Of a stretch of 64,000 bases of DNA, positions 1 to 64,000 are shown one piece after another. The notes below the pieces were generated by a model. The model saw only the letters and a list, made by a program, of their open reading frames with translations. It had not been told where the DNA came from and ran no database searches. The stretch's first letter is position 1, and every line of letters begins with the position of its first letter. The DNA is taken from positions 695,492 through 759,491 of the forward strand of contig JAIVFI010000013.1 of NCBI GenBank assembly GCA_025558095.1. The letters run 5' to 3'. The translations under genes and the position numbers were made by a program. This stretch comes from Hyaloraphidium curvatum SAG 235-1. Taxonomy: Eukaryota > Fungi > Monoblepharomycota.

Positions 1-3
1 TGC

Positions 4-1092
4 GTGCGGCACCGTGGACGCGGGAGGTCGCCCTCGCTCTGCCACAGCGTGCGACTCGACCTCACGGCGCAGGACGCGATGGAGACCGTGACCGTCATGC
101 ACCTGATCTTTGACTCTGGCGCCAGCGAGGAGTACCGCGAGTTCAAGACGAAGCTCCGTGCGCCGGTGGGCGCGGTCACCGCGGCGCTGGCGCGGGGCAC
201 GGGCATGCTGGCGGCCTTGGGACCCGCCGGCGAAGCGCTGTTCCGCAAGAACCGCTCCGCCACCAAGCACGCGTGCGCAAACTGCCGCAAGGACGCCGGC
301 GAACTCGCCACGTGGTGCGGCGCGTTCGCGTTGGAGGCGCGCGGCGGCGGCCGCGAGGTGTTCTGCGACGTGGTGGAGGTGCCGCACTGCGCCGGCGTCG
401 GCCGGTGCCGGGCCGTGGCGGAGAAGCTGCGAAAGGACAGCGTCACCGAGTTGCTTGCCCTGATGCGTGAGGACCCTTCGGCACCGAGCGGCAAGGTCAA
501 GGTGCCCTTCGAGGTCGTCGCGCTGGGGAGGCGTACGGCACCCTGCGAAGAGCGCCCCGCCGTTCTCCAGAAGAGCAGGGACATCGAAATGGACCCGGAA
601 CTCGCCTCCGCCGTTGCCGCTGCTTCTAGCGACCCGTCTCTGTTCCAACCTTTGCAGCAGCGCCTCTGGCCCCTCATCCGCGAAACGGGCATGGACGTGC
701 TCGAGCCGTATCAGCACCGCATTCCCTGTGCCAACTGCGGACGGCGGCCCGTGGACGGGGCGACCATGTACTCGTCCGTACCCGACGTGGCCGGGGGGCC
801 GGTGATGCTGTACATGCTGCCCGAGTGTGGCAAGGAGACCTGCTCCAGCAAGTTGACGAAGGAGACCGCGGACATGGCGATGGAGATGTCGTCGGTTGCG
901 GCCCGGGCGACGCCTTCGAAGCAAGCGCAGCATCTCGGGAGTGCGTGCGGCCGCTGCGGCCGCGTGTCCACGGACCCCAAGGTGGACTTCAAGCGTTGCG
1001 CAAGGTGCAAGAAGGCGCACTATTGCTCAGAGAGGTGCCAGAAGGAGGATTGGGCACTGCACAAGAACTTTTGCAACGTGAACTCGCGCTAG
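4..1092 (+). CDS. MYND zinc-finger protein, probably 5'-incomplete
   Basis: C-terminal CGRCG...CARCKKAHYCSERCQKEDWALHKNFC is a canonical MYND finger. Two upstream CANC...PxC units look like a duplicated Zn-binding module. Confidence 0.85.
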   Translation: MRHRGRGRSPSLCHSVRLDLTAQDAMETVTVMHLIFDSGASEEYREFKTKLRAPVGAVTAALARGTGMLAALGPAGEALFRKNRSATKHACANCRKDAGELATWCGAFALEARGGGREVFCDVVEVPHCAGVGRCRAVAEKLRKDSVTELLALMREDPSAPSGKVKVPFEVVALGRRTAPCEERPAVLQKSRDIEMDPELASAVAAASSDPSLFQPLQQRLWPLIRETGMDVLEPYQHRIPCANCGRRPVDGATMYSSVPDVAGGPVMLYMLPECGKETCSSKLTKETADMAMEMSSVAARATPSKQAQHLGSACGRCGRVSTDPKVDFKRCARCKKAHYCSERCQKEDWALHKNFCNVNSR

Positions 1093-1175
1093 TCGCTCCT
1101 TTTGTCTTCGTTTCATCTCCATTACGCAAACTACAAGATCGTCTTTGCATCACTTCACCCACTTCTCCACGAACC

Positions 1176-2757
1176 TCACCGCAGCGGGCACACGTTCTCC
1201 GCCGTCACAAACACGCTCGTCCGCAGAGCCGACCACAGCCCCACCCCCACCGTCAGTGCCGCCACCGCCAGCGCCCTCAGGTTCCCCGCCGACACCACGA
1301 ATCCCAAGACGCGGCTCCTGTACCCGTCGGCCTCGGCACAGCTGTCCAGCAGCGCGAGGTGCGCCTGCAGCGATGGTGCCAGCGGGTCGGAGCGGGCGAG
1401 GGCGAGGGAGAGCAGGGCGCGGGTTTCGCGGCGGGCGGACGTGAAGAGGGAGGACAGGAGGTCGATGTGGTGGTTGCTCAGGGCGGTGAGGGACAGGTCG
1501 ATGTAGACCAGGACAAAGGTGGCGGCGAGGCTGGCGAGGTTGTTCGCGGTGACGCAGGAGCCTGCGAACTTGAGTGGGGGCGCGGACGGGTGAGTGCGGG
1601 CGGGGCGGCCATGGCATGGCGGAACTCACGATGTTGGCGGCGATCGGGATGATCTCGACGGTGAGCAAGGACAGTGTGATGGAACCGATCTGCCGGGCGC
1701 GGAACTTCCATGCCAGGGCAATGAGCTGGTGCAGGCGGTAGTAGAGGAACTCGGGGGGGTCCGCTCCCAGGTCCTGCCTCGCGGCGGCGTCCTCCGGCTC
1801 CGACAGGGCGTGCTTGAAGCGGAGCACGACCGAGGAAAGTGCCTCGGAAACGGCCCGCCGGGCAAGGCGGAACTCGAGGTCCATGGCCGGGGGGGAACCC
1901 CAGTTCATTCCGACACCGTTGATCCAATGGAACCCCACGCACGCGACGACGCTCAGCATGGCGAGAATAGCGCTCCACGATGTCGTCCAGGTCCTTGCGG
2001 CAAACGTGACCAGCGGGGTCCACGTCGCCGTGAGGAAGTTGCCCACGCCGAAGGCGAGGCACACGAACACGGAGAACGCGATGCTCCAGCGCACCGCGCG
2101 CGCGGGGATGCCGCCGCAGCACGACGGCCGCGGGCAGGTGCAGAAGCGGTCTCCCGAGACGTGCCGCAGGAAGAGCCCGGGCTTGTCCGCTACCTCGCCG
2201 GATGCGATCCGGGCGCCCTGGCAGAGCTGCATCCACCTCGCGATCCCGGCCTGCTGGACGCCGTCCAGGAGGTCCTTGTCGCCCTCGGGGAGGGCGATGC
2301 GGTCTCCCGCAGCGGCGCCCTCGGCGCCATCCACGTGCGAGAAGGGCCTGAACCGGATGGCGAGGCCAACGCCTACCGCGGCGACAAAGTACGCCACGTT
2401 CGCAAAGACGATCTGAAGGGTCCCGAAGCGGCCGTCGTTAAACACGTAGACCGCGGCGTAGAGCGCCGTCACGGAGCAGCCGTAGACCACCTGCCGGACC
2501 CACGTGCGGTTCCCGCCGAAGAACGCGGCCGCCGCGGCCAGCCGCACGCGGAGGATGGCGACGAGCAGCGGTTCCGCGGAAAGCGCCCGGAGCAGCGCGG
2601 ATTTCGTGAGGGGGCGCGCACTGCGAGCTTCAGCAGCGAGGTCGGCGGGCGGAGGAACGGCGGGCGCGACAGGCGGCGGTTCCGTAGCGGGGAGCGGTGC
2701 GGGAAGCAGTGCCAGCCATTCCGACTCTGTCAGTTCGGGCTCTGGCGACGCGTCCAT
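1176..2757 (-). CDS. Multi-pass membrane protein (~7 TM), candidate gustatory-receptor-like/7TMIC
   Basis: Starts MDASPEP at 2757. A GT-AG intron at 1569-1629 restores the frame to ...[48 protein letters not shown]. Several hydrophobic helices are present. Confidence 0.7.
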
Positions 2758-2911
2758 CGTCCGCGCAGCTCCTCGTGCGAGCAATCGGCGGGGCGACAAT
2801 CCCTTGGCGGGGCGTGGAGGCGGGCGGGGGCAAGGCGGGGAAGTCTCCCATCATTCTCGCAGCACTGCTTCAACAGGTCCTCTCCGAGGCCGTTAGCAGC
2901 ACTCACGAGCC

Positions 2912-3747
2912 ATGGACCGCGTCGCCAAGCTGATCGAAGCGGCGAAAATGCGAGGTGGGCAGCCCGATGCCCGCGGCAACGCGTCGAGCGTCGGGGGCTC
3001 AACGAAGCTCCCTCTCCGGCCCTCCGACCAGCCGACCACCCCTTAGTCAAACCCCTCGCTCTCCTCGCCGGCTCCGTCCTCGCCCTCAAGCTCGCGCTGA
3101 TGGTGCGGGCGGACTACCGCGCCTGGGTCGCCCTCGGCGTCGGGGGCCTGCCGCACACCCTCAAAGGCTACCTCACCATGTGCGCCTTCCGCGCGCTCTC
3201 CCGCAGCGGGCTCGACACGCGCAGGCTCGAGGCCGCGGGATTGGACGAGCGTCATGCGGGGACGCTGCCGGAAAGGGGCCGGCGCCGCCCCGAAGTCGCG
3301 CCGCACCCCGTGCCGCAGAGGCAGCTCACGCAGACCGGCACGCCCGAGTCGCTTGCTCGCCTGCAGGGCATCTGCGACCGCGCGGTGTCGGCGAGCGGGG
3401 GCGAGGCCGTCTACAAGCAGTCGCATTTCGAGCGGCACAACCGCGCCGTGTGCCTCGTCGAGTCGGCGTGCGGCCATCCCGACGCCGCCATCTCGTTCGG
3501 CGAGGTCGGCCACGTGCATCCCTCGGACGGCTCCATGCACCTCGTGCTCTCGGCGGGGGATTCCTTCGAGGCGCTGGCAAAGGGGTGGGGGGAGCTTCAC
3601 GGGCTGGCGGGGTTCGGGGGGAAGCTGCCGGCGGGGTACACGTTCGTCTACGCGCCGGAAAAGGAGGGGGACTTTGCGGTGGTGGAGACGCTGCTGGGGG
3701 CCGCGATGGCGCACCTGAAGCACCGGCCCGCGGAAAGCAAGCAGTAA
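2912..3747 (+). CDS. DUF5519/luciferase-like domain protein
   Basis: MDRVAKLIEAAKMR, then an intron (~2955-3031), then an N-terminal TM segment. Motifs DYRAWVALGVGGLPH, PHPVPQRQ, EVGHVHPSDGSMHLVLS, GWGELHGLAG and YAP match the family that includes fungal Luz. Confidence 0.8.
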
Positions 3748-3932
3748 CGAATCCTCCAATGCTACCAGACGGGTCAACGAGCCATCAGTTTGGAGAGCTG
3801 TCTACTTTCGTGTTGCTTTTACATCGTTGAAACCTCCCAACCCCGCACGCCAAAGATCCAATCATCTACATCCCCATGGCACCGTGCCCGAAAGAAAGAT
3901 CGAATGTCAAACAACCCGACGGCAAGGCGGGC

Positions 3933-5732
3933 TCAGTCGAGGTCCGCGATCACCACGTGCGACCCGTCGTCCCTCGCCATGGACCTCACCACCCGCAGCA
4001 GCTCCTCCGCCCCGCCGACCCAATCCTCCCCCGCCTTGCGCTTCCTCGTCTCGTCCTGCTCCACCTCCATCCCGTCCACCTGCTCCCCGACCGCCCGCAC
4101 CGTCCCGACCTTGCGGCAGACGGGGCACCGCACTTCCTCCCCCGAGGTGGGCATCGCGTACCCCCGCACGCTCAGCAGACCCGCGAGGCACTCGGCGTGG
4201 AAGCGGTGCCCGCACCCCGCCATCTCCCGCAGCGAGCGGTTCCACGCGTCGATCGCGTCGGTGCCCCTGATCTCCGCGCCGGCAGGCACGGGGATCCCTT
4301 CGGCCGCCGCGAGCTCCGCCGCCAGCGCGGGTGTGCCCTGCGGCGCGCGCAGGCACCGCCCGACCACCCTCCGCATCTCGCAGCCGTCCGACTCGGGCTC
4401 CTCCGCCGGCTCCTCCTCCTCCTCCTCGGACGGCAGCCCCATCATCTCGGCGCGCACCTCCACCGCGTTGCCCTCCGGCTCCGGGTCCACCTTCCACAGC
4501 GCCATCCGCTCCCCGACCCCCGCGTCGAACGCCGGGTCCCCCGTCGGCAGCTCGTACCTGCACGCCGGGCACGCGTTGCTCTGGTTCCTGAGCCACGGCG
4601 CGAGGCACGGCAGGTGGAACAGGTGGCTGCACGGCATGCGCACCACCACCTTGTCGTACTCCGAGTCCGATGCCGGCGGGGGGGGCACCGCGCCCTGCGG
4701 GAGGTCCTCGAAGCACACGGTGCAGCTCCGGTTGCGCTCCCACAGCTTCCTGGTGACGTAGCGCATCACCGGCAGCCGGCGGATGGCGTCGTTCGAGGCC
4801 GTGGGGGGCCGGCCGCGGTCGGATTCCCACGTGCCCTGCGGGCCGCCGCCGGGGCCGAAGAAGAAGGCGGGGTGGAGGAAGGCGGTGCCGGGGGGGAACA
4901 GCTGCGCGAGGACGGCGGGGGGGAGGTTGGTGAGGGGGGTGAGGTGGTAGTGCACCGCGCCCTGCTCTCCCGCTTGGGCGCCGGCGGCCTGCGGTGCGGC
5001 TGCGGGGTCGGGCTGCCCCTCCGCGGCCTGGGCGGGCCCGCCCGCGGCGTCCCCGTGGCCCTCCTCAGGGGCTCCCGCGTGGCCGGTGACGACGAACGGG
5101 CCGACCGCCGGGTGCCAGAAGATCGGGTAGCCCGAGGGGGTGAGCGACATGTTGATCGCGTTGGGCAGGAAGTAGGTCGGCGTGGGCGGGGCCGGCGAGG
5201 CTGCCGACGGAGGGGGCGCGGCGGTGCCGGGCAGGTGCGTGCCGGGTACCCGGGCGGGGATCGAGGCGATGGGCTCCAGCGGCGGGGGCGAGTCCGGGGC
5301 GGGAGAGGGCTGCGAGACGACCACGTGCGGGTGCGGCGGGCGGGAGCGGGGGGCGGGCGGCGGGGCGGCGGCCGGCAGATCAGGCCCGCTGGCGGTGGCA
5401 GACGCCTGTGCCGGAGGCCGGGGGTCCGCCGCGGGGGCGGGCTGGGCCTGCGGTGCCGGGGGGTTGGGGGCCGGGGCCGCCCCGCCGAGCGACTCCCTGC
5501 CATTGCCCGCCGGCCCGCTCGGCGGCGTCATCATGCTCTGCATCACGCCGCTGCGCCGCGGGATGAAGTACTGGAACAGGAACGTCCACCGCGGCAGCCG
5601 GCTGCCCCCGCCGCTGCCGTGTTCCAGCGCCGCCCCTTCGGCGGGTTGCGCCTGCCCGGCGGGCCCGCCCGGCCGCGGGGACTCGTTCCGGGACCCCTCG
5701 GGTGCGCTTCCGTCGCCGTTGTTGTCCTGCAT
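3933..5732 (-). CDS. RING-type E3 ubiquitin ligase with two RING fingers
   Basis: First finger CTVCFEDL...MPCSHLFHLPCLAPWL...CPACR. Second finger ...GCGHRFHAECL...CPVCR. Pro/Ala-rich N-terminus. Confidence 0.85.
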   Translation of the reverse strand: MQDNNGDGSAPEGSRNESPRPGGPAGQAQPAEGAALEHGSGGGSRLPRWTFLFQYFIPRRSGVMQSMMTPPSGPAGNGRESLGGAAPAPNPPAPQAQPAPAADPRPPAQASATASGPDLPAAAPPPAPRSRPPHPHVVVSQPSPAPDSPPPLEPIASIPARVPGTHLPGTAAPPPSAASPAPPTPTYFLPNAINMSLTPSGYPIFWHPAVGPFVVTGHAGAPEEGHGDAAGGPAQAAEGQPDPAAAPQAAGAQAGEQGAVHYHLTPLTNLPPAVLAQLFPPGTAFLHPAFFFGPGGGPQGTWESDRGRPPTASNDAIRRLPVMRYVTRKLWERNRSCTVCFEDLPQGAVPPPPASDSEYDKVVVRMPCSHLFHLPCLAPWLRNQSNACPACRYELPTGDPAFDAGVGERMALWKVDPEPEGNAVEVRAEMMGLPSEEEEEEPAEEPESDGCEMRRVVGRCLRAPQGTPALAAELAAAEGIPVPAGAEIRGTDAIDAWNRSLREMAGCGHRFHAECLAGLLSVRGYAMPTSGEEVRCPVCRKVGTVRAVGEQVDGMEVEQDETRKRKAGEDWVGGAEELLRVVRSMARDDGSHVVIADLD

Positions 5733-6153
5733 CGTTCGCGATGGCCTTTCGAGCGCGCTGGAAACCGGTGGAGCTTTTGAGAGCCGCGGGTGCAAGCCAC
5801 AACTCCGATGGGCCCTTTCGAACGCGGTGGAAGGCCCGCCCCGGATCCGCCGCTGGCGACCGCAATCGCCCAGTAAACGGCCGAAATAATGATCGATGGA
5901 TTGCAGCACGAGAATCCGCACGGCATTGCCCGCGATCGGATGCAACAGGCAAGCGCAGGGGCGTCGGACGGGCGGGCCGCGCGGCGCCGCCAAGCTGCGA
6001 AGATCGCCCCGGATCCCGGCCCATTCCCAGCAAACCGCGCGGTTACTGTGTCGCATGAGATGAATGCAGTGCAATTGATTGCATATGGGATATTCGCCGA
6101 CACCTGAATTCAAATGGCGCGGGCCATGGGCAATGATATCCTTTTTCAGGCGT

Positions 6154-6227
6154 TGCGTGAGGGCAAGCCCCGGGCGAGGCGGCGGTAGCGGTCTTCGATT
6201 TGTATACGCACTGGAGCCCAACACGAC
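6154..6227 (-). repeat. Dispersed ~75 bp repeat, copy 1 (inverted relative to 10271-10349)
   Basis: The reverse complement contains TACAAATCGAAGACCGCTACCGCCGCCTCGCCCGGGGCTTGCCCTCACGCA, with 5 mismatches in 51 nt to copy 2, plus a shared GTGTTGGGCTC. Confidence 0.8.
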
Positions 6228-6579
6228 ACCTGAACGAGGACAAGAGTTGTTTCCGTCAAAGCTATCTGAATATGACAGGCCAAAACCGCTCTTATCCTTG
6301 TTCTGCCTACGTAGTCCTCCGAATCTCCAATGCTGATGCTGATTGTGTCTGTTCGGCGGGAATCGTCGTTAGCAGGGGGCCGGGATGATCAAAAATGGCA
6401 CGTACAGCCGCACACCCCGAAGAATCACTCGAGGACCTCAACGGACTGGCGTGCGCGATCGAGGCGGAAAGAAAAGATCGGAGTGGCTCAGGATATGATG
6501 CGGCATACTGCGGACCGTCACAGTGGTGCTCCAACATGGTGACACCAAACAGCCATTCCATCGAACCTCGTTCGCCAAT

Positions 6580-8473
6580 TCACCCCTCCGAATCCGACGA
6601 GAACCAATCCGACGCCCTCATCCTCGGCGGCGGCGGCGGCTCCCTGCTCCTCGCGATCTGCGGCACCGCCGGGCCGTCCGGCGGCTCGCCGAACTCGTCC
6701 TGGTCGGGCACGCCGTCCGACGACGACGAACCGCGGGTACGCCCGATCCCCGTCCCGTCCCCGCGATCGTGCCGGTGCCGCTTGCTCCGCCCGCTTTCGT
6801 CCTCGTCCGATCCGCCGCCGCCGCGCTCCTTCCGCTTCCTGCTCCCCCCGTCGACGTCCCCCTCGCGATCGCCGTGCCTGCTCTGGTCGGACCCGCGCCG
6901 GGAACGGTGTCCGTGCGGGATCTCGACCCGCTTCTCGACCCACACTTCCTCCTCCTCGGACTTGGGCTTGGCGGTGCGGTTCGCAGCGGGAGGCGGGTCG
7001 CGGTCGCGCGGCGTCGCGGCGTCGGGCTTGACGGAAGGCGGCGGCGGAGGAGGCGGAAGGCGGGGCAGCGAGACGGATTGGGGAACGGCGGGCTGCGGCG
7101 GGTTGGTCGTGGTCGGCGGCCGGGGCGGGAGGGGAGGTCGGGGGGGAGGCGTCGGCGTGCGGGGCTTCCCGGCATGGTTGGAGCTCCGGCGTTCCGGGTC
7201 CCTCGACTGGCGCGGATGAAGCAAAACATAGTGCAAGGGTCATTGATGACCATTGCGCGATGCCGCAATCCGCGCCTACCGTGCTCCGCCGCCGCGACGA
7301 GTGCCTCCCGTTCCTGCCGTTGCTGCTCCTCCGCTCCGGGGACCTTGCGCGGCGCTCTTCCACGTAGTAGTCGTCGTCGGCGTAGCGCTTTGCGATGCGG
7401 TGGCCGTTGACGTAGTCCGGATCTACGCCGCGCAGGGAAAGCCTCCTCGACGGCTCCCTCGACCTGTCGCGGTCGCGCTCGCGGTGCCAATCCCGAACGT
7501 CGCGCTCGCTTCGTTCCGAGTCCGAGTTCCAGGAGCTGCGCCTCGCATTTTCTTGCCGATCCGCCCGCCGATCGTCCCCCCCCTCGCGCGCCCGCGGCCC
7601 CCTCCCCGCGCCGTCGATCCGGACCTCCAACCCCCCCTCCGAATCCTCGCGCACGCGCCTGTCCCCCGCATCCGGCTCCATCCTCGCCGCGGCGCCGAGG
7701 ATGTGCACCTGCCCGCGGGAGTAGGCGGCGTCGGCGGCCGGATCGCCGCGGTACACGTGGCGGTCGGGGGCGGGGCTTTCCAGGCGCGCGGCGGCGCCGA
7801 GGAAGTGCACCTGCCCGCTCGCGCCTGCCGATTCCCCGGAGCGGGTTTGCTCCGCATGCGCGTTGCCGCCGCTGGAACCCCAGGGTGCCGGCGATGCTGA
7901 CTTGGCCCTTCCCGCCGCGATCGCCTCCCCCGCCTCCTTCCACGCCGGCGCGCCCGGCTCCCTCTTGCTGAAGTTCCCGCTCCTGTACGCCTTCTTGGGG
8001 TCCTTGATCCCCTGCACCACCACGTCCCCCCTGGCCAGGACGCGGCAGCACTTGCCGTGCTCCGACCCGACCTGCCCCGCGAACTTCATCGGCGGCCCGG
8101 GGACCCACTTGGGCACCATGCCGTATAGCTCGCGGAGGTCGGCCATGGAGACGGTGGTTCCCTCGGGCACGAGGGCGTGCACGCGCTTGCGGAAGGAGGG
8201 GTCGCCGGCGGCCAGCAGCTGCCTGTCGTGCTCGGCGAGGCGGACGAAGCGCCGCCCGCTCGGCATCCGCACGACCTCCAGCGCGAGGCGGGTGCTTTGG
8301 GAGAGGAGGCAGTACCGCTCGGCGTTGGCGTGGTTCATGGGGGCGCGGAGGGCGGCGCGGGTGGCCGCGGGGAGGCGCGACTCGAGGTCCTCGAGGGGGA
8401 CGAACAGCGAGACGGAGAGGAGCGTGCTGGCCGCCTGCAGCGCGACGAGCTCGTCGGGGGTGATTTCTGCCAT
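6580..8473 (-). CDS. Hypothetical protein with a globular N-terminus and an Arg/Asp/Pro-rich low-complexity tail
   Basis: MAEITPDEL start with coding-like codon usage. Probable intron near 7210-7280. Internal duplication GQVH(F/I)LGAAAR(L/M)E. Confidence 0.6.
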
Positions 8474-8736
8474 GGCGGGGCGGGGGAAGGGAGGCACGGG
8501 GAGGCCCGCGAAGCGAGGGGGAAAGTGACGCGTGGGGAGGCGTCGTACGACTCGACGTGACACCTTCGCAATCCGACTCGACGCGCACCTTCGCAATACC
8601 CAGGAGGCCATCGCGCTAAACACTCGTTTGCCTGCCGTCATATATTCATCCCGACGAGGAGGACTTTAGGAGCTAGCGAGATCACATCCCCGCTGGCGGA
8701 TTCGCGCGAAGAAATGGGGTACCTTCCATGCCGGCT

Positions 8737-10179
8737 TCAAACCCCCGGCGGCGGCGGCACCCTCCCCAGCACCTCCTCCATCGCCATCCCGATGCCCAGC
8801 AGCCTCCGATCGCTCCCCAGCGGCCCGTCGATCTCCAATCCCCACGGCAGCCCGCCGTCGAGCAGGCCCGCGGGCACCGACAGGCCCGGCAGGCCGGCGC
8901 AGCTCGCCGGGCCCGTGTTGCGGAGGAAGGCGACGAACGTGTCGATCTCGGCGCCGTCGATGCTCGCGGTACCGGATCCGTGGAGCTCGTCGATCTCGAC
9001 GGCGGCCATGATCGCCGTGGGGAACAGCAGCGCGTCCAGCCGGTGCGACGCAAAGGTGCGCCGGTAGAGGGCCTGAAGGGCAGGCCGGTGCACGCCGATG
9101 ACTTCCGCGTAGGGGCCCTCCTGGGCCGCGAGGATCCCGTACACGATTTGACGCACGTCGGGGCTCGCCACCTGCGCCGCGATCGCCTCGATGGTGATCG
9201 TTTCGGCGAGCCCGCTCGCGGCGAGGTACGCCGACATGTCCTCCCGGAACGCGTGCCCTGACGCCCCGTTGTTCACGCGGTCGCTGAGCTCGAACAGCTC
9301 CGGGATCGAGAGGTCGACTAGGGTCGCGCCCGCTGCCTCGAGCTTCGCGCGGGCGGCGGCGGCGGCTTTCGCCACCCGGGCCTCCAGGCCCTCCCAGCAC
9401 TCTTTCGGCACGCCGAGCCGCACGCCCGCCAGCGGAACCGCCTGCACCGTTTCGGTGCCGGTGATCACCGCATCCAAGAGGGCGACGTCGGTGACCGTGC
9501 GCCCCATCGGACCCACGGTGTCGCGGACGCGGCTGATCGGCACGACGGCGCCGTCGTCGTCGTATCGGCACTGCGTGCCGCCGTCTCCCAAGGACGGCCG
9601 CAGCCCGGCGATGCCGCACAGCGCGGCCGGCACGCGGGTGGAACCGCCGGTGTCGGTTCCCAGCCCGCACGTGGCGACGCGCGCGGCGACGGCGGCTGCG
9701 GTGCCGCCGGACGATCCCCCGGGGATGCGCGTCTTGTCGTACGGGTTGCGCACGGCGCCGAAGGCGGCGTTCGTGCTCGTGAAGCCGAACGCGAGCTCGT
9801 GCATGTTGGTCTTGCCCAGCACGACGGCGCCTGCTTCGACCAGCCGGGGCACCGACGGTGCGGTGTTTGCCGGGGCACAACCGCGCAGGGCGGGCGTGCC
9901 CGCCGTGGTCGGCATCCCCGCGAGGTTGATGTTGTCCTTGACGACCACCGGCAGGCCGGCCAGCGGGCCCGGCGCCTCCCCGGCGGCACGCGCGGCATCG
10001 ATTCTGTCAGCGGCAGCAAGCGCGCCGGCCTCGTCGACGGCGACGAACGCGTTCAAGTCGGCGCAGGCGCGTGCGCGGTCGAGCGCCGCGCGGACCAGCG
10101 CCCGCGCAGTGGTGGTGCCCTCGCGCACGGCCGCGACGGCCTCGGCGGCGGACAGCGACAGGAGGGGATCGGCGGGCAT
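8737..10179 (-). CDS. Amidase-signature enzyme (indoleacetamide/mandelamide hydrolase-like), intronless
   Basis: VVVKDNI, GKTNMHELAFG, PGGSSGG and GTDTGGSTRVPAALCG; the Lys-Ser-Ser triad is intact. Confidence 0.92.
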   Translation of the reverse strand: MPADPLLSLSAAEAVAAVREGTTTARALVRAALDRARACADLNAFVAVDEAGALAAADRIDAARAAGEAPGPLAGLPVVVKDNINLAGMPTTAGTPALRGCAPANTAPSVPRLVEAGAVVLGKTNMHELAFGFTSTNAAFGAVRNPYDKTRIPGGSSGGTAAAVAARVATCGLGTDTGGSTRVPAALCGIAGLRPSLGDGGTQCRYDDDGAVVPISRVRDTVGPMGRTVTDVALLDAVITGTETVQAVPLAGVRLGVPKECWEGLEARVAKAAAAARAKLEAAGATLVDLSIPELFELSDRVNNGASGHAFREDMSAYLAASGLAETITIEAIAAQVASPDVRQIVYGILAAQEGPYAEVIGVHRPALQALYRRTFASHRLDALLFPTAIMAAVEIDELHGSGTASIDGAEIDTFVAFLRNTGPASCAGLPGLSVPAGLLDGGLPWGLEIDGPLGSDRRLLGIGMAMEEVLGRVPPPPGV

Positions 10180-10270
10180 CGCGGCTCCGGAGGAGGGCGA
10201 ATGCGGCGGACGGTCGTCGCGTTCTGGAACGAGAAGACGGTGTCACTCCGATCGTCTCCCACGCCGATCG

Positions 10271-10349
10271 GTCGTGTGTTGGGCTCGTCCTGCGCGTGTA
10301 CAAATCAAAGACCGCTACCACCGCCTCCGCCGGGGCTTGCCCGCACGCA
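10271..10349 (+). repeat. Dispersed ~75 bp repeat, copy 2
   Basis: TACAAATCAAAGACCGCTACCACCGCCTCCGCCGGGGCTTGCCCGCACGCA matches the reverse complement of 6154-6204. Confidence 0.8.
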
Positions 10350-10489
10350 TGATCGGTCGGTCGGTGACGTGATGTATCGGGGTTGGGGGGCGCTCAGCGT
10401 CCGGCTTCTGGAGAAACTAGTGCATTCCTGGCCAGAGGGGAGACAGCGGGCTCCAAGCAACTGCTCCCGCTGCATCCCAACATTCGCCC

Positions 10490-12070
10490 CTATCGCCCCT
10501 TTACCCGGGGATCCAACCTCGCCCACAGCTTCCCCGCCGCGACCTTGACGGAGCTCGAGAACTTTGCCCCGTCCCAGCTCTCGAAAACCCCCTCGGCCAC
10601 CGGCCCGCACCACCCCGCGCAGTCGAACTCCGCGACCAGCCTAGCCAGCACCATCCGCATCTGCATCCGCGCCAGGCTCTGCCCGATGCAGTTCCGCGAG
10701 CCCCACGAGAAGCCGGGGAGGTGCCGCCGCACCTCGGGATCCGCGGGATCCTTCCACCCCCCGTCGCCGCCCAGCGAGGGAGGGAGGAACCTCTCCGGGC
10801 GGAACGAATCGGCGTCCGCGCCCCAGTACGATACGTCGGAGCCGATGGCCGCAGTGGAGCAGCTGATCGTCGTTCCCGCGGGGATGTGGTACCCGCCGAG
10901 CTCGACGTCCTCGGGGGCGTACCGCGCGATGAAGCTCGCGATGGGGCGCAACCGCAGGGTTTCCCAGATCACGGCGTCGAGGTACGGCAGCGACCTCAAC
11001 GCGGCGTGGTCGAGAGGTCCGGCGGCCGAGGCGGCGTCCACCTCGGCCTGCAGCCTCCGCCACACCCGCGCCCCGCGGCACATCATGAAGCCCGTGGCAA
11101 AGGAGAGGGAGGATGCGGTGGTTTCCTGCCCGGCGATGAAGAAGAGCAGGGCCTCGGCGACGACCTCGCGCTCCGAGAGGCGTTCGCCCGAATCGGCGTC
11201 GGTCGAGCTGACGAGGGCCTGCAGTAGGTCGTTCCGGAGCGGCGCCTTGCCTTCCGCGGCGGCAAGGATGCGGTCCTTTACCGTGACTTCGGCGAATGCC
11301 TGCAGCTCGGCCAAGGCCGCCCTGCATTTCGCCACGTACGGGACGAAGCCGAAGTACGAGACGTCGAGGCCGACGAGGGACAGCACGGCGCGGAGGCCGG
11401 CGTAATGGAACCCATAGGTTATGTTGCGGCCCACATGCGCGGCGGAAGGGCCGTTCCCGGCCTTTTCTGTGTCCGCGTTGTCGCCGCCGAGCAGGGCGCG
11501 GGAGTCCATGCCGAACGCGAGGCCCAGGATGACATCCAGTGTCAGGTCGTCGAACGCCTTGACCACCTCGGTCTTTCCTTTCTCGCGAATTTCGCGCGTC
11601 AAGCGGGCGACGAGATCGTCCACGTGCCCGGCAATCATCGGCTCGACTCCCTCCAACGTGGAGGGGGCGAAGGCCGGGAACACGAGCCTCCTCCTCCGCC
11701 TGTGTTCCCCCGATTTCTTGTCTAAATTCTCCATCGTGAAAACCGAGTCCAGGTCCGGGTACGGCATCCGCAGGGCGCGGAACACGGGCGGCTTGGGCAG
11801 ATCGAGCTTGACCGCCACCGCGTCGGCGAGGACGCCGTCGGCGACCATCAGCTCGCCAGGGCGCACGCGGACGAGCTTGCCGTATTTCCGCGCGGTGCGC
11901 ACCGCGTGCGCGGGGAGGTCGCCGAGGGGGAAATGGATTGCGTGCCACAGCGAGGTGAAGCGCGCGAGGACGGGGCCGGGGACGCGCGACAGGGGAGAGT
12001 GCGCCGCGGTCCACGCGTGCCACGCGATGTAGAGGAGAATGATGAGCACGAGCAGCGCCGTGAGCCCCAT
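10490..12070 (-). CDS. Cytochrome P450, intronless
   Basis: N-terminal anchor MGLTALLVLIILLY, I-helix FFIAGQETTA, ETLR, FRPERF, and heme motif GFSWGSRNCIG. Confidence 0.95.
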   Translation of the reverse strand: MGLTALLVLIILLYIAWHAWTAAHSPLSRVPGPVLARFTSLWHAIHFPLGDLPAHAVRTARKYGKLVRVRPGELMVADGVLADAVAVKLDLPKPPVFRALRMPYPDLDSVFTMENLDKKSGEHRRRRRLVFPAFAPSTLEGVEPMIAGHVDDLVARLTREIREKGKTEVVKAFDDLTLDVILGLAFGMDSRALLGGDNADTEKAGNGPSAAHVGRNITYGFHYAGLRAVLSLVGLDVSYFGFVPYVAKCRAALAELQAFAEVTVKDRILAAAEGKAPLRNDLLQALVSSTDADSGERLSEREVVAEALLFFIAGQETTASSLSFATGFMMCRGARVWRRLQAEVDAASAAGPLDHAALRSLPYLDAVIWETLRLRPIASFIARYAPEDVELGGYHIPAGTTISCSTAAIGSDVSYWGADADSFRPERFLPPSLGGDGGWKDPADPEVRRHLPGFSWGSRNCIGQSLARMQMRMVLARLVAEFDCAGWCGPVAEGVFESWDGAKFSSSVKVAAGKLWARLDPRVKGR

Positions 12071-12209
12071 CGAAGCTACGGGCGAAGGAAATGTCGGCGG
12101 GGGAATACAAAGGCGACCTCGAAGAGGCAGCCGCACACAGCAACCAAACAACGCGCGACGCCCGCGTTCATCAACGTGATCCGCGTCATCGAGTCGCTGA
12201 GGTGTTCCA

Positions 12210-12731
12210 TTACTTGAAAGCAAACTGCGGAAGGATCCACCGCCCGTTCTGATCGCCCATGACTGTCACGTACAAGCTCCTCTCCCCCGCACCAGCGGAC
12301 GCGTCGAGCAGCGGCTGGTACGCCGGATCGCCCGGCACCCTGAGGTCGTCGACCACGTTTCCGCTGTCGAGATCCAGCAGGGTCACCAGGTTGTTGTCCG
12401 CGGCGTTGATTTCGACAAGCTGGTATTCCTTCGGATGGCCGTCGCGTCGATCCTCGCTCGGCAGCGGAGCGACGGGGCAGGCACACACTTTCCGCGTCAC
12501 GATGGGGACGAGCACTTCCTGGCCCGCATCAAATTCTTCGATGATCACCTGCCCCGATTGCAGCTGAAGACGGCCCACCGTGGGTCCGGTGCACCGCTTC
12601 CGGCCGGTTCCGCTACTGATCTTCACCTTGCCCTCTCCGGCGGTCTCGACTTCATCGATCCTGCAAGATACATCGCCGTTCAGCAGGGCCCAGCCGCCGG
12701 GTCGGAGCGACGAGGCCGGCTGGGTCGCCAT
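12210..12731 (-). CDS. eIF5A-like protein lacking the hypusine loop (copy A)
   Basis: ASSLRPGGWALLNGDVSCRI...VPIVTRK|EYQLVEI...LLDLDSGNVVDDLRVP...LYVTVM aligns along eIF5A. There is no SKTGKHGHAK. Confidence 0.8.
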   Translation of the reverse strand: MATQPASSLRPGGWALLNGDVSCRIDEVETAGEGKVKISSGTGRKRCTGPTVGRLQLQSGQVIIEEFDAGQEVLVPIVTRKVCACPVAPLPSEDRRDGHPKEYQLVEINAADNNLVTLLDLDSGNVVDDLRVPGDPAYQPLLDASAGAGERSLYVTVMGDQNGRWILPQFAFK

Positions 12732-12951
12732 GGATTGCTCGCGTTCCGCGCTTTTTGAGACAGGCGGAGGAACGACGTCGATCGCGACCGATCGCGTTGA
12801 ACAGAGGTGCATGCTGCTCAGGATGAGAGGACTCGCGGATGCAATTGAGTAGAAATGTGATTCTCCTTCGAAGCACGCTCTGGGTCGTCTGCAGGCCAAC
12901 GCGTGCGATCCATCCGCGCGGTCCGCGGTGTCGTGTCGCTGCAGCACCCCT

Positions 12952-13485
12952 CTACTTAAGCAAGAACTGCGGCAGGATCCACCGCGCTTTCTGGTCGCTC
13001 ATCACCGTCACAAACACGTTCCTTTCCCCCGCGCCGCCATACCCGTCTACCAGCGGCTGGTAGGCGGGGTCGCCCGGCACCCTCAGGTCGTCGACGATGT
13101 CGCCGTTCTCGGGGTCCATCAGGGTCGCGAGGTTGCCGTCGTCGGCGTTGATGTCGGTCAGCTGGTAATCCTTAGGAGTGGAATCTACGCGTCGGTCGCG
13201 GCGCGGCCGGGGAGGAGGTAGCACCCACGGTCCGCGTCACGATGGGAACGGGCACATCCTCCCCCTCATCGAATTCCGCGCTCTGCTCCTGCCCCGATTG
13301 CAGCTGATGACGGCCGACCCTTAGCTCGTCGGCCCATGTCCCCGTCGGGCGCGCGGACCCACGCCGGTGCCGGTGACCTTCAGCCTGCCCTCCCCGGCGG
13401 GCTCGACGCCGGTGATCTTGCACGACATGTCGTTCAGCGTGACGTAGCCGCCGCGTCGGAGCGAGGAGGCTGGCTCGGTGGTCAT
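12952..13485 (-). CDS. eIF5A-like protein lacking the hypusine loop (copy B)
   Basis: Two GTGGGT..AG introns give MTTEPASSLRRGGYVTLNDMSCKITGVEPAGEGRLKVTGTGLQSGQEQSAEFDEGEDVPVPIVTRTDYQLTDINADDGNLATLMDPENGDIVDDLRVPGD...VFVTVMSDQKARWILPQFLLK. Confidence 0.85.
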
Positions 13486-13713
13486 TTCTGGGAGGGACGC
13501 GTTCGCGTGCTTTTGAGACGGGCCGAGTGGCTGCTGCGGATGCAGATACCGAGGACCATGTGAATCATGTCGACCCGCAAGAGAACATGATTGCGAAGAA
13601 GAGGAACTTGCAGAGTCTCAGGGATTGAGCACTCGAAGGCCAGACGGGTTGCAGCGAGGGGAACGTTGGGTCGCGGCGAAAGTGGCCTTCGATTGACGAT
13701 CCTCCGGGACGCT

Positions 13714-14867
13714 TCACATCGCAGGCCCCAAATCGATGGTCGCGTACGACGCCTGCGCGACCGCCAGCACCGTCCCCTCCGCATCCGTGACCTCGGCTTC
13801 CACCGAGACCCGCCTGCCCGCCGAACCCGTCGCCTTTGCTGTCGTGCGCATCCAGCCCGAGCGGAAGGCCGAGCCGGCGGGAGTGAATGCGAGGCGGAGC
13901 GACGCGGTGCCGGCCATCTTGCGGGACGAGGTGATGGCGGCGAGGGCGATCCAGGCGCTGCGGGAAAGCGGATCGGATCACGGACCGTTGCGGCGCCCTT
14001 TGAGGGGACCCACTCCACGAGGGTGAACAATACAGCAGGATGCAGCCAGCCATCCGCCGCGAGCAGCTCCGAGCTGTCGACTCCGTGCCATGCTTCCAAG
14101 CCCGCCGGCGACGCCACGGACGCCGCGCGGCGGTAGAGCCTCCCCTCGCGCCGCGAAACCCAGACGAATCGGGCGCCCGAGACCATTTCGGGGAGGTCCG
14201 CCGTGCGCGGGTCGGCGGGGGGTTGGAGCTGCAGCCAGACGATGGGGAGGCCGGCGGAGATGGAGGATAGGAGGGAGGAGTCGGTGCCCGCGGTGGCGAT
14301 TCCGCCGTGCTGGGATACCAGAGCCCGCAGACCGTCGGGTATCGGGTCCAGGGGATCTGCAGATGGGCCCGGGTGCCGCAGTTCCTGCCCCGAGTGATCC
14401 TCTGCGGGGCCCCAGGTGGTCTCGACGACGACAAGGTCCCTGTCCTTCTCGCGGTCCCGCAGCACCGCCCGCCATCGTCCTCCCCCCTCCGCGCCCCCGA
14501 GCCGCGAGCAGCCGACCTCGATCCACCCGGGCAGCGGCACCGGCCTCGCGTACCGCACATCGACCTCCCTCAGCACCAATCCGCCCCGCCCGCCCTGCGA
14601 CGCCAGCACCTTGGCCACGTCCGCGCCGATGGCCATCGCCGCCCCGCCGTGCATCAGCGCCCGCGTGCCGCCCATCCCGCCGCCCAGCAACGGGCCGCAG
14701 AGCACCGCCGTGCGGCCGCCCGAGGACACGACGAACCGCGCCGCGCCCGTGGGATGGCGGAGCGCGGGCCACAGGGGAAGAGGCCCGAGGCCGGATGCGG
14801 AGTCGGCGAGGAGGGGGCCATAAGTGCCGGAAAGGATGTCGGAGACCCAGGGAGGAGGATCGCTCAT
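13714..14867 (-). CDS. Double hotdog-fold thioesterase-like protein
   Basis: First domain MHGGAAMAIGAD...VDVRYARPVP. Second domain DGWLHPAVLF...TASLRLAF...VEAEVTDAEGTVLAVAQASY. One intron near 13960-14012. Confidence 0.65.
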
Positions 14868-15449
14868 CGCGCTGTTGTGCGTGGAACGTTCCGTGGAAGG
14901 GTCGCGGGCGGGGTGTCCCCCAGGCGTCCATGGACGCGTCCGATACGACCTCCCGGGTCCCGGATGTGACACCCGCGACGTGTCTTCTAGCGGACGCCGA
15001 ATGCCAGGGTGCGGCGATTGGCTCCGGCGTCGGGGATGGAGCCGACGGCGTGCTTGAAATCCGTGGCGGCGGGCAAGAGACCACGTTGAAGCGAACGCGA
15101 GCCAAGAACATCCGTTGCGAAGAATCCGATCCCGCATGAAGCTCGGCGTGGAGACGGAGAGGAGAAAAGTGCTATCGACTTCTGCTATGGGAGGGGTCGC
15201 CAAAATCCGAGGGGGCCACAGTCAAAGAAAAGTCACAGGACGACATGTCAATTGCTGCCAGGCTTTGGATCGCGAGGAGGGGAAAGAGGTACAGCAACGA
15301 AGAAAGACTGTTGCTGCCGGGCGGATTCCGAGCGAGCCAGAGCGACGACCGATCCTTCCGCTCCCCCGGGCCCTGGGCGCGCAACGCCAGGTCAGCGCAC
15401 GTCCACCCGCCCTCCGCGCCCGCCCCGCAATCCCGCGACCCGCGCCGCG

Positions 15450-16610
15450 ATGCCCCGCGCCGCGCTCGCCCTCCTCGCTTTCGCGCTGCTCTCGGCGTCC
15501 GCCGCCGCGTCCGCCGCCGCGCTCCCCGGCGGCGCGTCGCTCTCCTCCCCCGCCCAACACCCGCTGCTCCCCTCCTCCGTCGACGCGGAGAAGAAGAAGA
15601 AGAAGGACCCCAAACCCCCGAAGCTCCCTAAGCACTGCTCCCCCGTCGAGCTCCCGATCCCCAAGGGCATCGAGCCCTCGGGCTCGGTGTTCCACGACGG
15701 CACGCTGTGGATCGTCAGCGACAACTCGCAGCTCCTTTCGATGACCGAGGACGGCAGGGAGCAGCAAGTGTACAGGGTCGGGGAGGGGAAGAACGCGTAC
15801 GACCTCGAGAGCGTGGCGCACGTGCTCGCAAGGCCGGAGTTCCTCTACCTGGGCGTGGAGGCGCCGCAGGCGATACTCGAGTACCACATCCCCACGCGGT
15901 CCATCAGGAGGACGTGGGATCTGAGCGGGGCGTTCGACGACCTGCCCGAGAACGCGGGGATGGAGGCGCTGGGGTACGTCAAGACAAACAGGAGCGCGAC
16001 CGGGGGATATTTCTTCGCGGGCTGCCAGCACGACGCGCGGATCTTTGTGTTTTCGGTGGACCTGGCGGCCGAGGGGGTGGTCCCGCCGGTGCTCGTGGCC
16101 GTGTGGGTCCTGCCGGGCGGCCGCGGATCGTCGAAGCGTCCCTGACCCACGGAACAGGATCACCGACCATCCCGGTCCCGACTACGACATCTCCGACATC
16201 GCCGTGACCAAGCACCAGCTCTTCCTGCTCTTCGACAAGGCCAAGCTGATGGTCCAGCTCGACCTCAACTCGCACGAGAAGCTCCTCCTGCCGCGGACCA
16301 ACGGCGAGAGCCCGCAGCTGCCCGTCAGGATCTCCGCGGCCAACGCGACCCACGCGCACTTCGAGTTCCCGACGAGGGGCCAGGAGGGGGTGGCGTTTTC
16401 CGAGACGCACGCGTTCTTCTCCGTCGGTGGGTCCCTCGCCCGTCTTCCTTGGCCCGTCTCGACGGGGTTGACCATCACCCGGGGGGCACAGATTACGGCG
16501 ACGACCAGTCCGTCCTGCGGTACGACTTCGAGCAGATGGCGAGCTGCTTCAAGAAGCACGGCAAGGACGGGGACGGCGGGGGCAGCGGCGGGGAGGAGGA
16601 GGAGGACTGA
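15450..16610 (+). CDS. Secreted beta-propeller protein (SdiA-regulated/YjiK-like)
   Basis: Signal peptide MPRAALALLAFALL. Repeated blade motifs EPSG, LWIVSDN, DLESV, GMEALGY, DISDIAV and GQEGVAF. Two introns. Confidence 0.65.
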
Positions 16611-16796
16611 GTTGATGTTGCGGTGTCTTGGGATTTGGCACGATGGAGACCCGCATTTTGTAGCCGGAAACAAAGAATACTGAAGGCAGGATGTCGTGGG
16701 TCCCGGAAAGCATCCCGGACGGCGCAATCCCTTTCCGCACGGCCGCCCCATCCGGACGCGTGACTCCGATTTCGTCTCCCCGCACACTGAGCCGCA

Positions 16797-18042
16797 ATGA
16801 GCTCTCCGCCGTCGTTCTTTTCCGCGTCGGGCGTCGCGTTCGACCCGGTTCTGCCTGCGGGCCTGCCGCAACTGCCAGCCGATGCCGTCCCGGCGGCCCG
16901 CCCGACGGTCCTCGGCGGCGCACACGTCGAGCACCCGCACCACTTCGTGCACGCGAGCCACGCCGGCGCGAAGCATGGCCACCCTCCCGGGGGCAGCGGA
17001 CACGTCGCCGGGCCGGGACAGCCGTCCCCGGGCAGCTCGCCCCCGCGCCACGCGCACCACCCGCCGCTGGTCAACCACGCGCACAGGACGCTGACGCTGC
17101 ACCTGCAGCAGCGCCACCGCGCGGAGGAGCGCGCGCTGGAAAGGGAGTCGCGCAACGACCTGGTCAGGGAGCGGCGGGGCGTGCGCGGCGTCGCCGAACC
17201 CCTGTCCGCCACCCTGCCCAGGAGGATGCCGTCGCCGCCGCCCGCGATCGGCGACCCGTTCGCGCGGCTGTCGCACTCGCTGCACTCGGCGCGCCGCTTC
17301 TCGGCCGGCCCACCCGCGCTGGTCCTCACCCCGCCGTCCCCCGACGCCCCGCGCCCGCGCGAGCGGCGCAGGTCCCTGCCCCCGGACTTCTCCTTCCCAC
17401 TCATGTCCCCAACCTCCCCCGTGCTCGCGACCCCCCGCGATGCAGCCACCCTCTTCGACATCCCCGAGCGGCGGCCGCCGCCCGCGCAGCACCACGAGCA
17501 CGCCAAGAGGGGCGATGCGGGGAGGATGCTGGCGGCTCTGTTCCGCGGGCCGAGGGAGAGGGAGCACATGGCGCGGAGGGGGCTCGGGGGTACGAGCATG
17601 GATTTGGACGAGGGGGGGGACGGGGTGATGAGCGTCGAGTTTGCGGGGGGCGGGATGACGAGGGAGCAGGTGGGTCGCGGACGGGCTGCGTCGGTCGTCT
17701 ACACGTCTGACAACTCGTTCATCGGGTGACCCACAGGCGCTGCAAGCTGTCGACCGCCTCATCCAAACACACCTCATCCTCCCGCGCCTCCTCTCCCTGC
17801 ACCCCGCCCTCGCCTCCCACCTCTCCTCCGGCACCCGCCTCCTCCTCCCCGACATGACCCCCCTCCTCCTGGACCGCGTCCCCCCCGACGCGCTGCCCGA
17901 GGTCCCCCTGCTCATCCCGTCGCCGCAGGTGGGGCCGGGGGGCGAGCTGGTGCTCCCGCAGCTGGAGGCGTGCGTGCCCGCCGAGGTGCTCGAGAGGCTG
18001 AGGGGGCTGGCGTGGGAGGCGTTGGCGGCCGGCGTGGCATGA
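16797..18042 (+). CDS. Hypothetical protein
   Basis: Long Pro/His-rich ORF joined by an intron (~17670-17736) to an exon ending ...AWEALAAGVA*. Confidence 0.55.
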
Positions 18043-18187
18043 CCGCGGACCCGGGAAACGATTCTTGTGTACACTGCGCGAATACCCTTTCCGTTCCCGT
18101 GCGGGCTCCCGGGGCCGATCTGGCGACGCGGGGTGCGATCGCCGCGCCGCTGCCCCGGAACCCCGCATCCCGGCGCCCTTCCCCGCC

Positions 18188-18723
18188 ATGTCCCTCCCCT
18201 CCTACGCCCGCCTCCTCTTCGGCGTGCTCGAGCCCGCCAGCAACCTCGTCGGCGCCGTCGCGGGCCTCGCGCGGCCGCGGTGGTTCGCGACCGAGGGCCT
18301 CTGGCCGACGTCGCCGCCGCCCGCCGCGTCGGGCGCGGGCGAGCTGGTGGACCACATGGCGAGGATGGTTCGTCGCCCGCTTCGGATCGACGCGTTTCGT
18401 GGCTTCTGATGCGCGTACCGAATGGATTGTTCGACGGCCTGTACCCGCGACGCGTCCCGCAGTACGCCATCCCCCTCATCCCCCTGATCGGCACCTTCCT
18501 CGCCCTCTTCTCCACCGACCGCCCACCCGCCGAACAGGCCGCGCTCGCCCCTGCGCGGCGCCTGGTGATCCAGGTGCTCCTGTTCGGGGACCTCGTGCAC
18601 GTGGCCAACTGGTTCTACCCCGCCCGGAACGGGGGAACGATCAACAGGGCAGGGTTCGCGGGGAACGTGGTGTTTACGGGGGTGCTGATGGTGGGGAGGG
18701 TGGCGTATCTCGCGGGGTACTAG
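18188..18723 (+). CDS. Small multi-pass membrane protein
   Basis: MSLPSYARLLFGVLEP...; one intron; QVLLFGDLVHV; hydrophobic C-terminus. Confidence 0.65.
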
Positions 18724-18984
18724 GGCGCCCCGTTCGTGGCCCGATCCGAGGTCCCCCGCTCCGCCGCAGCTGGCATCCGGCAACGTCGGCCCGCCTGCCG
18801 CTCCGGCAATGACTTTTACGTGTACTTAAAACAGGTTGGACTACAGCTACTCTAGGTCGACGCAGCCTATGCTACTTGTAGAATACGCGAACCTGCCGCC
18901 CGGGCACCCTTCCAATAGATCCCAATACCGCAATCTCCGCTCGGGAAGCTCACCCAGAACACCACAACGACTCGCTCAGGAGGC

Positions 18985-20730
18985 TCAGAAGGCGGCGACG
19001 GCGGCCAGCACCGCCGCGAACCCGGCCGCCGCGACGCCGCCGCCGATCCTGCCGGCCGAGGCGGGGCGTGAGGTGGTCGCGACGGTCGTGGGGGCGGCGG
19101 TCGTCACGGTGCTCGCGGCGGCGGTGGTGCTCGTTCCGGCGGCGGAAACCGTGGTGCTGGCGGCACTGGTGACGGCGCTCGCGGTCGCGGAGCCGGTTCC
19201 GGTGGCGGTGGGAACGACGGTCGCCTGCACGGGCGCGGGTCAGCTGCCTGGGAACGGAAGGCGATCGGGGGACCCACGGTCGCGGTGGCGGTGGCGGTGG
19301 TGCCGCCGAGGAAGCCCGGGGGGATGAGGACGGCGTCGATGACGTGGATCTGCGGGGGCGGCGTCAGCGCGGGCCGTCAGGGAGGGGTCCCCGCCCGCCC
19401 GCGGAACCCACCACCCCGTTGCAGGTGCCGATGTTGGGCTGGATCACCCTGGCATTGTAGGGCGCGGTGCCGACGACGACGCCGGAGTCGGTGTTGGACA
19501 CGGCGAGCGACTGGTTGGTCAGCAGCGTGGGCAGGGAGAAGTTGCCGGCGGGGAGCTCGGTGGAGAAGGCGACGGCGGGGACCACGTGGTACGAGAGGAC
19601 GGCCTGGATGAGCTCGTTGGTGACGTTGACGCCGCTGGCCTGGAGGGAGGCGAGGGCGGTGGCGAAGGCTTCGGTCGTCGGGGCGAAGCTGGCAGTTCAC
19701 GATCGGATCAGCATGATGCTCGGGGCAGGAGATCGTCCGCAAAACGCCCACATCGTCGCGTTCGGCAGGGTGTCGACGACGCTGGACAGGTTCTGCGAGG
19801 TGATGGCCTGCAGCAGCCCCGCGAACTCGGGCCCCCCGAGCCTGGCGGTGTCGGTCGGGCACAGCGGCGGGAGCACGACGCTGTCGACGACGTTGATCTG
19901 CGCCGTGTCGGTGGGGATGAAATCGACCACCGTGGCGGCGGGGTACAGGTTGTTCTTGATCTCGACGCCGTTGGAGTAGTCGACGAAGGAGCGCTGCGGG
20001 TTTTGCTGCCGGGGGGCGGGATCAGGCGGTGCTTGTGTACGCCGCGGGGGAGCGATCCCACCGTCGTGAGCTTCGAGGGGTCCGAGGAGTTGAGGAACGA
20101 CGGGATCAGGGCCTGCCCGCCGGCGAACGGTCCGTACACGTGGAACTTGAGGATGCCGTTGAGCACGGCGGGGCTCGTGAGGTTGACGTCGGTGATGTTG
20201 GCGGCGGCCAGCTGGGCGGGGACATTCGTGAGGGCATCGGCAAAAGCGGCGTCGGTAGGAGCAAAGAGGGTGTTGCCGCGGACGAGGAGCTGGGCAGGGC
20301 GGGAACGATCCAGTGTCGGTTGAGGTAAGGCGGCGGCGCCACCGCGCAACGGCACCGCGGACCCGCGCCGGAATCGGCCGTGCGGAAACCCGAGATCGCG
20401 CGCCACGCGCGGATCACACGCGTCCGCCCACGCCCCGGGGCCGCGATCCGACGCGGCGATGGACATCCGCGGCGCACAGCCATCGACCCACGGGAAGCAC
20501 GTCGGGGAACTGCAGCCCCAGGCCGACGAGCGTCGACAGGTTGTACGGCTTGGAAATGTTGCCTGCGGCGCGATCGGCTCGGATTCAGGCGCCCATCCGC
20601 GCGGCAAGGAAGGCGGCGCGGACCCACCGCTCGCGATCCCGAGGAGCGTCTCCACGGCCGTGGCCGCTTCGGCGGAGGAGGCGGCGCCGAGCGCGAAAAG
20701 CGCGGAGGCAACAAACGCGGCGAATTTCAT
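18985..20730 (-). CDS. Secreted, probably GPI-anchored fasciclin (2x FAS1) protein, copy 1
   Basis: Signal MKFAAFVASALFALG; TLFAPTDAAF; ILKFHV; FAPTTEAF; LSYHVVP; CNGVIHVIDAVLIP; Ser/Thr-rich stalk and hydrophobic tail; many introns. Confidence 0.9.
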
Positions 20731-21066
20731 CGTGGCGGGGCGCGGCGCGGAGTCTTGGTGGCGATGGCGCGTGGGGAAGATGTGCGGCTCGCGGAAATTC
20801 GCGGGTGCTCCCCAGCCCATTCGGCGATCCCAACCTGCGCCATTCACCCAGAGTCAGTCTGGGACCTCATCGTGGGCTACTTCGCCCCGATCTCCGCCGA
20901 GATGCTTTCGAGAAAGCGTGTTACTGTTACAGACGTTGACTAAGGCAGCTAGAGACTAGTGTAGGTCGTTTTGATCAGCCTCGAACCGTCTCGGGCCAGA
21001 TGTCTTCCAAACAATGCCCCAATAGATCCTCCGGAATATGGCGTTCGTCGACAAAGGCATGCCCGC

Positions 21067-22705
21067 TCAGAAGGCGGCGGCGGCGGCCAGGACGGCAGCG
21101 AAACCGGCCACGGCGACGCCGGAGCCGACCTTGCCCGCGGCGGCCGGGCGCGAGGTGGTCGTGGGGGCAGCCGTCGTGGTGGGCGCGGCGGTGGCGGTGG
21201 CAGTGCCGGTTGCGGTGCGCTGTTTGGAACGGCGAAATTAGACACCTGGCGTCCGGGGTCGGCCGGAGCCAACTCACGGTGACGGTGACGGTGCTGCTGC
21301 CGCCGAGCGCGGCAATGATGCTGGGGGGAAGCAGCACTGCGTCGATCAGGTGAATCTAATGTTGACTGTGAGCAGCTTTCCAAACCGAATCAATGGTCAA
21401 GCTTACGACGCCGTTGCAGGTGCCGACGTTGGGAAGAGTCACTTTGGCGGTGTAGGGTGCCGTGCCGACGACCACGCCCGCGGCGGTGTTGGAGATGGGC
21501 AGGGTCTCGTTGGCAAGGGTGGGCACGGTCGAGTTGCCGGCGGGGAGCTCGCTTGAGAAGGCCACGGCGGGCACCACATGGTAGGCGAGGATTCCGTTGA
21601 TGAGCTCGGGGGTCAAGGTCACGTTGAGGGTCCCAAGCGCAGCCAGAGCGGTCTGAAAAGCCGTGGTGTTGGGAGCGAAGCTGGCGAAACGAATCAACGT
21701 CGGTTGGCCAGTGCCGGAACCGCAGAACTCACATGGTGGCCTGGGGCAGTGTGTTAACGACATTGGTAAGGTTCTGCTGCGTCACAGCCCCGAGGAAGCC
21801 AGCGAACTCGGGGCCGCCGAGCTTGGCGGTGTCGGTGGGGCACAGGGGGGGCAGGACGAGGTTGTTGACGACGTTGATGACGCCGTTGTCGGTGGGGATG
21901 GTGTCGATGACCTGGGCGGGCTGGTAGAGGCCGTTGGTGATGGCGGTGCCGTTGGCGTAGTTGACCAGCGAGCGCTGGGGGTTGAGCTGCGCGGCGGCCA
22001 GGGTAAGCCAGTTGCTCGAAGGGTGATCACCGCGGTCTCCTGCACACCGTCGTGAGTTTCGAGGGGTCAGACGAGTTGAGGTACGAGTTGATCAGGGTCT
22101 GGCCGCCGGCGAAGGGGCGGTAGAGGTGGAACTTGAGGATGCCGCCGATCACGGCGGGGTCCGAGAGGTTGACGCTGGTGATGTTGGCGCCCTGGAGCGC
22201 AGCCGGGACGGCGACCAAGGCCGAGGCGAAAGCAGCGTCGGTGGGCGCGAAGAGCGTCGTGTTCTGCGAGGCTAGCTGCGAGGCGGGAAGGAGGGGTGAG
22301 CTTCCGAAGTGGCACCGAGCAGGGGGAAGCAGGGGATCAACGCGGTGCCGGCTCGCGGCGGCCGCGCATCGCCACGTGGCGCGAGGCCTAGTCCGTCCGA
22401 CATCGCCGCCGGCCGAATCGGCGAGGCACCGCGCCATCCCACGACCGCGGAACGCGCCACTCACCCCAACGACCTCGGGGTACTGGGTGGCCAGGCCGAC
22501 GAGCGTCGACACGTTGTACGGCTTGGTAATGTTGCCTTCGATTGAAATGAGCGCGATTCGCGGGCGGATAGCGGGGGACGGCCGCGATGGCGCGACTCTC
22601 ACCACTGATGATGCCGAGCAGCGTCTCGACGGTCGACGCCGCGTCCGCCGAGGCGGCGGCGCCGAGGGCGAGCAGGGCCGAGGCGGCAAACGTCGAGAAT
22701 TTCAT
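21067..22705 (-). CDS. Fasciclin protein, tandem paralog (copy 2)
   Basis: MKFSTFAASALLALG; TLFAPTDAAF; DNGVINVVNNLVLPP; LAYHVVP; similar intron positions and tail to copy 1. Confidence 0.9.
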
Positions 22706-23567
22706 CGTGGCGTGGCGGGCGGCGGCGGGACGCGGACGACGAGTGAACAGAAAAGTGGAGGTTCGCGTGGGAATGCTCAGCCCGCCGCAACAACCCGATC
22801 GCGCAGAGCCATCCGTGCACAGCCCCCGGCAAAAGTCGGCAGCGAGGTTCCGCGAGCTTCCACCCCGCCGCTTGACCCAGCAAACGACTTTGCCGGGCAG
22901 CGTCCACCTAGTCCGCTCCATGGACATCAGTTCCCGAAGGATCCGCGATGGTCTCGTCGGTGATGACCAAGCCGGGATGGTCCAACGTCCCGATGCGGAC
23001 GAAACATGGATCGACGGCACATCGAGCCTCGGAAACCTCGCATCGTGCTCGGTCTACCGTCCGAACAGGCTCAAGCACGTCGTGGAGGGGCTGAGGGGAC
23101 TTCCACGGTCACAGATTGTCCCATGGGGATGGCACGTGAAAGCCACATTCGTAGTGGAGAGGGGAGCTCATTTTACCGCTCAAGATCGATAGTACCGACG
23201 TAGCCTCGTTACGTAACACAACTTTGCTTCCCAAAACACCAGATCCGAAGTCGATCATCTGTGCCGTCCCGCTGATATGGCACCCCATCACGGCGCCCTC
23301 GATCCAATACAGTCGCCGGAAACCTGAAGATCATGTGCAACTCCATTCATTCATGGGATCACATCTCGGAGTTTCATGCCGTCGAACCGAACCGCCGTTG
23401 GACAGCTCATCCGGCAGAACGGGATCCCGGCGGCGGGCAGAAGATGGACGCGCGCGCCTAAACTCGAAGTCCCCGACCACGCAAACCTCCGCTCAACACT
23501 CGGGCGAGGCCGGCGCAGTTGGTATAGAGCGCTGCACATTCAAACCGCCGACCGGCCCATCGCCTCC

Positions 23568-26500
23568 ATGCCGTCGACTTTGGGCGCCGAGACCTTCGTG
23601 GTCATCCTCATGTCGGCCCTGACCTCCATCCCCGGCATGTGGACCGTCCTGAACGCCGTGGTGCCGGACAGCAAGGACTCGCTCTTCCTGCGGCGGCTGA
23701 AGGTCTACAACACGGCCATCAACGCCTTTTTGCGGGTCCGGTATGCCCAGTGGAAGACCAAAGGGCTGGCGGACGACGACCCGAAGTCCATGAAGATCTG
23801 GGAGGCGACGCACCGCAGGAATGCCGACGATTTCTACAGCGTCGGCACGTCTCTGGAGGGCGTGTGGATCAAGGCCGGTCAGGTGGGTTGGCCGGAGACC
23901 TGTCCGGCTTCTACTTCTGGAGCTGACTCCGATTCGCGTCCCGCAGTACATGAGCACTCGTGCTGACGTCCTTCCGCTGCCCTACATCGAGAAGCTCCGC
24001 CCTCTCACCGACTCGCTTCCCCCCAAGCCGTTCGAAGAGGTCGAGCAGACCATCCTCGAGGACATGGGTGTCAACTCCCTCTCCCAGGCCTTCGCTTCCG
24101 TGGACCGCACCCCCCTCGCCACGGCTTCGATAGCCCAGGTCCACCGCGCGGTCCTGCTCGACGGCACCCAGGCGGTGGTCAAGGTGCAGCACCGCAACGT
24201 GGCGGACAAGATCCGGCAGGATCTGCGCAACCTTTCCCACATCGTGGAGCTTGTGGCGCGGTACGAGCCCGAGTGGGACCTGCGGCCGGTGCTGGACGAG
24301 TGGGCGAGGGAGTTGCCGGCGGAGCTGGACTTTAGGAAGGAAGCGGCCAACATGAAGGAGGTCGAGGACTCGATCAACGAGTTCCAGGCGTCGCTCGCGA
24401 AGCTGGACGAGCTGCCGGCGCTGTGGAAGGAGCTCGGCCTGACCAAGGACTTGCTGCGGTTCTCAGTGCGGCTGCCGAAAGTCGTGCCGGACTTTGTCAA
24501 GGAGAAGGTCCTGGTGCTCGAATACGTCGACGGCTTCCGGCTCAGCGAGGTCAACAAGATGAAGGCCGCCGGCGTGGACCTCGACCAGATCAGTCGCGCC
24601 ATCACCCACAGCTACGGATATCAAATCTTCACCACTGGGTGAGGCGTCGGCATGTCTCACATCGCGGAACCGTCGCTGATTCCTGCTTGCCAGGATCTAC
24701 AATGCCGACCCGCACGCAGGCAACTTCCTCGTCGCGCCGACGGACCCCACCCGCCCCGCCCACCCCGTCGATAACCCGTACCAGGCCGTCCTCCTCGACT
24801 TTGGTCTCACCAAGCACCTCACCTCCTCGGAACGCCTCGGCCTCTCGCGCATGCTCATCTCGGCGTCCGAGGTGGACTACGCCGGCCTGCTCTCGTCGCT
24901 CGAGGAGATCGGACTGAAGCTCAACATTGATGAGCCCCAGGCCAGCATGGACGTGGTGCGGTTCCTCTTCCGGCGCGGCGAATCCCGGGAGGAATCGATG
25001 GAGACCAACAAGCAGAAGCGGGAGGAGTGGGAAAAGGCGGACGAGGAGAGAAAGCGCAGGGAAAAGGAGCGCGGCGCGCCCCGGCGCAAGCTACTGGACG
25101 CCTTCCCCTCGTGCCTGATCCTGTTCGGCCGGGTGCTCAACCTGCTCCGCGGCGTGAGCACGGGGCTAGGGGCCAAGGAGAACTATCTCGAGGGCCTGAG
25201 CCCGTTCGCCAAGGTCGGCCTGGTGGGCGACTTTGAGTCCTCCGCGGCCGAGGAAACCCGCGGAACCGGCGCGGTGTGGGATACGGTCTCGCGGCTCCGC
25301 GAAGAGCGCCACATTCTCGGCGTGCAGGTCTCGGTGCGCAAGGCCGGCGCCGAGGTGCCCTCGCTGAGCGCCGTCGCGGGCCACATGGGCCGGTTCGACC
25401 CCCGCCCGTACGCAAAGGACACTTTGACCAACGTCTACTCTGCCACCAAGCCCGTCGTCGCGCTGGCGATCCACTTGCTCGTCGCCGAGGGCAAGTGCGG
25501 GTACGACGATCCCGTGGTGCGGTACTGGCCCTCGTACGCTCGCGAGGGCACGGCCAAGTCGCGAACGACGATCCGAGACGTGCTGGAACACCGCGCGGGG
25601 ATGCAGGACGCGGCAACGAGGGAGATTGCGCTGGACGCCTTCATCATGCGGGACTGGGACAAGATGATGAAGCTGATGGAGGAGGCCGAGCCGGATCCGG
25701 AGCCTGGGACCGAGACGCGTTACCACTACTTCTCGTACGCCTGGCTCGCGGGCGGCCTGGTTCAGAAGGTCGCGGGCAAGCCGTGCATGGACTACATCCG
25801 CGAGAGGATCTTTGTCCCCCTGGGCTACTCGACGCCCGAGACGTCGCACATGTTCATCGGCATCCCGTCGAAAGTGGTCGACACGAGGCTGGCGAGCGTG
25901 GTCTGGGACCTGCACGAGGTGCGGGCGATGTTCTCGCGCGCGGCGGTGGAGGAGGGGGAGGAAGTGGCGGACGGCGAGCGTAACGACAGCGGGTTCGGCG
26001 TCGGGTCGATCGAGGACCTCGTCGAGCGGACCGAGGACTCGGCGGAGAATGGAGTCGCCAACGGAGCCCCCGCCCCGGAGGCCGCCCCGGGCGCACCCGC
26101 CACGCCCAAGAAGTTCGACCTCCGCGAAGCACTGCGCTCCGACCCCCGCATGCAGGCTGCCCTGCTGACATCCAACCCGACCCTGTTCAACCACCTCTTC
26201 CTGCGCCGCGCCGTGATTCCATCGGCGAACGGGCACTTTTCCGCGCACGGACTGTCGGCCTTCCACGCCGAAATTGCGGCAGCGTGGAGCGGCAAATCGA
26301 AGATCGTGGGCCTTGACAAAGCCCGGGTGGGGAAGATGGCCTGGGGCGCGTCGGGGACCGGCTTGACTTCGGTCGAGAGGGAGCTCGCCGACCCGGCGAC
26401 GGGTGTGCCGCCGTTCAAGTACCGCGTCACGCTGTCGCAGCTGGCTCGGATCGGGAAGGAGGTTGGGCAGCAGCTCGTGGGAGGTGGACTGATGCGGTAT

Positions 26501-26806
26501 CTGTTCGTGCGGCCCCTCGGAGATGCCGAGCGCGCGGGCGGCGAGTCTCACGAGGTGACCGTGGGCATCGGCCACGCCGGGTTCGGCGGCTCCGTCGGGC
26601 TGGCGCTGCCGAGTGAGGACGCCTCGGTCGCGATCGTGGTGAACAAGCTGGATGTGCGCGGGGGAGTGACGAGGGAGCTGCTGGACGCGGTGGCGGGGGA
26701 GCTGGGAATCGGGAGGGCGGCGCAGTTCGGTGCGGTGCTGGATGGAGCGGAAGGCGGCGAGGGAGCGGTGAACGCGGAGCTGAACCCGTTCGGGAGGATG
26801 ATTTGA
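23568..26806 (+). CDS. ABC1/UbiB atypical kinase fused to a C-terminal beta-lactamase-family serine hydrolase
   Basis: Kinase motifs WIKAGQ, PLATASIAQVHRA, VVKVQH, ELDF, YNADPHAGNF and LLDFGL. Then YSATK (SxxK), LEHRAG, YHYFSY, IPSANGH and GHAGFGGS. Two introns. Confidence 0.9.
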
Positions 26807-26876
26807 AGAGTAGTTTTCACGGATAGATTAGATCTCTTGCTTCCTTGCTACAGCATTCGTTTCCTGTCTTTCCCTC

Positions 26877-27426
26877 TCACTTGTTTGCCTTCCCGATGAT
26901 CCCCTTCTTGACGATGATGTTGCCGTAAAGCGCCGTCTCCCTGAGCGGCAGAGCCGGAGGTGAGCACACATGAAGTCGGCAAGCCGCAGCCCTTTCGCAC
27001 CCACCCAGTCGCAACCACCGCAAACGCCTTCTTCGCTCTCTCGTAGAACGCGAACCTCTCCACTTCCTGCAGCTCCACGTTCCTCCCCTCGGCCTTCTCC
27101 GCTATCGCGCGGTAGGTCGCCCACACCTCGGGCTCCTTCCACCCCATCTTGACGTGCTCGTCCATCATCGCCATCACGGCCACTTCACCGTCGCCCCTCC
27201 CGATACCGGGATCGTCCAGCGGGAGCAGGGAAAGCACCGCCTCGAGCAGCTCCGGCACGCCGACGCCGTCGAACCGTAGCGCTTCTCCCAGCGCGGTCGA
27301 ACGCGACATGGAGTGCGAGGGGAAGTTGGCGTCCGCGAGCACGAGCTCGTCGCCGTGGCCCATGAGCGCGAGGCAGCGGAGCAGGTCCGGGGTGAGGATG
27401 GAGGGGACGTTCTTCAGCACCGTCAT
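26877..27426 (-). CDS. fucU: L-fucose mutarotase (RbsD/FucU family)
   Basis: LKNVPSILTPDLLRCLALMGHGDELVLADANFP...ERFAFYERAKKAFAVVATG|ETALYGNIIVKKG; one intron. Confidence 0.92.
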
Positions 27427-27929
27427 CGGATGCGGGGCCGGGGGCGAAGAACGGGGAGAAGGGGCGAGATACGCGCGATGTGGGGATTTCAGACGCGTGG
27501 GAGTGGGGACGACGCGTGGAAAAAGCACCAGCAGTTGGAACGTGAGAATCTTGGGGAGGGGTGGCAAGAGAGCTGGCGCGGTTGACCTATGCTGGGGCGC
27601 CAACGGTCCTCCACGAGCTTCCGGGCAGGACTCACGATGTTTTCAAGATGATGGAAGATGAGCTTCTGGAATGGATGCCGTGTACGCGAAAGCCGTCTTT
27701 CACGCGCTGGAATCAGGAGGCCGGATCCCGCACAAGCCAACCAAGCGTCAGCCCAGACAACGAGTGGAATCCAGCGTTTACGTGCCTCCTGGTCAAAAAT
27801 CTTGCGTCTTTGAAATGATTCCTGGGCGGGGAGATGTAGCTTTCTCGTTCGAACGTTCGATGGTGCACAGCCGCGGGACCTGTGGCGCGGGAGACATCCA
27901 ACCTTCACTGTCCCCACCCCTGCAGGAGC

Positions 27930-28904
27930 ATGATGGCCTCTATCCACTCGCCCGCAATCACCAAAAAGGTCGTCCTGATTACGGGCGCCGCGAGCGGCTT
28001 CGGTCGCCGCCTCGCGGAGAAGGTTGCGGCCCGCGGCCCGCGCGCCCTCGTACTCGCCGACATCGACGGGGCCGCGGGCGAGGAGTTCGCCGGGGAACTG
28101 AAGGGCAAGGGCGTCAACGCGCGCTTCGTGAAGGTGGACCTCGCGGAGATGGACCAGGTCAAGGCGATGGTGGTCGGGGTGCTCAAGAACGAGGGCGGGA
28201 TCGACGTGCTCGTCAACGTGGGCACTCGAGGCGCTTGGACCTCTCCGTTTATGCTGATGCGGTCAATCGCCGACTTCCGATTGCCCAGAATGCCGGGTAC
28301 GGCGACTCAACCTTCAACCGTGCCGTAGAGCGCGGCGACGTGGACTTCCCGCCCGACCGTTGGATCAAAATGACCCAAGTCAACTACTTTGCCCTCGTCT
28401 ACGCGACCCAGATCGCCTGCGCCGCCGCGCGCAAGTCCGACCGCCCCTTGGTGGTCGTCTCCACCGCCAGCATGGCCGGCATTCTACCCCAGCCGGAGCC
28501 CGTCTACTCCTCGGGCAAGGCCGCGGTGATCCACTTCACCCGCAGCCTGGCGTCGCTCGCGCCGCTGGTCCGCGCGGCGGCGGTGTGCCCGAATGCCGCG
28601 GAGACGGGGTTCATGGCGGCTTCGTATGACGGGGACGAGATGAAGGGGTTCGCGGAGGCGATGAAGCCCAATATGGTGACGGTGGACAGCGTGTCGGACG
28701 CGCTGCTGCGCTGCATCGAGGAGACGAAGCTCGCAGGTGGGTCGCCTTTGGGGCCGGGTCGATTTTGCGTGAGTTGACCGCTGATGCTGCTTGCCCGTTG
28801 CCCAATCAGGCCAGATCGTCCGGATCGTGCCGCGCGGGACGGATGTGTGGGACCCGAGGACGGGCAAGACCACGCCGATCGACAAGTTTTCGGGCCGGCT
28901 GTAG
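27930..28904 (+). CDS. Short-chain dehydrogenase/reductase (15-PGDH-like)
   Basis: VLITGAASGFG, GGIDVLVN|NAG, TASMAG, YSSGK; two introns. Confidence 0.9.
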
Positions 28905-29201
28905 TCCGCGGTAACGGGCCAAAAGAAGATAAACGGGGCAACTTTCTCATCTTCAGCCGTTGGGCTGACCGATGCCTCCGCGTCGGTCCGATTAGATTGT
29001 TGTAGTAGGGCCAGTAGATCAGTTTGCTTCTGAAAAGAAGATCGACGGATCCCGAACAACAGCGTTGCGAACCATCTTGTTGCACCTTTTCAGAGGCAAA
29101 GACACCTTTCGCCCCCGCTCTAGGGTATCGCGGGGCCTACTCGCATGCCCTCCCCTTGTCCTTTTCGATCCACCGCGCCCAGCAGCCTCCGCCCGGCAAG
29201 C

Positions 29202-30582
29202 CTAGCGCTGCCCCTGCCCGCCCATGCCCGGCTGGTTCGCCCATCCGCCCTGCTGGAGCTGCTGCAGCAGCGCGAGCTGCTGCGCCGTGAGGCCGCCGGG
29301 GTTGACGGAGAACTGCGCGAGGAGGGATTGGATGGCGCCCGCGGGGGGCTGCGCGGGGAGCTGCGAGGGGAGGATGGGGGCCGATGTCGGGGGGAGGCCT
29401 GGACAGGTGCGGTCAGCCAACAGCCACTCGAAACAGCACTGGGCAACAACCCACCAGGACGGATGCCGGGGATTCCCTTGTCCAGCGGCGGCACTGGTCC
29501 GTTGCCCGGGGGTACGCCGACGCCCTGCAGCCCCGGGATGGGCCCGACACCTGGCAACCCCGCCGCGCCCGGCACGGGCCCCACCGGCCCGACCCCGCCT
29601 ATCGCACCGACCCCCACGCCCCCGACGCCCACCCCCACGCCCGTCCCGCGCTCCTCCAGGTCCTCGTACCGCACCAGCATCTCCCTCCTCTCCCTCTCCC
29701 ACCGCTCCGGCACCCACACCGCGTAAACGCCCCTCTCGAACCCCTGCCCGCGCTGGCCCGCGCCCTCGTCGCGCGTGATCCACATCCGCAGCTCCTTGTG
29801 GAAGCGCCAGTTGCGGTTGTAGAGCTCCTGCGCGGCGTGCTCGGCGAGGAGGTCCCGGGGGAAGGCGTGGAAGATGTACAGCAGCGATTCGTCGCCGAAC
29901 GAGGGGATCTTGGACAAGGGGGGCGGGGGCGGGGAAGGGAGGGTGTAGCACGCCGGCAGGGTGAAGGGCGGGGTGGGCGGGGTGGTCGGCGGGTCCAGGA
30001 AGGGCGAGATGAAGGTCGACCACAGCGGCCTGCGGGCACCACGATCAGCACCCTGCAATCCGCAATGCCAGCAGCAAGAAAAGCACCCTTCCGAGCCCAG
30101 ATCCAGTCCCAGCGTCGTCAGGTCGTTGCCCAGCGCCAGCACGTTCCCCTCGCCGCCCTCGCCCTGGCGAATGACGTCGAGCAGGCCGGGCAGCCCCCAG
30201 CGGTCCGCGCCGGACAGCTGCGGGGCCGGCGTCTGCTGAGACGGCGGCGGCTGCTGGGAGGGCGCCGGCGGCGGCGGCGGCGGCAGCGCGGGGCGGCCCT
30301 GCGGCGGCGTCTGCGGCGGGCGGCGCGCGCCCTGTGCCGCGGCCTGCGCGGCCGCCACGATGTTGGCCGCCTGCATCGGCGTCAGCCGCGGTGGGAACTC
30401 GTCGCCGGACGTCGGCGTCTGAAATGGGGTGAGACGCGTCCGGCAGACGCCCCGCTGCAACCCACCCGCGGCGTGCCCAGCGCCGGAAACTCATCCAGCG
30501 TGAAGCTGCGGTCCGGCATGGTGCCGGCAACAACCGACGCCAGAGGCCGCTGCGGCAGCGACGGGAACTCGGGGAGGGACAT
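29202..30582 (-). CDS. NOT2: CCR4-NOT complex subunit NOT2
   Basis: DRWGLPGLL, LALGNDLTTLGLDL, and the NOT box DESLLYIFHAFPRD...AAQELYNRNWRFHKELRMWI. The start position is uncertain. Confidence 0.88.
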
Positions 30583-30906
30583 GGTGGGAGGGTGAAGAAG
30601 AGGTGCTTAAGAGTTTTCGCGGCACTGGGGCCCTAAACTCCTAAGCGCCGGGACCAAACAGGGCGACGCGTCGAACGCACTGCCGGTCAGGCAGATCAAG
30701 GTATTCGAGGTGAGATGGCAGTGATCTCCTGCTTACGGGGACAAAAGCCCGGATGATGGCCGCGGTAGTTTCGAAGACCGCCGCCCGATCAAATCCATAG
30801 CGCGAGATCGTGAGCATCGTAGATGGGCAATTTCGGGGCCCCTAGGCGTGCTTCAAATCGTACGAAGATCGGGGTTCCTTTCGGTCGCGGTGGTTCTCTC
30901 TCGCTT

Positions 30907-31534
30907 CATGTCGTCACTCGCGCTCGCGCTCGCTCCCCGCAGGAATACCAAAGCCCCGGCTCAAAGGGTACTCGATACTGCGGCCGACGGACGGCAAGCA
31001 TCCCGTGGACACCGTGCTCGCGTTCTGCAAGTCGTGGCCCGAGGGCGGGGACCCGACGTTCGCCGGCGGCCCCATCGGATCGAGCTGGATGCCGGACTGT
31101 TGGGCGCCTTCAACGAAACGGACCCCAACCACGCTGCTCGACAGGCCACGGAGGCCAAAATTAAGCAAGCGGTCGAAGGCGTCTTTGATTGTCGCGGGAT
31201 CGGATGCATCGGCTGCGGCGCCGCAACGGCTGTCTCGTACCTGACCTCGTGGTTCGAGACGGAAGGATGGCCTTGGCGGTTGGTCGCGCACGCATTTCCG
31301 AGCTGCCTGGCGTGCGTGCACGCGACGGTCCGCAGGGCAAAGGCCTGGCACAATCGCCCTTCCCGGGGAGCGATCGCAGCTTCTTCTCGTGCGGCGGGGG
31401 CTGCGGCAAGACCTGGATCACGCGCTCCAAGGATTGGAAGAAGGTGGCGGGCATCAAGGGGCCGTTCTAGAGGTGCTCCCGCTGCAAGGGCGCCGCGTAC
31501 TGTTCCACGATACAATGCATACACGACACGCTAA
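30907..31534 (+). pseudogene. Degenerate MYND-finger gene
   Basis: CIGCG unit, then a frameshift, then SCGGGCGK...GPF*RCSRCKGAAYCSTIQC. There is an in-frame TAG at 31468-31470 and the terminal W..HK..C is missing. Confidence 0.65.
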
Positions 31535-31563
31535 TTCTTCGCTGGCCAAAAGCGGTCGTCCGT

Positions 31564-33349
31564 TCAGCAGCATTTCCGAGGAAGGCTGTTCTTGAGCTCC
31601 TTGTGCTCCGACGGGTCGATGGAGTGAACATAATTCTCAAAGGCTTCGTGGTCCACCTTGCGACCGCCCACGTAGGTGCCCTGGACCTTGACCTCCTCGG
31701 TGACCTTCAGCGGGTCCACCTTGAACGGATCGGCCGACAGCACGACGAAGTCCGCCAGCTTCCCCGCCTCGATCGACCCGAGATCCTTGTCCCTCCCGAT
31801 CTGGTATGCCGCATTGACCGTGTGCGCTTTGAACGCCTCCTCGATCGTCACCTTCTGGTTCTCCCCGTGCACGTTGCCCGCGATCGTCGTCCTCGTGACC
31901 ATGCACTGCACGTTGAGCAGCGGGATTGGCGGGCTGACCATCCCGTCGTTGTGGAAGCTGATGCTTGCGCCGCTGTCGAACGCGTCCCGCCCGCGCTGCC
32001 ATTGCGACCCGATCTCGGGCGCGAACAGCGTGCCGTCGAGCACGTCGCCCCAGTAGATGAAGTGGAAGGGGGACATGGAGATGCCGACGCCCAGGTCGGC
32101 GGCGCGTTTGAACTGGTCCTTCCTCGCCGCGCCAACGTGCTCCACCCGCCAGCGGTGGTCCGTCCCCAGGAGGTTGTGCTTCCTCAGGGCCGCCTCGTAG
32201 CAATCCAGCACGACGTCGAACGCCAGGTCGCCGTTGCAGTGCATAGCGAACTGAACCCCCGACGCGACGTGTTTGTCGACGAGCAGGTCCATGGCTTCCC
32301 GGGGGTAGTTGAGCGCCTTGGCCCCCATGTGGATGGGGATCCCGGCCGCGCAGACCTTTTCGTTGTCGAGGTAGGGGAATGTGTTGGCGATGTTGCCGAC
32401 CCATCTTTGAGGGATAAGCGGGCGTGAGGACGATTGCAGGGCAAGGATGTCGTGCCACCCACGGGGAACCGTCGGCCCAAAGCTTGATGCCCTGCTTCCA
32501 GAGAAGCTCCTTGGAAATGGGCGACGTGAACTCATCCCCGCAGCTGGGCTCGATGGAAACATGGTACAGGGCGACGCGGAGCGGGACATCAGGCGAACTA
32601 GCCAAAGCGACGTAACCCTTCTTGGACTCCTCCTGGAACGCGTGCTCCGAGGTCGCCGTGATGCCGTTCCTCGACATGTACGAAAAGAACTTTGCCGCGC
32701 TCGCCAGCGGGTGAGGCACAGCCAGTTGGAGCACCTTGCCGACGGCCATCAGGATCGAGCCCATCTCGTAGGCGCGTCCATTGGATTTGCCGTCGGGGTT
32801 CCGTCCGAAGTGGGCGCCCACGGGGTCCGGGGGGGGCTTGCCGCATTCCCACCCGTTCAGCTCGATGATGGCGCTGTTGAAGTAGAGCTCGTGTCCGGAA
32901 TTGTCCAGGATCGCGACGGGACGCGAGGGAAAGAACGCGTCCAGCATCTTGTTGTCGAGTTCCGGCGCCCCGTGGAGCATCCTGTCGTACCCATTGAATA
33001 GCACCGGCTTGCCCGGGTCCAACGTCGCGTCGAGCTCCCTGAACTTGTCCTGCAGCTGTGGCCACGACGAAGCGCCGTGTCCGACGTACGGCGCGATCCA
33101 CTGGGTCGGTTCCTGCGTGAGCATCCCGCTCATGAGCGGGTGCGAGTGCGGGTCGATGAAGCCCGGCATCAGGACGGAGGAGCCGAGGTCGACGAGTTTG
33201 GCGGAGGGGTGGGCGCGCTCCAGGGACGAAAGAGCGCCGGCCGCAACGATGCGGCCCGTGGCGCTGTCGACGGCCACGGCCTCGGCGCGGGGAGTGTCCG
33301 CCGCCATGGTAATGACGCTGGAGGCTTTGAAGATGGTGTCGGCCGCCAT
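31564..33349 (-). CDS. Metal-dependent amidohydrolase (YtcJ/Amidohydro_3-like)
   Basis: PGFIDPHSH, IKLWADGSPW, MHCNGD, WRVEH, FHND, GSIEAGKLADFVVL; single intron near 32405-32460. Confidence 0.92.
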
Positions 33350-33616
33350 TTCGGAGGAAGGTGTTTGAGGGGCGGAGGCGGGCGAGGAGTGGGACGGACG
33401 ACAGGGGTGCAAGGGTCCAGTTGCAGCGGGCACCGAGTTGTCGTCGCCCCTGCACGGCGATCGGCATCGCCTCGTCTTCAAGGTCGGTCAGTTCGGCCAT
33501 CATACACTTCTAAGCATGGTTGCTTGAACATGACTCCTAAGCGGAAGCCAGGGGGAGCGGCAGGGGATGGCGTTGCGTCCCTCATCCGGCCTTTGTTTAC
33601 CCCTTCTTCGCCCGCA

Positions 33617-35228
33617 ATGCTCTTCCACGAGCTGCCCGCCGAGGCGCTGCTCCATCTGATTCAGACCTTCTTGGGCCCCGAAGATGCTTTTTTCCTCCGG
33701 CTGGCGTGCAGCGCGCTCCGGCCCGTCGCGACGGCCGCGTTTCCCTCCTGGGTGTCCCGCGCGCTGCTGGAGGAGCGGGACGCTCGGAAGGCTTACGATG
33801 CCTCTACCGAACGGTTTGGATACAAAGTCATGTCGCCCGAAGCGATGGGCGGCGTGGTCCGCGCCGGCGGTGCAGCCGACCCCGAGTGCCGAGTCCTCAT
33901 CGAGATGTGTTGGCACGTCCTGCGCCGGCCGGAACTTCGTTAGCGGCGGCCACTAGCGAATGTTGAAGCAGATGTGCAAGATTATCCAAGGCTTGCCGAC
34001 TTTCTTCGTGGTCTGCGTCTGCCCGCGCCCTTTCTCGGTCGGCTGCTTGACACCGGTCCTCTGCCTAACATGATCAGTACCGTCAACGACATCCGCGTCA
34101 TCCAGCGGTTTCTTTCTGATCTGGGTGTACCGGCATCGGAGCTCGTGGATCTTGTTTTGGGCTTGAACTCGTTTCGCGTTGAACAGCGATCTGCGGTGGT
34201 CAGCTTGATCGAGGATTGGAGTGGAGGGGATCCTTTTAGGGACAACACCGCCCGGCTGCTTTCGGGGCTGGATTACGACGACCGAGAGCGCCGCTCATTG
34301 GAAGACCAGCTTCTTGAGCTTCTGGAATTTGCTCGGCGCATTGGCCGGAATCCTCCCGACACGTTCGTTTCCCGGTCAGCCCATCTGCGCCTCGGATATT
34401 CGCTGCGAGACGGCGCCGAAGGGGTGAACGAAGTGGAATCCAAAGATATCTTGGAGAACCTGCTTTCGGGGCGCCGGCTGGCTTCTTACTTGGCTCTTAG
34501 TGAACTACGGACCGCACGAGCTGGCACCGATTTTTCAGCCCCCTGGCCTGAAACGACGTGGTTTCTGAGCGACCTTGGACACCTCCTCTTCGAACTGAAG
34601 TACATCAGTCGCTGCCAACCCTCCTTTGGTGCTCAGCTTTACGTCGAAATATTCGAACCCCACTGGAAAAGTGGGGTCAAGCACGGAGATGCCGAGGATC
34701 TCGCGGATGCTGTGTGGTACATGAGCAGGGAGCTTTGGGTTCGCAGTGAGAGGCCGTGACCTCGGGGTCCTGCTCGAGGTCGTCCTCGGCGACCCGCGTT
34801 TTAGTCTCCACGCTCCAGAAGTCACGGGCTTCATGACGGCCGTGGTGCTAGATGACTGCTACTTGGAGGACTGGCTCAAGCCGCTGTCTGCCCGGTTGGT
34901 GTCAAGTGCGGACGTCGCGGTGCGGTTCACAGTCGGAAAGGCGCTCCACCGGAACGTGGCAGGGCGGCGTCCGAACACCCTTCATTGGGAACATGCGAGA
35001 GACGAAGAGCGGGGAGCCGCTGGACGGGCGCTCCGGAAGCTCGATCGATCTTCCGTGGAGGCAGCGCGGGTCCTTGGCGATTTTGGCCACCCCGCACAAA
35101 GGGTAGACGGCGCTGGCGGAGTGGAGAGCCAAGATGATGGGGTGTCGGCGCTGGAAAGGGTGTTGGATGCTGCCGTGGGAAGGCTGGACGAGCTTTTCTT
35201 CGAGATGGTCGACAATATCGACGACTAG
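33617..35228 (+). CDS. F-box-like protein, possibly frameshifted
   Basis: MLFHELPAEALLHLIQTFLGPEDAFFLRLACSALR is F-box-like. Probable intron near 33940-33980. The frame changes near 34745-34760 with no clear intron. GC content looks lower than in neighbouring genes. Confidence 0.6.
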
Positions 35229-35291
35229 AGAGAAGGGAGATATGGGACAGAGAGAGAGAGATAGAAGGAGAGGGATCGAAGTAGACGCTCG

Positions 35292-36512
35292 TCAACCAGC
35301 CGCAGCTCGACATCGCCGGCCCTCGATCGCCGCCGCAACGTCGTGCAGCATCCCGAACGTCGCCATCTCCATCGCCTCGTCCTCGAACACGGGCCAGCTC
35401 GACAGCTTAACCGCCACCATCCGGTGCCTCCAGTTGATCCAGATCAGCTGTCCGAAGATCCCAACGCACATGAGCGTCCGGTCTCCGTCGTCCTCGATCC
35501 AGAACTGGTTCTTGTAGGAGGCGGTCGGCAGCCCAGGCCAGTACTCGGGCCCGTGGTGCCCACCGTCCCGCGCGGCGTCGATCCACGCCTTCGGCACGAC
35601 CGACCCGCCGCCGTCGAGCAGGAGCTGGCCGAACCGCGCGTAGTCCCGCAGGGTGGCGTTGAACCCGCCGCATGCCAGCGCGTAGCCGGCGGGGTCGACG
35701 GTGAAGCTCGCGCTCTCCTCGGCCCCGATCCTGCTCCAGATCTCGTCCGAGAGGAGCTGCGGCAGGCGCTTGCCCGAGACGTGCTCCAAGATGAAGGCGA
35801 TCACGTCGGTCTCGATGGAGCGGTAGTCGAACGCGGAACCGTGCGGGCGGTCGAGCGTCCTGAGGCGGAGGACGAGCTCCCACATGTGCTCGGGAAAGTC
35901 TTTCGCGCCGGCCGGTCGAGGTTTCCAGCCGCACGCCACGTCCATCATGCCGACCTCGGAGTACGGATCCGAGTAGTCTTCGCTAAAATGCACGCCGCTG
36001 CGCATGTCGAGCAGGTCCTGCAACGTCGCACCCGCGTAGGCGGTCGCCTCCAGCTCGGGGAGGTAGTCCGTGACCAACCCCGACGGATCGAGCAACCCGC
36101 GCGAGGCGAGGATGCCGACGAGCGCGCCGACCATCGACTTCGACACCGACTCCGAAAGATGCGGCGTGCGCGGGCCCATGCCGTTCAGGTATCGCTCGTA
36201 GACGATCGTTCCTTCGTGCAGGACGACGAAGCCATCTGTGAACGTATCTTCCAGCAGCCCGTGGAGCGTCGTCCGAGCCCCGTCACATCCCGAAACCGGC
36301 AATTCATCGAGGTCAACTTCAGCACGCGGCAAGTGCCGCACGGGGCCGTCCCCGCGCCAGACTTCTGCCGTCGGGAGCAGTTCGCGGACGTGCTGGAAGG
36401 ACCACCGGTTCCACGGCGCGCGATCCCACTCGGTGCGCGGGACGATCGGCTGCGGTGGAGCGACATGCTTGGCTTTCGGCAAGCGCGGGTCCACGGTGCC
36501 GCACGATGGCAT
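35292..36512 (-). CDS. Beta-lactamase-family serine hydrolase (6-aminohexanoate-dimer hydrolase NylB-like), intronless
   Basis: WDRAPWNRWSFQHVRELLPT, HLSESVSKS (SxxK), LLDMRSG, FDYRSIETD, LRDYARFG, YKNQFW, GIFGQ. Confidence 0.9.
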   Translation of the reverse strand: MPSCGTVDPRLPKAKHVAPPQPIVPRTEWDRAPWNRWSFQHVRELLPTAEVWRGDGPVRHLPRAEVDLDELPVSGCDGARTTLHGLLEDTFTDGFVVLHEGTIVYERYLNGMGPRTPHLSESVSKSMVGALVGILASRGLLDPSGLVTDYLPELEATAYAGATLQDLLDMRSGVHFSEDYSDPYSEVGMMDVACGWKPRPAGAKDFPEHMWELVLRLRTLDRPHGSAFDYRSIETDVIAFILEHVSGKRLPQLLSDEIWSRIGAEESASFTVDPAGYALACGGFNATLRDYARFGQLLLDGGGSVVPKAWIDAARDGGHHGPEYWPGLPTASYKNQFWIEDDGDRTLMCVGIFGQLIWINWRHRMVAVKLSSWPVFEDEAMEMATFGMLHDVAAAIEGRRCRAAAG

Positions 36513-36658
36513 GTCGGACGCGTGTTTTCCGAGCGCTGAGCGTACGCGGGTCCCCAGCTTTGGCAATCCCGCCCGGAAAGAACACCCCCCATCGCCGCAT
36601 TCAGGTCTACTCGCAGTGTCCTCCGCTGAGGACGCGCTATTTGCTCTCCTGATTGGCA

Positions 36659-38258
36659 ATGGCCGGTGGGGACGCGCCTCCCCTGCCCCATGGGCCTCCC
36701 CCGCCGCACTGGCTCCTGCGGCGACCCGCGCCCAAGTTCCTGCGTTCCAAGCACTTTATGACCGCATGCTACTCGCTGGCGCTCTTCGTCGATGCCGCAG
36801 CTTTCGGCATCGTCATCCCGATCCTGCCCAACCTCACCGTGGAGGGCGTGGACGGCGAGGTGCCGCTCTCGGAGACGGACGTCGGCGGGCTGTTCGCGGC
36901 CTACGCGGCGGGATACCTCGCGCCCTCGCCCTTCGTGGGCTTCTTCTCGGACAAATACCGGGTGCGCGTGGTGCCGATGTGCCTGGGCCTGGTGGCGCTG
37001 GCCGGGTCGTCGGTCCTTTTCGGGACCGCGTCGGGGCTCCCCGCGCTCTACGCCGCCCGCGTGCTGCAGGGCATTTCCTGCGCCGCCACGTGGACCGTGG
37101 CCGTCGCCGCGCTCGCGGACGTGTTCACATCGGACGAGCTCTCGGGCCCGTCGTCGATCGGCAAGGCCTGCAACACAATCGGGTTCCTGGTTGGCCCGGT
37201 GATGGGCGGCGGCGCGTACCAGATGGCCGGGCAGCTGGCGCCGTTTGCCATCCTCGCGGGGCTCGTGGGACTGGACCTGCTGCTGTGGCTGCTGCTGGAC
37301 CTCGAGGGGGCCAAGCGGGACGCCGCCGTGGAGAGGCACCGCCGCAGGTCGAGGAAGAAGCCGCCGAGAGAGAGGGAGTCGGAGGGCGCGCTGCCCTCGG
37401 AGACCATCCAGATGCTGGGCAAAGGATCGCGGACAAAGGAGGACGAGGAGCGGGCCGCGTCGGAAGACGGGGACAGCGTCCTGTCGGACGATCTCGCGCT
37501 CGTGGCATCGCCGGACGACGAACCTGTCTCTGCCGTCGCGATTTTGAAGCTGTGGCTTCGACCTGAGGCGCTGCTCATCTTCTTCTCCTCTATGCTGTGC
37601 TCGATGCAGTTCGCGTGGGTTCCCGTCTGTCAATCTTGCCGCCCGCAGTCAACTGACGGGTCCCCGAACAATCAGAACCATAGAATCGGCCGGCTCGGTC
37701 GAACTAACCAACTCCTTCGACATGACCCCCGCCGCGGTCGGCGCCGTCTTCACCGCCCTCTTCCTCCCCAATGCCCTCGCCGGTCTCCTCATGGGCTTCA
37801 TCCTCGACGCCTTCCCTCGGAGCCTGGTCCGGCGCCTCATTTCTGCCCTTGGCCTGGTGTTCTTCGGCGCCTCCTTTTGGCTCCTCAACACCGTTCGGCC
37901 CCCGACCTCGGGCTACCTCATGGCCCTCCCCGCCGCCGTCCTTGGCACCGCCGAGGCCGTATCGGACCTTCCCATATACGCCGAGATCGCAGCCATCGCC
38001 GACGCCCACGGCCCCGGGACGGGGTACGGCACCCTGTATTCGGCATGGAACCTCTTCTACGGCGTGGGGATCCTGGTCGGGCCTGTGGCGGCGGGGTTCG
38101 CGGTGCAGCAGAGGGGGTTCGAGTTCATGGTGTGGGTGATCGGCGGGGTGACGGCCGCATTCGGGTTGGTGGCGGCTTCAGGGTTCACGGTGCTGCCCGA
38201 GGCGAACCCGAAGATCCAGGACGGAGCGGATGGGGCAGAGCGGGAGCTGGAGCGATGA
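36659..38258 (+). CDS. MFS transporter (vesicular amine transporter-like)
   Basis: FGIVIPILP, GFFSDKYRVR, ARVLQGIS, GFLVGPVMGG; about 12 TM segments; one intron near 37616-37675. Confidence 0.88.
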
Positions 38259-38371
38259 TCTCGATCCGGAGGCGCTATCTATCCAATCCCGCTCTCCCCG
38301 TCGCACGGTGCAATACAGTACATAGGCAGTCGTGTTCGATCATCCGCGTTGCGGCATTTTGGTGATCCCGT

Positions 38372-39311
38372 TCAGAGCATGAGGACCAGCGAAGCGACGG
38401 CGACGGCCGCCATCACTCCCATCCCGACAACCGACTTCCCCGCCCCGCCGATCTTCGTGCACGCTGCCACCCGGACGGGGTCAGCCCACCTCTCCGCAAC
38501 GACGGATGATCATCCAACCCACCTCCGAGCAGGCTCACCCCGACGGTCCCGTTGAGCGGTGCCTTGCAGGTTCCATCCAGGGCGACGGTCAAATTGAAGG
38601 TCTGGCTGCAGTTCCTGTCCAGGAAGACCGAGATGCTCCCCGGGCTCGAGGCGCACGAGGCGCGGCCCCAGACGGGGACGGCGCCGCCGGTAAGGGCAGA
38701 GACGTCCGCGCAGGAGCCGTCGCGGATGGACTGGAGGGCGATGACGCCCGAGGCGTTGCAGGCGGTCCCGGCGGAGACGGTGCCCTGGGCAAAGGTGCCA
38801 GAGGTGCCTGGATGGGAACGTCAGATCAGAGGGCGGAGGAGACGAAGCTCGTCGGGTACACACCAGTAGGGTACGCGTATGAGCCGCTGGGGAGGCAACT
38901 GGCCATGGTGTCGGAGATGCAGCGGCCGACAATCTCAGTGATGTTGCTCAGGCTACAGTTAACACCGGGGAACGGCCTGATGGCAAGAGCTGCGGGCCGT
39001 ATCAGCGGGTGAGGCGCACAGGGAGGCATCCATGCCGCGACGAACCTTGCACCTGGCCTGTAACAGTCGTCACGCGATGGAACGCGCGGGCGAAGTTCCA
39101 CGACGACAGAGCGGCCAGGCAGCGGCGGAAAGGTCGGAATCGCGATCAGGGCGACGGTTCCAACACCCCGACAGCAGACCAGCGACGACCCACCGGTGCA
39201 GTTGGTGCCGCTGCTGTAGGACGCGACCTGGACGAAAACGTCGCCGCGCGCCGGGGCGACGGCGAGCGCGAGGACCGCCAGCGCGACGAGGGCAGTGAAG
39301 CGGACGGTCAT
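38372..39311 (-). CDS. Small secreted Cys-containing protein, possibly GPI-anchored
   Basis: Signal MTVRFTALVALAVLALA; several introns; hydrophobic tail VVGMGVMAAVAVASLVLML*. Confidence 0.7.
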
Positions 39312-39580
39312 CGCGACGGAGCTGGGAGCTGGGGGCGGGCGCGTTGGAAGTGTCGGTCCGCGCGTCGAGTGGCGTCGAGGTGAGTCCGTGAGGGACGACG
39401 AGTCACAACCCCAAGACGCCCAGTCGGGGCTTCGACCGGGGCTGGTGGGCCAGACCCCAAACCCGGGTTTCGGCCGCGGTCGAGTGAAAGACGGAGAACC
39501 CAGGTTCAGCAGCGAAGCAGGATCTGAACTCCGGTGCAAGCTATGCGGCTCCGAAAGGGATGTGGGTTGAATGGACTACA

Positions 39581-39987
39581 GCTTTTCGGGAGAAAGGATA
39601 CCGATTTCAATGTCTGACGGATCTAATGCGCATGAACGGCTACAGTACATCAGGCCGCATCGGCGGCCGCCGGAAATCGGTATCCTTTCTCCCTAAAAGC
39701 GGTATAGATGGCCGCGTTGCCCTTCATGCAGGCCACTGAAAGGCGTTGGCGGGCGCGGCACATAAAGAGTGCGCGCAAGCCATCGATATCGTCCTCGTTG
39801 GCGTACTTGATGTGCGCAATCTTCTTGATGAGGCGCTCGGCATCCTCGTTGGACACTCCGTACCTCTCCATGATGGCCGGAACAAGGCGCGAGGGTCCGA
39901 CCAAACTGAGTTGCCATCCAGCTTCCGGTGGCCGCCGATGCGGCCTAATGTACTGTAGACGTTCACGCGCATTAGATCCGTCAGACA
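39581..39987. repeat. Nested inverted repeats A-B-A'-spacer-B'
   Basis: A (39581-39608) is the reverse complement of 39673-39700 at 27/28 identity. B (39611-39675) is the reverse complement of 39923-39987 at 61/65 identity. Confidence 0.85.
39673..39922 (-). mobile_element. 3'-terminal relic of a CRE-like (RLE) non-LTR retrotransposon ORF
   Basis: LVPAIMERYG...LIKKIA...FMCRARQRLSVACMKGNAAIY matches the P..E..G ... QRLSVA..(R/K)GNA C-terminus typical of CRE-clade ORFs. Confidence 0.65.
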
Positions 39988-40506
39988 CGGAATGGACTGC
40001 CACTCCCGCCATTCCCATGGCAGCTCAGCTACGCTCGCGGCCCCGTCCTTGCAGTCGAGCTGGATCTGCCGCAAAAACGCTTAGCACCGAATGACGTAGA
40101 ATGAGCGGCGGTTCCGCTTCGAGCTTCCCAAGGCCGAGATCAGGCGGGGAGCGTTGGCTCCCCACAGCTGCAGAGCGGTCCTCGGGGAAGTCAAGCTTGA
40201 CAGGGACGCCGCCACGCGGCGCATGGCCCAGTGCCGGCCGAAAGGCGGGCGGACGATTTATGAGGACTCCGAATGAAGGGAATTCGATGGAGGAGATCTC
40301 CGGCCGCCCTACTTTTGCGAGCGCCATCGGTCGGGGATGCTTGACAGGGACGTGCTCATTCGTTCTCGACGAGGCTCAGGATACTCGATCCAGCGCTGTT
40401 CGACGCGCAGAGCCTCCAGGCCGAGGACGAGATCCTGCATCTCCGAGTTTTGGAAGGCGAGCGCATCAACGTTCAAACTGACCCTCTAGAGAGGAGCTCG
40501 AACGGC

Positions 40507-40703
40507 CTAGTCCTCGAACGCCTTCAGGTCGTCCCGCTCCTCGAGCAGAGTCCGGTCGACCCAGGAAAGGAACGCGGTCGTCGTGATTGGGCGGAACGCC
40601 CGGCGAGCGAGCTGCAGGAAGTCAACAAGGCATCGTCGTTCGGGCCGATAAAGATCTCGGCGATGTGGAGGAGCGTCCCCTGGGGCACCTCGTAGAGGAG
40701 CAT
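40507..40703 (-). pseudogene. Truncated F-box gene fragment related to 33617-35228
   Basis: MLLYEVPQGTLLHIAEIFIGPND, a frameshift, then FLQLARRAFRPITTTAFLSWVDRTLLEERD...* parallels FLRLACSALRPVATAAFPSWVSRALLEERD. Confidence 0.75.
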
Positions 40704-40835
40704 TGCGGCGGCGATGGATAAGCAAAAGTGGGGGATCGACGATTGAGATGGGGACCCTGCGCCAAGGCGTCGAATCCTCCGTGGAAAGTCCGGGCCGGCC
40801 CCCGGAAATCCGTCTCCGTGAAGGCAATTTGAGAC

Positions 40836-42948
40836 ATGGCGGACAACGGCACCGCACCAGTCGACGACGCCGACGTCCTGGTCATCGGAGGCGGCTTCGC
40901 GGGCATTCTCGTTTCGCACCAGGTCGGCGGGTCGCATTTCCGGGATCAATATGCCGGCTGATTGTTGGAACGGTGTCATCGCCCGACAGCTCAAGAACCT
41001 GGACGGGAAGCGGGTGGTGACCTTCGAGCGGGCCGAGGAACCGGGCGGTACGGTGGGAACGTGGTCCGGGGCTCGGTTTCAGACGAGACGCGACTGACGT
41101 GCTTCGCTGTGGCAAACCGTTCCGGCCCCCGCTTCGGCGCTGCGGTCTCGTAGTGGTACTGGAATCGCTAGTGGGTGCTCTTCTCGATCTCCCCGGTCTT
41201 CCCCGGTATTGACAGCCTGCAGCCCCGGCGCCCGCGTTGACCACCCCTCGAGGGACTACTCCTACAAATTTGACCGCGACCTTTACCAAGACTTTGATTG
41301 GAACGAGGTTTACAGCACGCAACCCGAGCTCCTGCGGTACATCCGCTACGTCGTGGACCGCTGGGGCCTGAAGGACACGATCAGCACGCATTCGACCGTT
41401 GTAGAGGCCGCCTGGGACGACGAAGGCAAGGTCTGGACGCTCAGGGTGGAGCACGCCCCGCCGGATGGGATGACCGAGACGCGGGAGTACTCGGCAAAGT
41501 ACCTGATCGCCGCCACGGGGTGCCTCTCGAACCCGCAGCCTCCCCCGTTCGAGGGCCTCGACACCTTCAAGGCGCAGTACTTCCACACGGCCGCGTGGCC
41601 CAAGGAGGGCGTCGACTTCACCGGCAAGCGCGTCGCGGTGGTTGGCACCGGCTCCAGCGGCGTGCAGAGCATCCCCATCATTGCCGAGCAGGCCGACAAG
41701 CTGACAGTGTTCATGCGGACGCCGATGTACACCACCCCGGCGTACAACAGGAAACTGACCAAGGAGGAGGACGACAGGAACAAGGCCGAGTACGAGGGGA
41801 TCCGCGCGAGGGCGAGGGCATCGGCCGGGGGGGCCGAGACGATGCCGACGCCGGACGAGGCGTTCGCCGACTTTACGCCCGAGGAGCTGGAGGCGCATCT
41901 GGAGAAGCTGTGGCAGAAGGGCGGATTCGTGCTCTACACCTGCTTCAAGGTTCGCAATGCGTGTGCTATCCCTTCCGCTCGCTCTCACGGAGGCCCCACG
42001 CGGTTCTCGCAGGACTTCATCACGAACCCGGAAGCCTCGGCCTACCTCCAAGCCTGGTTCCACCGCAAGATCGACAGCATCGTCAAAGACAAGGCCGTCG
42101 CGGACCTGCTCAAGCCCGACTACCCCTTCGGATGCAAGCGCGCCTGCGTCGACACCGGCTACTACGCCACGTACAACCGGCCCAACGTCGAGCTCGTCTC
42201 CATCGCAGGGACCAAGATCGCCAAGGTCGGCGGGGAGGACGGGAAGATCGTGCTGCAGGACGGCAGGGAGTTCGGGCCGTTCGACGCGGTGGTGCTCGCG
42301 ATCGGGTTCGACGCCATGACGGGGTCGATCCTCAAGATCAACATCAGGGGGAGGGACGGGGTGACGATCCAGGAGGCGTGGAAGGCGGGGCCGGCGACCT
42401 ACCTGGGGCTGTTGGTCAGCAAGTTCCCGAACAGTGGGTCGCGCGGCTGCGGTTCGCAAGAGGTCCTCGCTGAAGATATATCGACGCCAGTGTTCATCAT
42501 GGCCGGGCCGGGATCGCCGAGCGTGCTCACCAACATGCTCACGTCGATCGAGCAGCAGCGCGTCCGCTGGCGTCCTGCGCCCCAGTGGATTCTGACGGCA
42601 GTTGTACCCGACGCAGCGTGGACTGGATCTCGACCACCATCAAGGACCTCGACGCCAAGGGCGTCAAGTCCATCGAAGCCACCGAGGCCGCCCAACAGGA
42701 CTGGGTCGCCCTGGGCAACTCGATCCCGGACCAGACGTTCTATCCCAAGTGCGCTTCGGTACGTCCCTCTTGCCTGCCGCCGCTCCATCTCCGCCCCGTC
42801 TGATTGATACCCGTAGTGGTACCTCGGCGCCAACATCCCGGGCAAGCCGCAGATCTTCATGCTCTTTGCCGGCGGGCTGCCCATGTACGAGGAGACGTGC
42901 AACAGGATGGGGGAGGACGGGTACTCGGGCTGCATTCTCGTGAAGTAG
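40836..42948 (+). CDS. Baeyer-Villiger monooxygenase (cyclohexanone/phenylacetone monooxygenase-like)
   Basis: VLVIGGGFAG, GGT|WYWNRY|PG (17-nt microexon), ATGCLS, FKAQYFHTAAWP fingerprint, VVGTGSSG, GCKR, SWYLGANIPGKP; about 7 introns. Confidence 0.93.
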
Positions 42949-43245
42949 TTGACTCGAATGCTTTTGATGTAGATACTTCATTGAAGATCCTGGTTGGCCT
43001 ACGCTCAAGCAGTCTCGTTCGCCGCCCTCGATTGCTCCGGAGGCACGTGAAGGCCCGAATCACTGCCCTACACCCCCGGACCTCGACTCATTCCTTCTAA
43101 ATAACGTCACCCTGCGAAGTGAAGCCCTTGCGTGCTCGATTGGGCGGCTCGTGTGGTTGAGATCCGGCGTTGGTCCGTGCTGGCGGCCAGACGGGCCCCG
43201 GGCGGCGGAGCATCGCAAGCTCTCAACACCCTCCCTTCCCGCATC

Positions 43246-44652
43246 ATGGCCTCCGCACCGCCTCCCCCGTCGGGCGAGGCATTGCGGCAGCTGGAGGAGT
43301 ACCGCGAGCAGCAGCGGCGGCGCGAGCGGGGCGAGTCGCCCGCGCCGCAGCGCCGCACGCCCGAGCCGTCCGCGCCGCCCGCGTCGCTCGCGGGCCCCGA
43401 AGCCTCGAGGGCGGAACAGCCCGGCTCGATGTCGCTGTACGAGGAGATGCTCGCGCACCAGCGCATGCTCGACGAGGCGGGCGTGTCGGACGAGGAGCTG
43501 GTCGGCCGGCTGGGCGCGGAGGGTCCGAACCCGGAAGCGGCAGCACGAACCGCCCCGGCGCCGCAGAGGAGCCCCCCAGCGGACCCCCCGGTCTCGCTGC
43601 CCGGCGGCTTCCCCATGTCGCCGACCGACGGGCCTACGCCCACCTCGGCCGCCCCCGCCCCCGAGCCCGGGCCCGCGCCCAGCGCCGCCTCGGCGCTCTT
43701 CGACGGCGTGCGCTCCGCTTTGGGGTATTTCCTCCCCTCGGTTTTCGGACAGCAGGTGGAGGAGCAGCGGCAGGCGGGTCGGCCTCCCCAGCTGGCTCGG
43801 ATCAACTCGGACGTGCGGGACCGGCTGGAGTACGACATGGTGTCGCCGAGCGAGGCGCGGGATTACCGACCCGTCGACCCGTCTTCCGAGTACCAGGTTG
43901 GCACAACCCTGACGCCCGTTCCCAGTCTGGAGAAGCTCACCCATCTCGCCCTCCAGGACTACTACGGCCTCCCCCCGCCCCCCTCCCCCGTTCGGCCCCC
44001 TTTCCAGTTCTCCGTCACCTACGGCCCCCGCCCGCCCTTCCCCCTCTTCGGTGACCCCTTTGCCCGCCCCACCATGGGCTTCCCCTTCCCCGACTTCGAC
44101 GCGCCGCCGTTCCCGACCGCCCCCGGCGCGTTCAGGCAGTACCCCCCACCCCCCGGCCCCCCGCCGGACCTCTTCTCCCTCCTCGGTTTCCCTCCCGGGT
44201 TCGGGCCCGCGTTCGGCATCCCCGCGCACGATCCGAGCGATCCGGTGGCGCAGAGGGTCGCGCAGGGGATGCCGGCGAGCTACGAGGAGCTGATGAGCCT
44301 GGCCGAGAGGATGGGCGGCGGAGGGCCGAGGGGGGCGAGCAGGGAGGTGATCGACGGGCTGCCGAGGGTGCCCGCACCGGCGGCGGCGGCGCAGAGCAAG
44401 GGGAAGGAGAAGCCCGGCGGGGAGGGCGGATCCGCGTCTGCTTCGGGTGGTTCCTCGTCGTCGTCGGCGGGTGGAGCAGCAGGCAGCGAGGAACGGCAGA
44501 CGTCGTGCCCCGTGTGCCTGGGCGCGTTCGGGGAGGAGCCGGGGGAGCAGCTTGTGGTGCTGCCAAAGTGCCTGCACAAGTACCATGAACCTTGTGCTAT
44601 CGCAGCGTTGGAGAGGGATAGGAGGTGCCCGGTTTGCAGGGTGGACGTGTAG
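43246..44652 (+). CDS. RING-H2 E3 ubiquitin ligase
   Basis: SYEELMSLAERMG...GASREVIDGLP and CPVCL...LPKCLHKYHEPC...CPVCR. Confidence 0.88.
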   Translation: MASAPPPPSGEALRQLEEYREQQRRRERGESPAPQRRTPEPSAPPASLAGPEASRAEQPGSMSLYEEMLAHQRMLDEAGVSDEELVGRLGAEGPNPEAAARTAPAPQRSPPADPPVSLPGGFPMSPTDGPTPTSAAPAPEPGPAPSAASALFDGVRSALGYFLPSVFGQQVEEQRQAGRPPQLARINSDVRDRLEYDMVSPSEARDYRPVDPSSEYQVGTTLTPVPSLEKLTHLALQDYYGLPPPPSPVRPPFQFSVTYGPRPPFPLFGDPFARPTMGFPFPDFDAPPFPTAPGAFRQYPPPPGPPPDLFSLLGFPPGFGPAFGIPAHDPSDPVAQRVAQGMPASYEELMSLAERMGGGGPRGASREVIDGLPRVPAPAAAAQSKGKEKPGGEGGSASASGGSSSSSAGGAAGSEERQTSCPVCLGAFGEEPGEQLVVLPKCLHKYHEPCAIAALERDRRCPVCRVDV

Positions 44653-44716
44653 ATCGAACATTGTACTGTTGGAAGATTCGATGGATCGATGACGACTTGC
44701 TTTCACCATGAACCTC

Positions 44717-44968
44717 CTAGCTGCTAAATCCCGCAACGAGCTCCACGAAACCGTCGTCCAAGGTGTCCACCGCGTAGTCCACGGCCCTCTGTAGCGCGCG
44801 CACGCGATTCGCTGCCGGGAGCGCCTCCAGCCTCGCGGGGTCCGTGCGGCCGTCGCGGCGGGGCGGAGGGCGCGGCACGCCAGCCGCAGGAAGAAGGCAT
44901 CCTCGGCGCCCAAGTAGTTCTCGGCGAATGAGCAGCAGCATTTACGGTGGCAGCTCGTGGAGCAGCAT
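44717..44968 (-). pseudogene. Internally deleted F-box gene relic
   Basis: MLLHELPP*, then ENYLGAEDAFFLRLACRALRPAATAA, joined to RVRALQRAVDYAVDTLDDGFVELV. The last part resembles the C-terminus of 33617-35228 (SALERVLDAAVGRLDELFFEMV). Confidence 0.75.
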
Positions 44969-45358
44969 CGCGGCGGTGGGGAAGGTAAACAAATGGACGC
45001 GCCGGAGGGCACCTGTGGCCGTGGCGGGCTCGACCGACAACTCGAAACCCCACAGACGAGAATAAAGGAAAAGAAGCAAGGACGTCCCACATGCAGCAGA
45101 TGTCGTCTGATTTAGTGCAACTTGCTACGGCAGTCCAGCGGGGAACCGTATGTCCAGCGTAGGTAGTAGCGGATCCGATTTCATCTCATTGCGCCGCACC
45201 GCACAAATCAATCCCCCACCAGATCCATTCTTCAATAATCGGTGCGGCGAGGCGTCGGGGCATCGCAGCGGGTAATCCTTTTTGGGGGACGTGCGGCAGG
45301 GCGGTGCAGCGCCGAAGACGGCGGCGGCGTCACTCCGCAAAACCCGGCCCGGCAAGGA

Positions 45359-48300
45359 ATGGCGCGGAGCTTGCCGGCACTGATGCGAGGGGTGTTGCTT
45401 GCGGTGCTGTTTGCGGCGGCGCTGGCGGGGCTGGCTGCGCCCGGGAGGGCGGGAGCGACAACGGGCGCGTTGGCACCGGCGGGGCGGGCTGCGGAGGTCC
45501 TGCCCCTCGTCGGCGACGTGGGTTCGCGGGTCGGAGGTGGGCTCAATGTCCTTCCTGGGATCGTTTCACGGGAGAGGGCTCACTGGGCCCTGTACCGCAG
45601 AGGCCGCGGAGCCGGAAGCGCACCTTGGTCGGCGCCAGCTTGTCGTCAGGAAGTCGACCAAGCGCCGGCGCACGACGACCAAGCGGCGAAAGACGACGAC
45701 CCGCAAGAAGCGGCGGACGACGACGAAGCGACGGCGGACGACCGCGAAGGTCCGGGCGACGACGAAGAAGGTGGTGTGCCGCGCCGGTGCCGCCCCTCTC
45801 GCTGCTGACGTGCTCGCCAGATTCTTGCCCTCGAGACCGAGGTCGTTGCTCCGCCGTCCCCGTCCCCACCACCGCCTCCGCCACCCACGTCACCCCCGGC
45901 CCCGCCGCGCCAGACGACAACCCCGATCGCACACACCCCGCTTACGACCGCCCGGCCCCTGCCCCCCCCTCCTCCACCACCAACCACCTCGAAGGCAGCA
46001 CATACGTCCACCCGCACAGCTACCACCACAAAGACCCTGACGCGGACGACCTCAAGCACCACCTCGCCAAAAAAGTCCGCCCCCCCTGCGACCGCCCTGC
46101 GCCGCTCCTTCCCCATGGGCCTCAACCCCAAGCCCGACGACCCGCTGTACCGCCGCGCATCCAACCGCTCCACCGGCTCGGCGCTCTTCTACCACAACGC
46201 CGTGGTCAACCTCAAAGCATTGGTCGACGCCGCGCTGCCCCGCCCCGCCGCCGACGCGCTGCCCGGCGAGCCGGCACCGGGGCCGGGGGACTGGCAGCGC
46301 CTCCTCGACAACGCATCCAACCGCGCGAGGGTCAAAGCGCTCCTCGACTCGCTGTCGTCCCCGGGCGGCGCACGCAACCGCCGCCGCCAGGCAAACAGGG
46401 TGCTCCCCTACGCGCACTCCATCTCGCGGCAGCTGGAGCAGGCCCCGCTGCCGCTGCGATACGACATGCGCGAGGGGACGTACCCCAAGCTAACGCCGGT
46501 CAAGGACCAGGGCGGGTGCGGGGCCAACGTGGCGTTCTCGGCCATGGCGGCGCTCGAGAGCACGGTGCTGGTCAAGAGCAAGGGGAAGCTCGCGGATGGG
46601 CCGCCCGGAGGTGCGTTCAACGCCTTTATGCCAGGGGTTTGACGTGCTGACGGCGCCGCGCCGTGGCAGAAAACACCTTCCCCGACTTCTCCGAGGCCCA
46701 CGCGTACTTCTGCGACTGGTCCCAGTCCTGCGAGGGCGGCTACGACCTCCCCGGCGCCGCGGAGATGATCGAGCGCTGGGGCGCCACCTACGAGGAGTGC
46801 ATACCCTACACGGGCGCGCGCCCGGCGGGAAACGGGTGCGCGACCTTCTGTCACGTCAACAGGGGCACTTTCAGGGTGGCGAGGCTGGGGACCTCGGTGG
46901 AGGCGATCAAGCGGCACGTGTTCAACCTCGGCGCGGTCCAGACCACGTTTGCGCTCTGTGCGTCCCCGCGTTCCGCGCTGCAACGACGACCGCGCTGACC
47001 CGCCTCCGCTGCAGACCCCGACTGGCTCGAATGGTTCACTGGCCCCGCCTGCGCCGGCACCGTCTGGACCCCGCCCCCCTCTCGCCCCCCCGACGCCATG
47101 CCCTACGCCGGTCACGCCGTCGCCGTGGTCGGGTGGGAGGAAGACGGCACGGGCAACGGCTTCTGGCTCGTCCGCAATTCCTGGGGGCCGGCGTGGTGCG
47201 ACGGGGGGTACTTCCGGATCGCCTACGGCGCCGACGGGTTCGCGGGGGAGGAGGCGCAGGGGTTCCTCTGGGAGCCGCCGGAGGGGGACTGCGAGGGGGC
47301 GGGGATGGAGCGGTGCGGGGACGGGAGCTGCGCCGATACCCTGGAGGCGTGCCCCGTGGCGAGGGAGGAGTGTGCGGGAGGGATGGTGCGGTGCCCCGAG
47401 GGCGGGCGATGTGCGGGGTCGATCGCCGAGTGCTCCTCGACGTGCCCGGACGGCGGGGTGCGGTGCTGGGACGGCGCGTGCGCAGAGGACCACCTCTCGT
47501 GCGCGGGCGGCGAGTTCCCGCAGAACCCGAACTGCACGGCGCTGGGGCTGTTCACGTGCCTGGACGGGACGTGCAGGAACGCCAAGAAGTACTGCCCACC
47601 GTGCCCGGTTTTCGGATTGGTGGGGTGCGAGCGCGGCGGGTCGTGCTCGCGGAACGCGGACGAGTGCCCCAGCTGCGGCGCGATCAACCTGATTGGCTGC
47701 GGGGACGGCACCTGCAGCACGACCACGGCCTCCTGCCCTGCAACCTGCGAGATGGAGGGCCTGTTTACGTGTCCGAACCTGCTGTGCAAGGAGATGCTCG
47801 GGCAGTGCGGCGGGTGCGAGGACGCTGGTCTGGCGACGTGCTACGACGGCTCGTGCGCGCAGGACGGGGACCACTGCCCGACCTGCGAGTCGCTGGGCAA
47901 GGTCGGCTGCCCTTCCGCGCGGTTCACCAAGATCTGCGCTGCGGCGTGGGAGCTCTGCCCTTCCGTGCAGGGATCGTGCGAGGACGCGGGGCTCGTGACG
48001 TGCCCCGAGGGCGGCGGATGCGAGGAGCGGCTGGACAAATGCCCCGTCAAGATGTGCGACGAGGCCCTGAGCCCCGTCAGCTGCGGCGGCGGGGTGTGCG
48101 TGGCGCGGCCCGAGGACTGCAAGGAGTTCGTGGAGAGCGTGGAGGAGTGGAGCTGCGAGAAGTACGGGTGGGCCACGTGCGCGGACGGGGCGTGCGCGCC
48201 GGAGGCGGGGGGTTGCGCGCCGGCGCCGACGTGCGAGAGCTTCCTGATGGTGACATGCCCGGACGGGCACTGCGAGTTTTCGGCGGAGCGGTGCCATTAG
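45359..48300 (+). CDS. Secreted papain-family (C1A) homolog with catalytic Cys->Asn and a long Cys-rich repeat tail
   Basis: Signal peptide, K/R/T-rich tract, YDMR, PVKDQGGCGANVAFS, GHAVAVVGW, WLVRNSWG, GYFRIAYG, then more than 10 CxDGxC-type repeats. Confidence 0.85.
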
Positions 48301-48730
48301 CGTGGCCGGGTTGTGAGGCAAGGGATGCCAAGAGAGGCGTAAATCGATCCTTTTCTGGTGCTGCGTCTGAAGGCCGACGTTCCCATCCCCAGACCAGAAT
48401 CTGATCGGAACTACTTGCCGCCGGGTATGGACACACGGTTTGCATGGGCCACATCCTTCCGTCGAACCTTTTGAGGACTCCTCGGGGGCGTTGTCGCGCC
48501 CTATACGTCGAACGCACGCTCCGCATCCTCCCTGGCTTTCCCGTTGGAGGTCTAACTCAAATCGTGGGATCCGTTGGGATCCGGGTTTTTGGATTTGGTG
48601 GGATGGTTTGACTCAACTGGCCGCACAGAAGGGATAGCGGAACTGTGACACCACATAGCGTCCCCAGGGCCCATTACTCAACTTCCATTCTCGACAAAGG
48701 AACAACCCTGCCGTAAATTCGAACGGAAAC

Positions 48731-50230
48731 ATGCGTATCGGGATCGCGCTACTGCTCGTCGCTCTCCTTGCGGGGGCGGGAACGGCCTCCGCCGATGCTC
48801 CCCGCCCCGCGCGGCCCACCGTCGTTCCTCCACTGGTCGAGGACGTCCCAATCGTCCCGCTCGGTGGACCTGGGATTGCTGCAAACGCAGCACCGACACC
48901 CGGCATCTTCGAGGTGTGATCCTGCCGGCGCGCGCCGCCGGAACCGCCACTGAACCCGCGTCAGCTCCGCCCCATCCCCATGGCCGCACCCAAGCCTGCC
49001 GCCGGCTTCTCCATGCAGGCGGCTGTATCGCCCAAAGCGCGCGCCGGAGCCTCGGCCGCCCGGGCCACGGTCGACTTCGACACGGCGCTGCCCGCGATCC
49101 ACCTCGGCGTGGTGCCCGGCGGCGCCTCCTATGCGGAAGGCCCGGATGGCACGGTGATCACAATTCGCACGACGGCGAGGGCCAGGCAAGCCATCGGGAG
49201 CTGGCCGCAGTCGTTTATCGCCGTCCTGGAGGCCAAGGTGTGGCACGAGGCGCATCGATGAGTGAGGCTTCGCAGTTGACCTCTGTCCACCGGGCCGCAG
49301 AACATCACGTCACCAGACCAAGCTTTCCGCCTCGTCAAGTCCGTGCAGACAACACCATCCGGTAGCGTGCAGCTTCGTGCCGTCCCGATGGACCGTAGCC
49401 TCGTCCGCGGCGTCCGGGTGCGCTTCCAGCTCGGCGACGTCTCAAGCCGTGGCCCGGCGAACCTAACCAACGGCACCGGCAACGCGCTATCTCCCAACGC
49501 TGCGTGGAACTGGGGCACCCGGCGGACGGTCTACTTCAACAACAGGCTCTCGGCGGGCGGGCTCTCGATCTCGTGCACCAACTGCTACGCCTCCTTCTCG
49601 GGTTCCTTCATGGCCGACGTGTACTGGTCGTGGTTCTCCCTGCATGCCTGCGCCGCCATCCAGGCCTCGGCATCCGCCAACGTCGACGTGCGCGCCGACT
49701 TCCGCTCCGCCTCGGCCGACAGCGGGCGGCGCCGCCTAGCCCGCGCCAACCTTGGTAACTTCCGCATCATGGGCATCTTCGGGATCACCCCCTTCGTTTT
49801 CGTCGACGGCCAGGTCGTCGGCGGCCTCTCGTCGGGCTCCTCCATCTGGGCAACCTACGGATTCGACGCCTCGGCCACGGTCCGCGGCGCCGTCCGCCTT
49901 GCGGGGAACAACGGCAACTGCGGGTCCTCCTACGCCAGCGCGAACTTCAGGAACCACGGATTCGGGTTCTCCTCCAACCGCGCGACGTGGTCGGGCTACG
50001 GCGAGTTCCGCGGGTACCCGGGCCTCGGCGCCGCGCTCGACGTGATCGGGTTCGGGGTGCTGGAGGGTACGGCGGGGCCGGAGCTCGACGCGGGGATCTA
50101 CGGCTGGTCCGACGGCTCATGCAAGGGATCGAAAACGAGGCTGCAGCCGTACAGCGCCACCAAAATCGAGGTCATGGGGGGCGACATCTGGTCGTCCGGG
50201 TACAAGTACGCATCGAGCAGGTGCTACTGA
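48731..50230 (+). CDS. Secreted beta-rich hypothetical protein
   Basis: Signal MRIGIALLLVALLAG; two introns; ISCTNCYASFSGSF motif. Confidence 0.65.
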
Positions 50231-50637
50231 GATCGCGGCCAACCGCAGCCTGGACCTCGGAGCAGAGACGGTGAGCGCCTTGATAGGACACGCGGTGATG
50301 AATACGATCCTGATGCTCGCTTGAGGTCCCGCGCGGCGACGTGTACAGACGCAAATACGTCTTTCCAGCAACGGGGACATCTCGCAAGTAGACTATCACA
50401 ACCAGTAACGGGATAACATCACATCACAATCAGAGACTCGGTTGGCGTTTCTCGAACGTCCCGCTCGACGTGGTCGCAGCTTGCGACGCCGGCCGAGGGT
50501 GCCGCTGTCCTGTCCACGTGCAGAGCACAGCCGCCAACTATCCCATCCGACCTCACGCAGCGCCGTGTCGAGCCGCTCCGCGCCACGACCTCCTCGCGCC
50601 CCGGCTCCCCTTCTCGCCTCGCCTCCCCCCGCGCGCG

Positions 50638-51004
50638 ATGGCCTCCTCCCCCTCCGCGGCCCGCGGCAACCCCCCCGCCTACCCCTCACCACCCCCGCCG
50701 AACTACTCGGTTTCCGCAAACCCGCACTACGTCCCGCCGAGCGTCGGCCCCAAGGACTCAATGACGGAAGGGCTGGCCAACGCGACGGCGATACGGACGG
50801 AGGCGCGGTTCGGGCTCATGGACATGTTCGTGGGCGCGTTCGAGGGCGTGGGGAAGGCCGTCGGTGGGTTTCCACCGGGCGTGGCACGGAGGGTGAGGCT
50901 GATGCCGAATGTCCTCTGATGCAGGCGCGCTTTTTGGGGCAGGGAAGGGGAAGGAGGTCAAGGCGGACGCCGAGGACCGGGTGGGGGCTGCCAAGCAGAG
51001 CTGA
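50638..51004 (+). CDS. Small hypothetical protein
   Basis: MASSPSAARGNPPAYPSPPPPNY...; probable intron near 50864-50924. Confidence 0.45.
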
Positions 51005-51419
51005 GCGCGGCGGACGGTGCCGAGGCGGTGGGAATCATTTCTTCGCGGTGTCACTTTCTCTATCCGATCGGAATTCTTGCTCCGATCCCGGCGAGAGGGG
51101 CGTGGGGCGGGGATCAGGCGGTCCTTGAACGAGTCGACGGCCTCGTGCCACTCGTAGTCCCCACACCTCCGCACACCCGATGCGGCCCCATGCCCCCGGA
51201 GTCGCCCTCTGTGCCGCTTAATTCCGCGCTTGCTGCGCGTCACGTGCTGCGGCCGGGGTTCTGGCGCCCGCTTGCGCGGCCCGGCCGTTCGGTTTACGCG
51301 ACTGGACGGCGCTGAGCAGGACCGGCCGAGCCCCGTGGCGGCGCGGCGGCAGATGGCCGTCTCTGACGTCGTGAAAACGTCATCTGCGCAGCGTCCTCGC
51401 TCACACAAACGGGGAAGCG

Positions 51420-54400
51420 ATGACGGGAACGGACTCGAATGGGACCGATGTGCCTGCGCCGAGCACGTCCGCGCACGTTTGCGGTGCCCGACGCGCCGAC
51501 CCTCCCGGGCGCGACTCGGGGAGGCCGAAGCGTGGCCGGAGCAAGAAGGACCCTCCCGGGCCCCCGCCGTGGGCCGGCGCCGACACGTCGCCAGAGGACC
51601 AGGCCGGCGTGCTCTCGCGGGCCTCGCTGTGGTGGCTCACCCCGCTGGTGCGCCTGGGCTACAAGCGGCCGCTGATCCACGAGGACCTGTATCCGCTGAA
51701 GAAGAATCTCGACGCGCACACCATTTCGGACGGGTTCGCGGCCAAGTGGCGGGATGAAAAGGCTCGGGCGGCCACGGCCGCCCCGCCGAAGGACAAAGTC
51801 AAGCTCTTCAACGCCTTGTGGGCCGCCTACGGCTTCCAGTTCCTCATTGCCGGCTTCTTTCTGCTCGTCGTGAACATCTGCACCCTCACCTCGCCGGTCG
51901 TCCTGCGCTTCCTGCTTGAGGACATCAACGGGGGCGGCGCCGTCCCCGGCCGGGACAAGGCCTTCGGCTACGCCATGGCCGCGACCCTCTTCGCCCTTCA
52001 GCTCTTCTCCACGCTGGCCAACAACGGCTTCCAGGCCCGCTCGAGCACAACGGGCTTCATGGTCCGCACCTCGCTCGTCTCCGCCATCTACGACAAGACC
52101 CTCCGCCTGTCCCCCGGCGCCCGCGTCGAGTTCACCGCCGGCAAGACCGTCAACCTCATGTCGGTCGACACCTCGCGGCTGGACGCGGCGTCGAGCCAGC
52201 TGCACCAGCTCTGGAGCGCCCCGCTCGTCGTCTCGGTGGCCATCGTCATCCTGCTCGTGCAGCTCGGCCCGCCCGCGCTCGCGGGGCTGGCGCTACTCAT
52301 CGTCATGGTGCCCGTGCAGGCGTTCGTGATGCGGTACCTGGTGCGGCTGCGCCGGGAGACCAACAAGCTCACGGACAAGCGCGTGCGGATGACGCAGGAG
52401 GCCATGGCCGGCATTCGGGTGCTCAAGTTCCTGGGCTGGGAGGCGGCGATGGAGAACCAGCTGGCCGAGGTCCGGATGGAGGAGCTCAAGAACGTGCGGA
52501 CGATCGGCAACATCCGCGCCTACATCATGGGCGTCTCGCAGGCCCAGCCCATCCTGGCTTCGTTGCTGACGTTCGTGGCATACGGCCTGGCGGGGAGAGC
52601 GCTGACCCCGCCCCTCGCGTTCTCGTCGATCGCGCTGTTCAACGTGCTGCGGATGCCGCTCAACCAGGTTGGGCCCCCTGCGTTGCTCCGCCGCTGCGAC
52701 CGTTGACCCTCCCGCCCGGCACCCAGCTCCCCCGCTCGATCAACGCCGCCACCGACGCCTACGTGTCTCTCCAGCGCGTCGAGGCCTTCCTCTTCGCCCC
52801 CGAGATCGAGCCCATCCCTTCCGGCGGCGGGGCCCCGGGCACGATCGACATCCGCGGCGCCGAGTACGTCTGGGAGGAGCCGGTTCAGGTGCTCCCAGAC
52901 CACCTGCGCGAACGGCGTCTGCGACCCAACAAGAACAAGGGCGGCGGCGGGAACCGGGACACCGCGCGGTCCGCCAACCTCGGCTCGACCTTCACCTCCA
53001 ACTTCGGCTCCACCTTTACCCTCAACCGCACCTTCCGCACCTCCCGCCGCCCTCCCACCGCCCCCCCCGCCCCACCGCACGTCCCCGACGTCACCCCCGC
53101 CGAGCCGTTCACCGGTCTGCACGACATCACCCTCTCCGTCCAACCCGGCTGGCTCGTCGCGGTCGTGGGGAGGGTCGGCAGCGGCAAGAGCTCCCTCCTG
53201 GCCGCGCTGACGGGGGAGATCAGGCGGACGGGGGGGGAGGCGAGGATGGACGGGGGGATCGGGTACTGCCCGCAGACGGCGTGGATCCAGAACGCGACGC
53301 GTGAGTGAGGTTCCGGCAGGGAACGTTGCGGGTTGCTGACCGATGGGGCAGTCAAGGATAACGTGCTCTTCGGCCTGCCGTTCGACGAGGCGACATACAA
53401 GAGGGCGCTCGCGGTGGCGGCGCTGGAGAAGGACCTCGAGATCCTGCCGCACGGGGACATGACCGAGATCGGGGAGCGCGGAATCGTGAGTTGCCCCCCT
53501 CCGTCTGCTGCCTCGGCGTTGCTTACCATCCCGCCCCAGACCCTCTCGGGAGGCCAGCGTGCCCGCGTCAGCCTCGCCCGCACCGTCTACTCCGACCCCG
53601 ACATCGTCCTCCTCGACGACCCCCTGAGCGCCGTCGACGCCAACGTCGGCAGGCACATCTTCGAGCAATGTATCGCCGGCGCCCTCGCCGGCAAAACGAG
53701 GATCCTCGCCACGCACCAGATCCACGTGCTGCCGGCGTGCGACTGGATCGTGTGCCTGCAGGGGGGGAGGATCGCGGAGCAGGGGCGGTACGCGGAACTT
53801 CTGGGCCAGGGAGGTTACCTGGCGAAGCTGATGGCCGAGTTCGGGGGGGCGGACAAGGTGGAGGAAGTCCCCGTTGGGGGTAAGGCCGAGGACAAGGCAG
53901 AGACGGAGTCGACGGCCGACGCGGAGGAGGAGAGGGCGCGGGAGGAAGAGGAGGAAGTCGAGGCCGTGGCGAACCCCGACGGCGAGCTGACCCCCGGCGA
54001 CACGGATTGCGACGACGCGGCGTCGGAAGTCGATGAAGGGGACGGCAAGCAGAATGGCGACATCGAGCTCGGCAAGCCTTCCTCGCTGCGCGGCTCGGCC
54101 AAGCCGGGCAAGACCGACCTCGGCACCACCGTTCTCCCCTCCGCGGCGGGCAAGCTCATGATGGCCGAGGAGCGCTACACCGGCCACGTGCGCGCGCGCA
54201 ACTACTGGGCCTGGGCCCGGTTCGCGGGCGGCTGGAGGTTCGTGGCCTCGGTAGGGACGCTGCTGGTGGGGATGCAGGCGTTCAAGATCGGGACGGACGC
54301 GTGGCTGGCGCAGTGGTCGGTCGACGCGTACCCGTGGCTCGGGCTGGGGCAGTACATGGGGATCTACGTCGCCCTCGGCATGACCCAAGCGGCTTGGTGG

Positions 54401-56198
54401 GTCGCGCAACTTGCTGGCCTCGTTCGTGACTAATGACCTCTGCCCGATTCCAGCATCCTCGGCATGGGCCTCGCGCTGTCGTACCAGGGCCGGACGGCGG
54501 CCAAGAAGATGCACGAGGTCGCGCTGCACAAGGTCATGCACGCGCCGACCTACTTCTTCGACAGAACGCCCGTCGGCCGGATCATGTTGGTGGCTGTCGT
54601 TGCCCGGCCCACGGCATCAGCTGACGTCCCTGTTCAGGAACCGCTTCTCGCGCGACGTCGAGATGGCCGACAACTCCCTCCCCGAGGCGTGGCGCATGGT
54701 CCTCACGACCTTTGCCAACGCCATCTCGACCCTCGTCCTCATCTCGATCGTGCAGCCCATCTTCATTGCCGTCATGGTCCCCCTCCTGGTCGCGTACTTC
54801 TTCGCGCAGGATTTCTACCGCGCCACGGCCCGCGAGGTCAAGCGCCTAGAGAGCATCTCCCGCTCCCCCCTCTTCGCCAACTTCGGCGAGACCCTCGCCG
54901 GCCTATCCACCATCCGCGCCTTCCGCGCTGAGCCCCGCTTCTCGGCCCGCAACGGGCGCCACCTGGACCACAACAACGCTGCGTACTACCTCGCCATCAT
55001 GCAGCCGCGCTGGCTCTCGCTCCGCCTCGAGTTCATCTCGGCCTGCCTGGTGTTCACCGCCGCCGCCATCGCCGTCGGCACCTCGGCACCCGGCGCCGCC
55101 GCCGGCCTGTTGTCGCTCGCGGTCACGTATTCGCTGCAGCTCACGCAGACCATGAACGGCGTGGTGCGGCAGAGCGCCGAGACCGAGATCCAGATGAACG
55201 GCGTGGAGAGGCTGCTGCACTACGCCGGGGAGCTCGAGCAGGAGCCCACGGATCCCCCGACCGCCGCGCCGCAGGCATGGCCGGCGGGGGGCGGGATCGA
55301 GATCAGGGACCTGGTGGTGAAGTACAGGCCCGAGCTGCCGCCGGTGCTGCTGGGGATCAGCGTGCGGATCAGGCCGGGGGAGCGGGTCGGGGTGGTCGGG
55401 CGGACGGGGGCCGGCAAGGCGCGTTCACCTGCTTTCAACGCACGCTCTTTGGGCCTCGGCTAACCTGGTTTCCGCTCCACAGTCGACCATCATGACCAGC
55501 CTCTTCCGCCTCGTCGAACCCACCTCGGGCTCGATCCTCGTCGACGGCGTCGACATTTCCGGCGTCGGCCTGCACGACCTGCGCTCCCGCCTGGCCATGA
55601 TCCCGCAGGAAAGCACCCTGTTCTCCGGATCGGTGCGATACAACCTCGACCCGTTCGGGGAGCACACCGACGCCGAGATCTGGTCGTGCCTGGCCCGCGC
55701 GGGCGGCATGGCCGAGGCAGTCGCCGCCCTGCCCGACAAGCTCGAGTCTCGGGTGGCCGAGAACGGGGACAACTTCTCGGTGGGCCAGCGCAGCCTGCTG
55801 TGCCTCGCGAGGGCGATGCTGCGTGGTGCGAGGGTGGTGGTGATGGACGAGGCGACGGCGAGCGTGGACCTGGCGACGGACGAGCTGATACAGAGGACGA
55901 TCAGGGTGGACGAGGCGTTCAGGGGGAGGACGGTGCTGACCATCGCGCAGTGGGTGTTTGCTGTCGCTGGAAGTTGCGATCGGACGGCTGACCGCATTCT
56001 CCGCGCAGCCGCCTGTTCACGGTCATGGACTACGACCGCATCCTCGTCCTCGACCGCGGGCGGATCGCGCAGTTTGGCCCGCCGGCGGAGCTGCTCGCAG
56101 TACCCGGGCCGCTCCGGAGCCTGGTGGAGGAGACGGGGAGGGAGAACGCCGAGGTGCTGTTCCGGATGGCGGAGAAGGCGGCGGCGCGGCAGGCGTGA
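51420..56198 (+). CDS. ABCC (MRP/YOR1-like) ABC transporter
   Basis: TMD1; NBD1 [18 protein letters not shown]; TMD2 [10 protein letters not shown]; NBD2 GRTGAGK|[16 protein letters not shown]; about 7 introns. Confidence 0.95.
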
Positions 56199-56545
56199 TG
56201 GCAGACGGGGCTGATACCAAAGGAAGTGCATGGCACCGGTGCGGGGCCGAACGGACAGCGACGGGGAAGGCGGCGGTGTGCTGGGGAGGAGGGGACGGGC
56301 GAAGGCCGACATCGAGGACACCGACAACGGCACGCAACCATGTAAAGGTGCCGTCGAAGCTGTACCATGGAACGGCACCTGATGCAGCGTTGCGCTTCGG
56401 GTGGACGCCTGCAACGGCCTGCTTTGTCAGCGAGGCCCGCGAGGAAAGCGCATCCCCGCACATGCCCTCGCCTCGTCTCCCACTGCCTGGCACCCCTCTG
56501 CTCCCCTTGCGCACCCCCCGCTTCCCTCTCCGTGCTGCCGCCCGC

Positions 56546-57319
56546 ATGTCCTCCGCCCCGCCCGCCTCGACGGACCGCGCCGCCCACTGGGACCGCGTCT
56601 TCCGCACCACGCCGGTTGACAAGGCCTCGTGGCACCAGGCCCGCCCCGAAACCTCGCTGCGCGCGGTGCACCGCGCGGCCGGAGAACTCACCCGTTCGAG
56701 AAGCGGGGAGGGGACGGCGGAGGTTCGGGTGCTCGACGCCGGGGCGGGCGCGTCGCTGCTGCCGGACTGGCTGCTCCGGCACAACGACCAAAGCGGGCTA
56801 AAGTACAGGTTCAAGGTTACGGTGCTGGACATTTCCGAGGCCGCGCTGGGGATCACCCGCGCGAGGCTGGAGAAAGAGCAGCCCGGGAGGCTCGGGGACG
56901 CCGGATTCGTCTGCGCCGACGTGGCGGCCTACAGGCCCGCTGTGGCGAACCAGGTGGACATCTGGCACGATCGGGCGGTGCTGCATTTTCTCCTTGACAC
57001 GGCTGCTGTGGCCGGCTACGTGAAGACGATGCGGGACTCGATGGTCCCGGGGAGGTCGTTCGCCTTTGTCGAGACCTTCGCCCCGGACGGGCCGGAAAAG
57101 TGCAGCGGACTGCCCGTCAGGCGATACTCGGCCGACGAGCTGGATGCGGCGCTCAATGCCGCCGGGAAGTGGCTCGAGCGGGTCGAAGAGGGCAGAGAGG
57201 TGCACGTGACTCCGGCAGGGAAGGATCAGCGGTTCCAGTGGGTGCTCTTCAGAGACGTTAGGGACGGTGGGGTGCGGGACGGAGGTTCGGGGAGTTCGAG
57301 GCAGGGGGGGAGGTTGTGA
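56546..57319 (+). CDS. Class I SAM-dependent methyltransferase, bacterial type, intronless
   Basis: HWDRVF...SWHQARPETSL, VLDAGAG, VLDIS, WHDRAVLHFL, TFAPDGPEKCSGLPVRRY, HVTPAG. Confidence 0.88.
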   Translation: MSSAPPASTDRAAHWDRVFRTTPVDKASWHQARPETSLRAVHRAAGELTRSRSGEGTAEVRVLDAGAGASLLPDWLLRHNDQSGLKYRFKVTVLDISEAALGITRARLEKEQPGRLGDAGFVCADVAAYRPAVANQVDIWHDRAVLHFLLDTAAVAGYVKTMRDSMVPGRSFAFVETFAPDGPEKCSGLPVRRYSADELDAALNAAGKWLERVEEGREVHVTPAGKDQRFQWVLFRDVRDGGVRDGGSGSSRQGGRL

Positions 57320-57492
57320 TTCCTTTTGGCGTGCGCAATCAGGAGGCTGGGTTGCTCAATGAGTGGGCCGGCACGAAGTGTTCCACGGACAACCTGTACT
57401 CACACTATAGTGCCCTAACATGCAACTCCCACGCCTCTTATTCCGCAGCACGATTTGTCGCAGGCGATCGCGTGGCGCCAGCCCAGTCCCAA

Positions 57493-58496
57493 TCAAGTGT
57501 AGCTCACGACCACGCGGCCGTTGCCGGTGTTGGCGCCGCTGGAAAACACCGCCCCCGACGGCCCCAGGCTGCTCCCGCCGCCGCCTCCGCCCTCCAAACC
57601 GCCGCCGCCGCCCCCGTAGTAGCCCCCGCCCCCGCCGCCCGGCCCGCCGCAGCCGCACGAGGCGAAGCCTCCCGCGCCGCCCGTTCCGAGAGCGCCGGCG
57701 CCTCCGGCCGTCGAGCCGCCGTTGGCTCTGGCGCCGCCCGTGCCCCCCGCGGACGCCGTGCCACCGGTTCCCGCCGATCCAGTGGAGGTCGTGCCGTCCC
57801 CGCCGACCTCTCCCCCGTTGCCGCCGTTGCCACTGACCGACGCGCCGCCTCCCCCGCCCCCTGCAACGACGAACCTATCCCCCAGACTGCAGGTGAGTGA
57901 CGAAGCGCAGGATCCGCTGCGCACGTCCGAGGCGCCGCCGCCGCCACTGCCCACGGCGCCGGCCCTGCCCGAGGTGCCACCGGCGCCGCCGCCGTTGTAA
58001 CCCCCGCCACTGGTCGTGCCCTGCCCGCCGACCATGATCTGGTATGTGTCGCCGGGGGTCACACCGACCGAGAACGTGACCGAAGCGCCGAGGCCGAGGC
58101 TGCCGGCGGTGCCGCCGAACGTGGCGCCGTTGCTGCCCGACGCGCCGTACACCTCGAAGGTCGCCTGCGTCGCGCCCTCGGGCACGGTCCAGCTCTGCGC
58201 GGCGCCGGTGTACGAGAACGTGACGACCGTGGCGTACCGCCGGTAGATGGCGTGCAGGTTGTCGGCGGCCTCGGAGACGCAGGCGACGCTGCCCTGGGGC
58301 GCGCCGGGGTACGCGAACTCGCTGCGGGGAGGGCGGTCAGGCGGCGAATGCGGCCGGCCGGGCGGGCGCACCAGAAGGCTTCGAAGGAACACTCCGCGCA
58401 GGACCGGGCAAACAGCGGCGCCGCCGAAGCGCCCGCGAAAAGGGCGGCGGCGAAAAGCGCCGGCAGCGCGAGCGGCGCGGCGCGGAGGGAGCGCAT
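57493..58496 (-). CDS. Secreted glycine-rich protein (ALK/LTK-type glycine-rich domain)
   Basis: Signal MRSLRAAPLALPALFAAALFAG, then an intron, then TFSYTGAAQSWTVPEG...GASG...VGGQG...GGGGASDVR...VVAGGGGG...GNGRVVVSY. Confidence 0.8.
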
Positions 58497-58868
58497 ACCG
58501 GTGGCCGGTTTGTTGTCTGGGTGACCGGGCGGAGCGGCGAAGGGCTCACCAGCCCGGGCCGCAACAATTCGTCGGCAAGTCGGCTGGCCGACAGATCGAT
58601 CGCGGCGCGTCGGCACGAGGGCGGAGGCCGCGTAACGTAATGCGGATGGCAGGCATCGTAGGTCGAATCGGTGGCGCCCGGTCTGAGCTCCGGACATCAT
58701 CTCCGACCGGTGCGGGCTGGCACCCGGCACTCAGCCCCCGTCCGATCTTGTCCGATCTTCGGCCCAGATCACGACGACGTTCACCGAGCCACATGCCATC
58801 AGGTTCATTCACCAGCCTCCGCACAATCCCGCCCCACATCCGCCCCCCTCCGCCCCCCGCCGCCGCGT

Positions 58869-61139
58869 TCACGTGATCCACCCCCTGAAGTCCCTCTCCC
58901 CCCGCACCGCCGTCCGCGCGAACCGCACCACGGGAAGCTCCTCCCCGCCCGGCTCCTCCTCCGGCGGTTCGGCGGCGGCCGGCACCGCGGGCTCGACGTC
59001 GGGGAGCGGCTCGAGCTGCGGGAGCGAGTTTGCGCGGAGGCCGAGGGACTCCATCTTCGCGCGGAAGTCGCGCGCGATCCTCCCGCCTGACCCCGCGACC
59101 GCGGACAATCAGTCATCCACACCCACGCGCGCACACGGAGTAAACGCACCGAGGAGGGGGTACACCGACCCCGTCGCCTCGAGCGCCTCCAGCACCACCC
59201 CCGCGTCCCGCTCGTACCCCAGCTCCCGCGCCGCCTCCCCCGCCGCGCCGCACCCCGCGAGCAGCAGGTATCCCACCCGCAGCGCGGTGAAAAACACCGT
59301 CAGCTGGCCCCACCGCATCCCCCTGTCCCGCAGGAGGCCCTCCAGGATGCGGACGGTGCCGATGGCGCCTTCGAGGACGTCCAGGAAGCCGCGCGAGGCG
59401 AAGAGCGCGGGCGCGGCGGTGCCGGGGTCGCCGTCGACGAACAGTTCCAGCGAGTAGGAGGAGATCTGGGCCAGCGCGGTGAGGAGGCAGTGCGCGTAGC
59501 CCCGGTCGGAAAAGTGGCGCGGCCAGGCGGCGAGGAAGGGGGCGGGGTCCCCGCGGGCGAGGGCGGGGCCCACGGTGGCGGGCATGCCGGCGTACACGGC
59601 GGCGGTGACCGAGGCGACGAGGGCCACCTGCCGGCGGTACTCGCGCTCGGCGGGGGTGTCGTCCGCGGGGTCCTGCGAGAGCAGCGCGAGGGGGTGGACG
59701 TTCTGGCTGGCCGCGAACGCCTTGCTCCGCGCGCGGAGGGCGCGGAGGGACGAGTTGAGGAGGTGCAGGGAGGAGTAGGAGGCGCCGTGGGAGAAGATGG
59801 CCGAGACGAGCCGCGAGACGTGCGCGGCGCGGGCGGGCTCGGGGGTCTGCTGCGACGCGATGAGGTGGAAGTCGATCAGGAACGGCTCGTCCGAGGTTCG
59901 GGGGAGCAGGGCAAAGGCCGACTCGGGCGACTCCATGTCGAAGAACATCTCGTGGCACGGGTAGGACACCTTGTACCGAAAGTACGGGTGCAGCAGGTTG
60001 CGCCCCGCCAGGAACGCCGACATGACGTCCGAAACCACCGTGCCGATCCACATGCGGAGCTTCATCTCGGTCAGGATCCACTCCTCGGGCGAGGCCGGGT
60101 GCCGCGCCAGCCCGACCACGCCGCGGTTGGCGGGGTCCACGCAGAAGGACGAGGCGAGCTCGACGAGCCAGACCAGCAGCGGCGCAGCTTGCTGCGCGTA
60201 GCCGGCGGGGGAAAGGTAGCTGTAGATGAAGAAGAGCGACTGCATGGCCTCGAGGGTGGAGAGGGCCGGCGCCAGGTGGTCCGAGGACCGGTCGCGGCCG
60301 ACGAAGCCGGCGACGATGAGGTCGCGCGCCTGGGCGCAGTAGTGCAGCCCGTACCGCACGCGCTGCTGGTCCGATGTGCCCGGCAGGAGGGCGAAGCGCG
60401 TGCCGTGGGCCGCCAGCGCGTACATGAGCGCCAGCGGCGGGCGCGGGCCGTAGAGCGTGGCGCGGTCGGGCAGGAACGACGACTCGAAGGTCGGGCGGTG
60501 GACGTAGGGGTTGGACCGCCGGTAGACGGCCCAGTAGGCTGCCAGCGACGCGAACAGGATCGAGTCGCCTGGCGAGTCAGGCGTGCGGAGGGCGAGCTGC
60601 GGGCCCGACGGCGAGCGCGGGGTCGGCGGCAGCAGGGGCGAGGCGGGCGGCCAGGCGGCGGCGTGCCACGCGGGGTGCTGCGGGAGGGCGCTGGGGAGGG
60701 CGTTCGGGGGGAGGCGGGCCAGCTGCCCCGGCGGGTGCTGTGCGTGCTGCCCGGCGTACGCGGCGTCGAGCGGCCACACGGCGTCGGCGGGAAAGGCGCC
60801 CAGTGCCGCGGGTGCGGTGCCGCGGGCGGCATCGGGGCGGCGGTCGTCGCGGCGGGCGGGCGGCGGCGGCGAGGGCGGCGGCGACGGCGACGCCGACGAG
60901 TCCGAGTGCGTCCGCCGCGGCCGGCGCCGCTTCCGCGGCTCGCCCTGCCGCGCGGCCGGCTCGCGCGGGCGGCACTCGAGCGCGAGCCGCGCGCACCGGC
61001 CGCACACCGCCGCGCCGTCCTCGAAGGTGCACTTGGTCTTGGCCGCCGAGCACGCGGCGCTGCGGGGCTGAGGTCAGCGTGGGCTCGCCCCGTCGCGGCG
61101 GGACGCTCACCAGCTCGGCCGCGGCCGCGGCTCGTCCAT
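58869..61139 (-). CDS. Zn2Cys6 fungal transcription factor
   Basis: MDEPRPRPSC|AACSAAKTKCTFEDGAAVCGRCARLALEC (intron ~61060-61110), then a fungal-specific middle region YVHRPTF...YPCHEMFF. Confidence 0.9.
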
Positions 61140-62115
61140 GGTGCCGCCTTTGCGCGAGGGACGGGGACGGCGCTGCCGCGCGGGGCCCCGGCCCTTGCGC
61201 ACCCGCCACCCGACGCCGCTGGGATAAACCCGCCCACGTCCCCGGCACGAATCCGGCATGTCCGGCAGGCGATCGTGGTTCCGGAGACGTCCTTGATGGC
61301 GCCTGCACGATCCCCGCTCCGCGGCGCCCCCAGAGGGCTAAAGACAGTGGCCGACGCTTCCCGCCGCGCGAGCCACCTAAAAGGCCCCGCTAGCCCGAAC
61401 CCGGATGCGCGGCATCCGGGCCCGAAGGCGGCCGGCCGGCAATCACAGTTGCGGTCCGCCCTCGACGGAGCGCCGCAGATCGACGTCGTGCCGGCAGAGC
61501 CGCTCCCGGTCCGCTGGCGCAGAGCCACCGCAGGGACGCCGCCGCCGGGAGGCGGAACCACCCGACCGGACCCTGCGGCGGGAAGGGCGTCCGTGGGGAA
61601 TTGCAAACGCGGAAACCCGTTATGTCCATGTGCCGGACTCTACATGCGCCGGATTCGGTCGGCGAGGAGCCTCCGCGGGAGTGCGGGAGCGGGGATCCCG
61701 GGTTGGATGCCGCCCGCGCCCGGCGCGCCTCCCATAGGCCGCCGGATGTTCAAAGATGCGAATCCCAGCCCCGCAAACTACGTTGGCACCCGCAAATGAT
61801 GGAGATGGGTGGGGAATCCGGCGCAGGAGGAGCGCACCCGTCACGCCCATGGCCGGCGCTGGGAAGCGTCCGCACCCATCACCTCGGTGACCCCGATTGA
61901 GGGAAGACTAGGCGCAGTGCTGTGTAGTGACTCCTCAACGTCGTCAACACAGGTCTACACGGAGCTTCCGCGCCCCGTCGTGACAGTTTGACGACGTTCC
62001 CACCTTTGTTTCCGTATTTCCGGGTCTCCGCCTCGCCCTTGCGAAGGTACAGGACGTCTGACATTCGGACAAGGGTATTTTCATTTTCGGTTCGGAGGCG
62101 TGGAGGCGTCGGTCC

Positions 62116-62173
62116 TCGCGATCGACTCGTGATCGACTCGTGATCGACTCGCGAGCGACTCGCAAGTGACTCG
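62116..62173 (+). repeat. Subtelomeric 11-bp tandem repeat (ATCGACTCGTG) x ~5, degenerating
   Basis: atcgactcgtg atcgactcgtg atcgactcgcg agcgactcgca agtgactcg; a TATATAAA follows at ~62194. Confidence 0.8.
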
Positions 62174-62447
62174 GCACAGCCACCCTCCTGGGATATATAA
62201 AGAGCGGGACATGTAACAGTACAATCTTGATGGCCAGTTGACTCTACGTGCTCTCCGTGTCGCTCGACCACCGTGCGGAACCCCGCACGGCCGGATCCTC
62301 GTTCTGAGAGCCCTTGGGACGCACCCCGGCCGTGCTGGAGCGGGTGCGCGCGGCCGGTGCGGCCCACAACATCCGCGTCGCTGGCTTCCCGCCTCACGAG
62401 GCCGACCCCGAGGTGCATGCCACGGCGTCGGCCCCGGGCTCGCCTGA

Positions 62448-63850
62448 GCTCGCTCGTGCGGCCTCAAGGTGGTAGGTGCCCCGGTCGGCACCCCTGCCTA
62501 TGTGGAGTCGTTCCTCGCGGCCAAGATCGACTCCATTGCCGCTCTTCTCGATGAAATCGAGCGCGCTGCGCTCGGCTACGCCATGCCGGCCGACATCCCC
62601 TCCCTCCAGGGCCTGTACTCCCTCCTCCGTCTCTGTGTGACCCAGCTCTTCTCGTTTTGGCTCCGCATTCTCCCCCCCTCGGTTACCCAACCCTTTGCTC
62701 GACGTCTTGACAACGCGCTTTTCACCACCTTCTTGCGCTTGCTGGGAGATCGGGCCGAGGATCTGGATCCGCTGTCGGACTGTGCGGGAGCAGGTATTCT
62801 TGGGTCTGCACTACTCGGGGATGGGGCTTCTGTCATCGGAGAAGGTGGCCTCGGCGGCTTACCTGTCTTCACTCAACCTCACGGCGGGCCCCTTGGACGC
62901 CATGCTTGGTCTTCGAACCTCGGCCCGGGGTGTGGGCGTGGAGCACGTGCGGGAACTGGTTCCTGTCATCGAGGCCCTCCGCCCCGCCTTTGAGCGTGTC
63001 GAGGATGACACGGCCGCAGCGTACGCCGAGGCTGCGCGTGCTGGGCAACCGGTGGGCGCCGCGCCCGCCCGCCGTACGCTCCCTGCGGACGCCAGTTTCT
63101 TCGCCCAGCCGGTCTGGCACGGCCTGCAGAGCGACCTTACGCGTCTCGAGGACCAGCGCCGCCTCGCGGCTCTGATTGCCTTGCAACCCGCCACTTCCGC
63201 TGGTCTGGAGCGCCGCAAGCGGCTCGTCCAGGCGCAGGACGGCCTGTCGGCTTTCCTGACTGCCTCTCCCGCGCTGCTTGCCAACCACATTCGCAACAAC
63301 TTTTTCCGCTTACTTGTACGCTTCCGGCTTTGCCTCCCGCTCCTGCACGAGGCCGACTACCCTGGTCTTTCCTTGCCCTGCCGGCGGGGCTGCAAGCGAT
63401 CGGCCATGTCGCTGACGGGGGAGCACGCGTTCTCGGGCTGCTATGGCCGGGATCTCTTCAGTCCTGGTCACGACGACATTTGCGCGGCCATCCGCGCGGC
63501 GCTTCGCTCCATCCCGCTCCTCCGCGTGCACCCCATGCCGCCAAACCTCCTTGCGCATGGCTACGAGACTGTCACCCCGCCCACGCCTGCGGATGCTGGC
63601 CGCCTTGGCGACGTTCTCATCACGCACCGCGAAACCCGGAAACGGTGGTTGCTCGAGATCAAGACCCTCACCTCTATGGCCCATTTGCACACGGGCCTGG
63701 TCTTCTCGGTCCCGGGCCACGCAGTCGGACGGCAGGTCGAGGCCGCCAGGAAGGACTACTCCCGTTTCGTCTTCAACGCCAACTTCTACCCTCTGATCGT
63801 GCTTGCTTTTGATTCGTACAGCGCTGTCTCTGCCACTTTCTCGCGTTTTA
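62448..63850 (+). mobile_element. 5'- and 3'-truncated, frameshifted CRE-clade (RLE) non-LTR retrotransposon
   Basis: GLKVVGAPVG (end of the RT region); LLRLC...FWLRILPP...LDNAL; QVFLGLHYSGMGL...AAYLSS; zinc knuckle CRRGC...GEHAFSGC...HDDI; RLE-like RLGDVLI...LLEIK. No YxDD. Frameshift near 62780. Confidence 0.8.
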
Positions 63851-64000
63851 GGGTTAGGGTTAGGTTAGGTTAGGTTAGGTTAGGTTAGGTTAGGTTAGGT
63901 TAGGTTAGGTTAGGTTAGGTTAGGTTAGGTTAGGTTAGGTTAGGTTAGGTTAGGTTAGGTTAGGTTAGGTTAGGTTAGGTTAGGTTAGGTAGGTTAGGTT
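63846..64000 (+). repeat. Telomeric array: TTTTAGGG, TTAGGG, then (TTAGG) x ~28
   Basis: G-rich strand runs 5'->3' to the end of the window. The pentamer array from 63860 is perfect apart from one TAGG variant. Confidence 0.92.

Follow-up and report, generated by a model that had tools for sequence, protein, structure and literature searches.

To our knowledge, eIF5A is the only protein that carries hypusine, and we know of only one characterised hypusine-free reuse of its fold, HEX-1 of filamentous ascomycetes. In Hyaloraphidium curvatum, an early-diverging, unicellular fungus of the Monoblepharomycota, a 64,000-nucleotide stretch of contig JAIVFI010000013.1 (the window) holds two adjacent genes, here designated A and B, which resemble eIF5A and lack the hypusine loop. 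Are these genes real, from which eIF5A did they descend, and what might their products do without the modified residue? An earlier sequence-only reading had proposed that they are neofunctionalised paralogues of eIF5A, possibly analogous to HEX-1.

Gene models, transcripts and the hypusine loop

Both genes are located on the minus strand, and the coordinates first read from the sequence were confirmed. The spliced models are the deposited ones, with the following features (window positions; exons and hairpin-tip remnants were derived from ORFs, loop alignment columns and translation).

12952..13485, minus strand: copy B, public model P0002, 138 aa, without the ~20-residue flexible N-terminal extension of eIF5A
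13485-13363, 13303-13229 and 13170-12952, minus strand: copy B exons, the stop codon in the last
13362-13304 (59 nt) and 13228-13171 (58 nt), minus strand: copy B introns, GT..AG, phase 0
13384..13407, minus strand: copy B hairpin-tip remnant VEPAGEGR
12955..13170, minus strand: copy B exon 3, OB-fold domain and last beta-strand (..RWILPQFLLK), where conservation and constraint are highest
12210..12812, minus strand: copy A, public model P0001, 159 aa, start ATG at 12812
12812/12731-12627, 12563-12489 and 12428-12210, minus strand: copy A exons, the stop codon in the last
12626-12564 (63 nt) and 12488-12429 (60 nt), minus strand: copy A introns, both short and in phase 0
12564..12626, minus strand: copy A intron 1, 63 nt and in frame, so that its retention gives in-frame read-through
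12627..12650, minus strand: copy A hairpin-tip remnant VETAGEGK, the last residues of exon 1, followed directly by the splice donor
12213..12428, minus strand: copy A exon 3, OB-fold domain and last strand (..RWILPQFAFK)

Spliced transcript contigs were found for both genes, covering 12960-13169, 13228-13303 and 13363-13497 in copy B and 12171-12427, 12488-12563 and 12627-12842 in copy A. Their depths were 447 for B and 65 for A, about 7 times lower, in one small run kept as contigs, from which expression levels are not derivable. The splice joints are GT..AG (CT..AC on the plus strand) in both genes, exactly as in the public models, and no intronless copy able to mimic spliced transcripts was detected in the genome. 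Both copies are thus transcribed and spliced, and the open frames claimed for them in the sequence-only reading are intact at a dS of 0.49, with all four introns spliced and in phase 0.

The start and the first intron of copy A have features of their own. The ATG common to A and B corresponds to 12731 in copy A, and the upstream ATG at 12812 is in frame, is the first AUG of the observed transcript and has an A at position -3. In the DNA alignment of the two copies, a deletion of ~14 nt destroyed B's donor position in copy A, whose intron 1 uses instead the donor GTGAAG, 7 codons upstream of that position. The copy A mRNA encodes 7 residues fewer than B after the loop, and these residues form strand beta-4 of B. 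A continuous ORF of 173 codons spans intron 1 in the genomic sequence of copy A.

In place of the segment STSKTGKHGHAK, B has ..VEPAGEGR.. and A has ..VETAGEGK.., inside one uninterrupted exon. Since the loop is absent from the genomic exon itself, its loss is not a splicing artefact, and the absence of the hypusination site, as first noticed, holds for both copies. The hairpin is 5 residues short of the canonical loop and contains neither the modifiable Lys nor GKHG. The Lys within (S/T)xKTGKHGxAK, the deoxyhypusine synthase substrate that characterises functional eIF5A, is missing from A and B. Judged by their sequences, A and B can no longer act as a hypusine-dependent translation factor. 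The genome keeps one canonical eIF5A, and a genome search located both this gene and the synthase (contig and positions).

C9:282428-282960: canonical eIF5A, loop intact
C13:554517-555535: deoxyhypusine synthase (DHS)

A further truncated eIF5A-like gene was found on contig C27. A weak match at C42:451958 was rejected as spurious, as it is located inside a P-type ATPase ORF.

Selection, fold and charge

Comparison of A with B, with codon counts pooled exon by exon, gave a dN/dS (omega) of 0.44 (95% bootstrap interval 0.26–0.73) at a dS of 0.49. Omega was at or above 1 in 2 of 5000 bootstraps and below 1 in the other 4998. It was 0.31 in the OB domain (exon 3) and 0.68 in the N domain (exons 1 and 2). 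The copies have therefore diverged under purifying selection, as the sequence-only reading had supposed, and this selection is strongest on the OB domain. Both the overall value of 0.44 and the 0.68 of the N domain are relaxed for a translation-factor family.

The Pfam family PF01287 (eIF-5a OB domain) matched the deposited models of B and A with 37.4 and 33.5 bits, respectively (gathering cut-off 24.2), and with 30 and 28 bits when examined exon by exon, whereas the N-terminal SH3-like family PF21485 gave weak matches of 17–20 bits, below its cut-off of 27.1. A profile built from A and B detected 28 sequences in the PDB, all of them eIF5A or aIF5A chains (best 48.9 bits, E 5e-12). The full-length alignment of A and B to eIF5A is collinear, and that of copy B is gapless apart from the 5-residue loop shortening. 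Bacterial EF-P, which has three domains (EFP_N, EFP and Elong-fact-P_C), was considered and rejected: A and B match the eIF-5a families only, and the PDB matches included no EF-P chain.

An AlphaFold2 model of B computed from a 108-row alignment had a pLDDT of 92.5; this alignment consists mostly of true eIF5As, and the model leans on them. A single-sequence model (pLDDT 42.9) was unusable, and the alignment-based one was taken. Its N-terminal half is the expected barrel (pLDDT 95–98), and strands are predicted at residues 118–124 and 129–137. Foldseek superposed the model on eIF5A with TM-scores of 0.84–0.88 and an rmsd of 1.6–2.3. The profile matches and the model together confirm that A and B are true eIF5A homologues, with the two-domain shape (SH3-like barrel plus OB fold) predicted to be kept. 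Profile search and structure prediction, two of the checks proposed for the pair, agree with an origin from eIF5A.

With HEX-1, the eIF5A-derived major protein of the Woronin body, which has no hypusine site (PMC4838825) and is confined to Pezizomycotina (PMC7559983), the pair has in common its derivation, the loss of the site and the same broad two-domain architecture. However, A and B belong to another fungal phylum and have no detectable sequence similarity to HEX-1: the A+B profile found no HEX-1 chain in the PDB at E<=10, although that bank does contain HEX-1 entries. The model of B superposed on HEX-1 structures (1khi, 7asi, 8cd5, 8qlu, 8qnu and 8qlw) with TM-scores of only 0.48–0.54 and an rmsd of 5.5–6.1. 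The C-termini, ..PQFLLK in B and ..PQFAFK in A, fall outside the S/A-R/S-L consensus of the Hex1 PTS1 (PMC7559983). These data support both the lack of a PTS1 and the independence from HEX-1 that had been suggested for the pair, and they give no sign of HEX-like self-assembly.

Besides the loop, the pair departs from eIF5A in charge. The net charge of the N domain is -5 in A and -3 in B, whereas 80 hypusine-type proteins had a mean of +5.6 (range +1 to +11), so that the basic N domain typical of functional eIF5A is absent from both copies. The OB domain kept its acidic character (-7 and -10 in the pair; family mean -8.5). A and B therefore resemble eIF5A in fold, in the OB-domain match and in one intron position common with the resident gene, and differ from it in the missing hypusine Lys and GKHG, the shorter hairpin, the acidic N domain and the subthreshold match to PF21485.

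Origin of the pair

In a maximum likelihood tree, A and B were placed inside a clade of environmental eIF5As (P0003 and P0158–P0165) with UFboot 98 and SH-aLRT 97, and a tree built from only the C domain placed them there with 100/97. The resident eIF5A, which was treated exon by exon, was represented in these trees by exon 2 alone, and HEX-1 was compared through the sequences and folds of its PDB entries. The branch leading to A and B is long, ~2 changes per site. The C domain of B is 45–47% identical to those of P0159, P0162 and P0163 and 29% identical to that of the resident eIF5A. The strings ..PIVTR.., ..DDLRVP.D.EY.PL.. and the terminal ..(R/K)(K/W)ILPQF..K are common to the pair and the environmental clade. 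Thus, the nearest relatives of A and B appear, from sequence comparison, to be the hypusine-bearing eIF5As of this environmental eukaryote clade rather than the resident eIF5A or HEX-1.

The C-terminal motif, which the sequence-only reading took for an innovation of the pair, is not new and, by this placement, inherited: it is already present in the environmental clade, whose tails include ..DDLRVPDDAEYAPL.. and ..RKIQSQFLLK-end. The terminal strand of the clade (..RKILPQF..K or ..QFLLK) ends at the same residue as that of A and B. In contrast to the pair, these proteins have the full hypusine loop STAKTGKHGSAK and an N domain of basic charge (+3 to +6), their OB domain contains an insert of 5 residues, and in their own, compact genomes they carry the annotation of the ordinary eIF5A. 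A and B probably go back to an additional eIF5A with the ..ILPxF..K tail, which might have been acquired horizontally or might be an old paralogue.

The gene order ALDH22 - eIF5A - Sdh5 is conserved in the environmental clade, to which some fragments also belong. Its ALDH is only 40–46% identical to the H. curvatum ALDH, which indicates that the clade is not close kin of H. curvatum. Named relatives of the ALDH22 of the clade are only ~50–55% identical, and they are a mixture of stramenopiles, green plants and Helicosporidium.

A competing account of the origin, which was implied in the sequence-only reading and concerns the origin only, is that A and B were duplicated from the resident canonical eIF5A and that their C-terminal likeness to the environmental clade arose by convergence or as an artefact of long branches. 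Intron 1 of copy B coincides in position and phase with the intron of the resident eIF5A (..VGID/IFTGK.. vs ..VTGTG/LQSGQ.., the slash marking the intron), and this common position argues for local origin or gene conversion. Members of the environmental clade that were sampled are either intronless (P0159, P0160) or have introns elsewhere (retained-intron models P0164, P0156 and P0157), and the GC3 and intron size of A and B match the host genome. Moreover, AU tests did not reject a grouping of A and B with fungal eIF5A (p 0.156 with all columns, p 0.073 with the C domain). An AU test that grouped A, B and only exon 2 of the resident gene (p 0.36) carries no information on this point, since the short partial row is free to move to A and B. 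However, the support of both trees, the strings common with the environmental clade and the difference in identity all point away from the resident gene. We therefore regard a resident duplication as possible, though less probable than an origin within the environmental clade.

A search of 1.84 billion representative proteins found no closer relatives of A and B (best non-self match 70 bits), and a word-index search of 5.8 billion proteins with A as a query returned only A and B themselves. A scan of metagenome DNA with the A+B profile detected no orthologue and one ordinary eIF5A of 31% identity, and an Atlas search with B yielded only generic eIF5A-like clusters (134–138 aa).

Possible roles of the pair

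With a probability of about 0.6, we consider A and B to be real, expressed tandem genes derived from eIF5A, whose products are non-hypusine, acidic and probable binding proteins away from the catalytic core. The part of eIF5A that reaches the peptidyl transferase center and the charge that contacts RNA are gone, and the proteins would most likely act elsewhere. They may be small acidic adaptors or regulators that bind via the conserved OB surface and the last strand. Copy B would be the main form, and copy A a more degraded or more specialised duplicate. The binding role, which we infer from the sequences and the model of B, would be independent of hypusine.

It is conceivable, but unlikely, that this reading extends further and that A and B descend from a foreign, protist- or algal-type eIF5A that H. 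curvatum acquired and domesticated and are, at the same time, an instance of a so far unrecognised, repeatedly evolved, loop-less acidic class with a common non-translational binding function. Other loop-less eIF5A-like proteins were detected in Streptomyces/Kitasatospora (P0008, P0026, P0048, P0134 and P0143), Mortierella (P0067), Cerrena (P0289) and metagenomes. Similar to the pair, they have a hairpin 5–6 residues shorter and a size of ~130–157 aa, and the positive charge of the N domain is also lost (mean -0.7). Unlike A and B, they are located elsewhere in the tree and do not have the ..ILPQF..K tail. At least 10 changes of loop state are needed for the 22 loop-less rows, in a tree with many weak forks. 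This extended reading places the loop-less class in Mortierella, Cerrena, other fungi and mobile elements of Streptomyces. In the literature searched, neither these proteins nor any hypusine-less eIF5A paralogue other than HEX-1 were found described.

A and B could also be functionless leftovers, which are transcribed and slowly decaying and in which the apparent constraint is residual or noise. The long stem branch, the relaxed omega of the N domain, the loss in copy A of the original intron-1 donor and 7 core-strand residues, its contig depth ~7 times below that of B, the lack of an orthologue in the protein banks and metagenome DNA searched and the other truncated eIF5A-like gene on C27 would all fit such decay. 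On the other hand, at a dS of 0.49 the frames are open and four GT..AG introns are still spliced in phase 0, omega is below 1 in all but two bootstraps and lowest in the OB domain, and the two-domain fold of B is predicted with high confidence. On these grounds decay is quite unlikely.

The sequence-only reading had also suggested a decoy competing with eIF5A. Such proteins would occupy the ribosomal E site, anchored through the OB domain and L1 stalk, in competition with hypusinated eIF5A, and so tune translation. The shape of the model agrees with ribosome-bound eIF5A chains (TM-scores of 0.83–0.85), and the OB domain is constrained and has kept the acidity typical of the family. The N domain of eIF5A contacts rRNA and P-site tRNA in 80S-eIF5A structures. 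In the pair, however, this domain has shifted from ~+5.6 to -3 and -5 and the hairpin tip is gone; an acidic N domain should be repelled from the RNA-lined ribosomal pocket. This counts against a decoy, which we consider very unlikely.

Finally, A and B might be HEX-1 analogues of independent origin that assemble with themselves into a polymer or dense body, but this is highly improbable. Their derivation from eIF5A, the lost hypusine site and the high contig depth of B would suit such a protein, but A and B have neither a PTS1 nor a sequence match to HEX-1, the fit to HEX-1 (TM 0.52 at an rmsd of ~6) is far poorer than that to eIF5A, no lattice contacts are predictable from the sequence, and H. 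curvatum is unicellular and not known to have septal pores to plug.

The pair shows a second route, unrelated to HEX-1, to a hypusine-free eIF5A fold, in which the loop was lost, the charge of the domain facing RNA was reversed and the OB domain was retained under selection. As the eIF5A clade to which it appears related is non-fungal, a gene for a core translation factor may have been transferred and then repurposed, and shedding of the hypusine hairpin may be a recurrent way to recruit the eIF5A fold for other uses.

Homology to eIF5A and loss of the hypusine loop

Copies A and B were proposed to be eIF5A paralogues by a sequence-only reading, and database searches bore this out. Both exceeded the gathering threshold of the Pfam eIF-5a OB domain (37.4 bits for copy B and 33.5 bits for copy A; threshold 24.2), and in a search of PDB with an A+B profile the matches were eIF5A and archaeal aIF5A chains only (best E 5e-12). 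An AlphaFold model of copy B generated from a 108-row alignment (pLDDT 92.5; 43 from the single sequence) showed an SH3-like barrel and an OB fold, and matched eIF5A structures in Foldseek with TM 0.84–0.88 and rmsd 1.6–2.3 Å. Because the model depends on aligned sequences of true eIF5As, it supports the predicted fold without independently proving it.

In place of the canonical ..STSKTGKHGHAK.., copy B has ..VEPAGEGR.. and copy A has ..VETAGEGK.., both 5 residues shorter. This replacement, seen in the first reading, occurs within one uninterrupted exon and is therefore not an artefact of annotation or splicing. The N domain carries a net charge of -3 in B and -5 in A; in 80 hypusine-type sequences the mean is +5.6 and the minimum +1. 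Thus, features of the translation factor have been lost in both copies. The genome also encodes a single canonical eIF5A whose loop is intact (on contig C9, hereafter the resident eIF5A) as well as a deoxyhypusine synthase, so that the normal pathway is served by other genes.

A third eIF5A-derived H. curvatum gene was detected on contig C27 (L017:1432-1695, minus strand, equivalent to G000:C27:481618-481806). It has the N domain alone (PF21485, 31 bits, above cut-off) and no OB domain, its altered loop reads ..SGSRTGKPQSGLEK.., and an Ala/Glu/Pro-rich ORF is located just downstream.

Locus and transcripts

The GC content of the window, which is from H. curvatum (Monoblepharomycota), is 62–75%. 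Deposited proteins or single exons were used as search queries, and only two database proteins, both H. curvatum hypothetical proteins, matched the A/B region. The two genes are arranged in tandem:

Window: final 64 kb of contig C13 of the H. curvatum genome
13717-13917, minus strand: short ORF upstream of copy B, weak PF20789 match (18.7 bits, below cut-off)
13485 (ATG) to 12952 (stop), minus strand: copy B, deposited model P0002, 138 aa
12731 (ATG), or in-frame upstream ATG 12812 (public model), to 12210 (stop), minus strand: copy A, P0001, 159 aa
10493-12070, minus strand: cytochrome P450 gene, Pfam 209 bits

As the P450 gene lies on the same strand only ~140 nt downstream of the copy A stop, B, A and P450 form a tight head-to-tail row. 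PF20789 is the C-terminal domain of acyl-CoA thioesterases, and the short ORF probably represents the final exon of a neighboring gene.

Transcript evidence came from one public run, available as contigs only and labelled merely as guessed RNA, which we compared with positions 12000-13700. In this run, each gene was covered by a single contig; the four introns, all bounded by GT..AG, had been spliced out (gaps of 60 and 63 nt in A, 58 and 59 nt in B), and the splice joints agreed exactly with the public models. An intronless copy of A or B was absent from the H. curvatum genome, and therefore the spliced contigs come from RNA. In this single contig-only run, both genes are transcribed and spliced, with a word depth of 447 for B and 65 for A (contig depth is a rough guide only).

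The intron 1 donor of copy B is missing from A through a ~14-nt deletion. Copy A uses a donor 7 codons upstream, and the strand that comes after the loop in B is therefore missing from its mRNA. Intron 1 of A (12564-12626, minus strand; 63 nt) keeps the reading frame open. Were it retained, the transcript could still be translated, with 21 additional residues whose beginning (..VKISSGT..) resembles the beta-4 strand of B (..LKVTGTG..). The spliced form alone was seen in the contigs, which drop rare variants.

Origin of the copies and other loop-less proteins

An exhaustive HMM search of 1.84 billion representatives yielded 222 proteins at E<=0.001, and the best non-self match scored just 70 bits; hence A and B have no known orthologue. 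The best matches were a clade of environmental eIF5As (P0003, P0158-P0165 and many fragments) which keep the hypusine loop as STAKTGKHGSAK. These proteins have in common with A and B ..PIVTR.., ..DDLRVP.D.EY.PL.. and the terminal strand ..RKILPQF..K, and P0159 ends in ..QFLLK, the same as B. The C-terminal motif, which corresponds to the final OB-fold strand in the model of B and had been considered new in the two copies, is therefore inherited.

A maximum likelihood tree (76 rows, LG+C20; resident eIF5A represented by exon 2 only, HEX-1 left out) placed A and B inside the environmental clade (UFboot 98, SH-aLRT 97) and grouped the resident eIF5A with those of Mucoromycota and Zoopagomycota. 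A C-domain-only tree with fragments added also placed A and B in the environmental clade (100/97), and the OB domain of B is 45–47% identical to that of clade members versus 29% to the resident eIF5A. We favor descent from an eIF5A with the environmental-clade type of tail, either acquired or an ancient second copy. However, A and B may have arisen by local duplication of the H. curvatum eIF5A: AU tests did not reject their placement in the fungal group (all columns, delta lnL 31, p 0.156; C domain alone, delta lnL 39, p 0.073), intron 1 of B is identical in position and phase to the resident eIF5A intron, and sampled members of the environmental clade have no introns or have them at other positions.

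Members of the environmental clade are eukaryotes with compact genomes, their contigs reaching up to 1.05 Mb, in which the order ALDH22 - eIF5A - Sdh5 is conserved. Their ALDH is ~50–55% identical to stramenopile and green-lineage proteins and 40–46% to H. curvatum ALDH. eIF5A genes without introns, encoding the loop STAKTGKHGSAK, were located at:

L009:3001-3495
L010:3001-3495
L011:3484-3978
L012:949-1443

Many other full-length eIF5A-like proteins among the search matches had a hairpin 5–6 residues shorter and a neutral-to-acidic N domain, including those of Streptomyces, Kitasatospora, Mortierella sp. AM989 and Cerrena zonata. In the literature searched, we found no published description of them, and HEX-1 is presented as the hypusine-less eIF5A relative (PMC4838825). 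The 22 loop-less rows of the tree require at least 10 changes of loop state, although many forks are weak. The paralogues P0067 (Mortierella sp. AM989) and P0289 (C. zonata), with hypusine hairpins shortened by 5–6 residues, nest among ordinary fungal eIF5As, and loop loss there thus appears independent of that in A and B. The Streptomyces and Kitasatospora proteins (P0008, P0026, P0048, P0134, P0143) are of eukaryote type and 138–157 aa long. One of their genes is:

L013:6001-6417: P0026 gene, Streptomyces sp. NBC_00096, CP108221.1

It is flanked by genes for SpdY spread proteins and for a relaxase, which gives the region the look of a conjugative element. The P0026 gene also adjoins one whose product has a eukaryote-like RRM_1 domain.

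Selection and possible role

Since all introns are in phase 0, codons of A and B were aligned separately for each exon before their counts were pooled. Over 131 codons, dS was 0.49, dN 0.215 and omega 0.44 (bootstrap 95% interval 0.26–0.73), with omega reaching 1 in 2 of 5000 resamples, in agreement with the purifying selection suggested earlier. Omega was 0.68 in exons 1 and 2 (N domain) and 0.31 in exon 3 (OB domain), and intron 2 and flanks diverged about as much as silent sites. Next to these values, near-neutral decay of the copies is unlikely. GC3 of the two copies (0.80 and 0.90) is typical of the host genome (0.89 in both the neighboring P450 and the resident eIF5A).

That A and B, lacking the loop, serve as an E-site decoy is somewhat more doubtful still. 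HEX-like assembly is very improbable: the C-termini lack PTS1 (consensus from PMC7559983), no HEX-1 chain matched the A+B profile in the PDB search, HEX-1 fits the model of B poorly in Foldseek (TM 0.48–0.54, rmsd ~6 Å; eIF5A is far closer), and the host belongs to a different phylum. With none of these four HEX-1 features (PTS1, sequence, structure, phylum) found, the proposed independence from HEX-1 is supported and a HEX-like function is not.

We consider it rather probable (about 0.6) that A and B are hypusine-independent binding proteins that act via the OB domain, B being the main form. In both copies the segment extending to the peptidyl-transferase centre is missing, the RNA-facing domain has turned acidic and the OB domain is conserved, and the canonical eIF5A system is intact elsewhere in the H. 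curvatum genome.
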